Below are positions 1 to 64,000 of a stretch of 64,000 bases of DNA, piece after piece (positions within the stretch are counted from its first letter, which is position 1; every line of letters starts with the position of its first letter). Position numbers and translations under genes: made by a program. The notes under the pieces are model-generated. The model searched no databases, was not told where the DNA came from, and saw only the letters and a program-made list of their open reading frames with translations. The DNA lies in sequence record NZ_CP011600.1, one strand, 5' to 3'. Source of the stretch: a plasmid.

Positions 1-15
1 ACATTCCAGCCCTTA

Positions 16-34
16 CATCCTCCCCGGGGGGATG
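16..34. promoter_or_regulatory. C-tract/G-tract pseudo-palindrome CATCCTCCCCGGGGGGATG; candidate RcnR/NcrB-type operator about 50 bp upstream of the His-rich ORF
   Basis: Seen in sequence. Same ATCCCCC-N-GGGGGAT architecture as the sites at 2441, 5375 and 5434. Confidence 0.4.
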
Positions 35-83
35 CTAATCTTTTTATACCGTTGTCATTGTCTATTGAGGAAAGCAATCAGCG

Positions 84-455
84 ATGTACCCGATGTTTAA
101 ACGTTCGCCCCGTTATGTTCTGATGATCGTCATCATGGCCATTGGCATGATGATGTCGTCGATGGTGACGTTTGCGTCGCACGGTACAAACGGCCTGACA
201 GGCTACGAGATGAATCTGCATGACGCAGAAGTCACCATGTCAATGCAGGATCACTCTCACGATTCGGATATCCCTCAGTCTGGCCACGCAGGCCATCATC
301 AGACAGACCATTTCCATGAAACCCCTGAGCAGCCGCCCTCTGTAGAGATTTCCCTCTCTCCTGTAACAGACAGATGGTTGCCGCTTGCCGATCTTCGTAG
401 CCCGGTTAAGGCCACGGACATCATTTACCGTCCTCCCAGCATCCGCCAGATCTGA
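84..455 (+). CDS. His-rich hypothetical protein with a hydrophobic N-terminus; possible periplasmic metal-binding protein
   Basis: ORF track. N-terminal hydrophobic segment, then many His residues and HxH motifs. Preceded by a palindrome of the same type as those in the ncr cluster. Confidence 0.35.
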   Translation: MYPMFKRSPRYVLMIVIMAIGMMMSSMVTFASHGTNGLTGYEMNLHDAEVTMSMQDHSHDSDIPQSGHAGHHQTDHFHETPEQPPSVEISLSPVTDRWLPLADLRSPVKATDIIYRPPSIRQI

Positions 456-517
456 TCGCTGTTACCGGCAGTTTTTGCTGCCCGGCTTTAATCAACTTCA
501 GATTTAGCGGAGAGGCT

Positions 518-1438
518 ATGTATAAAGACTCTATCCAGGCGCGTCGAGAGATTGCGCGTAATTTCACTGCACTCAATTATCGTGTTGATCCCCTGCACTG
601 GCAGACGCTCTGCATGGGCGTTAATCGCGACCTTCAGGCCAAAAAAATGCGTCCGAATGTCCCGGTTCCTTCACGGCGTAAAGTCATTCCGTTCCTGAAA
701 ATGATGCATCAGGAAACGGGCTCGATGCTCAAAGCGATCCTTGCCTTTGGCTTTGATGGCCCCTGGACATCCAGCGGCGGTTCATTTCGCCTGGCGCGAG
801 AAATTGGGTTCGACATCGCCCACTATGCGAAAAACATTCACCACAAAAACGGGAAAGTCACCTTCCTGGAAATTGGTGCCGCCTGGGCGGGTTTTCGCGC
901 TGAGGAATGTGCCGGCCATCAGGCGACGATTTCCGGGCTTTCCGGGGAGTTCAGGGAGCAACTTGGGGAAAGCGTATTCCTGCACTTCACTAATCTCACA
1001 CCGTGGCATGCATCGCTGCCAAAAGGCGTGACTGAGCATCCTTACGTGACAGCAGCCGGGCTGGGAGCGCTGGAAAACAGAGGTGTTCAGGCAGGTGAGG
1101 TCGATATTATCTACTCCCAGGCAGCGGCCTATTTCGAACAGGATTACACGGCTTTCCTTCGCAGCGCTGCACGCCTGCTGAAAGAGGATGGCGTCCTGAT
1201 CTTCAACCATGACCCTGTTCTGGCGAGCGCGATGGATGAAGTCGCCTGGGAGCACGGACTGCGGCTGGTCAGACGTAAGCAAATGGGAGGAATGAATGGC
1301 GCGATTGCCCGTTATCACCGGCTTCGTTCGTCCCCGGTAAGTCAGATGGTCTTCCCCGGCGTAAAGCGGGCAGAGGATGAAGAAGTGGTCTGTGAATCAC
1401 TGGTTATGTCGGCGCTTCGTCGCAACGTAGAGGTGTAA
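518..1438 (+). CDS. hypothetical protein
   Basis: 306-aa ORF with no recognisable catalytic motifs. A weak G-rich loop (LEIGAAWAG) could mark a Rossmann-like fold. Confidence 0.4.
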   Translation: MYKDSIQARREIARNFTALNYRVDPLHWQTLCMGVNRDLQAKKMRPNVPVPSRRKVIPFLKMMHQETGSMLKAILAFGFDGPWTSSGGSFRLAREIGFDIAHYAKNIHHKNGKVTFLEIGAAWAGFRAEECAGHQATISGLSGEFREQLGESVFLHFTNLTPWHASLPKGVTEHPYVTAAGLGALENRGVQAGEVDIIYSQAAAYFEQDYTAFLRSAARLLKEDGVLIFNHDPVLASAMDEVAWEHGLRLVRRKQMGGMNGAIARYHRLRSSPVSQMVFPGVKRAEDEEVVCESLVMSALRRNVEV

Positions 1439-1446
1439 CGCCCGAT

Positions 1447-2250
1447 ATGTTGACGCGCAGACATTTTCTCACCACCACAGGAGCGTTGCTGATGACAACA
1501 TTACTGCCGGGGGAAACCCTGGCAGCCTCTCTGGCTGAAAAAGTCAGTGAAACATGGCAAAAAATAAACACCCGCCGCAATCAACAAGAGGCGATAACGC
1601 CGGGCTGGGTTTTGCAGTCGCTCGGGCTTAAACCTGGCTCAACTGAACTGCGAAGAGCCATTTTTGAGCTGGTCAGGCGGATACCCTATCAGCTCGGTGC
1701 ATGGAATGGCGAAAGCATGAGTCTGTTTCAGCAGGGCTTTGGCGACTGCCGTCATAAAGCCGCTGCTGCCGAACGACTGCTGACCGATGGTGGCATTACG
1801 GCAAAGCGAAAGCTGGTGCGGTTTGACTGGGCTGATTTGCCTGTACCTGCGGATATTCTGGCAATTTTGCCGCAAACACAGGGATTTCATGACACTGTGG
1901 CTTTTGAGCTACAGGGCAAAACATACCTGTTTGATGCCACCTGGGATATGGCCTTGCGCGGAGCGGGTTTCCCGGTGATGCCTTCCTGGGATGGCAACTC
2001 TGATACCTGGCCGGTGACTTCCCGGATGTCGACGCAGCAAACCGTACTAATGCCGCAGCCAGGGCAGGACATTTACAGCACTAACCAGATGAGCTGGCCG
2101 CAGCGCGAGAAAACCATGGCGTTTAATCAGGCACTGAATAACTGGCTGGAGGTCATTCGGGCTAACCGTGATGACTGGTGCACCATTATCCATAGTGATA
2201 TTGAAGCCACCCGGTTGAGCCTGAAAACCTGTCTGGGACAACTGAGTTAA
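1447..2250 (+). CDS. Tat-signal transglutaminase-like cysteine peptidase superfamily protein
   Basis: N-terminal twin-arginine motif RRHFLTTTGALLM...LAAS. Cys (GDCRHKAAAAERLL), His (GFHDTV) and Asp (LFDATWD) spaced as in the transglutaminase-like core. Confidence 0.5.
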   Translation: MLTRRHFLTTTGALLMTTLLPGETLAASLAEKVSETWQKINTRRNQQEAITPGWVLQSLGLKPGSTELRRAIFELVRRIPYQLGAWNGESMSLFQQGFGDCRHKAAAAERLLTDGGITAKRKLVRFDWADLPVPADILAILPQTQGFHDTVAFELQGKTYLFDATWDMALRGAGFPVMPSWDGNSDTWPVTSRMSTQQTVLMPQPGQDIYSTNQMSWPQREKTMAFNQALNNWLEVIRANRDDWCTIIHSDIEATRLSLKTCLGQLS

Positions 2251-2440
2251 TTCCCTTCTCGTCAGGAGGGGCTGCGCAGGGAAGCGGCGATAACACCTTC
2301 GACACTTTTTATGCTGCTTCAGGTATAACGCTGGGATACCTGAAGCTTTTTTATTTAACATCCAAGATAACAGACGAATCAGTATCCTCCTCACCCGGAT
2401 AAAGCTTGTCATTTTTTTCAGGTCCCTCTATGCTTTGAAT

Positions 2441-2457
2441 ATCCCCCTGGGGGGGAT
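2441..2457. promoter_or_regulatory. ATCCCCCTGGGGGGGAT pseudo-palindrome about 25 bp upstream of the MFS gene; candidate RcnR-family operator
   Basis: Seen in sequence. RcnR-type repressors bind TACT-G6-N-AGTA-like G/C-tract sites (established knowledge). Confidence 0.45.
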
Positions 2458-2483
2458 GTGATTTCAAACCAAGAGATTTCCTG

Positions 2484-3782
2484 ATGCTCAACATTCTTTC
2501 TAATCGTACCTATCGCCACCTGTTTATGGCACAGGTTATCGCCCTTATTGGCACCGGTCTGGCGACCGTTGCGTTAGGGTTACTGGCCTACGATCTCGCA
2601 GGTGACAGAGCCGGGGCAGTGCTGGGTACCGCGCTGGCTATCAAAATGAGCGCCTATATTCTTGTTGCGCCCGTGGCGGCGGCTTTTGCCGATAAATTCC
2701 CGCGTCGCACCATGCTGGTAACACTGGACCTGGTTCGCGCTCTCGTGGCTATCACGCTGCCTTTTGTCACCCAGATATGGGAAATCTACATCCTGATCTT
2801 CATTCTTCAGGCTGCCTCGGCGGCGTTTACGCCTACTTTCCAGGCAACTATCCCGGATATTCTTCCTGACGAACGTGAATATACCCGGGCGCTGTCTCTG
2901 TCACGTCTGGCCTACGATCTTGAAAGCGTCATCAGCCCTATGCTGGCGGCTGCACTGCTGACGGTCATGAGTTTCCACAACCTGTTTGCCGGTACGGCAG
3001 TCGGGTTCCTTGCTTCAGCAGCTCTGGTTGTTTCCGTGACACTGCCGAAGATGAAAGCGTTAACGGTCAAACGCAGCATCTATGACAAAACTACACGAGG
3101 TATGCGCATCTTCCTGAAAACGCCCAGACTGCGCGGCCTGCTGGCACTCAACATGGCCGTAGCGGCAGCGAGTGCAATGGTTATCGTCAACACCGTCGTT
3201 CTGGTTCAGGCGGACTTTGGTTTCTCACAGCGGTCTACCGCTATTGCGCTGGCCTTCTTCGGCGTGGGGTCCATGGTATCGGCCCTGGTTCTCCCCAGAC
3301 TCCTCGACAACATGAGCGACCGTATGCCGATGCTTGCAGGTACGGCGCTTTTAGTCATTGGCCTGGGGTCAGGCATTTTCCTGAAGGATTACATCACGCT
3401 GGTTGTGCTCTGGGCACTGCTGGGGGTGGGCTATTCACTTTCTCAGACACCGGGTGGTCGCCTGCTGCGCCGTTCGTCAACAGCGGAAGACAGACCGGCG
3501 CTGTTTGCCGCCCAGTTTGCACTGTCACATTCATGCTGGCTGGTGACTTATCCGCTGGCCGGATGGGTTGGTGCGGCATGGGGGACACAGGCTTCATTCA
3601 TCGCCCTGACTGTTGTGGCAACATTGTCGCTGGTCACCGCCGTACTTATCTGGCGTCCTGAGCATGAAGTGTACGCTCAGGTTCACAGCCACAAAGACCC
3701 GGAAACAAACAACGAATCGACCCATGAGCATGATTTCGTCATTGACGATGAACATCCGTCCTGGCCGAAGAAAGAGAAGTAA
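2484..3782 (+). CDS. ncrA: MFS transporter, NcrA-like putative Ni/Co efflux
   Basis: 432 aa with about 12 predicted TM helices. First gene of an MFS / RcnR-like / NicO-like arrangement. Confidence 0.7.
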   Translation: MLNILSNRTYRHLFMAQVIALIGTGLATVALGLLAYDLAGDRAGAVLGTALAIKMSAYILVAPVAAAFADKFPRRTMLVTLDLVRALVAITLPFVTQIWEIYILIFILQAASAAFTPTFQATIPDILPDEREYTRALSLSRLAYDLESVISPMLAAALLTVMSFHNLFAGTAVGFLASAALVVSVTLPKMKALTVKRSIYDKTTRGMRIFLKTPRLRGLLALNMAVAAASAMVIVNTVVLVQADFGFSQRSTAIALAFFGVGSMVSALVLPRLLDNMSDRMPMLAGTALLVIGLGSGIFLKDYITLVVLWALLGVGYSLSQTPGGRLLRRSSTAEDRPALFAAQFALSHSCWLVTYPLAGWVGAAWGTQASFIALTVVATLSLVTAVLIWRPEHEVYAQVHSHKDPETNNESTHEHDFVIDDEHPSWPKKEK

Positions 3783-3887
3783 TTTCCCAAAAAAAGACAA
3801 CGTATCAGGAGAGGATAAGCCGATAAAAAGTGTGACCATGGCGTTGATACACATTATCTTATCCCTTCCACCTGGAGAGGATAAACC

Positions 3888-4157
3888 ATGACCGTTCATG
3901 CATCACACCCTGACATTATTAAAAGACTTAAACGTGCCGCAGGGCACCTGAAAAGTACCATCCAGATGCTCGAAGATGAGAAAGCATGTCTGGATATCGC
4001 CCAGCAACTGCACGCTGTGGAAAAGGCGATAACGAATGCGAAGCGTACCTTAATTCATGACCATCTGGATCACTGCCTGGAGGATGCCCTTCATGCTGAC
4101 CACACGGAGTCTGATAAGACGCTTAGCGAATTTAAAGAGATAACTAAATATCTTTAA
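3888..4157 (+). CDS. ncrB: RcnR/FrmR/CsoR-family metal-responsive transcriptional repressor
   Basis: 89 aa with typical RcnR-like sequence (HPDIIKRLKRAAGHLKSTIQMLEDEKACLDIAQQLHAVEKA..IHDHLDHC) and conserved His/Cys metal ligands. Confidence 0.8.
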   Translation: MTVHASHPDIIKRLKRAAGHLKSTIQMLEDEKACLDIAQQLHAVEKAITNAKRTLIHDHLDHCLEDALHADHTESDKTLSEFKEITKYL

Positions 4158-4169
4158 GGCAAGCGAAAC

Positions 4170-5300
4170 ATGACTGATTTTTCCACTCTTTTACAGCAAG
4201 GCGTGGCCAATGCCTGGCTGTTCATCCCCAGCGCTATTTTGCTCGGTGCGCTTCACGGACTGGAGCCAGGGCATTCCAAAACGATGATGGCCGCCTTTAT
4301 TGTGGCCATCCGGGGAACGGTCAAGCAAGCGGTATTACTGGGGCTTGCCGCGACAATTTCTCATACGTCTGTTGTCTGGCTCATTGCGTTCGGCGGAATG
4401 TATATCAGTCAGAAATTCACTGCTGAATCAGCCGAACCCTGGTTTCAGCTGATTTCCGCCGTCATCATTCTCGGTACGGCGGCATGGATGTTCTGGCGAA
4501 CCTGGCGCGGCGAAAAGCTGTGGAAGATGGAGCAGGAAGAGGAACACAGCCACGGTCATCACGATCATGACGAAACCCGCATCATCGATACGGGCCATGG
4601 CAGCGTTGAACTCTCGATTTTCGAAGAAGGACAACCCCCTCACTGGCGTTTACGCTCGCTCAGCGGCAAGAAATGGGAAGCTCGCGACATTTCTCTGGTG
4701 ACCAACCGTGGTCCAGGGACATTTTCACAGGTATTTGATTTCGTCGAAAAAGACGGGTTTATGGAATCGGCCCTGGCGATCCCGGAGCCACACAGCTTTG
4801 ATGTTCGCCTGTCTTTAGGCCATCGCGGCCATGTGCATGATTATGATGTGGAATTCCGTGAACATGAACACGACCACGATCATTCCTCGCTGGAAGGTCT
4901 GGATGTTAATTCTCGCGAATATCAGGATGCTCACGAAAAAGCGCATGCGAACGACATCAAAAAACGTTTTGCGAATCGCAGCGTAACCACCGGACAAATA
5001 ATCCTGTTCGGCCTGACCGGCGGCCTTATTCCTTGCCCGGCAGCCATTACCGTTTTGCTGCTCTGCATCCAGGTGAAGGAATTTACGCTCGGTGCCGCGC
5101 TGGTACTGTGTTTCAGCATCGGTTTAGCGATCACGCTGGTTTCAGTGGGCGCAGCGGCGGCTTTCAGCGTTCGTCAGGCAACCAAACGCTGGAGTGGCCT
5201 GGATACGCTGGCGCGGCGGGCTCCATACTTCTCAAGCGTACTGATTGCACTTGTCGGCATTTACATGGGCTATCACGGCTGGATCGGCGTAACGAGCTGA
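4170..5300 (+). CDS. ncrC: NicO/RcnA-family nickel/cobalt efflux permease with His-rich cytoplasmic loop
   Basis: HGLEPGHSKTMMAAF motif, His-rich loop (EEEHSHGHHDHDE, HEHDHDH) and C-terminal TM helices, as in RcnA. Confidence 0.85.
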   Translation: MTDFSTLLQQGVANAWLFIPSAILLGALHGLEPGHSKTMMAAFIVAIRGTVKQAVLLGLAATISHTSVVWLIAFGGMYISQKFTAESAEPWFQLISAVIILGTAAWMFWRTWRGEKLWKMEQEEEHSHGHHDHDETRIIDTGHGSVELSIFEEGQPPHWRLRSLSGKKWEARDISLVTNRGPGTFSQVFDFVEKDGFMESALAIPEPHSFDVRLSLGHRGHVHDYDVEFREHEHDHDHSSLEGLDVNSREYQDAHEKAHANDIKKRFANRSVTTGQIILFGLTGGLIPCPAAITVLLLCIQVKEFTLGAALVLCFSIGLAITLVSVGAAAAFSVRQATKRWSGLDTLARRAPYFSSVLIALVGIYMGYHGWIGVTS

Positions 5301-5321
5301 TTTTCTCCTGTATGAATCTCA

Positions 5322-5345
5322 CGCCTGAACCCACCAACCGGTGGG
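5322..5345 (+). terminator. Rho-independent terminator after ncrC
   Basis: cccaccaaccggtggg stem followed by ttttat. Confidence 0.45.
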
Positions 5346-5374
5346 TTTTATATTTCTGAAGCCCATCATATTTT

Positions 5375-5393
5375 TATCCCCCTGCCGGGGATA
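5375..5393. promoter_or_regulatory. TATCCCCCTGCCGGGGATA palindrome; candidate RcnR-family operator
   Basis: Seen in sequence. Perfect 7-bp arms. Confidence 0.4.
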
Positions 5394-5433
5394 GGAATTG
5401 AGCTTTTATAGCCGCTCATTTATCATCGACAAT

Positions 5434-5449
5434 ATCCCCCATGGGGGAT
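5434..5449. promoter_or_regulatory. ATCCCCCATGGGGGAT perfect palindrome about 12 bp upstream of the BOF gene; candidate RcnR-family operator
   Basis: Seen in sequence. Confidence 0.45.
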
Positions 5450-5461
5450 GTAAAATTATAA

Positions 5462-5884
5462 ATGGAATCTGCTATGCAAAAACAATATTTCAGTCAGTTC
5501 GTCACCGGAGTGTTACTCACTTCGTTCATCGCCATTCCTGCTCTGGCAGCGCAAGGTGGCTTCTCCGCAGAGAAAGAGCCTGTCGTCACTGAGCACATGT
5601 ATGCCGGTCATAAAGTTCAGCAGGAGAATAGTCAAAGCCGGATTCAGATCGTATCGTCAATGCACGAAGGGGCGTGGATCACACTGGAAGGCAATGTTGT
5701 CAGCCAGCAGCAGGACGAGTGGTATACGTTCCGCGACCCAACCGGTACCATCAAAGTCCGCATCCCGCAGAAAGTCTGGAACGGGCAGCACTTCGATGCT
5801 CAGGACCTGGTACGGGTCAGTGGACCGGTAAGCCATGAAAATGATGGTTCAATTTTATATGTTGCAGTTATCAGCAAACCCTAA
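5462..5884 (+). CDS. BOF (YgiW/YdeI) family periplasmic OB-fold protein, possibly NcrY-like
   Basis: Signal peptide plus C-terminal OB-fold segment typical of the YgiW/BOF family (WYTFRDPTGTIKVRIPQKVWNG). Confidence 0.6.
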   Translation: MESAMQKQYFSQFVTGVLLTSFIAIPALAAQGGFSAEKEPVVTEHMYAGHKVQQENSQSRIQIVSSMHEGAWITLEGNVVSQQQDEWYTFRDPTGTIKVRIPQKVWNGQHFDAQDLVRVSGPVSHENDGSILYVAVISKP

Positions 5885-6084
5885 AACACAATTCTGACGG
5901 GCTATGTTTTTTTATATATATAGTTCGTCAACCAAACGTCCGCTTCTCGCTCTTAGCGGACATTAGCATAGGCTATTTACCATAACGCCGCATTACGCGC
6001 ACCGCCCAGACTGACTCAGCGCGTTTCTGGCATATCCCCGGTAAAACAAGTAACAAACCACCCGAAAATGAACACCAGAAACGC

Positions 6085-7665
6085 GACTTAAGAATCTACC
6101 CTATGAATGGATATGCACTCAACCGAATCGATCTTGGTTTCAATCTTTTTTATCGGGATCAGGCTTCTTTTTAGGTAACTTCGGGGGCTTAACTTGCTGA
6201 TGACTTTGCGTTCGGCGCGTAAGCCAGGGATGGTCAGCTTTAGGTTTAACATAGTATTTTGAGCGTAAATCAATACGGGCATTATCCACTCGTTCATGGA
6301 CACTCTTTTCATCATCCAGTGGTATAGGCTCCGGGCCATCAACATACTTTTCCCAGCCCAGCGCTTTCCCGTCATACAGAACGTTAATTTCACCGTCAAA
6401 GTTCTCGCATACAGTAACAACCGAATGCCTAAGTCGATATCCCCGGCCCTCACTGCGTACCTGAAACGCACTGCTTTTGTACTGGAAAGTGAGATTTTTA
6501 GACAGAACGCGCTTCGCCTGTAGGCTGAAGATATAACCCAGTTCCTCTTCAGAATGGTGCACATCAAGATGAGCATTATCAGTAGTACGAGGCGACGTAG
6601 CGAACCGGTTGTTATAGGCTTCAATAAAGGTCGGCAACCATGCATTTGCTGTTTCAATATCACTGATATTCTGAAGCCGCATTTCTTTGACCAGCCTGTC
6701 CTGTAGTGTCTGATTGGCGCGCTCTACCCGCCCTTTTGCCTGCGGGCTGTTGGCATGGATTGGCTCGATGCCCAGTGTCTTTATCGCACGAGTGAACTGG
6801 GTCAGCTCACCTTCCCGCTCTGGGTTATTTACCCTGAATATACTGTGTCTATCAGAGTAGAGAGCGAGCGGTACGCCATGATCATTAAGGTAACCCCGGA
6901 GGGTTTCCATGTAAGCCCGGGTTGTTTCAGCAGGCACAAAACGCAACGCCATCAACGCACTGGTGGCATCATCAATGAAAACGATCAGTGTACATCTGGG
7001 GCCTCGATTTTCAAACCAGTCATGAGGTGAGCCATCAATCTGGATCAGTTCACCGTAAGATGGTCGTCGCATGCGGCGTTGATATATACGGGCAATTTTA
7101 CGACGGCGTTCACGCCATAACCCCTCTTCTATCATCCACTTTCTGAGAGTTTCAACGGATAAAGATAAACCGTGTATCTCGCGCAATTTTTCGCACGCAA
7201 ACGTAGGTCCAAAATCAGCGTAACGGCCTTTGAGGAGTGAAATTACTGTTGCTCTGAATTCAGTAGAAAAGGAATTATTAGGACGCTTTCCACGTCGGTG
7301 GGAAACCAGACCAGAAGGCCCTTCATTTCTATACCGTTGCACCAGACGTTTAACCTGCCGAATAGAAATGCCAATGCGTGCCGCAGCTTGTTCCTGAGTA
7401 ATATGTCGATTAATTGACTCCTGAATAATCTGAAGTCGGTGGAGTTCCTTATGACTCATCGTAACAGTCTCTTTGATCATGAAAAATCCCCCAGAGAATT
7501 GTCTGGGGACATTTTAGAATGGTTCAAAGGGGACATTACAGCTTGGTGTTAACACATAGCTGACTTCTCCTTGCCTTTCGGCAGGTAAGCGGCTAATCTG
7601 TTGGTGTCTAGTCATACAGATTAAGCCTCGGGTTAATTGAAAAAATTACTCGGGGCTTTCTGCTT
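6085..7665 (-). mobile_element. Insertion sequence, ISNCY family (IS1202 group)-like; boundaries approximate
   Basis: Single 446-aa transposase with N-terminal HTH and a DDE integrase core. Weak direct similarity between the flanks at about 6040-6080 and 7670-7715. Inverted repeats could not be located with confidence. Confidence 0.45.
6140..7480 (-). CDS. DDE transposase (integrase core domain), ISNCY/IS1202-group-like
   Basis: N-terminal HTH (ISIRQVKRLVQRYRNEG), then an rve-type DDE domain (VFIDDATS, DRHSIF, E residues). Length matches IS1202-group transposases. Confidence 0.75.
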   Translation of the reverse strand: MIKETVTMSHKELHRLQIIQESINRHITQEQAAARIGISIRQVKRLVQRYRNEGPSGLVSHRRGKRPNNSFSTEFRATVISLLKGRYADFGPTFACEKLREIHGLSLSVETLRKWMIEEGLWRERRRKIARIYQRRMRRPSYGELIQIDGSPHDWFENRGPRCTLIVFIDDATSALMALRFVPAETTRAYMETLRGYLNDHGVPLALYSDRHSIFRVNNPEREGELTQFTRAIKTLGIEPIHANSPQAKGRVERANQTLQDRLVKEMRLQNISDIETANAWLPTFIEAYNNRFATSPRTTDNAHLDVHHSEEELGYIFSLQAKRVLSKNLTFQYKSSAFQVRSEGRGYRLRHSVVTVCENFDGEINVLYDGKALGWEKYVDGPEPIPLDDEKSVHERVDNARIDLRSKYYVKPKADHPWLTRRTQSHQQVKPPKLPKKKPDPDKKD

Positions 7666-7796
7666 TTTGCCTCACAACACGGCAACAAACCACCTGAACA
7701 TCATGAGGCAAAAAGCCTCAAGCGCCACCGCCATTATACCCCGGAAGTGGGTATTTTCACCAGGACTCTCCCCGATTTTCAGGCAGTTATCTGCGA

Positions 7797-8114
7797 CTAT
7801 TTTCCACTGAAATAGTCCGGCCTCGCCTCCAGTTCCCGCGCGATCAGTTCGTCAGCAAACAACGGCGCCAGCCTGTTGACCCTGCGTTCCAGATTACGCT
7901 TCCGTGTCGCGGCCTTACGCTCCGGGGACCAGCGTTTTATCTCCTCATCAGACAAAAAATCGATGCAGACTGCATAGCCACTGTTGAACGTGTGTGCCGC
8001 CAGCACCTCCGGCGGTGCAACGGCTCCCGCCGGGACGATCATCCTGATAAGTTCTTTTTCGCCGGGACAGGGCAGATGCCGCAGGGTCCAGCGCACGGAG
8101 TACATCCACTGCAT
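7797..8114 (-). CDS. hypothetical protein (leading-region island)
   Basis: ORF track. First gene of a co-directional minus-strand array. Confidence 0.4.
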   Translation of the reverse strand: MQWMYSVRWTLRHLPCPGEKELIRMIVPAGAVAPPEVLAAHTFNSGYAVCIDFLSDEEIKRWSPERKAATRKRNLERRVNRLAPLFADELIARELEARPDYFSGK

Positions 8115-8118
8115 AGCG

Positions 8119-8850
8119 TCATCCTCGTCTCATATCCCGGAGTTTATTGGGCAGGCTGAGAGAATCCAGCCAGTGTTCCGCCTCTGACCGGCCTGCCAGT
8201 GGCGCTTCCAGTTGTTTGATAATGGCCCACAGGGGTTGCCCGGAGTACAGGCAGTCATACGGCAGACCGCTGAACCGACTGCTCCAGGACTGAACCATGT
8301 CGATCAGGTCATCGTCATAAATCCCCTGTCGTTCCTGCCGCTGATACCACGCAACCAGTCCTGCGGGCGTGACAAACGCCAGATCAATTTCGGCCTGCGC
8401 CACCTGAGTCTGATAACGCCGGCGTTTCTGGTGCTGTTCTTTTTCCCGCTGTCGGCTGCGGCGCGATGCCGCCACATCGAAACGGCGATAATGCCGCTCA
8501 CGCTCCCGGAATCTGACCTCCGGGAAATACATATCCACGGTCGACCCGGACAACGGCATCGGACAGACATCCCCGCGCGTTTCAATCAGGCGGTCCAGGG
8601 CTTCAATGTATTTATCCTTGTTGTAGCCGTCCCGGCTACCCGGCTCATAACCTGACGTGGCGCACATAACATCTTTCGCGGTGATCCGGCCTGCCTGCTC
8701 CACACGCAAGCGTCTCAGTAACGCCATCGCCCAGGGAAAACGCCCCAGCCGTTTTCCTGCCATCAGGGAAGATTCAACGTCAATAATGGCAAGCTGTACG
8801 GCCTGCTGAAACGGATTAACAGCGACCAGGGAAAAGTGATTCGGGATCAT
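8119..8850 (-). CDS. hypothetical protein (leading-region island)
   Basis: 243-aa ORF. Its start overlaps the stop of 8847..9275 (ATGA), suggesting translational coupling. Confidence 0.45.
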   Translation of the reverse strand: MIPNHFSLVAVNPFQQAVQLAIIDVESSLMAGKRLGRFPWAMALLRRLRVEQAGRITAKDVMCATSGYEPGSRDGYNKDKYIEALDRLIETRGDVCPMPLSGSTVDMYFPEVRFRERERHYRRFDVAASRRSRQREKEQHQKRRRYQTQVAQAEIDLAFVTPAGLVAWYQRQERQGIYDDDLIDMVQSWSSRFSGLPYDCLYSGQPLWAIIKQLEAPLAGRSEAEHWLDSLSLPNKLRDMRRG

Positions 8851-9275
8851 GCCACCGCCTCCGCATTCAGAAAATCCGCCACCGTGGCTGCGGTACAGTG
8901 AAAGCGGTGCATCCCCGCCACCTGAGAAAGCAGGTTCGCAACCGTATCAGGCGCAAGGACATCAGCCTGGTGCAGAACGCGTACCAGTGTGCCGTCGCCG
9001 GACAGCAGAAACAGCGTCCAGGCTGGCAGCGTCTCGCCGGGACTGCACAGGCAGAGAAAGTATTCGTTGTTTTCGTCCGGCGCGTAGCGCAGCTGCACGG
9101 GGAACAGACCGCCAAACTCGCCACGGTACTCGGCGTTAACGCGCCAGCCTGCCGGGACGTTAATCAGGCACACCACCGCATCACTCAGCTGGCGGCGTGG
9201 CTCGTCGCCCTGCTCGCGGACAGCTTCCAGCTCTGCGGGGATCATCAGATTCAGGTTCTCAAGTGTGTATTTCAT
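8847..9275 (-). CDS. hypothetical protein (leading-region island)
   Basis: 142-aa ORF coupled to the downstream gene. Confidence 0.4.
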   Translation of the reverse strand: MKYTLENLNLMIPAELEAVREQGDEPRRQLSDAVVCLINVPAGWRVNAEYRGEFGGLFPVQLRYAPDENNEYFLCLCSPGETLPAWTLFLLSGDGTLVRVLHQADVLAPDTVANLLSQVAGMHRFHCTAATVADFLNAEAVA

Positions 9276-9319
9276 AGCTGTTCTCCGGGTTGCCCCCGAA
9301 GGGGCAACCGTCTCCTGAG

Positions 9320-18120: not shown

Positions 18121-18519
18121 TTACATCCCCTTTTTAGACTGGCCAAACATCGCCCTGGCATTGTCGCGGGTCTCGTCATCAGACGGAGCCGGTAACCTGT
18201 CTTTTGAGTCGCGATCCTGAACCACTGTCGCTGCTGGCTTACGGTTAACCAGCCCCTTCATCTCTTCGGGAAATACAGCCTGCATCACCATCACCATTTC
18301 TTCGAAAGTGGTGTTTTCGTTCAGCAGCTCGGCCAGCATATTTGCCAGCCGGGGATCCTGTTTACGCAGCGCAAAACCAGCCAGCATCGTGGCACGCCAG
18401 ACACGGCCCCTTTCTCCCTGAGAGATTCTGTCTATTTCATCACAGACATAGCGCTCTGCCTCACTGCTCTCCGGGTTCAGGTAAAACATAATCTTGCGAC
18501 GGGTATCCGGTTTGTCCAT
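18121..18519 (-). CDS. parR: ParR/StbB centromere-binding protein of a type II (ParMRC) partition system
   Basis: Aligns with R1 ParR (QGERGRV/QGERSRL, TTFEEMV, FPEEM). Immediately downstream of parM. Confidence 0.6.
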   Translation of the reverse strand: MDKPDTRRKIMFYLNPESSEAERYVCDEIDRISQGERGRVWRATMLAGFALRKQDPRLANMLAELLNENTTFEEMVMVMQAVFPEEMKGLVNRKPAATVVQDRDSKDRLPAPSDDETRDNARAMFGQSKKGM

Positions 18520-18523
18520 GTTC

Positions 18524-19480
18524 TCAGCCAATTTCATGCATGCCATTCACCAGGTCATATTGCGGACTCTCGCTGATGAAAAACCTGTCTTCACGTAGCC
18601 CACAATGTTTTTTGACCGCACCGGCGATGAGTTCAGCACCGCCACCAATAACCATAACATGAGAATACCCGTTAAAGCTGCTGATCGGCTCAAGAACACG
18701 TGTGATCAGGCGCTGATGTGAATCATGGAGTGCCGCCTTCACAAGCTCAAGACGGGAGAGATCATTAATACGCTTACTCAGGAATTCCTCATCATGGCGG
18801 TGGATAATGATTTCATCCGCAAGAAGGCTGCTGCTGCGGGTACGGGCCATACTCAGTGCAGCGCGCACGTCCTGGGTCATCAGCGAGACGCCCAGTTCCG
18901 GGTTGCCATAAATACGTGAAATACCGCGCATACGCGCCCTGACATGAGAGATATCGAGCGTGGTCCCGCCCAGGTCAATAATCAGCATTGAATCCAGATC
19001 ATCCAGGTCCTTCACCACGCTGTAGCCTGCCGGGATTGACTCAGGCATTACGTCGACGTTGCGGATAACAAAGGTTTTCCCGCCATTCAGCGTCACCGGC
19101 CGCATCAGGCTCTCCTGCTTGCGCCGGATATTTTCTTCGCAGGGCTGGTTGTCACGGTTGTAAAACTCGGCGAGCGGCAGCGTGACAACAATATCCACTT
19201 CCTGTGGTTCAATTCCCGTTTTCAGGAGGGCGTGGTGAACGGCCACCACATTCACGTCACTGTACTGCCAGGCCACATTGGTGGTCACCAGAGCGTCCGC
19301 GCTGATGGGATCGAAGGAATACTGCTCACCGTTAAAGGCGTAGTTAAACACCGGCTCTGAACCGAAGGTCACCGCCCACTCACGCTTAAAGCTGTTGGGG
19401 CTGATAAGCCGTTTGACTTCGTTGCCGTCCGTCCACTGCATTTTGATATTGGTGGAACCATCATCGATAAAGAACTTCAT
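18524..19480 (-). CDS. parM: ParM/StbA actin-like segregation ATPase
   Basis: High identity to R1 ParM along its whole length ([43 protein letters not shown]). Confidence 0.85.
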
Positions 19481-19484
19481 GCTG

Positions 19485-19640
19485 TGACTCCTGAGATTTT
19501 TTGGTATATGTAATAGTCATAAAAAGGTAATTATATGAGATAAATAAGAGAACTATTTATACAGTACACCCTAAAAGGGACGTTATCAATACAAAAAAGA
19601 GATAAATTAGAGAACTATTAGTAATTAATTGGAGACTTCA
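19485..19640. promoter_or_regulatory. parC-like centromere/promoter region upstream of parM, with direct repeats (gataaataagagaactattta / gataaattagagaactattag)
   Basis: AT-rich region with repeats immediately 5' of parM. Confidence 0.4.
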
Positions 19641-19892
19641 CAGAGAAAATTTGTGTAAGGCAATACTGATTTGTAGAGCTTGAGAACAGTGCATCGGCAA
19701 CGACAATGTCGCCGTGATGTGCCGGCACGCTGGATAAAAGAGGGCTGGAGAGCTGAGGGAATTTTCTATATGCACCGCAGAGAGAATTACCCCGGCCAGT
19801 TTGATCGTTTTCATCGCTTGAAATCGCGTGTTGCACCAGTAGTAGCGTTGGCTCTGGCCTGCTAAATAGAGCTTTCAACCGGAGGAAAATAC

Positions 19893-20150
19893 ATGAGACT
19901 TGAAGCTTTTCAGATAAACAATATAGTCAGGGATGATCTGGGTATTTTTACAGACGGGGTGATTATTCGCGACAACCATGTGTTAATTACGCTGAATCTC
20001 CCAGATGGCCAGAAAACCGCTATTGAGGGTGAATGGCGGCATATATCGGACGCCGATAGACTGTTAGATCGTATTGAAATGCTGCAATATGCGATTTATG
20101 AGCAGTATCAGGAATATAGAGCAATTATTCCTGCCAGATGGGCCAGATAA
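19893..20150 (+). CDS. small hypothetical protein
   Basis: 85-aa ORF with an RBS-like ggagg upstream. Confidence 0.35.
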   Translation: MRLEAFQINNIVRDDLGIFTDGVIIRDNHVLITLNLPDGQKTAIEGEWRHISDADRLLDRIEMLQYAIYEQYQEYRAIIPARWAR

Positions 20151-20529
20151 AATCACCGGCGAGCAGGACGTTCGCCAGTGGCCTTTTTTAATCCCTCTCA
20201 TTTATCCCCGCTTCCCGTGGTCAGCCCGCTGATGCAGTACACCATTCATTACCCACATGGTTATCCCCCGTTTCTGTGGATAATCAACCTCTAGCAATGC
20301 GGACTGACTACCGGAACAACGCATCCTGTGTCATCCCCAAAAGCCGTACAGTCCTCCCCTGACCCGCTGCCCCCCCTAAAAATTCTTTCACACCTGGACA
20401 GTCCGGCACTATCGGAAAAAATGACCAGACAAAGAGCCCCTGAGACTCTATTTATTTTTGATGAAAATACAGCCAATTAAACTCCGGACGCACGATTGAT
20501 CTTGAAACCTCAGTAAAACAAGAAATAAT

Positions 20530-20549
20530 ACTGTATATAAATACAGTAT
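20530..20549. promoter_or_regulatory. LexA (SOS) box TACTGTATATAAATACAGTA upstream of umuD
   Basis: Perfect CTGT-N8-ACAG palindrome about 15 bp upstream of the umuD start. Confidence 0.75.
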
Positions 20550-20563
20550 AAAAAGGAGGTTTT

Positions 20564-20992
20564 ATGTTTCATTTTACTCGCCCGGCTATCAACCCGGAGC
20601 CATTCACAGCCCCTTTGTTTACGGAACGGTGCCAGGCCGGGTTCCCCAGTCCAGCCCAGGACTATGTTGAAGCAGAACTGGACCTGAATGAGTTTTGTAT
20701 CCAGCGACGCAGTTCAACCTATTTTGTCCACGCAATAGGTAACTCCATGACCGATATAGGATTACACTCGGGGGATTTACTCATTGTCGATAAGGCTGAA
20801 CGGGCACGTCACGGCGACATTGTCATTGCCGAGGTGGATGGAGAATTTACAGTAAAACGTCTGCTTTTAACTCCCCGCCCTGGCCTGCAGCCCATGAATC
20901 CTTCTTACCCTACTCTCTGGCCAGACCCGGAACACCTTCAGATATTCGGTGTGGTGATGGCATTCGTGCACAAAACCCGGGGACATGACTGA
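20564..20992 (+). CDS. umuD: UmuD/MucA-like S24 peptidase subunit of the error-prone polymerase V
   Basis: Cleavage-site region CAGFPSPA, catalytic Ser (GNSM) and Lys (VKRLL). Confidence 0.85.
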
Positions 20993-22266
20993 TGTTCGCC
21001 CTTGCTGACGTCAATTCATTCTATGCAAGCTGTGAAAAGGTATTCCGGCCCGATCTTCGCACTGTTCCGGTAGTGGTTCTCAGCAATAACGATGGTTGTG
21101 TAATTGCAAGGTCGAAGGAAGCCAAGCAGTTAGGTATAAAAATGGGGATTCCCTGGTTCCAGCTGAAGAATATGCAATTTAGTGAAAAAGTGTACGCGTT
21201 TTCAAGCAATTATGAGCTCTACGCGAGCATGAGCAATCGTGTTATGAGCCATCTGGAAGAACTGGCTGTCCGGGTGGAAGCCTACAGTATTGATGAAATG
21301 TTCCTGGATATTCGCGGCATCGATGCCTGTATGAGCTTCGAGGATTTCGGCCGTCAGCTGCGCGAACATGTCAGGAACGGTACCGGCCTGACCATTGGTG
21401 TCGGTATGGGGCCTACCAAAACGCTGGCGAAGAGCGCTCAGTGGGCCTCAAAGGAGTGGACGCAGTTCGGGGGCGTTCTGGCCCTGACTCCCGGAAACCC
21501 TAAGCGAACGGAAAAAGTACTCTCTCTGCAGCCGGTCGAAGAAGTCTGGGGAGTCGGGAACAGAATTGCCAAAAAGCTCAGCATCATGGGCATTAAATCT
21601 GCACTACAGCTCGCACGCTCCAATACAGCTTTTATCCGGAAAAATTTCAGCGTCGTCCTCGAGCGCACTGTTCGGGAACTTAACGGAGAGAGCTGTATCG
21701 CGCTTGAAGAAGCACCACCGGCTAAACAACAGATTGTCTGTAGCCGGTCCTTCGGTGAAAGGATCGTTACGCTTGAGGGCATGAGGCAGGCAATATGTCA
21801 GTACGCTGAGCGTGCAGCAGAAAAATTACGCGGAGAACGTCAATTCTGCAGTCACATCTCAGTCTTTGTTAAATCATCCCCGTTCGCCGTAAACGAGCCG
21901 TATTACAGCAACGTAGCCTGCGAAAAACTACTTACCCCTACTCAGGATACCCGTGACATCATTGCCGCATCCCAGAGAGCGCTGGAGCGTATCTGGCGTG
22001 ACGGCGTGCGGTTTGCCAAAGCAGGTATCATGTTGAATGATTTCACTTCGTCAGGGGTAGCTCAACTGAATCTGTTCGATGAACAATCGCCCCGGCCACA
22101 CAGTCAGGAGCTAATGGCTGTTCTGGACAGTATCAACCAGTCGCGACTCGGACAACTGTGGTTTGCCGGCAGAGGTACTGCTCCTGAATGGCAAATGAAA
22201 CGAGGAATGCTTTCGCCAGCTTATACCACGCGCTGGAAGGAAATTCCGAAAGCCAGGATCGGTTAA
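20992..22266 (+). CDS. umuC: UmuC/MucB-like Y-family DNA polymerase
   Basis: N-terminal [15 protein letters not shown]. The start overlaps the umuD stop. Confidence 0.9.
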
Positions 22267-22402
22267 GCCCTGAGAATGCAGGCAGTGCTCGCCGCAGCCG
22301 AGTGACCGGGCAAAGCACGCGAGTGAGCGAGGAAGCACCAGGGCGCTGAGCTATATTTTACCTCTTACGCTCTGAGTACAGTTGAAAGCAAAGCTATAGG
22401 TT

Positions 22403-22487
22403 TAAAATCATGGCGATTTCACTATGAAATTCTATCGGAAAACGATAGTAAAACATGATGTTACAGTTGAAATCGCCATGGCGAATT
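22403..22487. promoter_or_regulatory. Candidate parS-like centromere: inverted repeats aaatcatggcgatttcac ... tgaaatcgccatggcgaattt 3' of parB
   Basis: Seen in sequence. Its position downstream of parB resembles the P1/F type I loci. Confidence 0.35.
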
Positions 22488-23452
22488 TAACTTGAAAAAT
22501 GCTTTTTAAGGATTGATTCGATCGCATTATCTATATCGTTTTGAACCTCTTTAGACATACGGTTGAATTCATAGGTAAGGTTGCGACCTTTGATTTTCTT
22601 GCGCGCGAATTTATCCTTTTCATCAAAATCCCAAAGAGGTGTAACTACTGCTTTATCTTTCAAAGGTGGCGAAACTAAAGATAGAGAAGTTTTAGATATC
22701 AACTTGAGCACTGCGTTTTTTTGTTCATCCTCAGCAAAACTGTCATCAGCGATAATGCTGTCCAGCTGGCTGGCTATATTCTCTACCAACACTTGGTAAG
22801 AGATTTGTTTTTGGCTTAATGACAGATCAATATCAAGTAGCGCTTTATAGTCACTAAATGATAGCTCTGATTGGATTGGAAAAAGCGAAATCAACTCTTG
22901 TGGTACCGCCGCCGCCTGCATCGCTCTTGTTACTTTAGCTTGAGAGAGTCCTTCCTGTTCAGCGATCTGTTTCTGACTCAAACCTGTTTCTTTCATAGCC
23001 AAAAGTCTGAGACCTATTTCACGAAGGTTATGTTCTTTGGCAGTCTGAATATCTTTGGCAAGTTGTCTTGCTTCTTCGTACGTTAACGACTCCGTTGTCG
23101 TCATCACATCGAGTGGAGCATGCACAAATATCGCAGCAGCCCGCCTGCGAGAACCATCGAGTATTTCAATTTTTTCTCGTTCTGTTACCCCTATACATGG
23201 GAAGAACTGCTGTAACTTGATGGTCTTGATAATATCTTTAAGAGATTCTTTTGTAAGAGCAGCCTGATCTCTTCCATTTGTTTCTTGTTTAACAAATGTT
23301 TGAGTAGAAACATCCGAAGCTGGAACTGTCATAAAACTAAATTTTACTTTACGCCCGGTTTTGAGTGTAAATATTTGCGTTCTTCCTTCTGCTGCCGTTG
23401 GCTCAACTGACAGCTGGGTATTTAATTGCCTTCCTATAGTTTTTCTCGACAT
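22487..23452 (-). CDS. parB: ParB/SopB-like partition protein (type Ia)
   Basis: 321-aa ORF coupled to the parA stop, with an HTH region (LSQKQIAEQEGLSQAKVTRAMQ). Confidence 0.75.
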   Translation of the reverse strand: MSRKTIGRQLNTQLSVEPTAAEGRTQIFTLKTGRKVKFSFMTVPASDVSTQTFVKQETNGRDQAALTKESLKDIIKTIKLQQFFPCIGVTEREKIEILDGSRRRAAAIFVHAPLDVMTTTESLTYEEARQLAKDIQTAKEHNLREIGLRLLAMKETGLSQKQIAEQEGLSQAKVTRAMQAAAVPQELISLFPIQSELSFSDYKALLDIDLSLSQKQISYQVLVENIASQLDSIIADDSFAEDEQKNAVLKLISKTSLSLVSPPLKDKAVVTPLWDFDEKDKFARKKIKGRNLTYEFNRMSKEVQNDIDNAIESILKKHFSS

Positions 23453-24705
23453 TATTTACCTCCGTTTGAACGAACAAACTCAATCCGATCGAAGACTGCT
23501 TTAGCAAAGTCCTCAGCTGCTAATTTCGCATTCTTGAGTGCATCACTGCTTCCATCATATGTGACCGGATTGGCTGATATAACAGTATCAAATGTCTCCC
23601 CACTTCGTTCAAAACCATCCAGCCTGGGTAGAACCGCATCCAGCATGTCAGCACCAAAAACTTCCTTTGCCTGACTTAAACAAATTTTATGGTCAGGTTT
23701 ATTCAGTATTTTTGACATGTAACCTATGTTTCCGATAAGCCGACATTCATGCCCTTCGGCCTCAATGCTTCCAATTAGATCAGGAAGACTCGCAACGAAT
23801 TTCAGTGAAGAATGAAAATCGATGGTGGCAGGGGGAAGCGGGGTGAGGAGGATGTCAGCCGCTCCAATGCCATTTTTAAGGAAAGCATCAAGATGGGGAC
23901 CAGTATCAATAAAAATAAAATCGTAATCTTTTTCTAACTTATCGATGATATTTTCTCTGAGCACCGCATGTATGTTTTGACCTGGCAAATTATCGTTGCA
24001 CAGTTCTTTCCACCGTTCAGCCAAAAAAGCATCATCAATTGAAGCCGGAATAATATCGACTCCTGGAATCGTGGTTGGAACGATAAATTCTGACATCAGT
24101 TCTTCACGGCTTACATTCTGAAGCATTGCCTGAGCAGCCGTCTCTTCAACCAGGCCAACTGAAGATTCATGGCGAAGTAACATTGTCAGAGAAGCCTGAG
24201 GATCAAAATCGAGTGCTAAGACTCTGATATCTTCATAGAGAAGATGCGGGTGAGCCCTGAATGCATGTGCAAGCGTGGCTGTAGAAACAGATTTAGACCC
24301 ACCACCTTTAAGATTCGCAACAAAAATTGTGAAAGCTTTTGGATGACGATCTCTGTACTTTGGTACTCCACGGTGTCGATATAAATCGATGACGTTTTGT
24401 AACGTCATCGCATACTTGACGGTATTCCCAGATGGTTTTTTATTGAATTCATAGCCATCTGATTCCATTTCATTCACAGCGTATTCAACACTGCCTTTGC
24501 TTAGCTTGGGTAATTTATAGAGAGATGCTTTGCTGTATACCTGGTAAAATTCATTTTGTTTTAATTCCTGTTTTTCTTCACGAACGTGTTCACTCAATGA
24601 AGTCAACATTTTGTGTGCTCTTGATGCTACCTTCTTCAACTGATCTAAGTTTCGCATGATGTTTACCTGATGACGTTTTTTGTCATTTTGACCAAAAAGC
24701 TTCAT
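23452..24705 (-). CDS. parA: ParA/SopA-like partition ATPase (type Ia, with N-terminal extension)
   Basis: Deviant Walker A box KGGGSKS, followed by DFDPQASLTML. Confidence 0.85.
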   Translation of the reverse strand: MKLFGQNDKKRHQVNIMRNLDQLKKVASRAHKMLTSLSEHVREEKQELKQNEFYQVYSKASLYKLPKLSKGSVEYAVNEMESDGYEFNKKPSGNTVKYAMTLQNVIDLYRHRGVPKYRDRHPKAFTIFVANLKGGGSKSVSTATLAHAFRAHPHLLYEDIRVLALDFDPQASLTMLLRHESSVGLVEETAAQAMLQNVSREELMSEFIVPTTIPGVDIIPASIDDAFLAERWKELCNDNLPGQNIHAVLRENIIDKLEKDYDFIFIDTGPHLDAFLKNGIGAADILLTPLPPATIDFHSSLKFVASLPDLIGSIEAEGHECRLIGNIGYMSKILNKPDHKICLSQAKEVFGADMLDAVLPRLDGFERSGETFDTVISANPVTYDGSSDALKNAKLAAEDFAKAVFDRIEFVRSNGGK

Positions 24706-24789
24706 GTTGCAAGATATTATTCATGAGATTTTGGTATTTAGCACATTTCTTTCGAGGTAGTGTTCAACGGGGCATGTCTTTGGTTTAAG

Positions 24790-25400
24790 CATGTGGGAAA
24801 TACCCCAACTTGGAATGCAATTTAATTACTATGGGAAAGAGGCCAAGTTCTTGTAAGGGTTATTTGTGGGAAACACCCCAAGTAAACAAGTTGTGGTACA
24901 AAGTTCCGTCTATCCAGTCAACGAACAGTATCCTGTACTTCCAAGCAGATAATCAGCTCCGTTGACTAATTATGGGAAACTGGCCAACTTATAAGTCAAA
25001 CATTTATACCGCTCGCCGCAGACAAATGACCGAGCAGAGCGAGCGAATGGTCGAGGAAGCGGAATATCCACGGAGTATCAAAATGCTCTTACGCACAAGT
25101 AGAAGACTGACTGGATCATGTAAAATATGGGGAATACCCCAAGTTCTCTTTTAGTTTGTTCACATATCCACAGGCTTATTTTTAAAGGCATTTTTATTCT
25201 TTTTCATTTTTTTATAATTTTTCTACTTTTTAGCATTGCTGCAAGCCTTGGTATTACAGGCCTCAGGAGGGGGATCTATGGGAACGGGGGCAAGTAACTA
25301 TGGGAAAAGCACCGAGTTTATATGGGATTTACACCAAGTTTATATGGGGAACACCCCAAGTTATCATGGGAGATACCCCAAGTTACTATGGGAAACACCC
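24790..25400. repeat. Replicon iterons: about ten ~20-bp repeats (consensus TATGGGAAACACCCCAAGTT), including five in tandem at about 25298-25400, plus an AT-rich stretch and a DnaA-box-like ATATCCACA at about 25164
   Basis: Seen in sequence. Directly upstream of the Rep_3 initiator gene. Confidence 0.75.
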
Positions 25401-25507
25401 CAAGTTTTTCACTCCATGTCACTCTGTGGATAACTCGTTGTTAAAACTTGTCGAATCACAACTATCATGCCATGATATGGGTACTTCAAATCTTACCCAT
25501 ACAGAAA

Positions 25508-26218
25508 ATGACAACTTCAACTGCTATAACTGCTCAAGCAAAAAAAGCAGTAAACATCAGTCAATCCAATGAATTGACTGAGGCTGCTTATCATCTTCCG
25601 TTACAGGCAAAACGAGTTTTATGGTTATGCCTTATGCAATGCTATTTCAACAAGGAGAACCCTGAAGAGGAGTCTCCAGTCTTCACTATTACTGTTGCCG
25701 ATTATCAAAAGTATTTTAAAGTCGGTGTTGATACGGCATCTGGCGATGTTAAAAAGGGAGTGAATCTTCTCGCGGAAAGCAACGTAACTTTTTATCCAAA
25801 AGAAGGGGAATTTGAAGAGCTTAAACGTCCCTGGCTTGCGGAAGCGGGTCTAAAACGGGGTAGGGGAAAATGGCAAATCGAATTCAACTATAAAGTCATG
25901 CCATATCTTATGGGGCTAACCAGCCAATTTACAACCTATTCCCTGTATGATTGCGGCAAGCTTAAGAGCGTTAAGGTAATTCGTTTATACGAAAGCCTTT
26001 GCCAGTATCGTCAGTCTGGAATATGGATAACTACACCAGAATGGCTTTCTGAAAGGTTCATGTTACCAGCTTCGCAAAGGACAAATATGGCGGAGATGAA
26101 ACGAACTTTTCTTAATCCGGCGCTTAAGAATATTAACGAAAGTACTCCCCTTAAGGCATCAATGTCTCAGGATGACAACGGGAAGCTGATTTTTACAATC
26201 TTGGATAAATCGGCCTGA
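25508..26218 (+). CDS. repA: Rep_3-family replication initiator (RepE/RepFIB-like)
   Basis: QSNELTEAAYHLPLQAKRVLWLCL matches RepE's [24 protein letters not shown], and IRLYESLCQYR matches YAMRLYESLCQYR. Start set at MTTST. The track ORF begins at a TTG at 25448. Confidence 0.8.
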   Translation: MTTSTAITAQAKKAVNISQSNELTEAAYHLPLQAKRVLWLCLMQCYFNKENPEEESPVFTITVADYQKYFKVGVDTASGDVKKGVNLLAESNVTFYPKEGEFEELKRPWLAEAGLKRGRGKWQIEFNYKVMPYLMGLTSQFTTYSLYDCGKLKSVKVIRLYESLCQYRQSGIWITTPEWLSERFMLPASQRTNMAEMKRTFLNPALKNINESTPLKASMSQDDNGKLIFTILDKSA

Positions 26219-26285
26219 ACTTGGGGTATTTCCCATCAGGGCATCGAGAAAGAGAAGTAAAGTTGGGGTGTTTCCCATAAACACT
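26215..26285. repeat. Two further iterons 3' of rep (cttggggtatttcccat, inverted; gttggggtgtttcccat)
   Basis: Same repeat unit as upstream, in inverted orientation, as in RepFIB-type replicons. Confidence 0.6.
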
Positions 26286-26570
26286 CATCTGTCGTTAAGG
26301 TGATTCAACACCCCAAAAATATGCCGACTAAACGGTTTGGCACTGTGTGTCGGAGGGTCGGTCTGTAGTTTTCCCAGCGTCCTCATTCCCTTATGCTGTT
26401 CAGCTTTACGAAGACAGTACTCTTCATCCGTATATCCCATAGTCTCGATCACTACCTGATGGATGCTTCCAGTAAGGTCCCGGGCGGTGACAATAAAGTC
26501 AGGTAGTACAAACTGAATCGCCACGGGTTTAACAGACACCTCAGAGTCATTTAAGATGGCTTAAAGAGAG

Positions 26571-26855
26571 GTGCCCATGAGCGGTAAGCGTTATCCCGAA
26601 GAGTTTAAAACTGAAGCAGTCAAACAGGTTGTTGATCGCGGTTATTCTGTTGCCAGCGTTGCAACACGTCTCGATATCACCACCCACAGCCTTTATGCCT
26701 GGATAAAGAAGTACGGTCCGGATTCTTCCACTAATAAAGAACAGTCAGATGCTCAGGCCGAGATCCGCCGTCTCCAGAAAGAGCTGAAACGGGTTACCGA
26801 CGAACGGGACATATTAAAAAAAGCCGCGGCGTACTTCGCAAAGCTGTCCGACTGA
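26571..26855 (+). CDS. IS3-family transposase OrfA (HTH)
   Basis: Typical OrfA with HTH and leucine-zipper-like end (LQKELKRVTDERDILKKAAAYFAK). Slippery AAAAAAAG at about 26814. Confidence 0.8.
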   Translation: MPMSGKRYPEEFKTEAVKQVVDRGYSVASVATRLDITTHSLYAWIKKYGPDSSTNKEQSDAQAEIRRLQKELKRVTDERDILKKAAAYFAKLSD

Positions 26856-26911
26856 GGTACGCCTTTATCCGTGACAACTCCTGTTGCTGGCCTGTTCGCC
26901 TGCTCTGTCGG

Positions 26912-27724
26912 GTGCTGGATGTTCATCCCAGTGGTTTTTACGCCTGGCTTCAGCAGCCGCATTCACAACGCCATCAGGCAGACCTGAGACTGACAGGACA
27001 GATTAAACAGTTCTGGCTGGAGTCGGGATGCGTCTATGGTTATCGCAAAATCCATCTGGATCTGCGTGACAGCGGGCAACAGTGCGGAGTAAACAGAGTC
27101 TGGAGACTGATGAAACGTGTCGGAATAAAGGCTCAGGTCGGATACCGAAGCCCGCGGGCACGTAAAGGCGAGGCCAGTATCGTGTCACCCAACAGGCTCC
27201 AGCGACAGTTCAATCCGGATGCTCCTGATGAGCGTTGGGTAACGGACATAACCTACATCAGGACCCACGAAGGCTGGCTGTATCTTGCCGTTGTTGTTGA
27301 TCTGTTCTCACGCAAAATTATCGGCTGGTCCATGCAATCCCGGATGACAAAGGACATTGTCCTGAACGCACTGCTGATGGCTGTATGGCGGCGTAATCCC
27401 GAAAAACAGGTGCTGGTTCATTCGGATCAGGGCAGTCAGTACACAAGCCATGAGTGGCAGTCGTTCCTGAAATCACACGGCCTGGAGGGTAGCATGAGCC
27501 GTCGCGGTAACTGCCATGATAATGCGGTTGCAGAAAGTTTTTTCCAGTTGTTGAAACGTGAACGGATAAAGAAAAAGATCTACGGAACGCGGGAAGAAGC
27601 CCGCAGTGATATTTTTGATTACATCGAAATGTTTTATAACAGTAAGCGTCGGCATGGTTCTAGCGAACAGATGTCACCGACAGAATATGAAAACCAGTAT
27701 TATCAACGGCTCGGAAGTGTCTAG
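26912..27724 (+). CDS. IS3-family transposase OrfB (DDE), expressed by -1 frameshift from OrfA
   Basis: rve domain (WVTDITYI, DLFSRKIIGWSM, HSDQGSQYTS, NAVAESFF). The reading frame is open upstream of the listed Met back to the slippery site. Confidence 0.8.
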   Translation: MLDVHPSGFYAWLQQPHSQRHQADLRLTGQIKQFWLESGCVYGYRKIHLDLRDSGQQCGVNRVWRLMKRVGIKAQVGYRSPRARKGEASIVSPNRLQRQFNPDAPDERWVTDITYIRTHEGWLYLAVVVDLFSRKIIGWSMQSRMTKDIVLNALLMAVWRRNPEKQVLVHSDQGSQYTSHEWQSFLKSHGLEGSMSRRGNCHDNAVAESFFQLLKRERIKKKIYGTREEARSDIFDYIEMFYNSKRRHGSSEQMSPTEYENQYYQRLGSV

Positions 27725-28869
27725 ATTATCCGTGGCGATTCAAACCCTTTTTCACCTTCAAGATCCACCTCGATATCAAAAAGAGGCTTTACCAGGCTTA
27801 ACGCCGGCGCATCCGATTTTTTTGACAGCCATTCAGCCGCTTCGGAGAGGCTTTCAAGCGTGCCGCGTTCCAGGCCACTGTCAACTGGCACCGGGCATCC
27901 GCGCCTGAACAGGGCATGCGCATAACCTTCGCTGCAGATCACAGAGCCATCCATACCTCTGCGAAATGCCAGGATCACCCAATAGGGTGGCCGGGCACCA
28001 TCCTGTGCTTCGCCGTTAATACTCAACCCTCGCTCAGGGCGGAAAACCAGCTCACCGTCCGGCCATATGAACGAGACTTCGTCCCGGGAGACCTTTGTGG
28101 ATGTAAAAATCTGAAAGAACATCCGCGTTTTATTGGCGGGCCAGTGTGCATCCGGACGTTCAAGCGTCTTCATCAGTTGTTCCCTGCCGTTTTCGCTAAT
28201 ACCGGGAGAAAATCTTACGATCTCTGACAGCAGACGCCCCCGAATAAATTCATTTTGTTCCGTAACGTTCCTGAGCATGTTTACGGATTCCGAGACACTC
28301 CGGGACGGAATCGGAAACAGAGAGTCAATACGGTTAAGGCCTGCGTCCTCAATAAGAGTTAGCAGCAGCCGCGCTATACGCGGACGGCGGGTACGGCGGG
28401 TGCGATCGTCTTCCGGTTTGGTGGGACGTCCCGGAGCTTTAATGGTGGTACCGGCATCATCCGGAGGCAGGAAATCTCGGTAGCTTATTCGCCTGCTTCC
28501 TGCCGTTTTTCGTGTGCCGACCCGAGTTGCTCCTTCATCACCGCAGAAAGGGCGGTACATACGGCAAGACATATCATGTTCGTGACTGAATCCTGCCAAG
28601 AAGAGAGTGCCAGTATCCTTCATCAGGTTAGCGCTGTTCCGGGCTGGGTGTTCACCATGTACGCAGTCACATTCAAGCCAGGCCTCTTTTTGCCGCATTT
28701 CCTGAAGTACCGAACTGGCGAGTGTCAGTTCGCCAGTAGTTAGCGGCGCGCGAGCGCTGTAGTAAGCCTTGACGGCGTCTTCCTCATCGGGACGCAGCCA
28801 ACGAATTGATCCGCCGGTTGGATTTTTCTTACGAACTAGCTGCATGGCCATGGATATGTCCTCAGAATG

Positions 28870-29658
28870 TTAGTTACGGGGTTTGTCCTGTGAGTGTTGT
28901 CGGAGCAGGGAAACGGCATCACTTTCGGGCATAGAGAACTGGACGCGATGGCGGGCGGCGACATCAAGCGCAAACACCTTCGTGTAGACTTCCGTTGAGC
29001 TGATTGACTTGTGGCCCATCAGGCTCTGCAGCACCTTGAGTGGAATACCGGCGTACAGCATGTGCATGGCGTAGGAGTGACGAAACGTGTGCAGGGTCAC
29101 CGGTACCGAGAACGACACCCCGTCAGCCGCAGCGGCGTCAGTGGCTTCATTCAGCCACGTCCTCGCCGTCCGGTCGGTAATGTTCCAGAGGCGCGCCTTT
29201 TCGGTCCGGCCGGTGCGTTTGTTTTTGCGCTCGAGCGGAATTTTCAGGGTGGCCACCATCATCTCCAGCTGGCGGACATAGAGGTTATCTGACAGCGGGA
29301 CCAGACGGTGGGGCGTGGCACCGGCGGGCGTACGGCCGGCACTGCGGGCCGCTTTTTCTTCACGTTGTTTGAGGGTGGCCAACTGCACAAACGGATACGG
29401 TGATACCAGCGAAAAATCCCCCCGCGTCAGGGCCAGCGCTTCGTTGATACGTGCGCCGGTGTTCCACAGGGTGGCCAGTAACATCCTGCGGTGCAGATCC
29501 GGGACATAGTGGAGCAGGGCATTGATTTCCGGCGCCAGCAGGTATTTTGGCAGTTCATCCTGTACCAGAGCCATCTGGCGCAGTGCCAGTGCCGCCGGAT
29601 AATCGATGGCCACCGGCAGCTGCGCCGGTGCCGAACCGTAATTCACAAGCTGGGTCAT
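28870..29658 (-). CDS. tyrosine site-specific recombinase (phage integrase/Xer-like family)
   Basis: C-terminal catalytic region HTFRHSYAMHML...GH.SISSTEVY, with RHR-Y residues. Confidence 0.8.
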   Translation of the reverse strand: MTQLVNYGSAPAQLPVAIDYPAALALRQMALVQDELPKYLLAPEINALLHYVPDLHRRMLLATLWNTGARINEALALTRGDFSLVSPYPFVQLATLKQREEKAARSAGRTPAGATPHRLVPLSDNLYVRQLEMMVATLKIPLERKNKRTGRTEKARLWNITDRTARTWLNEATDAAAADGVSFSVPVTLHTFRHSYAMHMLYAGIPLKVLQSLMGHKSISSTEVYTKVFALDVAARHRVQFSMPESDAVSLLRQHSQDKPRN

Positions 29659-29682
29659 GTTATGTTCCTGTCGGAAGCGGAA

Positions 29683-30192
29683 TTATTCATCCAGGGACCA
29701 GGGGGACGGCAGAGCACACAGCGTGCTGAGTTCCTGAATGATACCGTCACACTCACCGACCAGTTTCTGGTATACGTCAGAGGCGGTTTCACGGTATTCG
29801 TGACCATCCGTATATTCTTCAAATACAGCATCCAGCCGCGCCTCGTGCTGAGTGCGCAGAAAAGCCAACCTGTGAATTCTCAGCTGCAGCACACCATCCA
29901 GGACAGTCCAGTCTCCCTTTACCCTGCTGAAATCCGGCGCCTTGGGCCGTGGCAGAATACCATCGTCCTTAACCGGGAAGCGTGAAAACTCATGACACTG
30001 CACCCGGAATCCTGCCAGGATTATCATCAGCTGGCTGCCGATGTATGCGCGCTCTGAAGCCAGCTTTTTATCTGCAGCCTTTTTTTCGCGTCTGGCGGCG
30101 AAATAATGTGAGAGAAACTGGCTGCCCAGCGCACCACCCATTCCAGCCAGTGCTGTAGCCACCGGCACCCACAACGGAACGACAGCGGTCAT
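29683..30192 (-). CDS. hypothetical protein with N-terminal TM helix (last gene of the five-gene operon)
   Basis: ORF track. Confidence 0.4.
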   Translation of the reverse strand: MTAVVPLWVPVATALAGMGGALGSQFLSHYFAARREKKAADKKLASERAYIGSQLMIILAGFRVQCHEFSRFPVKDDGILPRPKAPDFSRVKGDWTVLDGVLQLRIHRLAFLRTQHEARLDAVFEEYTDGHEYRETASDVYQKLVGECDGIIQELSTLCALPSPWSLDE

Positions 30193-30229
30193 GGCGTCCG
30201 CTCCGGTTCAGGCCGTAATCTGCTGTTGA

Positions 30230-30640
30230 TCACCATGACCTGCCGCCCGTGTTCTGATACAGCAGTGGCACCTCATCAGACATCATTACATGACGCGTGC
30301 TTTTTCCGTGAAAAATGCGGCGCATCATCGGTGTAAAATCTGCAGGCTCCCAGCCATAGGGCCACGTACAGTAAATCCCGTCCTTAAGCGTGTTATCCCG
30401 TCGCTCAGGGCCGGCAACGATGCGTCTGACCTCAAGGTTCAGCGCTTCACCGCGCAGGCCGTACTGCCCCAGGTAGCGGCGCAGCCGCGTTCGCGGCATC
30501 CGGGGGTCTGATTTTTCGCCGGCATTAACATCCGTAAACTGTGTGATGGTCATAATTCCCGCGCCAAACTTGCGCATGGTTCTTAAGGCGGCAGCCATAT
30601 CGTTCATTCCTGTCTCCGGTGAGTAATCGACTCTGTACAC
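30230..30640 (-). CDS. hypothetical protein
   Basis: ORF track. Tightly spaced with its neighbours. Confidence 0.4.
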   Translation of the reverse strand: MYRVDYSPETGMNDMAAALRTMRKFGAGIMTITQFTDVNAGEKSDPRMPRTRLRRYLGQYGLRGEALNLEVRRIVAGPERRDNTLKDGIYCTWPYGWEPADFTPMMRRIFHGKSTRHVMMSDEVPLLYQNTGGRSW

Positions 30641-30664
30641 CCTGTTACCTGGCGGCAGGGCGGG

Positions 30665-31156
30665 TCAGTAAATCCCGCCTTGACCGACAGCCTCAGCCAC
30701 GGTGTGCCTGTTTTGTTGCACGAACGCGTAAGTGCGCTCACGTACCCCGGTATCACAGAACCCCCAGGAAAGTGCAGCACCAATAATGTCGGCCGGAAGC
30801 GCCATGAAGAACGCCCTGATCTGCTCCGGGGTGGGTTCTTGTGCGACGCCAGACGCAACCAGCAGATCATGAAGCAGCTCCCGGTCGTGATGCCCCTCTG
30901 GTGTGTTGTGCCAGAAGGCTTCACGGACCGCATTCAGGCGCTGATCTTCGGCCCTGTCTTCCGCTTCCTGGCGCATCGTCTCCTGCTCCTGCTGTTCCTC
31001 TGTGGGTGTTGTCTGCTTAAGCAATTCTTCGCAGGAGATACCAGGTCGCCGTGCGGCTGCCTGCAGCAGGACACTCTTCCCCGGGCCGGATGGGCCGGGC
31101 ATCACCGTGTGCACAGGTATCGCCATCTCTGCGGCGGTAAATTTCGAACTGGTCAT
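30665..31156 (-). CDS. small P-loop (Walker A GPSGPGKS) protein of unknown function
   Basis: Walker A motif near the N-terminus. At 163 aa it is too short for a complete classical ATPase. Confidence 0.4.
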   Translation of the reverse strand: MTSSKFTAAEMAIPVHTVMPGPSGPGKSVLLQAAARRPGISCEELLKQTTPTEEQQEQETMRQEAEDRAEDQRLNAVREAFWHNTPEGHHDRELLHDLLVASGVAQEPTPEQIRAFFMALPADIIGAALSWGFCDTGVRERTYAFVQQNRHTVAEAVGQGGIY

Positions 31157-31292
31157 GGTTGCCTTCCTTCACTATTGTGACTGCGGATGCTGTCCGCTTT
31201 CTGTGACGATAAACGCGCCCGCCCTTGTTCCTTCGCCTGTTGAGAAATCCTGTCAGCACGGGTCAGCCAGAGCACGGAATGACGGTCAACCC

Positions 31293-31637
31293 TCAGCGTG
31301 GCCGGGGTGTTTTCGGCTTCTTTCTGTCCTCTGCCACACTGAGCTTTTCTTTATATTTGCGGATCCTTCCCCCCAGAGAAGAGAGGGAAGCCGGATGATT
31401 TAAGGTGTACCGAGGTTGTCCTGTACAGTGGATTTTCAGTAAGCCTTTACCCTCATCAATCCAGATAAAAAGGCAGCGCCCTATTTTTACCGGCTCCGGA
31501 CTGGCATCAAGCACTTTTTGCGCATCCTCGAGAGTAAACTCGTGAGGAAATTTCCCGGCATCAGCCGCGCGCAGGACATCCTGTGCGGTATGTTTCATTA
31601 TTTGCCCCTTAAAAAACGGATGGAATGTCGGATTCAT
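31293..31637 (-). CDS. hypothetical protein
   Basis: ORF track. Basic C-terminal tail. Confidence 0.35.
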   Translation of the reverse strand: MNPTFHPFFKGQIMKHTAQDVLRAADAGKFPHEFTLEDAQKVLDASPEPVKIGRCLFIWIDEGKGLLKIHCTGQPRYTLNHPASLSSLGGRIRKYKEKLSVAEDRKKPKTPRPR

Positions 31638-31655
31638 TGTTGTCTGGAAATCCCG

Positions 31656-32024
31656 TCAGCCGCTATAGCAGTCACCCCTGCATTCGTCCTCTGGTGAAAA
31701 CAAACCGTTATCATCAATATAAGGATGAACAAGCATTGTCATCCAGAACCATACATCCTTAAGGAACGCTTCAGAAACAGCGGTATCCTCATCTGGTTCA
31801 TCAATAATCAATCCCGTATCATGTTCGTGATAGAAGATTGTGTACTCCCATTCATCCGGATGACCGACTTGCATGGCGAGCGTTCTTCCTCCTGTTGAAC
31901 GAATCTCACTGCCTCGCCATTTGTCACAATGCGATAGTTCATCGAGATCTGTCTTAGTAGAAAACCAGAGTTCCTGATGAATCAGTTTCAATTCAAAAAT
32001 GACATGCTGAAAAGTGTGGCTCAC
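31656..32024 (-). CDS. hypothetical acidic protein (first gene of the five-gene operon)
   Basis: ORF track. Confidence 0.35.
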   Translation of the reverse strand: MSHTFQHVIFELKLIHQELWFSTKTDLDELSHCDKWRGSEIRSTGGRTLAMQVGHPDEWEYTIFYHEHDTGLIIDEPDEDTAVSEAFLKDVWFWMTMLVHPYIDDNGLFSPEDECRGDCYSG

Positions 32025-32885
32025 CTCGCCCCTCCAATACCCGATAGTAACCTGTCGCGATTATCACGTATTGATTAACCTGAAAGTTACAGCTGATAAT
32101 TTTCCATATATAAATCATTTCCATGGTGATAATACGCAGGCATATAACCACACCATTAAATTACGGGATGGCCGTTTCCGCCTGATCCGACTTTTACGCT
32201 GTCTGAGACTTTCCGGAAGTGTACCACGGCCAGGAAATAACCACATCGCTGTTTTCGGCACCTGCGCGCCGGATCACGGGGCAGGGGAGAAACACAACAT
32301 CTAGCGGTATCAGCAGATGTCGACAACGCTACATCTTGTGTGGCTGGAAAGCAACGCGCTGGCCAGTGCGGAAAGATCCGGGTCTGGCTTTTTTCGGATC
32401 CCGGATGACAAAACGCATGATATTTCCTGTAAATGCAATTATTCATAACATTTATATTCATATATGTTAAAAGTGCGAAATTAGCATCAGTTGTTGGTTA
32501 TTATTAAGATTTCAGCAACAAACCGTATCCCACCCGCTTCGTTAAAAAAACCGAAGGTCATCAGAAGCGCTCACTGATCGTTCCGGGCTGAGACGGTGGC
32601 AGCGTCACGGGTAATGTCTCTATTTTATTGGTCGTGAGGAAGGCCGGATAATGGCCAAACTAAGAAGCCATAGCATTGGGGGCAGCCTGCTGATCTGGTA
32701 TGATCGAGCAGAGGCTCATCTCAATGAGCAATCCCCGCAACAAATTTTTTCGGGGTGCAACAGACCCTTTAGTGTCCAGGCCTGAAAAAAAAGAAAGCAC
32801 GGTCTCTGAGAGACTACGGTCCTTACGCAACCATACCGGTTAGCAAGCTTTATATTTTCATTATGACTATCTGTATAACAGGGGA

Positions 32886-33800
32886 ATGAATGTGATTAAA
32901 AAAATATGCGAAGTGATTGATGGAGAGTATGTCTGTGACATTGATATCAGTGTGGAAGAATGGAAAACTTTATTAACAAATGATAAAGTTTTTGACACAA
33001 AAAGTATTGCAGCGTTAAAAAAATGGTTTATTGAGCCAAATCATTCCTGCACATGCTTCGATATTGGTAAGAAGTACGACCTGCACAGCATGAGTGCTAA
33101 TGGAGTCATAAACGGACTGGGTGGCAGAGTTCAAAAAGAACTTGGTAGATTCGAGGTTAAAGGTGTCGGAAATATCGCATCCGGTACAAAATTCATTACC
33201 GTAATGAAGAGTAAAGAAATCGGCGGAAAACCCAAAAGAAACTTATGGACAATTCGTGAGGAACTTGTTCAGGCAATTAACGAACTGGATTTTTTTGGTA
33301 CAACAGAAATGGCCAGCAGTGAGTATTACTCTGACGATGAGTTGATCAATGCCATAGAGAAAAGTAATATCTTTGACAACGTTCAGACGTTTGAATATAC
33401 AGGGGAAGCCAAACCAAAGAAAAATGCAATAGAAGTAAAAAATGGCCTCTCGTATCCCAGGAGTAAAGGCGTATCCCAAAATGCGCTGAATAAAGCAGGT
33501 TACAGATGTGAAGTCGATAGTGACCACCCAACATTCAGAAGGCGAAATTCATCCTTAAATTACACAGAACCTCATCACATTGTACCTATGTCCAGGCAAG
33601 ATGCTTTTGACACATCTCTTGATGTTGAAGAAAATATCATATCTCTGTGTTGCAATTGCCATAAACAAATTCACCTTGGTCAGGGTTATGAAGATATGCT
33701 GAAAGAAATATACACTGCGCGAAAAAGGTTATTAAAAAAAGTTGGTATTGATATATCACTGGAAAACTTGATTCTTTATTACAAAATGGAAAGTAAGTGA
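32886..33800 (+). CDS. McrA-like HNH endonuclease with an unknown ~200-aa N-terminal domain; candidate type IV restriction enzyme
   Basis: C-terminal region (YRCEVDSDHPTF...YTEPHHIVPMS...CCNCHKQIH) matches the E. coli McrA HNH region (ICENCGKNAPFY...YLEVHHVIPLS...LCPNCHRELH), and total length is similar. Very low GC. Confidence 0.6.
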   Translation: MNVIKKICEVIDGEYVCDIDISVEEWKTLLTNDKVFDTKSIAALKKWFIEPNHSCTCFDIGKKYDLHSMSANGVINGLGGRVQKELGRFEVKGVGNIASGTKFITVMKSKEIGGKPKRNLWTIREELVQAINELDFFGTTEMASSEYYSDDELINAIEKSNIFDNVQTFEYTGEAKPKKNAIEVKNGLSYPRSKGVSQNALNKAGYRCEVDSDHPTFRRRNSSLNYTEPHHIVPMSRQDAFDTSLDVEENIISLCCNCHKQIHLGQGYEDMLKEIYTARKRLLKKVGIDISLENLILYYKMESK

Positions 33801-34109
33801 GATTCAAACGAGAGTGATACCTTCGTTTTATTGGTCGGGATGAACAGCAGATGATGTTTCCGGCAAGTATCGGGGCCAGAAACTTTCTGTTAAAAAAGAG
33901 GTAAAAGTAGTCTTGAGCCCTGACTGCGAATTGCCATTGCGCATGACCAGAGAACAGGACGAACCCCTGCCAAACCCAGGCATGAGAAACGCTTTTAAAA
34001 CATAGACTTAATTAAAATCAGCAATTCCCATCGAAATAATAAGCAAGCAGAATTGGCTCAGGTGAATTTCACTCGGTGCAGTGCATGCGTTGGGGGTTTT
34101 AAAAGGAAA

Positions 34110-34135
34110 AACCCGAAATGAATCGGGTTTTGATT
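34110..34135 (+). terminator. Rho-independent terminator 3' of the HNH gene
   Basis: aacccgaaatgaatcgggtt hairpin followed by ttgatt. Confidence 0.35.
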
Positions 34136-34207
34136 AATTAACGATTAACAGGTTCCCGTGCCCGGGAACACTCTGACTGTACGCGCAATATATTATTTCC
34201 GCAATCA

Positions 34208-34558
34208 TTATTTTTGATTACCAAGCCATTTATTCATCTGCTCAATTTCACCTTTTTGAGCTTTAATGATGTCCTGCGCGAGCTTTCTCATTTCCGGATC
34301 TTTTCCGTATTTTAGCTCGGTCTCAGCCATTGCTATTGCCCCTTCATGGTGTGCTACCATGCCTTTCGCAAAAGCCTTGTCGGGATCGGAATCTTTTACA
34401 GCGGCCATCATTTTGTCATGCATACCTTTCATGCCGGACATATATTCCTGTGACGATGCCGATGAGGATATATCTGACATTTTCATTTCTGAATGTTCTG
34501 CGGAAATCGCTGGCAGGGATAACATCAGTATAACAAAAAGCGAATTTGTGATTTTCAT
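34208..34558 (-). CDS. DUF305-family periplasmic protein (conserved companion of sil/pco islands)
   Basis: Signal peptide, Met/His-rich region and HH motifs. Confidence 0.6.
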   Translation of the reverse strand: MKITNSLFVILMLSLPAISAEHSEMKMSDISSSASSQEYMSGMKGMHDKMMAAVKDSDPDKAFAKGMVAHHEGAIAMAETELKYGKDPEMRKLAQDIIKAQKGEIEQMNKWLGNQK

Positions 34559-34605
34559 ATAATAAACCCTTTCAGATGGTTACCGGATAAGTTTAGCTGA
34601 GTCAG

Positions 34606-34636
34606 ACAAAAAAGCCCCCTGAAGGGGGCAAAAAAT
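34606..34636 (-). terminator. Rho-independent terminator after silE (gccccctgaagggggc, then a T-run on the minus strand)
   Basis: Seen in sequence. Confidence 0.55.
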
Positions 34637-34703
34637 AACAACATATCCGTATAAGGGACAATCTACCAAGGAAAGGGTAACCGCACGGAAACTTCAGTTG
34701 TCA

Positions 34704-35135
34704 TCAGCCCGCATTGATCATGCGGCGGTGTGCATCAGCCATAGCCTGATGGGGGCCGGACTGACCGTTATTCGTAAATTCATGGGCAACAGCTGCTCTT
34801 TCATGTTCATTCATCGCCGCAAACGAAGTCGCCGGACGGGAAGCGTTAACGGTACCAGTTCCCATCATCTTCTGATGACTTTCCACCATTTTCTGATGCG
34901 CATCTGCCGATCCGTTCGTCATGGTTTCATGGGCAATAATGGCCTGTTCATGTTGATTCATACCGGTCATACTGGGGGCGGCCCCCTGAATTCCTACAGG
35001 AGCAGCAGCAGACTGCATCTGGTGAGCAGGAGCCTGTGCATTGTTGACGCGCTCATGGATATTCACGGTTTCCGTGGCCCACACTGACGAAATTAAGCCA
35101 AGACCTAACACAGATGCTAAGACGATATTTTTCAT
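34704..35135 (-). CDS. silE: SilE periplasmic silver-binding protein
   Basis: Signal peptide MKNIVLAS... and repeated HExxM/HQxM motifs. Trimmed from the track ORF to the MKNIV start. Confidence 0.85.
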   Translation of the reverse strand: MKNIVLASVLGLGLISSVWATETVNIHERVNNAQAPAHQMQSAAAPVGIQGAAPSMTGMNQHEQAIIAHETMTNGSADAHQKMVESHQKMMGTGTVNASRPATSFAAMNEHERAAVAHEFTNNGQSGPHQAMADAHRRMINAG

Positions 35136-35354
35136 GGTGACTCTCCAATAATTAATTAGTGATGTCCGGGAAATCATTATCTGAGTCTTCAGTTCCATAA
35201 TTGAAACATCTACTGCAGTGATTATTTCTCCGGGAGATGGCTCTCTGTTCATTACATGGCATAGTGCTACACCATGTAATGATTCTGTAGTCCATCCTTC
35301 CTGATAAGTTGCACTAATTATATCGAATGGCTTCTGTTTGCTGCATGACAGGCT

Positions 35355-35376
35355 AATGACATCTTTGTCATTTAAA
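35355..35376. promoter_or_regulatory. CusR/SilR-type copper box AATGACATCTTTGTCATTTAAA in the silE promoter
   Basis: Matches the AAAATGACAANNTTGTCATTTT consensus (established knowledge). Lies about 100 bp 5' of silE. Confidence 0.55.
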
Positions 35377-35385
35377 TCTTTATTC

Positions 35386-36861
35386 TCAGTACTGGGTTTC
35401 CGGAATCATTTTCTCCAGTCTGGGCACGGATAGGATAAAACGAGTTGAACGTACGTCCGATTCCACCTGCACTCTTCCGTGATGTGCTTCCACGATGGAC
35501 TTCACAATCGCAAGGCCGATGCCGCTGCCTTCTCCTTTTCGTTGTCTGGACGGATCTACCCGATAAAAACGGTCAAACAGCCTTGATAAATGCTCTTCAG
35601 GGATTGGTTTCCCCGGATTTTCAATCACAAGGTCAAAAAAGCTCTCCTGCTCTCTTATTGAGACGGTGATTGCCTGTCCCTCCGGGGTATAACGCAGGGC
35701 ATTGGATAACAGATTATTGATCGCCCTTCTGAACATTTGTGGATCTCCCTCAACCAGGCAGGGCATCCCGTTAAATTTGAGCGTGATATTGCGTTCTTCG
35801 GCCCAGGCTTCGAAAAACTCGAAGACTTTCATGACTTCCGCTCTGAGGTCAAACATGACCCTGTCAGGTATCAGCTGATTATTATCTGCCTGTGCCAGGA
35901 ACAGCATATCGCTGACCATTTTGGTCATCCGGTTATACTCTTCAAGACTGGAATAGAGGACATCCTCAAGTTCCCTCTGTGTTCGATCCTGACTCAGTGC
36001 GATTTCAGTCTGCGTCACCAGATTGGTGATGGGCGTTCTGATCTCATGCGCGATATCGGCAGAGAAATTGGCCTGGCGGGTAAAGACATCCTCAATCTTT
36101 CCAATCATATGATTGAACGAGATAACCAGTTGCTCCAGCTCAATGGGAACGCGTGTCGGTTCCAGTCGCGCATCAAGATTCTCGGAGGTGATGTTTTTAA
36201 TGGCATTGCTGACATTACGAAGGGGCAGGTGCCCCTGACGGACAGCGATTCGAATGATCAGAACAATCAACAGGCTTATCACGACGGCAATCGCAATCAG
36301 GTTCTTTTTCAGCGCATCGAGGTAATGGAGATGGAAATTAATGGATAGGCCAGTCAGCATGACATAGTTCTGCTGTTTGCCCTGAAATATCGCCTGACCA
36401 GAGGAGGCGATAATCCTGTATGTTTCCATCTTCATTTCGGACCCGGTATCCATCGGTCCCGCAGGATCCTCCACCGTCCAGAGAAAGACATCCCGTGCGC
36501 GGCTGTGCTCGCTAAAATCTGCTGAATTCACTGCCGGGCGTAGTGCCGCCCCCTGAGCTGAGCTAAAGAGCACTTCCCCCCTGGGATTGAGGAGCAAAAG
36601 GGCAACGTTGCGGTAGCTGGCAATTGATTCCTTTATTTTGCTTATTTTTTTATCATCCGGATCCACCGGGGACTGCAGTATACGGTTCAGTGTGGTGCTG
36701 ATTTGTTGAAGATCGCTGACGTCCTGCTCGGCAAAATGATTTTCAACAGAATGCAGCATAAACCAGGTGAAGGCGATAAAAGCCAGTATCGTGGACAGGC
36801 TGATAAAAAAGGTCAGCCGCAGAGCGAGTGAGAAAGGGCGTCTGGAAGGTTTGCTATGCAT
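35386..36861 (-). CDS. silS: SilS sensor histidine kinase (CusS family)
   Basis: Two TM helices, HAMP, H-box HEIRTP, and N/G-box. Confidence 0.9.
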
Positions 36862-37534
36862 CCGGGACCTCCAGCATGTAGCCCACGCCCCGGACTGTCT
36901 GGATCAGCTTTGTCCCGTAATCGTTGTCTATTTTAGCGCGGAGTCGCTTTACTGCGACATCGATCGCATTAGTGTCGCTGTCAAAATTCATGTCCCAGAC
37001 CTGAGAGGCAATCAGGGAGCGGGGAAGAACCTCTCCCTGATGGCGAATGAAGAATTCCAGCAGGCTGAACTCTTTACTGGTGAGCACAATGCGGTTTCCG
37101 GCGCGACTGACTTTTCTGGATACGAGATCAATCGAGAGGTCAGCCACCCTAAACTGGCTTTCCGTGATCATCGTGTTTCCCCGCCTCAGAAGGGTTCTCA
37201 CCCGGGCGAGCAGTTCGGCAAACGCAAAGGGTTTAACCAGATAATCGTCCGCACCCAGTTCCAGTCCTTTGACCCTATGTTCGATCGTGCCGAGGGCTGT
37301 CAGCAGTAAGACCGGCATACCCTTTCCGGCAGTGCGCAGCATGCGGATGATATCCCAGCCGTTCACATCAGGTAGCATGATATCCAGAATGACTAAATCA
37401 TACTCGGCTGTCATGGCGAGATGATATCCGGTAAGACCATTATCAGCGTGATCCACTACGAACCCTGCCTCTGTAAGCCCTTTGCTGAGATATTCACCTG
37501 TTTTAATTTCGTCTTCGACGATCAATATTTTCAT
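36854..37534 (-). CDS. silR: SilR OmpR-family response regulator (CusR-like)
   Basis: Receiver domain with winged helix. Overlaps silS. Confidence 0.9.
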
Positions 37535-37601
37535 CTTGCTCCCCGGCTGGCTGCTAATGTCATTCTATTGCGCCCACGATCGTTATCAACGGATTACAGC
37601 A

Positions 37602-37621
37602 AAAATGACAACATTGTCATT
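37602..37621. promoter_or_regulatory. CusR/SilR box AAAATGACAACATTGTCATT in the divergent silR / silC intergenic region
   Basis: Near-perfect consensus palindrome. Confidence 0.6.
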
Positions 37622-37723
37622 ATCCTGTCACTCGGCAAACAGAGAGCGTTAGGTAAAGTACCCCTATCAATACTCTGGACTTCATTTGAACCATTTACCA
37701 GGTCTGCCTGGACGAGAAGCGTT

Positions 37724-39109
37724 ATGTTCAAATTAAAATTACTCAGCATTAGCACGATATTCATCCTGGCAGGCTGCGTGTCGCTTGCGCCTGAATATCA
37801 GCGGCCCGCAGCACCGGTACCCCAGCAGTTTTCACTGTCCCATAACAGCCTGACGCCAGCGGTAAATGGCTATCAGGATACGGGCTGGCGTAACTTTTTT
37901 GTCGATCCCCAGGTTACCCGGTTGATCGGTGAAGCTCTGACTAATAACCGTGATTTGAGAATGGCTGCCCTGAAGGTTGAAGAGGCCCGGGCCCAGTTCA
38001 ACGTCACGGATGCAGATCGTTATCCCCAACTGAATGCCTCATCCGGGATCACATACAGCGGTGGTCTGAAAGGTGACAAGCCGACCACACAGGAGTACGA
38101 CGCGGGTCTGGAGCTCAACTATGAGCTCGATTTTTTTGGCAAACTTAAGAACATGAGTGAGGCTGATCGCCAGAACTACTTTGCCAGCGAAGAAGCCCGT
38201 CGTGCCGTACACATCCTGCTGGTCTCCAACGTTTCACAGAGCTATTTCAGCCAGCAACTGGCGTACGAACAACTCCGTATTGCGCGGAAAACGCTGAAAA
38301 ATTATGAACAGTCTTATGCATTCGTTGAGCAACAACTGGTGACCGGGAGTACGAACGTTCTGGCGCTTGAACAGGCCAGGGGGCAAATCGAAAGTACCCG
38401 CGCCGAAATAGCCAAACGAGAAGGCGATCTGGCTCAGGCAAACAATGCCCTGCAACTGGTGCTGGGAACGTACCGCGCAGTTCCGTCAGAAAAAGGGATG
38501 AAAGGTGGTGAAATCGCGCCAGTAAAACTGCCCCCAAACCTGTCGTCACAAATTTTGCTGCAGCGCCCGGATATCATGGAAGCGGAATATCAGCTTAAAG
38601 CGGCTGATGCCAGTATTGGCGCAGCGCGAGCGGCCTTTTTCCCGTCCATTACCCTGACCAGTGGCCTTTCCGCAAGCAGTACGGAGTTGTCCAGCCTCTT
38701 TACGTCAGGAAGCGGAATGTGGAATTTTATCCCTAAAATTGAAATTCCTATTTTTAATGCCGGCCGGAACAAAGCCAATCTGAAACTGGCTGAAATTCGC
38801 CAGCAACAGTCGGTGGTTAATTACGAACAAAAAATTCAGTCGGCCTTTAAGGATGTTTCCAACACGCTTGCGCTGCGCGATAGTCTTAGCCAGCAACTCG
38901 AGGCACAGCAGCGTTATCTTGATTCACTCCAGATAACCCTCCAGCGAGCCCGGGGATTATATTCAAGTGGTGCAGTCAGCTACATAGAAGTGCTGGATGC
39001 AGAACGCTCCCTGTTCACTACGCAGCAAGCCATTCTCGACCTTACCTATTCCCGACAGGTTAACGAAATTAATCTGTTCACCGCACTGGGTGGCGGTTGG
39101 GTAGAGTAA
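37724..39109 (+). CDS. silC: SilC outer-membrane factor lipoprotein (CusC-like)
   Basis: Lipobox LAGC and OMF repeats. Start trimmed to MFKLKLL. Confidence 0.9.
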   Translation: MFKLKLLSISTIFILAGCVSLAPEYQRPAAPVPQQFSLSHNSLTPAVNGYQDTGWRNFFVDPQVTRLIGEALTNNRDLRMAALKVEEARAQFNVTDADRYPQLNASSGITYSGGLKGDKPTTQEYDAGLELNYELDFFGKLKNMSEADRQNYFASEEARRAVHILLVSNVSQSYFSQQLAYEQLRIARKTLKNYEQSYAFVEQQLVTGSTNVLALEQARGQIESTRAEIAKREGDLAQANNALQLVLGTYRAVPSEKGMKGGEIAPVKLPPNLSSQILLQRPDIMEAEYQLKAADASIGAARAAFFPSITLTSGLSASSTELSSLFTSGSGMWNFIPKIEIPIFNAGRNKANLKLAEIRQQQSVVNYEQKIQSAFKDVSNTLALRDSLSQQLEAQQRYLDSLQITLQRARGLYSSGAVSYIEVLDAERSLFTTQQAILDLTYSRQVNEINLFTALGGGWVE

Positions 39110-39138
39110 ATTATATTCAACATATCAGGAAATTAAAA

Positions 39139-39492
39139 ATGCGTAACTCACTTAAAGCCGTTTTATTTGGTGCTATCTCTGTCATGTTTTCTGCCGGTCT
39201 GCATGCTGAAGTACATCAGCATGGTGATATGAACGCTGCCAGTGATGCTTCGGCACAGCAGGTTATCAAGGGCACCGGTGTCGTTAAAGACATTGATATG
39301 AATAGTAAAAAGATCACCATTTCGCACGAAGCAATCCCTGCTGTGGGCTGGCCTGCAATGACCATGCGCTTCACTTTTGTTAATGCAGACGACGCTATCA
39401 ATGCCCTGAAAACCGGCAACCATGTCGATTTCTCGTTTATTCAGCAGGGCAATATCTCCTTACTCAAAAGCATTAACGTTACGCAATCCTGA
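39139..39492 (+). CDS. silF: SilF periplasmic metallochaperone (CusF-like)
   Basis: Signal peptide and CusF-like Met/His/Trp site (ITISHEAIPAVGWPAMTMRF). Confidence 0.85.
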   Translation: MRNSLKAVLFGAISVMFSAGLHAEVHQHGDMNAASDASAQQVIKGTGVVKDIDMNSKKITISHEAIPAVGWPAMTMRFTFVNADDAINALKTGNHVDFSFIQQGNISLLKSINVTQS

Positions 39493-39605
39493 TTATCAGT
39501 CCGGAGCGAATACATCCAGTGCGCCTGAACATTCATTAAGGGATTACTGTGAATGAATGATCGGGCGCATATGCCAGGTGTTTTGATTTTTCAGCGAGAA
39601 ATTGT

Positions 39606-40898
39606 ATGGCTTCTTTAAAGATAAAATATGCTGCAATAATTATCAGCAGCCTCATAGCAGGAGGCCTGATATCGGTTACTGCCTGGCAGTATATCAACTC
39701 ATCACAAAAAACAGTACAAACAGAACAAAAGGCACCGGAGCGAAAGGTTCTTTTCTGGTATGACCCGATGAAACCGGATACCAAATTTGATAAACCCGGA
39801 AAATCGCCTTTTATGGATATGGACCTGTTGCCAAAATATGCTGATGAAAGCGCCGAGAAAAGCAGTGGCGGGATCCGTATTGATCCAACGCAGGTTCAGA
39901 ACCTGGGATTAAAAACACAAAAAGTCACGCGCGGGATGCTGAATTATACTCAGACCATTCCGGCTAATGTCAGTTACAACGAGTATCAGTTTGTCATTGT
40001 ACAGGCGCGCTCTGACGGATTCGTCGAAAAAGTGTATCCCCTGACGATTGGCGATCATGTGAAGAAAGGCACTCCGCTTATCGATATCACCATTCCTGAA
40101 TGGGTTGAGGCACAAAGTGAGTTCCTGCTGCTATCCGGTACAGGCGGTACGCCAACCCAGATAAAAGGGGTGCTGGAGCGACTTCGTCTGGCTGGCATGC
40201 CGGAAGAGGATGTTCAGAGGCTGCGTGCAACCCGCACAATCCAGACCCGTTTTTCCATTAAAGCACCTATTGATGGTGTCATTACTGCGTTTGACCTGCG
40301 CACCGGAATGAATATTTCGAAAGATAAAGTAGTGGCTCAGATTCAGGGGATGGATCCGGTCTGGATCAGCGCTGCAGTGCCAGAATCTATCGCCTATCTG
40401 CTTAAAGATACGTCGCAGTTTGAAATTTCGGTACCGGCTTATCCGGATAAAACATTCCATGTCGAAAAATGGAACATTCTTCCCAGCGTGGACCAGACAA
40501 CCCGTACGCTTCAGGTCCGTCTCCAGGTTTCCAATAAGGATGAGTTTCTTAAACCGGGCATGAATGCCTACCTGAAACTGAATACCCGGAGCCAGGATAT
40601 GCTGCTGATACCAAGCCAGGCCGTTATCGATACCGGTAAAGAACAGCGCGTGATTACTGTCGATAATGAAGGCAAGTTTGTGCCGAAACAGATCCAGGTG
40701 CTGCATGAATCACAGCAACAGTCCGGCATTGGCTCCGGCCTGAATGAAGGCGATACCGTGGTGGTCAGTGGCCTGTTCCTCATTGACTCCGAAGCCAATA
40801 TTACGGGCGCGCTGGAACGTATGCGCCACCCTGAAAAAACAGAAAACAGTATGCCAGCAATGTCTGACCAGCCTGTAAATATGCATTCAGGGCACTGA
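39606..40898 (+). CDS. silB: SilB membrane fusion protein (CusB-like)
   Basis: RND adaptor domains. Confidence 0.9.
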
Positions 40899-40908
40899 GG
40901 AGACGACG

Positions 40909-43900
40909 ATGATTGAATGGATTATCCGGCGCTCTGTCGCCAACCGTTTCCTGGTCATGATGGGTGCCCTGTTTCTCAGCATCTGGGGCACATGGACGAT
41001 TATTAACACGCCGGTCGATGCCCTGCCTGACCTGTCAGATGTGCAGGTCATTATTAAAACCAGCTATCCCGGACAGGCCCCACAGATTGTAGAAAACCAG
41101 GTCACCTATCCGCTTACCACTACCATGTTGTCCGTACCTGGCGCAAAAACCGTGCGTGGTTTTTCACAGTTCGGTGATTCGTATGTGTATGTCATTTTTG
41201 AAGACGGCACCGATCTGTACTGGGCCCGTTCACGCGTGCTGGAATACCTGAATCAGGTTCAGGGCAAACTGCCTGCGGGTGTGAGCTCTGAAATCGGCCC
41301 GGACGCCACGGGGGTGGGCTGGATATTTGAATATGCCCTGGTCGATCGCAGCGGAAAACACGACCTTTCAGAACTGCGTTCTTTGCAGGACTGGTTCCTG
41401 AAATTTGAGCTGAAGACCATCCCGAACGTGGCTGAGGTAGCCTCGGTTGGGGGCGTGGTGAAACAGTACCAGATTCAGGTCAATCCGGTAAAACTGTCCC
41501 AGTATGGGATCAGCCTGCCCGAAGTGAAACAGGCCCTTGAATCGTCTAACCAGGAGGCCGGTGGTTCATCCGTTGAAATAGCCGAAGCGGAGTATATGGT
41601 CCGCGCCAGCGGTTATCTTCAGAGCATTGATGATTTTAATAACATCGTCCTGAAAACGGGCGAGAACGGCGTGCCGGTTTATTTGCGGGATGTTGCCCGC
41701 GTGCAGACCGGGCCTGAAATGCGGCGTGGTCTTGCCGAACTAAACGGCCAGGGGGAAGTCGCTGGTGGCGTGGTGATCCTGCGGTCGGGTAAAAACGCGC
41801 GCGACGTAATCACGGCAGTGAGGGATAAACTGGAGACACTGAAGGCTAGCCTGCCGGAAGGCGTTGAAATCGTGACCACCTACGATCGCAGCCAGTTAAT
41901 CGACCGGGCGATTGATAACCTCAGCCATAAACTTCTGGAAGAGTTTATCGTTGTGGCCATCGTCTGTGCCCTGTTCCTGTGGCACGTACGTTCTGCCCTG
42001 GTGGCGATTATCTCTCTCCCGCTTGGCCTGTGTATCGCCTTTATCGTCATGCACTTCCAGGGACTGAACGCCAATATTATGTCGCTGGGAGGGATAGCGA
42101 TTGCCGTCGGCGCGATGGTGGATGCCGCCATTGTGATGATTGAAAATGCGCACAAACGGCTTGAGGAATGGGATCATCAGCATCCGGGTGAGCAGATTGA
42201 CAACGCCACCCGCTGGAAGGTGATTACCGACGCCTCCGTGGAAGTGGGACCCGCACTGTTTATCAGCCTGCTGATCATCACCCTGTCCTTTATACCTATC
42301 TTTACCCTGGAAGGTCAGGAAGGACGTCTGTTTGGCCCGCTGGCATTCACGAAAACGTACTCCATGGCGGGGGCGGCCGTGCTGGCCATCATTGTCATTC
42401 CGATCCTGATGGGATTCTGGATACGGGGGAAAATTCCTGCCGAGACCAGTAACCCCCTGAACCGGGTGCTGATCAAAGCGTATCATCCATTGCTGCTGCG
42501 GGTTCTCCACTGGCCAAAAACAACCCTGCTGGTTGCGGCCTTGTCTATTTTCACCGTTATCTGGCCACTGAGTCAGGTGGGTGGCGAGTTTCTGCCGAAG
42601 ATTAACGAGGGCGACCTGTTGTATATGCCGTCGACCCTGCCGGGCGTCTCTCCGGCAGAAGCTGCAGCACTCTTGCAGACGACGGACAAGTTAATCAAAA
42701 GCGTTCCTGAAGTGGCCTCTGTATTTGGCAAGACCGGTAAAGCAGCGACCGCAACGGATTCCGCACCGCTTGAAATGGTGGAAACCACGATCCAGCTCAA
42801 ACCAGAGGATCAGTGGCGTCCCGGCATGACAATTGACAAGATTATTGATGAACTCGACAGGACAGTCCGTTTACCGGGTCTGGCAAACCTCTGGGTGCCG
42901 CCTATCCGTAACCGTATTGATATGCTCTCAACCGGGATCAAAAGCCCGATAGGTATCAAAGTGTCCGGGACTGTTCTGTCCGATATCGACGCGACGGCGC
43001 AGAGTATCGAGGCGGTAGCCAAAGCCGTGCCTGGCGTGGTGTCTGTCCTGGCTGAGCGACTTGAGGGCGGGCGCTACATCGATATCGATATCAACCGGGA
43101 GAAAGCCTCCCGCTACGGGATGACGGTAGGTGATGTCCAGCTGTTCGTCTCTTCAGCAATCGGAGGTGCTATGGTGGGTGAGACGGTTGAAGGGGTGGCC
43201 CGGTACCCTATTAACATTCGCTACCCGCAGGATTACCGGAACAGTCCGCAGGCGCTGAAACAGATGCCGATCCTGACCCCGATGAAGCAACAGATCACGC
43301 TGGGCGATGTCGCGGATATTAACGTCGTTTCTGGACCAACCATGCTGAAAACCGAAAATGCCCGGCCAGCCAGCTGGATTTATGTTGATGCCCGCGGCAG
43401 GGACATGGTGTCGGTGGTTAACGACATTAAGACGGCCATCAGCGAGAAAGTGAAACTGAGACCGGGAACCAGTGTGGCATTCTCCGGACAGTTTGAACTG
43501 CTTGAGCATGCCAACAAGAAACTGAAGCTGATGGTGCCGATGACGGTGATGATCATTTTCATCCTGTTGTATCTGGCATTCCGCCGGGTTGACGAAGCCC
43601 TGCTGATCCTGATGAGCCTGCCGTTCGCCCTGGTTGGCGGAATATGGTTCCTGTACTGGCAGGGCTTCCATATGTCAGTGGCGACCGGAACCGGGTTTAT
43701 CGCCCTGGCCGGGGTGGCAGCAGAGTTTGGCGTGGTCATGCTGATGTATCTGCGTCATGCCATTGAAGCGCACCCGGAATTGTCCCGTAAAGAGACGTTC
43801 ACACCGGAAGGTCTTGATGAAGCCCTCTATCATGGTGCCGTACTGCGTGTCCGGCCGAAAGCCATGACCGTGGCGGTGATCATTGCGGGTCTGCTGCCAA

Positions 43901-44055
43901 TACTCTGGGGAACCGGCGCAGGTTCAGAAGTCATGAGCCGTATTGCTGCGCCAATGATTGGTGGGATGATCACGGCTCCGCTGCTGTCCCTGTTCATTAT
44001 TCCTGCCGCCTACAAATTAATCTGGCTGCGCAGACATAAAAAAAGCGTGTCATAA
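40909..44055 (+). CDS. silA: SilA RND heavy-metal efflux pump (CusA-like, HME family)
   Basis: 1048 aa with 12 TM helices and large periplasmic loops. Confidence 0.95.
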
Positions 44056-44141
44056 CCCTGAAAGGGCGCCCCCAGTGGGCGTCCTTCTGCACTGATTCAC
44101 CCTGGCGTCAGGGTTTATATCGATAATATACAGAGGTGAGT

Positions 44142-44582
44142 ATGAAAAAAGTGGTTCTAATGGCCCTGGCTCTCGGCCTGTCACTGCCTGCAATGGCGAG
44201 TGAAAAAGTCATTGATATGTACAAATCTGAAAACTGTGGCTGTTGTTCCCTGTGGGGCAAGGCGATGGAAAAAGACGGGTTCGAAGTGCGAACTCACGTC
44301 ATGAATGATCAGGCGCTGTCAGCCCTGAAAGAAAAGCATGCTGTTCCTGCTGGACTACGAAGTTGTCATACCGCGGTTGTAGGTAATTTGATCATTGAAG
44401 GCCATGTGCCTGCGGCAACGATACATAAGGCCATGCAGTCTGGTTCGGGTATATACGGTCTCGCCACCCCCGGTATGCCAGCAGGAAGTCCGGGAATGGA
44501 GATGGGGGCCCGAAAAGAGGCTTACGATGTTATCGCATTCTCACCGGAGGGCAGTAAAAAAGTCTTCCAGCGAATCGAATAG
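44142..44582 (+). CDS. silG: DUF411 (CopG-like) periplasmic metal-binding protein, SilG/ORF105-like
   Basis: Signal peptide and a CxCC motif (NCGCCSLWG). Confidence 0.65.
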   Translation: MKKVVLMALALGLSLPAMASEKVIDMYKSENCGCCSLWGKAMEKDGFEVRTHVMNDQALSALKEKHAVPAGLRSCHTAVVGNLIIEGHVPAATIHKAMQSGSGIYGLATPGMPAGSPGMEMGARKEAYDVIAFSPEGSKKVFQRIE

Positions 44583-44709
44583 TCAGCGGAACGGCTGATA
44601 ACGGGACGCCGGCAGCAGGCACTCTTATGCCGGCGGCATTCGTGGTAATCGCATCCATGACATATCCTGAAGACAGAAAATGCTTCAGATATGCATAAGG
44701 AGAGTTACT

Positions 44710-47151
44710 GTGAAAAATGACAATGCAGTGGAACATAACAACCAGACTGCTTCTGAGCAGACATCATCCCCGGACGAGAGTCACGCATTGCATAAGGTGA
44801 GAGATCCCGTGTGCGGGATGGTCATCCTGCCTGACAAGGCGCACAGCAGCATTCGATACCAGGACCATCAGCTTTATTTCTGCTCCGCCAGCTGTGAGAG
44901 CAAATTTAAAGCCCATCCCGATCATTATTTTACCGAAGATGCCAGTGAACATCACCATCACCACGACCACCATGAAGTCAGCCCTGATAAGATAAAACAG
45001 TCTCACCGCCAGGCGGAGAAAGAGATTTCTGAAGGTGTGTGGACATGTCCGATGCATCCGGAGATACGCCGTAGTGGTCCCGGAAGCTGTCCTGTCTGTG
45101 GAATGGCACTGGAGCCGCTCGTAGCTACGGCATCCACGGGGACGAGTGATGAACTTCGCGACATGACAAGACGCTTCTGGCTGGGGTTGTTGCTGGCGTT
45201 TCCGGTTCTGATACTCGAAATGGGTTCTCATCTGTTTCCCGCTTTGAGGAATACAGTACCGCCACAGTACAACACATGGCTGCAGTTACTTCTGGCCTCT
45301 CCTGTCGTTTTGTGGTGTGGCTGGCCATTCTTCGCCCGGGCCGGAATGTCGTTACGTAACCGCTCCCTGAATATGTTTACCCTTGTTGCAATGGGGACCG
45401 GCGTAGCCTGGGTTTACAGCGTCATTGCAACCGTCTTCCCCTCCTGGTTTCCTGCATCGTTCAGAAACATGGATGGCCTGGTGGCCATTTATTTTGAAGC
45501 CGCAGCTGTTATTACGGTGCTTGTTCTGCTGGGACAGGTCCTTGAATTGCGGGCAAGGGAACAAACCTCAGGTGCCATTACTGCGCTTCTTAACCTTGCC
45601 CCCAAAACCGCCAGGCGGCTGGATCAAGACGGTCATGAAACGGATATTAATGCGGAAGATGTCCTGCCTGGCGATAAGCTCCGCATCAGACCTGGAGAGA
45701 GTATTCCGGTCGACGGTATCGTGGTCGAAGGCAAAACAACCGTTGATGAATCGATGGTGACCGGGGAATCTATGCCTGTTACCAAAACGGAGGGTGACCC
45801 TGTCATCGGGGGGACCATTAATCAGACAGGTAGTCTTATCATCCGTGCAGAGAAAGTCGGTGATGAAACGATGCTCTCACGAATTGTTCAGATGGTCGCT
45901 GATGCACAGCGTTCGCGGGCCCCCATCCAGAGAATGGCTGACAGCGTTTCAGGCTGGTTTGTTCCTCTGGTGATACTTATCGCGGTTGTTGCTTTCATGA
46001 TCTGGTCTGTCTGGGGGCCCGAGCCCAGGATGGCGCACGGTCTCATTGCGGCTGTGTCGGTCCTGATTATTGCCTGTCCCTGCGCGCTGGGGCTGGCCAC
46101 GCCGATGTCGATAATGGTGGGGGTGGGCAAAGGAGCCCAGGCCGGGGTGTTAATCAGGAATGCCGAAGCCCTTGAGCGTCTTGAAAAAGTGGACACGCTG
46201 GTTGTCGACAAAACAGGCACGCTCACGGAAGGTTCGCCGACGGTGACAGGGATTATCAGTCTCAATCCGGGTGGGGAAGCATCTCTTTTACGTGTAGCGG
46301 CCGCAGTGGAAAAAGGCTCGCAGCATCCGCTGGGTATGGCTGTAGTCCGGGCAGCCCAGCACAGGGGGATCATGATACCCGCAGTCAGTGATTTCAATGC
46401 TCCGTCGGGGAAAGGTGTTTCAGGCGATGTTGAAGGTCAACGGGTTGTTATTGGTAATGAACTGGCTATGCAGGAAAACAGTATCGTTATTGATAATCAA
46501 AAGGCCGTTGCGGATACGTTGCGGATGGAAGGCGCTACCGTTATCTATGTGGCCACAGATGGGTACCTTGCAGGCCTGATAGCTATCTCGGATCCCGTGA
46601 AAGCAACCACGCCGGATGCGCTTAAAGCTTTGCGTCAGGCGGGGATCCGCATTGTTATGCTCACCGGGGATAACCAGCTTACTGCTGAAGCAGTCGCACG
46701 GAAACTGGGAATAGATGAGGTTGAAGCCGGGGTTCTGCCTGACGGCAAAAAAGCAGTGATAACCCGACTGAAAGCGTCTGGTCATGTGGTTGCGATGGCG
46801 GGGGACGGTGTAAATGATGCCCCGGCGCTGGCAGCGGCTGACGTGGGCATAGCCATGGGAACGGGTACAGATGTGGCAATTGAAAGTGCCGGAGTCACCC
46901 TTCTCAAAGGCGACCTGATGATACTGAACAGGGCCCGTCATCTGTCAGAGATCACCATGAAAAATATCCGACAGAATCTGTTTTTTGCATTTATCTACAA
47001 CGCACTTGGCGTGCCTGTGGCTGCAGGTCTGCTTTATCCTGTGTATGGAATACTGCTGTCGCCAGTTATTGCGGCGGCGGCCATGGCTCTTTCCTCCGTC
47101 AGCGTCATTGTGAATGCGTTGCGTCTGAAAAGTGTCAGGCTCGGGAAATAA
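44710..47151 (+). CDS. silP: SilP P1B-type heavy-metal ATPase
   Basis: CPC motif, DKTGT, HP and GDGVNDAP. N-terminal His-rich metal-binding region. GTG start with RBS aaggag. Confidence 0.9.
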
Positions 47152-47191
47152 CACTGAGTGAAGGGTCAGTTACGAACAGAAGGAGTCCAGT

Positions 47192-47449
47192 ATGAAAAGT
47201 ACCACCTATGCGCTTATTGCTGTCGCCGCGATCGCGGCATTTGCCCTCCTGCGCGAACACTGGTCACATGTGGCAGGTTACTGGCCATATCTGTTATTGC
47301 TGGTCTGCCCGCTAATGCATCTTTTCCACGGCCACGGAGGGCATGGAGATCAGATCATCAACATCACGGAAGTGAAAACGATAAAAAAAATTAATCCGGC
47401 AGACGGGGCCGCGTCGCGGTCCCGTTATCAGTCCAGGTATCGTTCGTAG
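47192..47449 (+). CDS. DUF2933-like small membrane protein conserved 3' of silP
   Basis: TM helices plus an HLFHGHGGHGD motif. Confidence 0.5.
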   Translation: MKSTTYALIAVAAIAAFALLREHWSHVAGYWPYLLLLVCPLMHLFHGHGGHGDQIINITEVKTIKKINPADGAASRSRYQSRYRS

Positions 47450-48165
47450 TCTCTGACATGCGCAAAGGCATGCTGTTCGAGTTTGTTATCAGCGGGTGCC
47501 GCTGCCCGGAACGCCAGAGAGTTAACAGGGTTGTTATTGATGACCAGCTCGTAATGCAGATGAGGACCGGATGAACGTCCGCTGTTACCGGATAACGCAA
47601 TAGCACCTCCCCGTGTAACCCTGGCCCCTTTAGTAACGAGTATTTTATTGAGGTGGAGATAGCGAGTTTTAACACCGGCTTTTCCCGTTACTTCAACAAA
47701 ATATCCCATGGTACTGTTGTATTCGGCCCGGGTGATTTTTCCGTCGATGACGCTGACTATTTTCGTGTTCATGGGCATGGAATAATCAATGCCATTATGG
47801 GGACTCACTTTTCCCGATACCGGGTTAAGTCTTGCAGGATTGAAAGGCGAACTGAGTCTTGCTGTGGCCGGTAACGGATAATCGAGACTGCCTTTCCCGG
47901 AAGTATCGGAAAGGTTATAGAACTTTTTATCTGATATACGATACGCCGTGTAATTAAATGAACCGGACGTAAATTTATAGGCCACGACACGTGATTTTCC
48001 CGCTTTCTTTTGCAGTACGAGTTTTAATGATTCATTTTTTTTCAAATGCCGCAGATTAAACCGGGAAGGCAAGGAGCGCTGAAGAGTAGCGATCTCGTTC
48101 GATTCCAGCCCCGAGCGGGTGGCTGAAAGGTAGGCATTTTCTTTTACGACATCGGTAGAATACAT
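47428..48165 (-). CDS. pcoG: M23-family metallopeptidase (PcoG-like)
   Basis: LytM/M23 motifs (HNGIDY, HLHYEL). Convergently overlaps the previous gene by about 22 nt. Confidence 0.7.
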   Translation of the reverse strand: MYSTDVVKENAYLSATRSGLESNEIATLQRSLPSRFNLRHLKKNESLKLVLQKKAGKSRVVAYKFTSGSFNYTAYRISDKKFYNLSDTSGKGSLDYPLPATARLSSPFNPARLNPVSGKVSPHNGIDYSMPMNTKIVSVIDGKITRAEYNSTMGYFVEVTGKAGVKTRYLHLNKILVTKGARVTRGGAIALSGNSGRSSGPHLHYELVINNNPVNSLAFRAAAPADNKLEQHAFAHVRDYERYLD

Positions 48166-48822
48166 TTACTGGAATTCGCCGTTAGCATGAACACTGCGGC
48201 GTATGCTAGGGGTTTTCAGGAGGCGTGTCATCTGTCAGTTAATCGGGAGCACCGTTGATGGTCGTCATTTTTGTAACATATCTTGTTTCCCGTTTGCTCC
48301 TGAAGCTCTGGGAACTGTATGACCAGCCCGACGGTGATGATTAACGGGACTGAAACAGGTTACGGCAGAGCAATATGGGGCTCATGTCCTGCTACGTAAC
48401 CCGTCAGTAAAGCCCTGCTGCGCACCTGACGCTAAGCACTAACCCGCCTGCAGTTACCTGGTCGAATACAGCCCGCGAAGCTTTCTTGCCTGCGTCTGAT
48501 GTGCTTCCGCACCGGCATTATTGACCTGCTCATGCACGAGAGCGGCTTTTTCTCCGGCATTCAGTTCGTTAAAAGAAGAAGACGAGGTCTTTGAATTTGC
48601 ATCACTGCCGGACAGCATTTTTTTATGTTCCTCAATCATTTTCTGATGCGCATAGGACGCGCTGTTGTTCATAAATGAATGAGCAACAATGGCCCTTTCA
48701 TGTTCATTCATTTCAGAGAATGAGGGCGTGTTGTTTTTATTGTAAGCGTCGTCTCAGCACCGTCTGGCAGATCCTGATATTCCTGAGAGGATAGTGGACA
48801 CCAAATATGGTGGACGCTATCC

Positions 48823-49227
48823 ATGAAATCATTAACCGCAGTGCGTAAAAAAAGCCCTAATTATCCCGTTGAGTTCAAAATCAAAATGGTTGAACTCTCG
48901 CATCGACCAGAGATCTCCGTAGCGCAACTCGCTCGTGAGCATGGGATCAACGATAATTTGCTGTTCAAGTGGCGCCAGTACTGGCGCGAAGGAAAACTAC
49001 GTCCTCCTTCAACAACAGAAAACAACGTGCCTGAGCTGCTCCCGATAACACTTGATACCGAAGATGTTGTCCCTGCAACCTCCCCCCGGTCACAACCTGT
49101 AGCTGCTGCGGCACCTGAATCACTCAATATCAGCTGTGAAGTGACGTTCCGGCACGGATCACTCCGTCTGAATGGTGCCATCAGCGAAAATATCCTGAAC
49201 CTGCTGATACGGGAGCTCAAACGTTGA
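48823..49227 (+). CDS. tnpA: IS66-family accessory protein TnpA (orf1)
   Basis: Typical IS66 orf1 with HTH. Confidence 0.75.
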   Translation: MKSLTAVRKKSPNYPVEFKIKMVELSHRPEISVAQLAREHGINDNLLFKWRQYWREGKLRPPSTTENNVPELLPITLDTEDVVPATSPRSQPVAAAAPESLNISCEVTFRHGSLRLNGAISENILNLLIRELKR

Positions 49228-49571
49228 TCCCATTACCATCAGGGACAAAGATCTGGCTGGTCGCTGGCATCACCGATATGAGAAACGGCTTCAACGGCCT
49301 GGCGGCAAAGGTGCAGACGACGCTGAAAGACGATCCGATGTCAGGTCACGTTTTTATCTTCCGTGGGCGTAATGGCAGTCAGGTAAAGCTCCTCTGGTCT
49401 ACCGGCGATGGACTGTGTCTGCTGACCAAACGGCTGGAGCGCGGCCGCTTCGCCTGGCCGTCAGCCCGGGATGGCAAAGTGTTCCTCACACCGGCACAGC
49501 TGGCGATGCTCCTTGAAGGTATCGACTGGCGGCAGCCTAAAAGACTGCTTACGTCACTGACTATGTTGTAG
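49224..49571 (+). CDS. tnpB: IS66-family TnpB (orf2)
   Basis: MIPLPSGTKIWLVAGITDMRNGFNGLAA is a typical IS66 TnpB start. Confidence 0.8.
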   Translation: MIPLPSGTKIWLVAGITDMRNGFNGLAAKVQTTLKDDPMSGHVFIFRGRNGSQVKLLWSTGDGLCLLTKRLERGRFAWPSARDGKVFLTPAQLAMLLEGIDWRQPKRLLTSLTML

Positions 49572-49619
49572 GCCTCTTTATCCTGGTCGACGCTGAATGA
49601 GCCTGGTAATATACCCGGT

Positions 49620-51158
49620 ATGAACAGCTTACTTCCTGACGATATCGATGAACTGAAACGTCTCCTTGCCGAACAGGAGGCGCTGAACCGTGCCCTTCTG
49701 GAAAAGCTGAACGAGCGTGAACGCGAAATAGATCACCTGCAGGCGCAACTGGATAAGCTGCGCCGGATGAACTTCGGCAGCCGCTCCGAAAAAGTCTCCC
49801 GCCGTATCGCGCAGATGGAAGCCGACCTTAAGCAGTTGCAGAAAGAAAGCGATACCCTTACCGGCCGGGTGGATGACCCGGCCGTGCAGCGCCCGCTGCG
49901 GCAGACCCGTACCCGCAAACCGTTCCCTGAATCACTTCCCCGTGACGAAAAACGGCTGCTGCCGGCAGCGTCATGCTGCCCGGAATGTGGTGGCGCGCTG
50001 AGTTACCTGGGTGAAGATGCCGCCGAACAGCTGGAGCTGATGCGCAGCGCCTTCCGGGTTATCCGGACAGTACGTGAAAAGCATGCCTGTACTCAGTGCG
50101 ATGCCATCGTGCAGGCCCCCGCGCCTTCACGTCCCATCGAGCGGGGTATCGCCGGACCGGGGCTGCTGGCCCGCGTGCTGAGTTCAAAGTATGCAGAACA
50201 TACCCCGCTGTACCGGCAGTCAGAAATATACAGCCGCCAGGGTGTGGAGCTGAGCCGCTCACTGCTGTCGGGCTGGGTGGATGCATGCTGCCGGCTGCTG
50301 TCACCGCTGGAAGAGGCGCTTCAGGGCTATGTCCTGACCGACGGTAAACTCCATGCCGATGACACCCCGGTCCAGGTGCTGCTGCCGGGCAATAAGAAGA
50401 CGAAGACCGGGCGGTTGTGGACGTATGTTCGTGATGACCGCAACGCTGGATCAGCAGTCGCGCCGGCGGTGTGGTTCGCTTACAGCCCGGACAGAAAAGG
50501 CATCCACCCTCAGACCCATCTTGCAGGGTTCAGTGGTGTGCTGCAGGCCGATGCGTACGCCGGGTTCAACGAGCTGTACCGCGATGGCCAGATAACGGAA
50601 GCCGCCTGCTGGGCTCACGCCCGCCGTAAAATCCACGATGTGCACGTCCGCACACCGTCGGCGCTGACGGATGAAGCCCTGAAGCGTATCGGCGAGCTGT
50701 ATGCCGTTGAAGCGGAGATAAGGGGAATGCCGGCGAAGCGACGCCTTGCAGAACGTCAGCAAAAAGCTAAACCGCGGCTGAAATCCCTGGAAAGCTGGCT
50801 GCGTGAAAAGGTGAAAACGCTGTCGCGACACTCAGAACTGGCGAAAGCGTTCACGTACGTACTGAACCAGTGGCCGGCGCTGGCTTACTATACTGACGAC
50901 GGCTGGGCCGAGGCAGATAACAACATAGCTGAGAATGCGCTACGGATGGTCAGCCTGGGCCGCAAAAACTACCTGTTCTTCGGTTCGGATCATGGAGGAG
51001 AGCGGGGAGCGCTGCTGTACAGCCTGATCGGGACATGCAAACTGAACGGAGTGGAGCCAGAAAGCTACCTCCGTCACGTCCTTAACGTCATAGCGGACTG
51101 GCCGATAAACCGGGTCAGCGAACTACTCCCCTGGCGCGTAGCACTGCCAACTGAATAA
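49620..51158 (+). CDS. tnpC: IS66-family transposase TnpC (orf3)
   Basis: Leucine zipper, zinc-finger CxxC...CxxC and DDE region. Confidence 0.85.
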   Translation: MNSLLPDDIDELKRLLAEQEALNRALLEKLNEREREIDHLQAQLDKLRRMNFGSRSEKVSRRIAQMEADLKQLQKESDTLTGRVDDPAVQRPLRQTRTRKPFPESLPRDEKRLLPAASCCPECGGALSYLGEDAAEQLELMRSAFRVIRTVREKHACTQCDAIVQAPAPSRPIERGIAGPGLLARVLSSKYAEHTPLYRQSEIYSRQGVELSRSLLSGWVDACCRLLSPLEEALQGYVLTDGKLHADDTPVQVLLPGNKKTKTGRLWTYVRDDRNAGSAVAPAVWFAYSPDRKGIHPQTHLAGFSGVLQADAYAGFNELYRDGQITEAACWAHARRKIHDVHVRTPSALTDEALKRIGELYAVEAEIRGMPAKRRLAERQQKAKPRLKSLESWLREKVKTLSRHSELAKAFTYVLNQWPALAYYTDDGWAEADNNIAENALRMVSLGRKNYLFFGSDHGGERGALLYSLIGTCKLNGVEPESYLRHVLNVIADWPINRVSELLPWRVALPTE

Positions 51159-51466
51159 CACATCCCCGTCAATACGGTTCTCGCTGCACGCTTACTTTTT
51201 ATTAACCCTGTCCGGTAAGTTTTCATGCGTCGAGGAATTCACATGACTGACGGCTGAGGCATTATTAACAAATCGATGTGCTTCATGGGCAATATCACTG
51301 GACTGAGCAAAAGCTGCCCCACAAAATAAAGCTGTAAACGCAGTGGTCGTGATTAATATATTCATGTGTAATTACCTTCTGAGGTACATAAAAGATGTCC
51401 TTATGATCATATATAAAAATAATCAACCTGTGGGGAAGATGACGTAAATGTAATACAGCTATGTAC

Positions 51467-51484
51467 ATTACACGATTGTAATGA
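51467..51484. promoter_or_regulatory. Palindrome CATTACACGATTGTAATG about 120 bp upstream of pcoA; possible PcoR/CusR-type box variant
   Basis: Seen in sequence. Resembles a copper box with TGTAAT half-sites. Confidence 0.3.
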
Positions 51485-51599
51485 ATTTGTTTCTTAAGGT
51501 GTGCTAGATTCATTTCATTGTAAGTGGATGAACCAGTAATTTAATTTAAATCGGTTCTCGAATTCTGTCAGTAACCATACTTTAAATAAGGGAATGCGC

Positions 51600-53417
51600 A
51601 TGCTGTTGAAAACGTCTCGACGAACTTTCCTGAAGGGGTTAACCCTCTCTGGCGTAGCCGGAAGTCTTGGCGTATGGAGTTTCAATGCGCGTTCCAGTCT
51701 GAGCCTGCCAGTTGCCGCATCCCTGCAGGGTACTCAGTTTGACCTGACCATTGGTGAAACGGCCGTCAATATCACGGGCAGTGAGCGTCAGGCCAAAACA
51801 ATCAATGGAGGCCTGCCGGGGCCCGTTCTTCGCTGGAAAGAAGGTGACACCATTACCCTGAAGGTCAAAAACCGTCTTAATGAACAGACGTCCATTCACT
51901 GGCACGGCATTATTCTTCCGGCCAATATGGATGGTGTTCCGGGGCTGAGTTTTATGGGCATAGAGCCTGATGATACCTACGTTTACACCTTTAAGGTTAA
52001 GCAGAACGGGACTTACTGGTACCACAGCCATTCCGGTCTGCAGGAACAGGAGGGGGTATACGGTGCCATTATCATCGATGCCAGGGAGCCAGAACCGTTT
52101 GCTTACGATCGTGAGCATGTGGTCATGTTGTCTGACTGGACCGATGAAAATCCTCACAGCCTGCTGAAAAAATTAAAAAAACAGTCGGATTACTACAATT
52201 TCAATAAACCAACCGTTGGCTCTTTTTTCCGCGACGTGAATACCAGGGGGCTGTCAGCCACCATTGCCGATCGGAAAATGTGGGCTGAAATGAAAATGAA
52301 TCCGACTGACCTCGCGGATGTCAGTGGCTACACCTACACCTATCTCATGAACGGGCAGGCCCCGCTGAAAAACTGGACCGGACTGTTCCGTCCCGGTGAA
52401 AAGATACGCTTACGGTTTATCAACGGCTCGGCAATGACCTATTTCGATATCCGTATCCCCGGGCTGAAAATGACGGTCGTGGCTGCAGATGGCCAGTATG
52501 TAAACCCGGTTACCGTTGACGAATTCAGGATTGCCGTTGCCGAAACCTATGATGTCATTGTGGAGCCTCAGGGTGAGGCCTATACCATCTTCGCACAATC
52601 CATGGACAGGACCGGTTACGCTCGAGGGACACTGGCCACGAGAGAGGGGTTAAGTGCTGCCGTTCCCCCCCTCGATCCCCGTCCTCTGTTGACCATGGAA
52701 GATATGGGTATGGGGGGAATGGGACATGATATGGCAGGAATGGACCACAGCCAGATGGGAGGCATGGATAACAGCGGAGAGATGATGTCTATGGACGGTG
52801 CTGACCTTCCGGATAGCGGGACATCCTCCGCGCCCATGGATCACAGCAGCATGGCCGGTATGGATCATTCCCGGATGGCCGGAATGCCGGGTATGCAAAG
52901 TCATCCTGCGTCAGAAACGGATAACCCACTGGTTGATATGCAGGCGATGAGCGTCTCTCCGAAATTAAATGATCCGGGTATTGGTCTTCGAAATAACGGA
53001 AGAAAGGTTCTCACGTACGCGGATTTGAAAAGCCGCTTTGAGGATCCTGACGGACGTGAACCTGGCCGTACCATAGAACTGCATTTAACCGGCCACATGG
53101 AAAAGTTTGCCTGGTCATTTAACGGAATCAAGTTTTCAGATGCCGCACCGGTGCTGCTGAAATACGGTGAGCGGCTCAGGATCACGCTGATCAACGATAC
53201 CATGATGACTCACCCCATTCACCTGCATGGTATGTGGAGCGATCTGGAAGATGAAAACGGTAATTTCATGGTTCGTAAACACACAATAGATGTTCCCCCT
53301 GGTACAAAACGCAGTTACAGAGTGACAGCAGATGCGCTTGGCCGCTGGGCGTATCACTGCCATTTGCTCTATCACATGGAAATGGGAATGTTTCGTGAAG
53401 TCCGGGTGGAGGAATGA
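51600..53417 (+). CDS. pcoA: PcoA multicopper oxidase (Tat-exported)
   Basis: Twin-arginine SRRTFLKG, cupredoxin His motifs (HWHG, HCH) and a Met-rich insert. Confidence 0.9.
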
Positions 53418-54313
53418 TGCGAATGAAGAGAAATTTGAAGGCCATACCTGTTCTGGTCGCCGGTTTCTTTACCTCACAGCTTTCTATTGCGGCGGGCTCC
53501 GTCTCTGCAGATCCCCACGCCGGGCACGACATGTCTGCCATGCAGATGCCAGCAGATGAGAATTTCACTGAGATGACGTCAATGGAGCCCATTGTAACTG
53601 AGAGCAGAACGCCAATTCCGCCTGTTACCGATGCCGACCGGAAGGCTGCATTCGGCAATTTACAGGGGCATGCGATTCACGACAGTGCGATTAATTATCT
53701 GGTTCTGCTGGATCAACTGGAATGGCAACGGTCGGATAACACCAACAATTTCAGCTGGAGTGTTAACAGCTGGATTGGAGGCGACACAGATCGGATTTGG
53801 CTAAAGAGTGAAGGTGAACGAAGCAATGGGGAAACGGAGGCGGCTGAAGCGCAGTTACTCTGGGGACATGCGGTTGGCCCATGGTGGGATTTGGTTGCGG
53901 GTGTCAGGCAGGATTTCAGACCTGCTTCTGCCCGGACCTGGGCTGCTGTCGGTTTTCAGGGGCTGGCACTCTATAATTTTGAGTCTGAAATTACGGGTTT
54001 TGTCAGTAATGGCGGAAAAGCAGCCCTTCGTCTGGGAGGAGAATACGACGTTTTACTGACTAACCGGCTCATACTCCAGCCATCCTATGAGGTGAATTTC
54101 TACAGTCAGGATGATGAATCGCGGGGTCGCGGCAGGGGACTGACTGACACAGAGCTGGGGCTCCGGCTGCGCTATGAAATACGCCGTGAGTTTGCACCCT
54201 ATATAGGCGTTTCCTGGAATCAACTTTACGGGAAAACATCCGATATGGCGAAAAGAGAAGGTGAGAAAGACCATCAGGTAGTATTCCTGGCGGGAGCCAG
54301 AATCTGGTTTTAA
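53414..54313 (+). CDS. pcoB: PcoB outer-membrane copper resistance protein
   Basis: Signal peptide and beta-barrel ending in a C-terminal F. Confidence 0.85.
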
Positions 54314-54352
54314 CGCACTGATATAAAACACTCAACTAAACAGGTAAATAAA

Positions 54353-54733
54353 ATGTCGATTTTAAATAAAGCCATTCTTACAGGTGGCCTCGTTATGGGC
54401 GTTGCTTTCTCTGCTATGGCCCATCCGGAATTAAAAAGCTCTGTGCCACAGGCTGATTCAGCCGTAGCGGCCCCGGAAAAGATTCAGCTTAATTTCTCGG
54501 AAAATCTGACCGTGAAATTCTCAGGTGCAAAATTAACGATGACGGGTATGAAAGGCATGTCATCACATTCTCCGATGCCGGTCGCGGCAAAAGTGGCGCC
54601 AGGCGCTGACCCTAAATCGATGGTCATTATTCCGCGAGAGCCTTTACCCGCTGGCACTTATCGTGTTGACTGGCGCGCGGTTTCTTCAGATACGCACCCT
54701 ATTACCGGTAATTACACCTTTACAGTGAAGTAA
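54353..54733 (+). CDS. pcoC: PcoC periplasmic copper chaperone (CopC family)
   Basis: CopC fold and Met-rich loop [13 protein letters not shown]. Confidence 0.85.
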
Positions 54734-54737
54734 TATT

Positions 54738-55667
54738 ATGAACGACCTGATTATGATTGTTATTCGTTTTCTTCTTTATCTGGATTTGATGGTAATATTT
54801 GGATTGCCATTTTTTCAGATATATGGAATAAGCGGTGTCAGACATGAAACCTATAACCTGACTAATTTCAGGTCGTTTATAACCTTTGCTGTTGTTACAG
54901 GCATCATTCTTACTGGCATTAATATGCTCCTGGTATCTAATGCCATGAGTGGAGTAACTGACCTCAGAGAATTATCCATCCATGTTATCGAGATGGTGAT
55001 AGAAGAAACTGATGTGGGTATTAGCTGGATTGTCAGGCTCTGTGCCCTGTTTACCACACTCGGTGCTTTGTTCCTTTACACTAATAAGAGAGTATTGTCC
55101 TGCCTGCTGATGACGATGAGTGGGGGCGTGGCGCTGGCTACACTTGCCTGGGGAGGACACGCCGTTATGCATGACGGTCTGCATTACTATCTCCATTTAC
55201 TGAGCGATCTGACCCATCTCGGCGCTGCAGGTGCCTGGACAGGTGCTCTGGTTGCATTTGCTATCCTGCTGATGCGCAGAAACGAGCATAATGCACAGAG
55301 CGTCATTGTGATATCTGACTCCCTGGCAAAATTTGCCACGGCAGGAACGGTGATTGTTGTAGCCCTGATCCTGAGTGCGCTGGTCAACTATCTGTATATT
55401 GCTGAGGGTAACTTAACTCCCTTATTCAACAGTTCCTGGGGGAGGATATTGCTTGCCAAGACGGCTCTGTTTGTTCTGATGCTTCTTCTGGCTGCAGCAA
55501 ACCGGTTTCACCTGGGTCCCCGGCTTGAAGTTATGGTCAGGGAAGGGAATTATGATCGCAGCGTTGCCCTGATGCGAAACAGCATCCTGACAGAATTCGT
55601 TGTTGCGATTATCATTTTGGGCGCCGTAGCGTGGCTCGGAATGCTTGCTCCGTCTCAGGTCAGCTAG
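54738..55667 (+). CDS. pcoD: PcoD inner-membrane copper transporter (CopD family)
   Basis: 8 TM helices. Confidence 0.85.
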
Positions 55668-55715
55668 GGGACAGCCAAAGCTCATGCGTGAGATTTTTAC
55701 TTTCATATCAGCGAG

Positions 55716-56402
55716 TTGACCATGCAGCGTATTTTAATCGTTGAAGACGAACAAAAAACAGGTCGTTACCTGCAGCAGGGACTGGTTGAGGAAGGCTATC
55801 AGGCCGATCTCTTTAATAATGGCCGCGATGGTCTCGGGGCCGCGTCGAAGGGACAGTATGATTTGATAATACTGGACGTGATGCTTCCTTTCCTCGACGG
55901 GTGGCAAATCATCAGCGCACTGAGGGAGTCCGGGCACGAAGAACCGGTCCTGTTTTTAACCGCAAAGGACAACGTGCGGGACAAAGTGAAAGGACTGGAG
56001 CTTGGCGCAGATGACTACCTGATTAAGCCCTTTGATTTTACGGAGCTGGTTGCACGTGTAAGAACCCTACTGCGCCGGGCACGCTCGCAGGCCGCAACAG
56101 TCTGCACCATCGCCGATATGACCGTTGATATGGTGCGCCGGACCGTGATCCGTTCGGGGAAGAAGATCCATCTCACCGGTAAAGAATACGTTCTGCTTGA
56201 GTTGCTGCTGCAACGCACCGGAGAAGTGTTACCCAGGAGTCTTATCTCGTCCCTGGTCTGGAACATGAATTTTGACAGTGATACGAATGTGATTGATGTC
56301 GCCGTGAGACGTCTGAGAAGTAAAATTGATGATGACTTTGAGCCAAAACTGATCCATACCGTTCGCGGTGCCGGATATGTCCTGGAGATCAGAGAAGAGT
56401 GA
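55716..56402 (+). CDS. pcoR: PcoR OmpR-family response regulator
   Basis: Receiver domain plus winged helix. Paralogue of SilR. Confidence 0.9.
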
Positions 56403-57799
56403 GGTTCAAAATTTCCCTGACCACACGCCTGAGCCTGATTTTTTCTGCGGTGATGCTTACGGTATGGTGGTTATCAAGTTTTATCCTGATTAGCACCCTG
56501 AATGGCTATTTCGATAATCAGGACCGCGATTTTCTGACAGGTAAACTTCAGCTCACCGAAGAGTTTCTTAAAACAGAGACGTTCAGGAACAAAACGGATA
56601 TTAAGTCATTATCAGAAAAAATAAACGATGCGATGGTGGGGCACAATGGCTTATTCATTTCTATAAAAAACATGGAAAATGAAAAAATTGTTGAACTCTA
56701 TGCCAACAATTCTGTTGTTCCAGCGGTCCTGCTTAACAAGTCGGGTGATATTCTCGACTATATGATCCAGACGGAAGAAAATAACACCGTGTACCGCAGT
56801 ATCTCGCGGCGGGTTGCCGTGACGCCGGAACAGGGTAAAAGCAAACATTTCATCATTACGGTTGCCACGGATACTGGGTATCACACCCTGTTTATGGACA
56901 AACTCAGTACCTGGCTGTTCTGGTTCAATATCGGTCTGGTCTTTATTTCTGTTTTTCTGGGCTGGCTGACCACACGTATTGGTCTGAAACCGTTACGGGA
57001 AATGACCAGTCTGGCTTCCTCCATGACCGTACACAGCCTGGATCAGCGTCTTAATCCCGATCTGGCTCCGCCGGAAATCTCTGAGACCATGCAGGAGTTC
57101 AATAATATGTTCGATCGCCTGGAGGGGTCATTCCGGAAACTGTCAGATTTCTCGTCTGACATCGCGCATGAGCTGCGCACGCCAGTCAGTAATCTGATGA
57201 TGCAGACGCAGTTTGCACTGGCTAAGGAAAGGGATGTTTCGCATTACCGCGAAATTTTATTCGCTAACCTGGAAGAACTGAAAAGGTTGTCACGAATGAC
57301 CAGTGACATGCTTTTTCTGGCACGTTCAGAGCATGGTCTGCTGCAGCTGGATAAACATGATGTGGATCTGGCAGCCGAACTGAATGAATTACGTGAGTTA
57401 TTCGAGCCCCTGGCAGACGAAACAGGAAAGACAATCACGGTTGAAGGAGAGGGCGTTGTTGCCGGAGACAGCGATATGCTGCGACGTGCTTTCAGTAACC
57501 TGCTTTCCAATGCAATCAAGTATTCTCCCGATAACACCTGTACAGCGATACACCTTGAGCGTGACAGTGACTGTGTGAACGTGATGATTACGAATACGAT
57601 GTCCGGCCAGGTTCCCGCTAATCTGGAACGTTTGTTTGACCGGTTCTATCGCGCAGACTCATCAAGGTTCTACAACACGGAAGGCGCGGGGCTGGGATTA
57701 TCAATTACAAGGTCGATCATTCATGCTCACGGCGGCGAGCTGTCAGCAGAACAGCAGGGGCGGGAAATTGTGTTCAAAGTGCGCCTGTTAATGGATTAA
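56399..57799 (+). CDS. pcoS: PcoS sensor histidine kinase
   Basis: TM helices, HAMP, H-box HELRTP, G-box. Confidence 0.9.
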
Positions 57800-57827
57800 T
57801 CCCGTTGTTCAGGAGAAACCCGGAAGG

Positions 57828-57842
57828 TGACAAAATTGTCAT
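57828..57842. promoter_or_regulatory. Copper box TGACAAAATTGTCAT in the pcoE promoter
   Basis: Core of the CusR/PcoR consensus palindrome, about 175 bp 5' of pcoE. Confidence 0.5.
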
Positions 57843-58016
57843 CATTCAGTCACGCGATAAACAGAGGCGGTTTTTTATAATTATTCATAAATCAGGAGCA
57901 GCGTGATAACACAATCACCTGGTTCCTGGAGTGATGATTAACCCGCCCTGAGATCAACTGCTTTCTCTGTTATAAGCCATTGATTGTTTGGGTATGTAAA
58001 CACCGGAGACCCAACC

Positions 58017-58451
58017 ATGAAAAAGATTCTCGTATCATTTGTTGCCATTATGGCTGTCGCTTCATCCGCCATGGCTGCAGAGACAATGAACATGCATGAC
58101 CAGGTAAATAATGCCCAGGCACCTGCCCATCAGATGCAGTCATCCGCTGAAAAAAGTGCAGTTCAGGGGGAGAGCATGAAAATGATGGATATGAGCGGTC
58201 ACGATCAGGCCGCTATGTCCCATGAAATGATGCAAAACGGCAATTCTGCCGCCCATCAGGACATGGCTGAAATGCATAAAAAAATGATGAAAGCCAAACC
58301 TGAGAACACCCAAGAAACTGCTAAGCCATTTTCCGAAATGAGCGAGCATGAGAAAGCCGCTGTTGTGCATGAGAAGGCGAATAATGGCCAGTCTTCCGTT
58401 ATTCATCAGCAAGAGGCGGAAAAGCATCGCAGCCAGATCACCCAGAATTAA
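58017..58451 (+). CDS. pcoE: PcoE periplasmic copper-binding protein (SilE family)
   Basis: MKKILVSFVAIMAVASSAMA signal peptide and Met/His-rich repeats. Start trimmed from the track ORF. Confidence 0.85.
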   Translation: MKKILVSFVAIMAVASSAMAAETMNMHDQVNNAQAPAHQMQSSAEKSAVQGESMKMMDMSGHDQAAMSHEMMQNGNSAAHQDMAEMHKKMMKAKPENTQETAKPFSEMSEHEKAAVVHEKANNGQSSVIHQQEAEKHRSQITQN

Positions 58452-58503
58452 CCCGCAGCTCCACTTGTCAGACCCTCATTTGACGCCGAAGTCACTGGCT
58501 TAC

Positions 58504-58527
58504 GCTCCCGTCCGGGAGCGTTTTTTT
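58504..58527 (+). terminator. Rho-independent terminator after pcoE
   Basis: gctcccgtccgggagc hairpin followed by ttttttt. Confidence 0.5.
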
Positions 58528-58680
58528 AAACCAAATGAAAGATTATGTCTGTGTATGATTAATCGTAGTCTGCGGCCTGTTATGAACTAAATGAACGACG
58601 GACTAAATTTAACATAAGATAGATTGTACGAACTAAGTATTTGATATTAAAGAATTAATAACAATCTCTCTTAGCTTTCG

Positions 58681-58977
58681 TTATCTCCAGGGCTCGTGTC
58701 GTGATGTATCCTGAGACTGGCTGAGAATACGGATGATTGTGACCACTGCATACGATGACACGAAGTAGATCATGTGCTTCTCCACTGGCTGCGAGTAGAT
58801 ATCCTCTCCCAGTTCCGGGCGCTGAGTTCCAATGTTATGCGTGGCCAGCACGTCAAACACCGCCGCTATCCTACCAATATATTCATCCGCCTGAGTCCCC
58901 CCGAACTGTCTGAAGCTGTAGTCCCAGATAGAATCCAGATCTTCTTCTGCTTTTGGTGTCAGCTCAATCCCTTTCAT
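58681..58977 (-). CDS. parE: ParE/RelE-family type II toxin
   Basis: 98 aa. Overlaps the upstream antitoxin gene. Confidence 0.7.
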   Translation of the reverse strand: MKGIELTPKAEEDLDSIWDYSFRQFGGTQADEYIGRIAAVFDVLATHNIGTQRPELGEDIYSQPVEKHMIYFVSSYAVVTIIRILSQSQDTSRHEPWR

Positions 58978-59224
58978 TTGCCGCCCTGGCTTTAACCTTC
59001 ATCAGGAAAGCATCCTTGTTCCATGGCTTCGCGTCGCCGCTGCTGATCCCCTCAGCCAGCAGATCACGCAACGCCTGCAGACGGGATTCAGCCTGTTTCT
59101 CACGCAGTAGTCGCAGTGCGTCACGCATTACCTCGCTCTGGGTGCGATAATCACCGGCTTTGACCAGTGAATCGATAAATTCACGCAGTTCATCGCCAAC
59201 ATCAACTGTCATCGTCCGGGCCAT
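58964..59224 (-). CDS. parD: ParD-like RHH antitoxin
   Basis: 86 aa with an RHH N-terminus (MARTMTVDVGDELREFIDSLVKAGDYRTQSEVMRDALRLL). Confidence 0.7.
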   Translation of the reverse strand: MARTMTVDVGDELREFIDSLVKAGDYRTQSEVMRDALRLLREKQAESRLQALRDLLAEGISSGDAKPWNKDAFLMKVKARAANERD

Positions 59225-59242
59225 TAGACCTCCTGTAATTGA

Positions 59243-59261
59243 TGTAAGATTTTTTCTTACA
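59243..59261. promoter_or_regulatory. Operator-like palindrome TGTAAGAtttttTCTTACA upstream of parD
   Basis: Perfect 7-bp arms about 20-40 bp 5' of the antitoxin start. Confidence 0.45.
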
Positions 59262-59568
59262 TGCAGTATATCAGTTTAGCTCCCTTCTTTCATTCCTTGT
59301 TCTGGCATCAGCCCATAATGATTGACACAGGATCCGACTTTGCCTTTTTTCGGATCTGGTGTGAAAAAGTGAGAAGTAAAGATATGTTAAGCATATCCAT
59401 ATGCCCTGCATCTGCATAGGTAAGGCATACGCACATACCTGCCATCTGCATATGTTAACCATATACATATGTACAGCATCTGCCTATACTGAACATATGC
59501 ACACACCCGGTGCAATGAACACCATTCCGGATATGCGCCACATATCCACACTTACCCGGGAGAGAATC

Positions 59569-59799
59569 ATGAGAACCGTATCTATTTTCAAAAACGGCAA
59601 CAACCGCGCCATCCGTCTGCCCCGTGACATGGATTTTGAGGGGGTGAGCGAGCTGGAGATCGTCCGGGAAGGAGACCGCATCATTCTGCGTCCCGTCCGG
59701 CCGACCTGGGGCTCGTTCGCGAAGATGGAAAAAGCAGACCCGGACTTTATGGCGGAGCGTGAGGACGTTGTCAGTGACGAAGGACGGGTTGACCTGTGA
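59569..59799 (+). CDS. vapB: VapB (AbrB/SpoVT-type) antitoxin
   Basis: MRTVSIFKNGNNRAIRLPRDM... Trimmed from the longer track ORF. Confidence 0.75.
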   Translation: MRTVSIFKNGNNRAIRLPRDMDFEGVSELEIVREGDRIILRPVRPTWGSFAKMEKADPDFMAEREDVVSDEGRVDL

Positions 59800-60212
59800 A
59801 CAAAACGTATATGCTGGACACTAACATCTGCTCATTAATCATGCGCGAGCAACCGGAAGCGGTCCTGAAGCGCCTGGAGCAGGCGGTGCTGCGCAACCAC
59901 CGCACTGTGATCTCGGCCATCACCTACCAGGAGATGCGCTCCGGCGCCACGGGCCCGAAGGCTTCGCCGCGCCATATTGCGCTGGTTGATGCGTTCTGCG
60001 CCCGCCTCGATGCCATCCTGCCCTGGGATCGCGCGGCGGTCGACGCTACCACGGACATCCGGGTGGCGCTGCGCCTCGCAGGCACGCCGATCGGCCCGAA
60101 TGACACGGCCATTGCCGGGCATGCGGTTGCCGCCGGCGCCATCCTGGTGACCAACAATACAAGAGAGTTTGAACGGGTTCCGGGTCTGGTGCTGGAAGAC
60201 TGGGTAAATTAA
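59796..60212 (+). CDS. vapC: VapC PIN-domain toxin
   Basis: MLDTNICS... PIN domain with acidic residues. Overlaps the vapB stop. Confidence 0.8.
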   Translation: MNKTYMLDTNICSLIMREQPEAVLKRLEQAVLRNHRTVISAITYQEMRSGATGPKASPRHIALVDAFCARLDAILPWDRAAVDATTDIRVALRLAGTPIGPNDTAIAGHAVAAGAILVTNNTREFERVPGLVLEDWVN

Positions 60213-60398
60213 AAAAGCATTTTCTGAGGTTGCGAAAGTCCGCTTCGTGCCCGGGGAGGGCATTATGCATACCAGGGAAGCAAAACCGGAATGCTTCCCC
60301 GTGTGGTGCGCTGCATCATGAAAACCTCCTGCCTTTTAACCGGAATGGCTGGTTAAGTGCTTAAGTGGGAACAACCTCTGCCTTCGCAAAGAGGGGCC

Positions 60399-61628
60399 TT
60401 AACCGAAAGAAATCTCGTCCGCCCATTTTGTCGCTGCCTGCATGGCCTCGATGACGGAGAACTCACTGATATTCAGCGTATGGCAGATTTCTGAAGCGCC
60501 TTCCCAGTTATACTGTTCATAACACAGAGAAAGAGCCAGTATGTTATAAAGATCTCCTTGATGTTCACAAAGCGCAGCTGAGACAGCATGCGGAACTGAT
60601 ATCTGTTTAATTAAATCTTCCATCGGTACTTCAAGAATAATATCTAACAAGGAGAACAGGCCACACACAAATGCATTACAGGGTAATAAAGCGCGTTCTG
60701 TCTGGCGGGCAATCAGTTCACAAAATTTCCCGCGGACCATACTTAAATGATAGCACTCAGAAACGCCAGCCACGCCCATATTTGCCAGTGCAGCTACCGT
60801 AACAAAACGCCTTATCGCATCACACCCCAGATATATCAGCATTTCTTTCAGGGTAAAATTATCTGTTTTCATAATGCCATGCGATTTAAACAGTAAGTTT
60901 CTTACATAACGCATTATTTTATAAGACAACGTCAGATCCGTTTTTAGCAGGCTTTCAATAGCTGAAAAATCAGGGGCCTCCCTGTTTACCTCCATCATCA
61001 GCCTGCACAAAGAGAGCGTATTCTGAGGAAGACATTTATTCTTCATAATCTCGGGCCGGCTAAAGAAATACCCCTGAAAAAAAGAGAAACCCGCGCTCCT
61101 GTACAGATCAAATTCTTCCTTCGTCTCCACTTTTTCTGCGAGAAATTCTGTGGCTTTTAACCAATCTTGTTTTACGTTTATATAATGAAGGATATCCTGA
61201 TAGCTATTTCCTCTTATATCAAATTTAATGACACTGATATACCTGAGGAAGCGATCCCACGAGTCTTTCATCGTGAAATCATCGAGGGCAAGCTGATAGC
61301 CTTTGTTATGCAGGTCCTTCACCGCATCGAAGAGCCTTTCATCAGGTATGGCGTTTTCAAGAATTTCGATAACCACATTCTCGTGCGGCAAAGCGTCTCC
61401 CAGGCCACTGATGAGCATCTGGTGCGGAACATTGATATAAGCACTATGACTGCAGGCAATGCGGGGAACAGGAATGCAAAGAAACTGATCTGATATCACC
61501 CGTGAAGTGGCATATTCTGGCGAAACATCAGGAAAAGCATTATTCATACCATCCCTGAAAAGAAGCTCATAAGCGATAGTGCGCATTTCCCGGTCAAAAA
61601 TGGGCTGGCGTGCAATGTAGGAATACAT
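60399..61628 (-). CDS. EAL-domain protein with C-terminal HDOD-like domain (c-di-GMP phosphodiesterase-like or regulator)
   Basis: N-terminal QPIFD....ELLFR EAL signature. The C-terminal half resembles HDOD. Confidence 0.6.
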   Translation of the reverse strand: MYSYIARQPIFDREMRTIAYELLFRDGMNNAFPDVSPEYATSRVISDQFLCIPVPRIACSHSAYINVPHQMLISGLGDALPHENVVIEILENAIPDERLFDAVKDLHNKGYQLALDDFTMKDSWDRFLRYISVIKFDIRGNSYQDILHYINVKQDWLKATEFLAEKVETKEEFDLYRSAGFSFFQGYFFSRPEIMKNKCLPQNTLSLCRLMMEVNREAPDFSAIESLLKTDLTLSYKIMRYVRNLLFKSHGIMKTDNFTLKEMLIYLGCDAIRRFVTVAALANMGVAGVSECYHLSMVRGKFCELIARQTERALLPCNAFVCGLFSLLDIILEVPMEDLIKQISVPHAVSAALCEHQGDLYNILALSLCYEQYNWEGASEICHTLNISEFSVIEAMQAATKWADEISFG

Positions 61629-63194
61629 GTTTATTGTCCACAGATCAGAATTAAGGTTTTAATCAGTTCAAGCTTAACACAGACTATTTCAGCAATAAAT
61701 GTGATCCGGTGCAAAAATCATGCATAAAAGAACCGGGAATATACGACATCCATATTCCCGGAAAAAAGAATTGATCACTGAGTTGTTACATAACTACATC
61801 ATGATTGTGTTCGCAAGGATGGCTGCTGTCCAGAGGGAGTAAATCTTTATCCTAAATATTTGACACATTTCAAAGAACCAGAAGTAATGAATACACCTTC
61901 ACCCTCCGCTATCAGTTGACGCAACTGATTCGAATTATCGTAAATATATTTTAATAAGCTAACAAACCATGATCGGGCTACGTATTAATTATTCCCGATA
62001 CATCATGAATAAGAATGCAACATTTTTCTGTGAATATTCACGCGTAAAGAGTACTCGTAAACTGCGAAAGTTCTGTATAGTGTGAATACACCTGTCTATT
62101 AATGAAATTTATTCGTGCTGTGACCGGAATCATTCAGATCCCGGAGAGGTAAAAACCTGTCCATCCCCGCCATGCTTCCGGCGATCGGATGGCCTGGCTG
62201 AACCCGGCCCTGCTGAACGGTTCAGGTTTAAGGTTCCTTTGCGTACTGCAGTGATAACGCCCAGGGCAATACCTGTGAAAGCCTGCCGACATAACAGCAA
62301 AAACAGAATTTCAGATGGCAGTTACAGAGTTTCACTGTCGTGTAATCAGGGCCTTTCCCTCCATCCGGAATGGCGTACGGCAGCAGGCACAGTGCATCCT
62401 CTGACCGCCTGTTGCATAACAGATATTTCACCCCTTTTTCTGACGTGGCCGGATGAATACCTTCCCATTATGTCAGAATACCCATGGTAATGCGTCTGAT
62501 GAACAGCAAAGAAAGGCCATATAATCTTAATGAACTTGTCGGGGAAGCTGCCTTCGATGTTCTTTTAACGGCTCAGCCTGTCACGACCGCCTCGATAATT
62601 CTTGCATTGCGGGCGCGCATGCTTACAGAACAGAACAGTGAAAGATGTCTCGCCTATCAGGGTGCAATTGACACTCTTACTTCTTACGCAGAAGCAGCCA
62701 GTGTTCAGCGATCGCCGAGGAAGAAGGGCATTACCCGTTCACCTGCGGAACAGTTTCCCCCTGTACGGCCAGGTAAATACCGGCACTGACTTCGCTGATC
62801 CAGCGGGACAGACGTGAAAGCCCGCCCCCCAATCCTGATGGCATACTCCAGGGAGATATAAACACGTAACGGACAAATCTGAAGAAGACCACAGTGCAGG
62901 GCAGTAATGGCGGAAGAACACGCCAGCACTGATGGTTCATTGTGATGTGTCTGCCGGGCCGGCGTTACCGACGAAGATGTCATCAATCTGGCTTCAGACT
63001 GACTGTCGTGCCCGGCCATCCTTTTTCAGTTTTTCCGGTAAGGATGTCAGCGGCAGCAACAGGTCATCCCTTCCGTTACTGTTTCTGATCCTCGTACTGG
63101 TAATCATCAGACGCGGGTTAATATGTAAAACTGCCGGGATGCAACTCAGGACCGGAAGACACAGAGAGTTACGGTTCGTGTTAAAAAATTTAAT

Positions 63195-63437
63195 TCACAG
63201 GCGCGATGCATCAAGACCGGCCGCTTTTAGTCTTTCCGCGATTTTCATTATTCTTAGAACTTCACTTCTGAATGATTTATTAATGCCAATGCCTTCACAG
63301 ATCACTTCACAGTTAAGATGTTTTAATGTGTCGGCATATTTTATTAATTGCAAATTCATTTCTGCCGTTTTAGCGCCGGGAGCAGCGTCGGCAATGGCTT
63401 TCTGTATTGCAGAATAGACCGGCAAGAGGGTATCCAT
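63195..63437 (-). CDS. small hypothetical protein
   Basis: 80-aa ORF with a weak RBS. Confidence 0.25.
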   Translation of the reverse strand: MDTLLPVYSAIQKAIADAAPGAKTAEMNLQLIKYADTLKHLNCEVICEGIGINKSFRSEVLRIMKIAERLKAAGLDASRL

Positions 63438-64000
63438 TATGTCATCCGTCAGTTAAAGGGCTCAACAAAATCACATTGCTGAGCCGAAAAGTATAACAGT
63501 GTAATTACTGCTGCCGGCCAGGTTCATAGCGCTGCCGGGACATGACCGCAATGCAGAAGGAAGGCCTTCCTGAGGTCAACAGACCGGAAAAAAAAGCAAC
63601 CATCCTGACTCCTACCAGTGGTTAAACAGCAGATGTACACCTTTTGTTGCACGTATAACCGGGGCAGACTGACGGACTGAGGATAGCAGAAAGGGTAAAG
63701 ATAACAACACAAAGCCCGACTTCCGGCAGGATGGCAGGAGACGTGGGTCTCGTCGTGTAAGGGTTACAATAGTATGATGCTTTTCACCCGCTCAATAGCA
63801 GGACGGATACAATTGCGCCGGAGCCACTGTTGCCCTGACGGGTCATAACATAATTCAAACCGTATGCTAAACTCTGTCACCTTATCCTCAGCCAGGCAAG
63901 TTCATGTCTATTACGCGCAGCGGGATTGCTGGTATTTCCTGAACTGCAGAATTAAATACCGGAGCGTTAATTTTGTCAGCCCTTTCTGAACTGTTAATAA

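Follow-up and report, generated by a model that had tools for sequence, protein, structure and literature searches.

The C/G-rich palindromes of the ncr cluster are very probably operators of the nickel-responsive repressor NcrB, of the type-1 kind, in which ATCC/GGAT arms enclose a 9-bp C/G-rich centre. The operator of ncrA is known already, and the extension of the regulon to a His-rich operon and to ncrY is real but modest. An earlier sequence-only reading of the window (the whole 64-kb stretch of plasmid DNA analysed here) had listed four such palindromes, all of which we found where it had placed them. Its interpretation of them as operators stood in that the ncrA site is identical to the published NcrB operator and the His-rich and ncrY sites are conserved with their genes; the ncrA operator, however, is not new, because it matches the published one base for base (PMC3046157). 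Our literature search found no earlier report of operator sites before the His-rich operon or ncrY.

The NcrB repressor and the efflux genes

2484-3782, plus strand: ncrA, MFS nickel efflux protein (Pfam MFS_1, E = 5e-39)
3888-4157, plus strand: ncrB, 89-aa nickel-sensing repressor of the CsoR/RcnR family (PF02583, E = 1.3e-21)
4170-5300, plus strand: ncrC, NicO/RcnA-type Ni/Co efflux protein (Pfam NicO, E = 3.6e-49)

The sole PF02583 gene in the 64-kb window is ncrB, whose product RefSeq names 'nickel-sensing transcriptional repressor NcrB'. ncrA is called nirA/ncrA by both RefSeq and AMRFinder, and the ncrC ORF is intact (376 aa); ncrC was derepressed in a published delta-ncrB strain. Pfam agrees with the genes proposed from the sequence alone (PF02583, MFS, NicO and BOF), and the description of NcrB as an RcnR-family member holds at the level of PF02583 but not for an RcnR-like type, since its C-H-C residues are those of CsoR and InrS. 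C34, H59 and C63 of NcrB align with C36, H61 and C65 of M. tuberculosis CsoR, the top NCBIfam match is RicR (E = 6.2e-14) with RcnR weak (E = 2.9e-4), and the nearest solved structures are CsoR 2hh7 (E = 3.7e-11) and InrS 5fmn. RcnR, in contrast, senses metal through an H-C-H-H residue set. E. coli RcnR shares with NcrB the PF02583 family and the apo-repressor logic, its release being triggered by Ni or Co. Its operators, too, are of type 1: short inverted arms flank a G/C tract, and one promoter region is served by two sites (PMC7055735), but the operator in the rcnR-rcnA intergenic region reads TACT-G6-N-AGTA where NcrB sites have ATCC/GGAT arms. The metal sensed by CsoR and RicR is Cu(I), that of NcrB is Ni (PMC3046157); CsoR operator sites have been described as G-tract-containing pseudopalindromes (PMC3902906).

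Occurrence of the motif in the window

The sites, with scores from a weight matrix trained on sites from other genomes only, are the following (no strand is assigned to any of them):

17-33: His-rich operon operator ATCCTCCCCGGGGGGAT, single candidate site, 25.3 bits, overlapping the predicted core promoter
2384-2400: candidate distal ncrA site ATCCTCCTCACCCGGAT, weak (3.9 bits, at or below noise), ending 5 bp before the -35
2441-2457: proximal ncrA operator ATCCCCCTGGGGGGGAT, the published NcrB site, 27.3 bits, 26 bp 5' of the ncrA ATG (2484)
3861-3882: candidate weak NcrB site ATCCCTTCCACCTGGAGAGGAT before ncrB, with TTCC-N9-GGAT at 3866-3882
5376-5392: candidate distal ncrY operator ATCCCCCTGCCGGGGAT, 17.6 bits, ending 5 bp before the -35
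5434-5449: candidate proximal ncrY operator ATCCCCCATGGGGGAT, a perfect 16-mer with a 4-nt centre, starting 7 nt past the -10

By chance, 0.00 exact palindrome matches were expected (100 shuffles) and 0.14 with one mismatch allowed. The 64-kb window has exactly four ATCC-N9-GGAT matches (17, 2384, 2441 and 5376), each of them in an ncr promoter region, and all six TCC-N9-GGA cores of positions 1-6000 fall within the 780 bp of intergenic DNA. Each site in the window keeps this core except 5434, where the spacing is N8. Across 50 shuffled windows the top matrix score was 18.0 bits and the mean 11.2, and neither the matrix nor the core scan found comparable sites in the 64-kb window beyond the ncr promoter regions.

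The ncrA promoter and the element before ncrB

2406-2434, plus strand: ncrA promoter from the promoter scan (TTGTCA, 17 bp, TATGCT)

Binding of NcrB to the 17-bp inverted repeat ATCCCCCTGGGGGGGAT was demonstrated by EMSA competition, DNase I footprinting and a bacterial one-hybrid assay; the footprint spans -4 to +25, 1 mM Ni abolished binding, and the S1-mapped start, 44 nt 5' of the ATG, places the operator at +1 to +17 (PMC3046157). The scanned promoter agrees with this start. The determinant studied, ncrABCY of 'Leptospirillum ferriphilum UBK03' (Zhu et al., 2011; PMC3046157), carries the identical 17-mer in the same place before the same gene, enterobacterial ncrABC proteins have been reported as 100% identical to it (PMC8545094), and the other sites of the window share the ATCC/GGAT arms and C/G-rich centre with its ncrA operator. 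The UBK03 study describes one site only, and the regulation of ncrY is absent from its text (PMC3046157). The HindIII site at 2402 was probably the start of the cloned UBK03 fragment, which would then have lacked the entire His-rich operon as well as the distal site (2384-2400).

The distal site is a fifth one, absent from the list in the sequence-only reading. It lies 57 bp 5' of the proximal site, in the same layout as the ncrY pair, and the same position across L004, L005, L007, L008 and L011 reads ATCCCCCCCACCAGGAT or similar.

From the apparent lack of a site before ncrB-ncrC it had been concluded that these genes are only co-transcribed with ncrA, which conflicts with a published NcrB-repressed promoter; in addition, we found an invariant TCC-N9-GGA element at 3866-3882. 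Zhu et al. described before ncrB a separate promoter, repressed by NcrB and induced by Ni, with no obvious inverted repeat; the weak element may account for it. The element at 3861-3882 abuts a -10-like TATCTT (3855-3860) and overlaps the ncrB ribosome-binding site, and its TCCACC and GGAGAGGAT are invariant across nine loci, a conservation that may instead reflect the ribosome-binding site. It has a TCC-N9-GGA core yet scores 11.0 bits, at noise level. In L093, a distant cluster, a ATCCACCTGGAGAGGAT site with an identical centre lies at 777-793, in a divergent region that is non-coding.

The His-rich operon

33-41, plus strand: predicted extended -10 (TGcTAATCT), directly 3' of the operator (promoter model A)
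84-455, plus strand: His-rich protein gene, 123 aa, first of a three-gene operon
518-1438, plus strand: methyltransferase-like gene, 306 aa, second in the operon (weak Methyltransf_11 match, E = 8.5e-5, residues 181-229)
1447-2250, plus strand: transglutaminase-fold gene, 267 aa, third in the operon, predicted Tat-exported Cys-His-Asp protein

The site ATCCTCCCCGGGGGGAT differs by one mismatch from ATCCCC-N5-GGGGAT and lies 50 bp 5' of the ATG at 84. Under model A the operator would sit within the promoter spacer; TG-n-TAA-nn-T does not vary among the eight loci of alignment A5, nor in a nine-locus anchored comparison that adds P. lundensis L026. Alternatively, under model B, an invariant TACAnT, truncated by the window edge and ending at position 5, would place the operator at about +5 to +21. 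The two models fit the operon equally well.

The His-rich ORF had been called unannotated, but RefSeq has an entry for it (hypothetical protein WP_004196359). The N-terminus of the protein is a hydrophobic segment for export or anchoring, and the C-terminal part has an RPP motif; the protein also contains a His cluster, and it has no match in Pfam or NCBIfam. Homologues returned by the protein-database search were named only from Enterobacterales, with 59-100% identity for full-length matches, and a 45% relative in P. lundensis was found by the locus scan. It is also weakly paralogous to the gene that opens the HupE sub-operon, and H57, H59, G67, H71, D75, H76, H78 and R116-P117-P118 are invariant across both paralogue groups. 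The methyltransferase-like gene keeps its position in every cluster compared. For the 267-aa protein, the twin-arginine leader rests on a weak TAT_signal match and the RefSeq name 'Tat pathway signal sequence'; its homologues carry PF01841, C101 and H148 are invariant, and D163 is nearly so. Foldseek with its AlphaFold2 model (pLDDT 85) returned transglutaminase-like and papain-like cysteine enzymes, e.g., TglA, 3isr, PeiP, NAT and LapG.

Metal resistance after deletion of the His-rich ORF had been suggested as a check on its role; a published E. cloacae delta-operon2 mutant, however, is as nickel-resistant as the wild type, and the primer arms, once mapped, show that this deletion takes site 1 (17-33) and all three genes of the operon. 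Membership in the regulon is therefore not proof of a role in resistance. Our best guess is that the operon would be an accessory nickel-handling module of the cell envelope.

The ncrY promoter

5327-5348, plus strand: intrinsic terminator after ncrC (9-bp stem then T run; terminator scan)
5398-5426, plus strand: predicted ncrY promoter (TTGAGC, 17 bp, TATCAT)
5462-5884, plus strand: ncrY, predicted periplasmic BOF / YgiW-YdeI OB-fold protein (Pfam BOF, E = 4.5e-19)

The terminator, conserved in alignment A3, makes ncrY a separate transcription unit. The plus strand of positions 1-6000 has only two sigma-70-like matches, of which the ncrY promoter is one, with hexamers conserved in the same alignment, and the ncrY product is assigned to NirD/YgiW/YdeI by NCBIfam and named 'nickel resistance OB fold protein NcrY' by RefSeq. 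The distal site is kept in L002, L004, L005 and L007, and P. lundensis retains the distal-plus-proximal layout although ncrY has relocated. The centre of ATCCCCCATGGGGGAT is one base shorter than that of the characterised operator (4 versus 5 nt); orthologues of this site have the usual 5-nt centre (ATCCCCCCTGGGGGGAT in L004 and L007).

Conservation and related systems

Clusters from Escherichia, Enterobacter, Klebsiella, Pluralibacter, Yersinia, Dickeya, Phytobacter and Pseudomonas retain the His-rich and ncrY sites. All nine clusters compared have the site ahead of the His-rich gene, over a range of 100% down to 45% identity of the His-rich protein. E. coli L002, Dickeya L008, Phytobacter L009, Yersinia L011 and P. 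lundensis L026 carry it as a perfect ATCCCC-N5-GGGGAT, and mean column identity is 0.96 in the arms, 0.80 in the centre and 0.61-0.69 in the flanks. The 79 loci with NcrB orthologues come from alpha-, beta- and gamma-proteobacteria; in 51 of them a site lies at most 250 bp before an ncr or His gene, and 28 have none at the threshold used; 56 of the 64 motif matches lie upstream of ncr or His genes, the other eight elsewhere in 1.13 Mb. Rhizobiales orthologues of NcrB (62-73% identity) have the motif directly upstream. The comparison of sequences shows selection on the sites other than that of ncrA, and these sites travel with their genes and with NcrB orthologues. The resistance plasmid that carries the ncr cluster is widespread in Klebsiella and Enterobacter.

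Distant relatives of the operon (L093, L095 and L096; transglutaminase-like protein 40-60% identical) have a PF02583 gene in each cluster, and ATCC-N9-GGAT stands before a small His/RPP gene or before the regulator heading the operon. The Providencia locus among them, L096, has RcnR-type TACT-C6-N-AGTA sites before one PF02583 gene and NcrB-type sites before the MFS and His-rich genes; it serves as a specificity control, with two operator types each beside its own regulator.

According to the available part of a study of the Mesorhizobium nickel-tolerance operon nreAXY (PMC12724321), NreA is a Ni-released repressor of the CsoR/RcnR family with the same class of operator motif as NcrB, the type-1 consensus being TATCCYCtccrgGRGGATA, in which mutations showed the TCC and GGA ends to be essential and the centre tolerant. 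The NreA operator lies in the -35/-10 spacer, as model A puts the site of the His-rich operon, and the 17-mer of site 1 is listed for Mesorhizobium C089B as a candidate operator upstream of nreA2. Unlike NcrB here, NreA heads its own operon, with a leaderless transcript. That part of the study characterises a single operator at the nreAXY promoter, with a similar candidate before nreA2; it reports no distal-plus-proximal pairs and does not mention His-rich, transglutaminase-like or BOF genes for the NreA system (PMC12724321).

Alternative explanations

The palindromes might act as hairpins, either terminators or stem-loops that protect the mRNA at its 5' end, rather than as protein-binding sites. 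The terminator scan flags 16-34 and 2442-2455 as terminator-like, and at the proximal sites the mRNA would begin with the 16-17 nt of the palindrome, which fold into a stable hairpin. We consider this very unlikely, as NcrB binding at 2441 was directly demonstrated (PMC3046157), a conserved terminator distinct from the palindromes (GGGCCCGCAT..ATGCGGGCCC, then Ts) stands about 45 bp 5' of site 1, and another sits after ncrC, ahead of the ncrY sites. Moreover, fold energies are no better than shuffled (z-scores 0.23 and -0.24), the arm letters are identical in alpha-, beta- and gamma-proteobacteria with no covariation, and the distal sites keep ATCC/GGAT with the self-complementarity of the centre gone (ATCCCCCCCACCAGGAT), which fits a protein motif and not a stem. 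It is somewhat easier to imagine, though still improbable, that only the proximal ncrA site works and that the His-rich and ncrY sites are inherited copies of a duplicated promoter module, no longer usefully bound by NcrB here. The mismatch in site 1 (T at position 5), the 4-nt centre at 5434, the lack of a nickel phenotype on deletion of the His-rich operon and the loss of the neighbouring HupE sub-operon in this lineage would agree with it. Nevertheless, the T variant is common to four lineages, site 1 scores 25.3 bits, and the candidate nreA2 operator is the same 17-mer, the Mesorhizobium consensus having Y at that position (PMC12724321). As for the short centre, the same 16-mer before ncrA of Cedecea davisae L027 is the only motif match of that locus with one mismatch allowed, and further 4-nt variants precede ncrA in Yersinia L011 and ncrB in Devosia L057. 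In the decaying copy L006, which has no intact genes annotated, the sites have degenerated, which argues that they do not persist without selection.

Other proteins of the CsoR/RcnR family are present in the hosts of the plasmid, and one of them, a chromosomal RcnR or FrmR, could bind the sites, or these could be members of a general family of repeats with no link to metal control. We give this hardly any credence: RcnR operator arms differ (TACT/AGTA; PMC7055735) and form a separate motif in the Providencia island, while the NcrB motif occurs nowhere else in the 64-kb window and is nearly confined to ncr promoters in the 1.13 Mb of other genomes.

A model for the NcrB regulon

With the palindromes taken as NcrB operators, metal-free NcrB would bind them and block RNA polymerase, and Ni(II) binding would release it. 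Three promoters would respond: that of the operon for the His-rich, methyltransferase-like and transglutaminase-like proteins, by one strong site overlapping the core promoter; that of ncrA, by a weak distal site just 5' of the -35 and a strong proximal site at +1 to +17; and that of ncrY, by a distal-plus-proximal layout like that of ncrA. We infer the occupancy by NcrB of the sites other than that of ncrA, as well as where the promoters of the His-rich operon and of ncrY lie. On this evidence from sequence comparison, the extended regulon would add a conserved three-gene operon and ncrY to the NcrB nickel switch.

Known and probable NcrB operators at the ncr promoters

Seven genes on the + strand occupy the first 6 kb of the window (RefSeq names in brackets):

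Genes of the ncr cluster in the window
84-455, + strand, His-rich protein, 123 aa, from ORF prediction (hypothetical protein)
518-1438, + strand, methyltransferase-like protein, from ORF prediction and Pfam
1447-2250, + strand, protein with a twin-arginine leader, 267 aa
2484-3782, + strand, ncrA, MFS (nirA/ncrA)
3888-4157, + strand, ncrB, PF02583, E = 1.3e-21 (nickel-sensing transcriptional repressor NcrB)
4170-5300, + strand, ncrC, NicO (nirC/ncrC)
5462-5884, + strand, ncrY, BOF (nickel resistance OB fold protein NcrY)

The sequence-only reading had pointed to four palindromes as likely operators, one before the His-rich gene (17-33, hereafter site 1), one before ncrA (2441-2457) and two before ncrY (5376-5392 and 5434-5449), and all four are present in the sequence. 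Three of them match ATCCCC-N(3-7)-GGGGAT exactly, a pattern for which shuffled sequence gives 0.00 matches, and site 1 has one mismatch to it. The form ATCC-N9-GGAT occurs exactly four times in 64 kb (at 17, 2384, 2441 and 5376), each time in a promoter region of the ncr cluster, and all six TCC-N9-GGA cores in positions 1-6000 lie within the 780 bp of non-coding DNA. With a weight matrix trained on sites of other genomes alone, the sites at 2441, 17 and 5376 scored 27.3, 25.3 and 17.6 bits, the top score of 50 shuffled windows being 18.0. Given the rarity of the motif in shuffles and these scores, the palindromes far exceed chance. The site at 5434-5449 has an 8-bp centre between its arms, a variant that recurs in Cedecea and Yersinia, upstream of ncrA, and in Devosia, upstream of ncrB. 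The cognate repressor is encoded in the same cluster by ncrB, the sole PF02583 gene of the window.

One of these sites is already known. The ncrABCY determinant was cloned from 'Leptospirillum ferriphilum UBK03' by Zhu et al. 2011 (PMC3046157), who mapped the ncrA transcription start 44 nt 5' of the ATG and found that purified NcrB shifts the ncrA promoter fragment, that an unlabelled 17-bp inverted repeat competes, that NcrB protects -4 to +25 from DNase I at this promoter and that 1 mM Ni abolishes the interaction (PMC3046157). Window 2441-2457 is letter-for-letter the published 17-mer, and the window promoter TTGTCA-17-TATGCT (2406-2434) puts +1 at 2441, in agreement with the published mapping, such that the operator covers +1 to +17. 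In Enterobacter, whose ncrABC proteins are reported to be 100% identical to those of the UBK03 determinant, deletion of ncrB derepressed ncrC and raised nickel resistance (PMC8545094). In view of the published binding to the identical 17-mer and the effect of the ncrB deletion, the operator status of 2441-2457 is neither a hypothesis nor new, but an experimentally defined fact.

A further site upstream of ncrA (2384-2400), absent from the list of the sequence-only reading, is weak in every genome; it keeps the left arm and the C tract, and its right half is reduced to GGAT. A HindIII site (2402-2407) lies between this distal site and the -35 element, and the published clone pNR21 is a 4.0-kb HindIII fragment (Zhu et al., PMC3046157). 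If pNR21 began there, neither the distal site nor any of the His-rich operon would be on it, and their absence from the published description would be explained.

Class of the regulator and of its operator

Naming the repressor as RcnR-family, as the sequence-only reading did, holds in the broad CsoR/RcnR sense and fails for RcnR proper. M. tuberculosis CsoR gave the best alignment to NcrB (E = 3.7e-11), and InrS aligned too; C34, H59 and C63 of NcrB correspond to CsoR C36, H61 and C65. Among the NCBIfam models, RicR scores far above RcnR, whose E-value of 2.9e-4 marks a weak match that falls well short of the curated cut-off. The metal-sensing residues defining RcnR are H-C-H-H. An RcnR-type sensor was rejected since NcrB carries the CsoR-type C34, H59 and C63 instead, and an RcnR-type operator was rejected as well, the arms in the window being ATCC/GGAT and not TACT-G6-N-AGTA. 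True RcnR-type sites were found in Providencia rettgeri DSM 1131 (L096) alone, where one island has two PF02583 genes and two operator types: the RcnR-type pair TACTCCCCCCTAGTA and TACTACCCCCCAGTA (TACT-C6-N-AGTA; L096 9143-9177) precedes the first PF02583 gene, and the MFS gene and the His-rich gene have NcrB-type sites upstream, which makes this island a natural specificity control.

The NreA operator of Mesorhizobium (PMC12724321) is TATCCtctcgggggGGATA, with the consensus TATCCYCtccrgGRGGATA; it is a type-1 operator placed in the -35/-10 spacer, its TCC and GGA ends are essential, and its centre tolerates change. A second candidate operator of the same genome, upstream of nreA2, CATCCTCCCCGGGGGGATA, contains the 17-mer of site 1. 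Judged by this 17-mer and the NreA consensus, a T at position 5, as in site 1, is normal variation for the motif. The four ATCC-N9-GGAT sites of the window share the NcrB/NreA type-1 design, a dyad with ATCC and GGAT arms (at the least TCC and GGA) around a C/G-rich centre of 9 bp.

Conservation of the sites and layout of the promoters

Diverged copies of the cluster were compared, namely those of an E. coli chromosome (L002, 88% DNA identity), of Enterobacter roggenkampii (L004), K. pneumoniae (L005) and Pluralibacter (L007; 85-88%), and of Yersinia massiliensis (L011), Phytobacter ursingii (L009), Dickeya dadantii (L008) and Pseudomonas lundensis (L026), in which the His-rich protein is 80%, 64%, 63% and 45% identical, respectively. 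The site before the His-rich gene was found in every copy compared, as a perfect ATCCCC-N5-GGGGAT in L002, L008, L009, L011 and L026. Over nine copies, mean column identity was 0.96 for the 12 arm positions, 0.80 for the five central positions and 0.69 and 0.61 for the flanks; the site is thus conserved with its target gene while the neighbouring non-coding DNA drifts. The pair of sites before ncrY is retained in L002, L004, L005 and L007, and in the one visibly decaying copy, without intact annotated genes (L006), the sites have degenerated.

The promoters of ncrA and ncrY have the same architecture. The distal site (2384-2400; 5376-5392) ends 5 bp 5' of the -35 element, which is followed by a 17-bp spacer and the -10 element, and the proximal site begins 6 or 7 nt after the -10 element (2441; 5434), the distance between distal and proximal sites being 57 and 58 bp; in the predicted ncrY promoter, the -10 element ends 7 nt before the site at 5434. 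In P. lundensis, ncrY was relocated to the other end of the cluster and the whole arrangement was retained, with distal ATCCCCCCGCCCTGGAT, 5 bp, TTGCCC, 17 bp, TATTAT, 5 nt and proximal ATCCCCCTAAGGGGGAT.

The His-rich operon has one operator site, flanked by two sets of invariant letters that allow two predicted promoters. The TG-n-TAA-nn-T right after site 1 could be an extended -10 element, with the operator filling the spacer as for NreA; alternatively, the -10 element could be a TACAnT hexamer about 12 nt before site 1, cut by the edge of the window, which would put the operator at about +5 to +21, as at ncrA. A repressor bound at either operator position could block transcription, and the two models fit equally well. 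An invariant block, AATACAAGACTTTACA, is also present in all nine clusters about 13-15 bp 5' of the His-rich operator (2986-3003 in L001, a related plasmid, ending at window position 3). It holds (A/T)TACA repeats about 10 bp apart, and in Providencia L096 TTTACA alone is retained at the same distance from the operator; possible roles of the block are those of a -10 element, of an activator site and of a UP-like element.

The palindromes are very probably NcrB operators and comprise one known site and three well-supported additions, or four with the distal ncrA site. By their sequence and conservation, the added sites would place ncrY and a conserved three-gene operon under nickel control, an assignment that we consider well supported. 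In the literature on ncrY and nirABCD, we found no report on the regulation of ncrY or of the upstream operon, and a literature search by protein accession retrieved nothing.

The motif and the operon accompany the regulator

NcrB relatives were scanned in one genome per species, giving 80 loci with 62-100% identity from alpha-, beta- and gamma-proteobacteria, 79 of them usable. A site with at most one mismatch was present within 250 bp upstream of an ncr/His gene in 51 of the 79 loci. Palindromes of this kind might also belong to a dispersed REP-like repeat family, the alternative that the sequence-only reading had named. However, 56 sites in the 79 loci (1.13 Mb) lie upstream of ncr/His genes and just 8 of the 64 matches lie elsewhere, and the 64-kb window has no further copies. 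The match ATCCCCCGTTTCTGTGGAT (20263-20281), with arms carrying one mismatch and a 7-nt centre, has nothing else in its support and is probably due to chance. A reading of site 1 as the terminator of an upstream operon was rejected, since the ancestral arrangement has a separate conserved terminator about 45 bp upstream. A search of four cluster loci against Rfam at the gathering threshold gave nothing relevant for a riboswitch or other known RNA.

The operon was also traced through distant relatives of its Tat-exported protein (40-60% identity) on four contigs, of which three were informative; the fourth, a fragmentary metagenome contig (L094), gave a truncated PF02583 match alone and no motif match. 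In L093, L095 and L096, the gene order small His/RPP protein, ~300-aa protein, transglutaminase-like protein recurs with a PF02583 gene in the same cluster, and each contig has the motif:

ATCC-N9-GGAT sites in distant clusters
L093, 5415-5431, upstream of the small gene
L096, 5615-5631, upstream of the small gene
L095, 4887-4903, upstream of the regulator heading the operon

The 5' neighbour of the His-rich operon in the ancestral cluster, the HupE sub-operon, had no NcrB site before it in the nine Enterobacterales clusters examined, which share another conserved promoter region there, GATACA-N18-TGTATC. P. lundensis alone has a site, ATCCTACCCCCCTGGAT, just before the first gene of this sub-operon (L026 2198-2214). 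In Phytobacter ursingii, an extra perfect site, ATCCCCCCGGGGGGGAT, lies upstream of the sub-operon (L009 5395-5411; L024 1624-1640), 16 bp before a small unannotated Cys/Trp-rich ORF (ATG at L009 5427, about 65 aa).

The ncrB promoter

From the lack of a palindrome before ncrB-ncrC, the sequence-only reading had concluded that these genes are co-transcribed with ncrA. Published data contradict this: Zhu et al. described another promoter upstream of ncrB that is constitutive by itself, is repressed in the presence of ncrB, is induced by Ni and lacks the 17-bp repeat (PMC3046157). The ncrA-ncrB spacer (105 bp, 3783-3887) is highly conserved in nine genomes and nearly invariant in its ncrB-proximal half. 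There, ATCCCTTCCACCTGGAGAGGAT (3861-3882) includes TTCC-N9-GGAT, abuts a -10-like TATCTT and overlaps the ribosome-binding site of ncrB, which could account for part of its conservation. The matrix score of this element is 11.0 bits, at noise level; in a distant cluster (L093), ATCCACCTGGAGAGGAT, with the same centre, lies in a divergent non-coding region. A weak NcrB operator at 3861-3882 is unproven yet plausible, and such a candidate may explain an NcrB-dependent promoter that has no obvious site.

GGAGAGGATAA occurs twice in the spacer, at 3808-3818 and again at 3874-3884, where it acts as the ncrB ribosome-binding site, and a complementary CTTATCCCTTCC lies at 3858-3869. In the modelled fold, pairing of the first copy with CTTATCCCTTCC would free the real ribosome-binding site; the RNAalifold stem of GGAGAGGATAAG with CTTATCCCTTCC has no compensatory changes, and the fold exceeds shuffled sequence by only 1.1 sd.

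Products of the His-rich operon

Three features unite the His-rich protein with the first gene product of the HupE sub-operon: a hydrophobic segment at the N-terminus, a cluster of conserved His residues and an RPP motif at the C-terminus. In the Tat-exported protein, C101 and H148 are invariant among homologues and D163 is nearly so; PF01841 is found on its homologues, the window protein itself being below the Pfam threshold. Its AlphaFold2 model (pLDDT 85) gave Foldseek matches to cysteine enzymes of the transglutaminase-like and papain-like kinds (TglA, 3isr, PeiP, NAT and LapG), with low TM-scores of about 0.3. Residues and model alike point to a transglutaminase-fold enzyme with a Cys-His-Asp triad. 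A sequence search of solved structures returned nothing useful for the methyltransferase-like or the Tat protein.

The sequence-only reading had proposed nickel assays of a His-rich gene deletion, and a published mutant already bears on this. The homology arms of delta-operon2 map to L001 2765-2814 and window 2251-2300, and from these positions site 1 and the complete three-gene operon are deleted. Nickel disc diffusion and survival at 8 mM Ni did not differ between this mutant and the wild type, but delta-ncrABC was sensitive (PMC8545094); nickel resistance in these assays thus does not require the His-rich operon. Membership of the regulon and contribution to resistance are separate questions, and the absent phenotype may be due to the assay condition (rich medium, aerobic, high Ni) or to that lineage having lost the HupE sub-operon. 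Tentatively, and with more doubt than confidence, we suggest that the His-rich operon may be a previously unrecognised nickel-induced cell-envelope module, to which the paralogous HupE sub-operon may belong; for instance, the exported His-rich protein might bind periplasmic Ni and undergo processing or cross-linking by the Tat-exported cysteine enzyme.

History, spread and significance of the cluster

The ancestral cluster had ten genes in four units: the HupE sub-operon (small His/RPP protein, HupE_UreJ_2 and a 229-aa protein), the His-rich operon, ncrA-ncrB-ncrC and ncrY. The lineage of the window lost the three genes of the HupE sub-operon, with the junction inside their terminator (window 1-20; L001 2549-3000), and in their place are chrB fragments and fragments of a different MFS gene, followed by ISKpn6 and KPC-3. 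In the related plasmid L001, the cluster adjoins ISKpn6 and KPC-3, and the remainder of the window is a conjugative-plasmid backbone. More than 200 plasmid records from Klebsiella, Enterobacter, Escherichia, Citrobacter and Serratia carry the cluster with an identity of at least 99% across most of its extent.

In assemblies of unrelated bacteria, the cluster was also seen on a 4.5-kb contig of Marinomonas aquimarina (L013) and a 766-bp contig of Streptococcus infantis (L022), with NcrB 100% and 94% identical, respectively; very recent transfer or contamination is the likely source. The same question of origin arises for the UBK03 determinant, which is nearly identical to enterobacterial plasmids. 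RefSeq annotates ncrC in the 100%-identical plasmid L001 as two partial pseudogene pieces; the window ORF (4170-5300) is uninterrupted, with 376 aa, and the pseudogene call is probably an annotation artefact from the variable His-rich loop. In the E. coli search, about 1,150 further records match a small part of the query with 95-99% identity, mostly on chromosomes; the 166 bp just before the IS1202-like transposase gene (window 5935-6100) head this group, and the two matches listed (98%) have no feature annotated beneath.

The repressor, the motif and the mechanism were already established, and the gain is incremental in this sense. The ncr cluster confers high nickel resistance (PMC8545094) and sits on very widely spread carbapenemase plasmids, and the full set of NcrB promoters offers ready targets for nickel biosensor parts. 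Conservation of the His-rich module under the putative control of CsoR/RcnR-family regulators extends over Enterobacterales, Pseudomonas and metagenomic lineages of unidentified origin, and the module also travels on epidemic KPC plasmids. The sites before it would mark three conserved proteins as nickel-regulated, which opens a way to learn what they do; we regard the His-rich operon, found together with genes of this regulator family in distant lineages as well, as the most useful lead.
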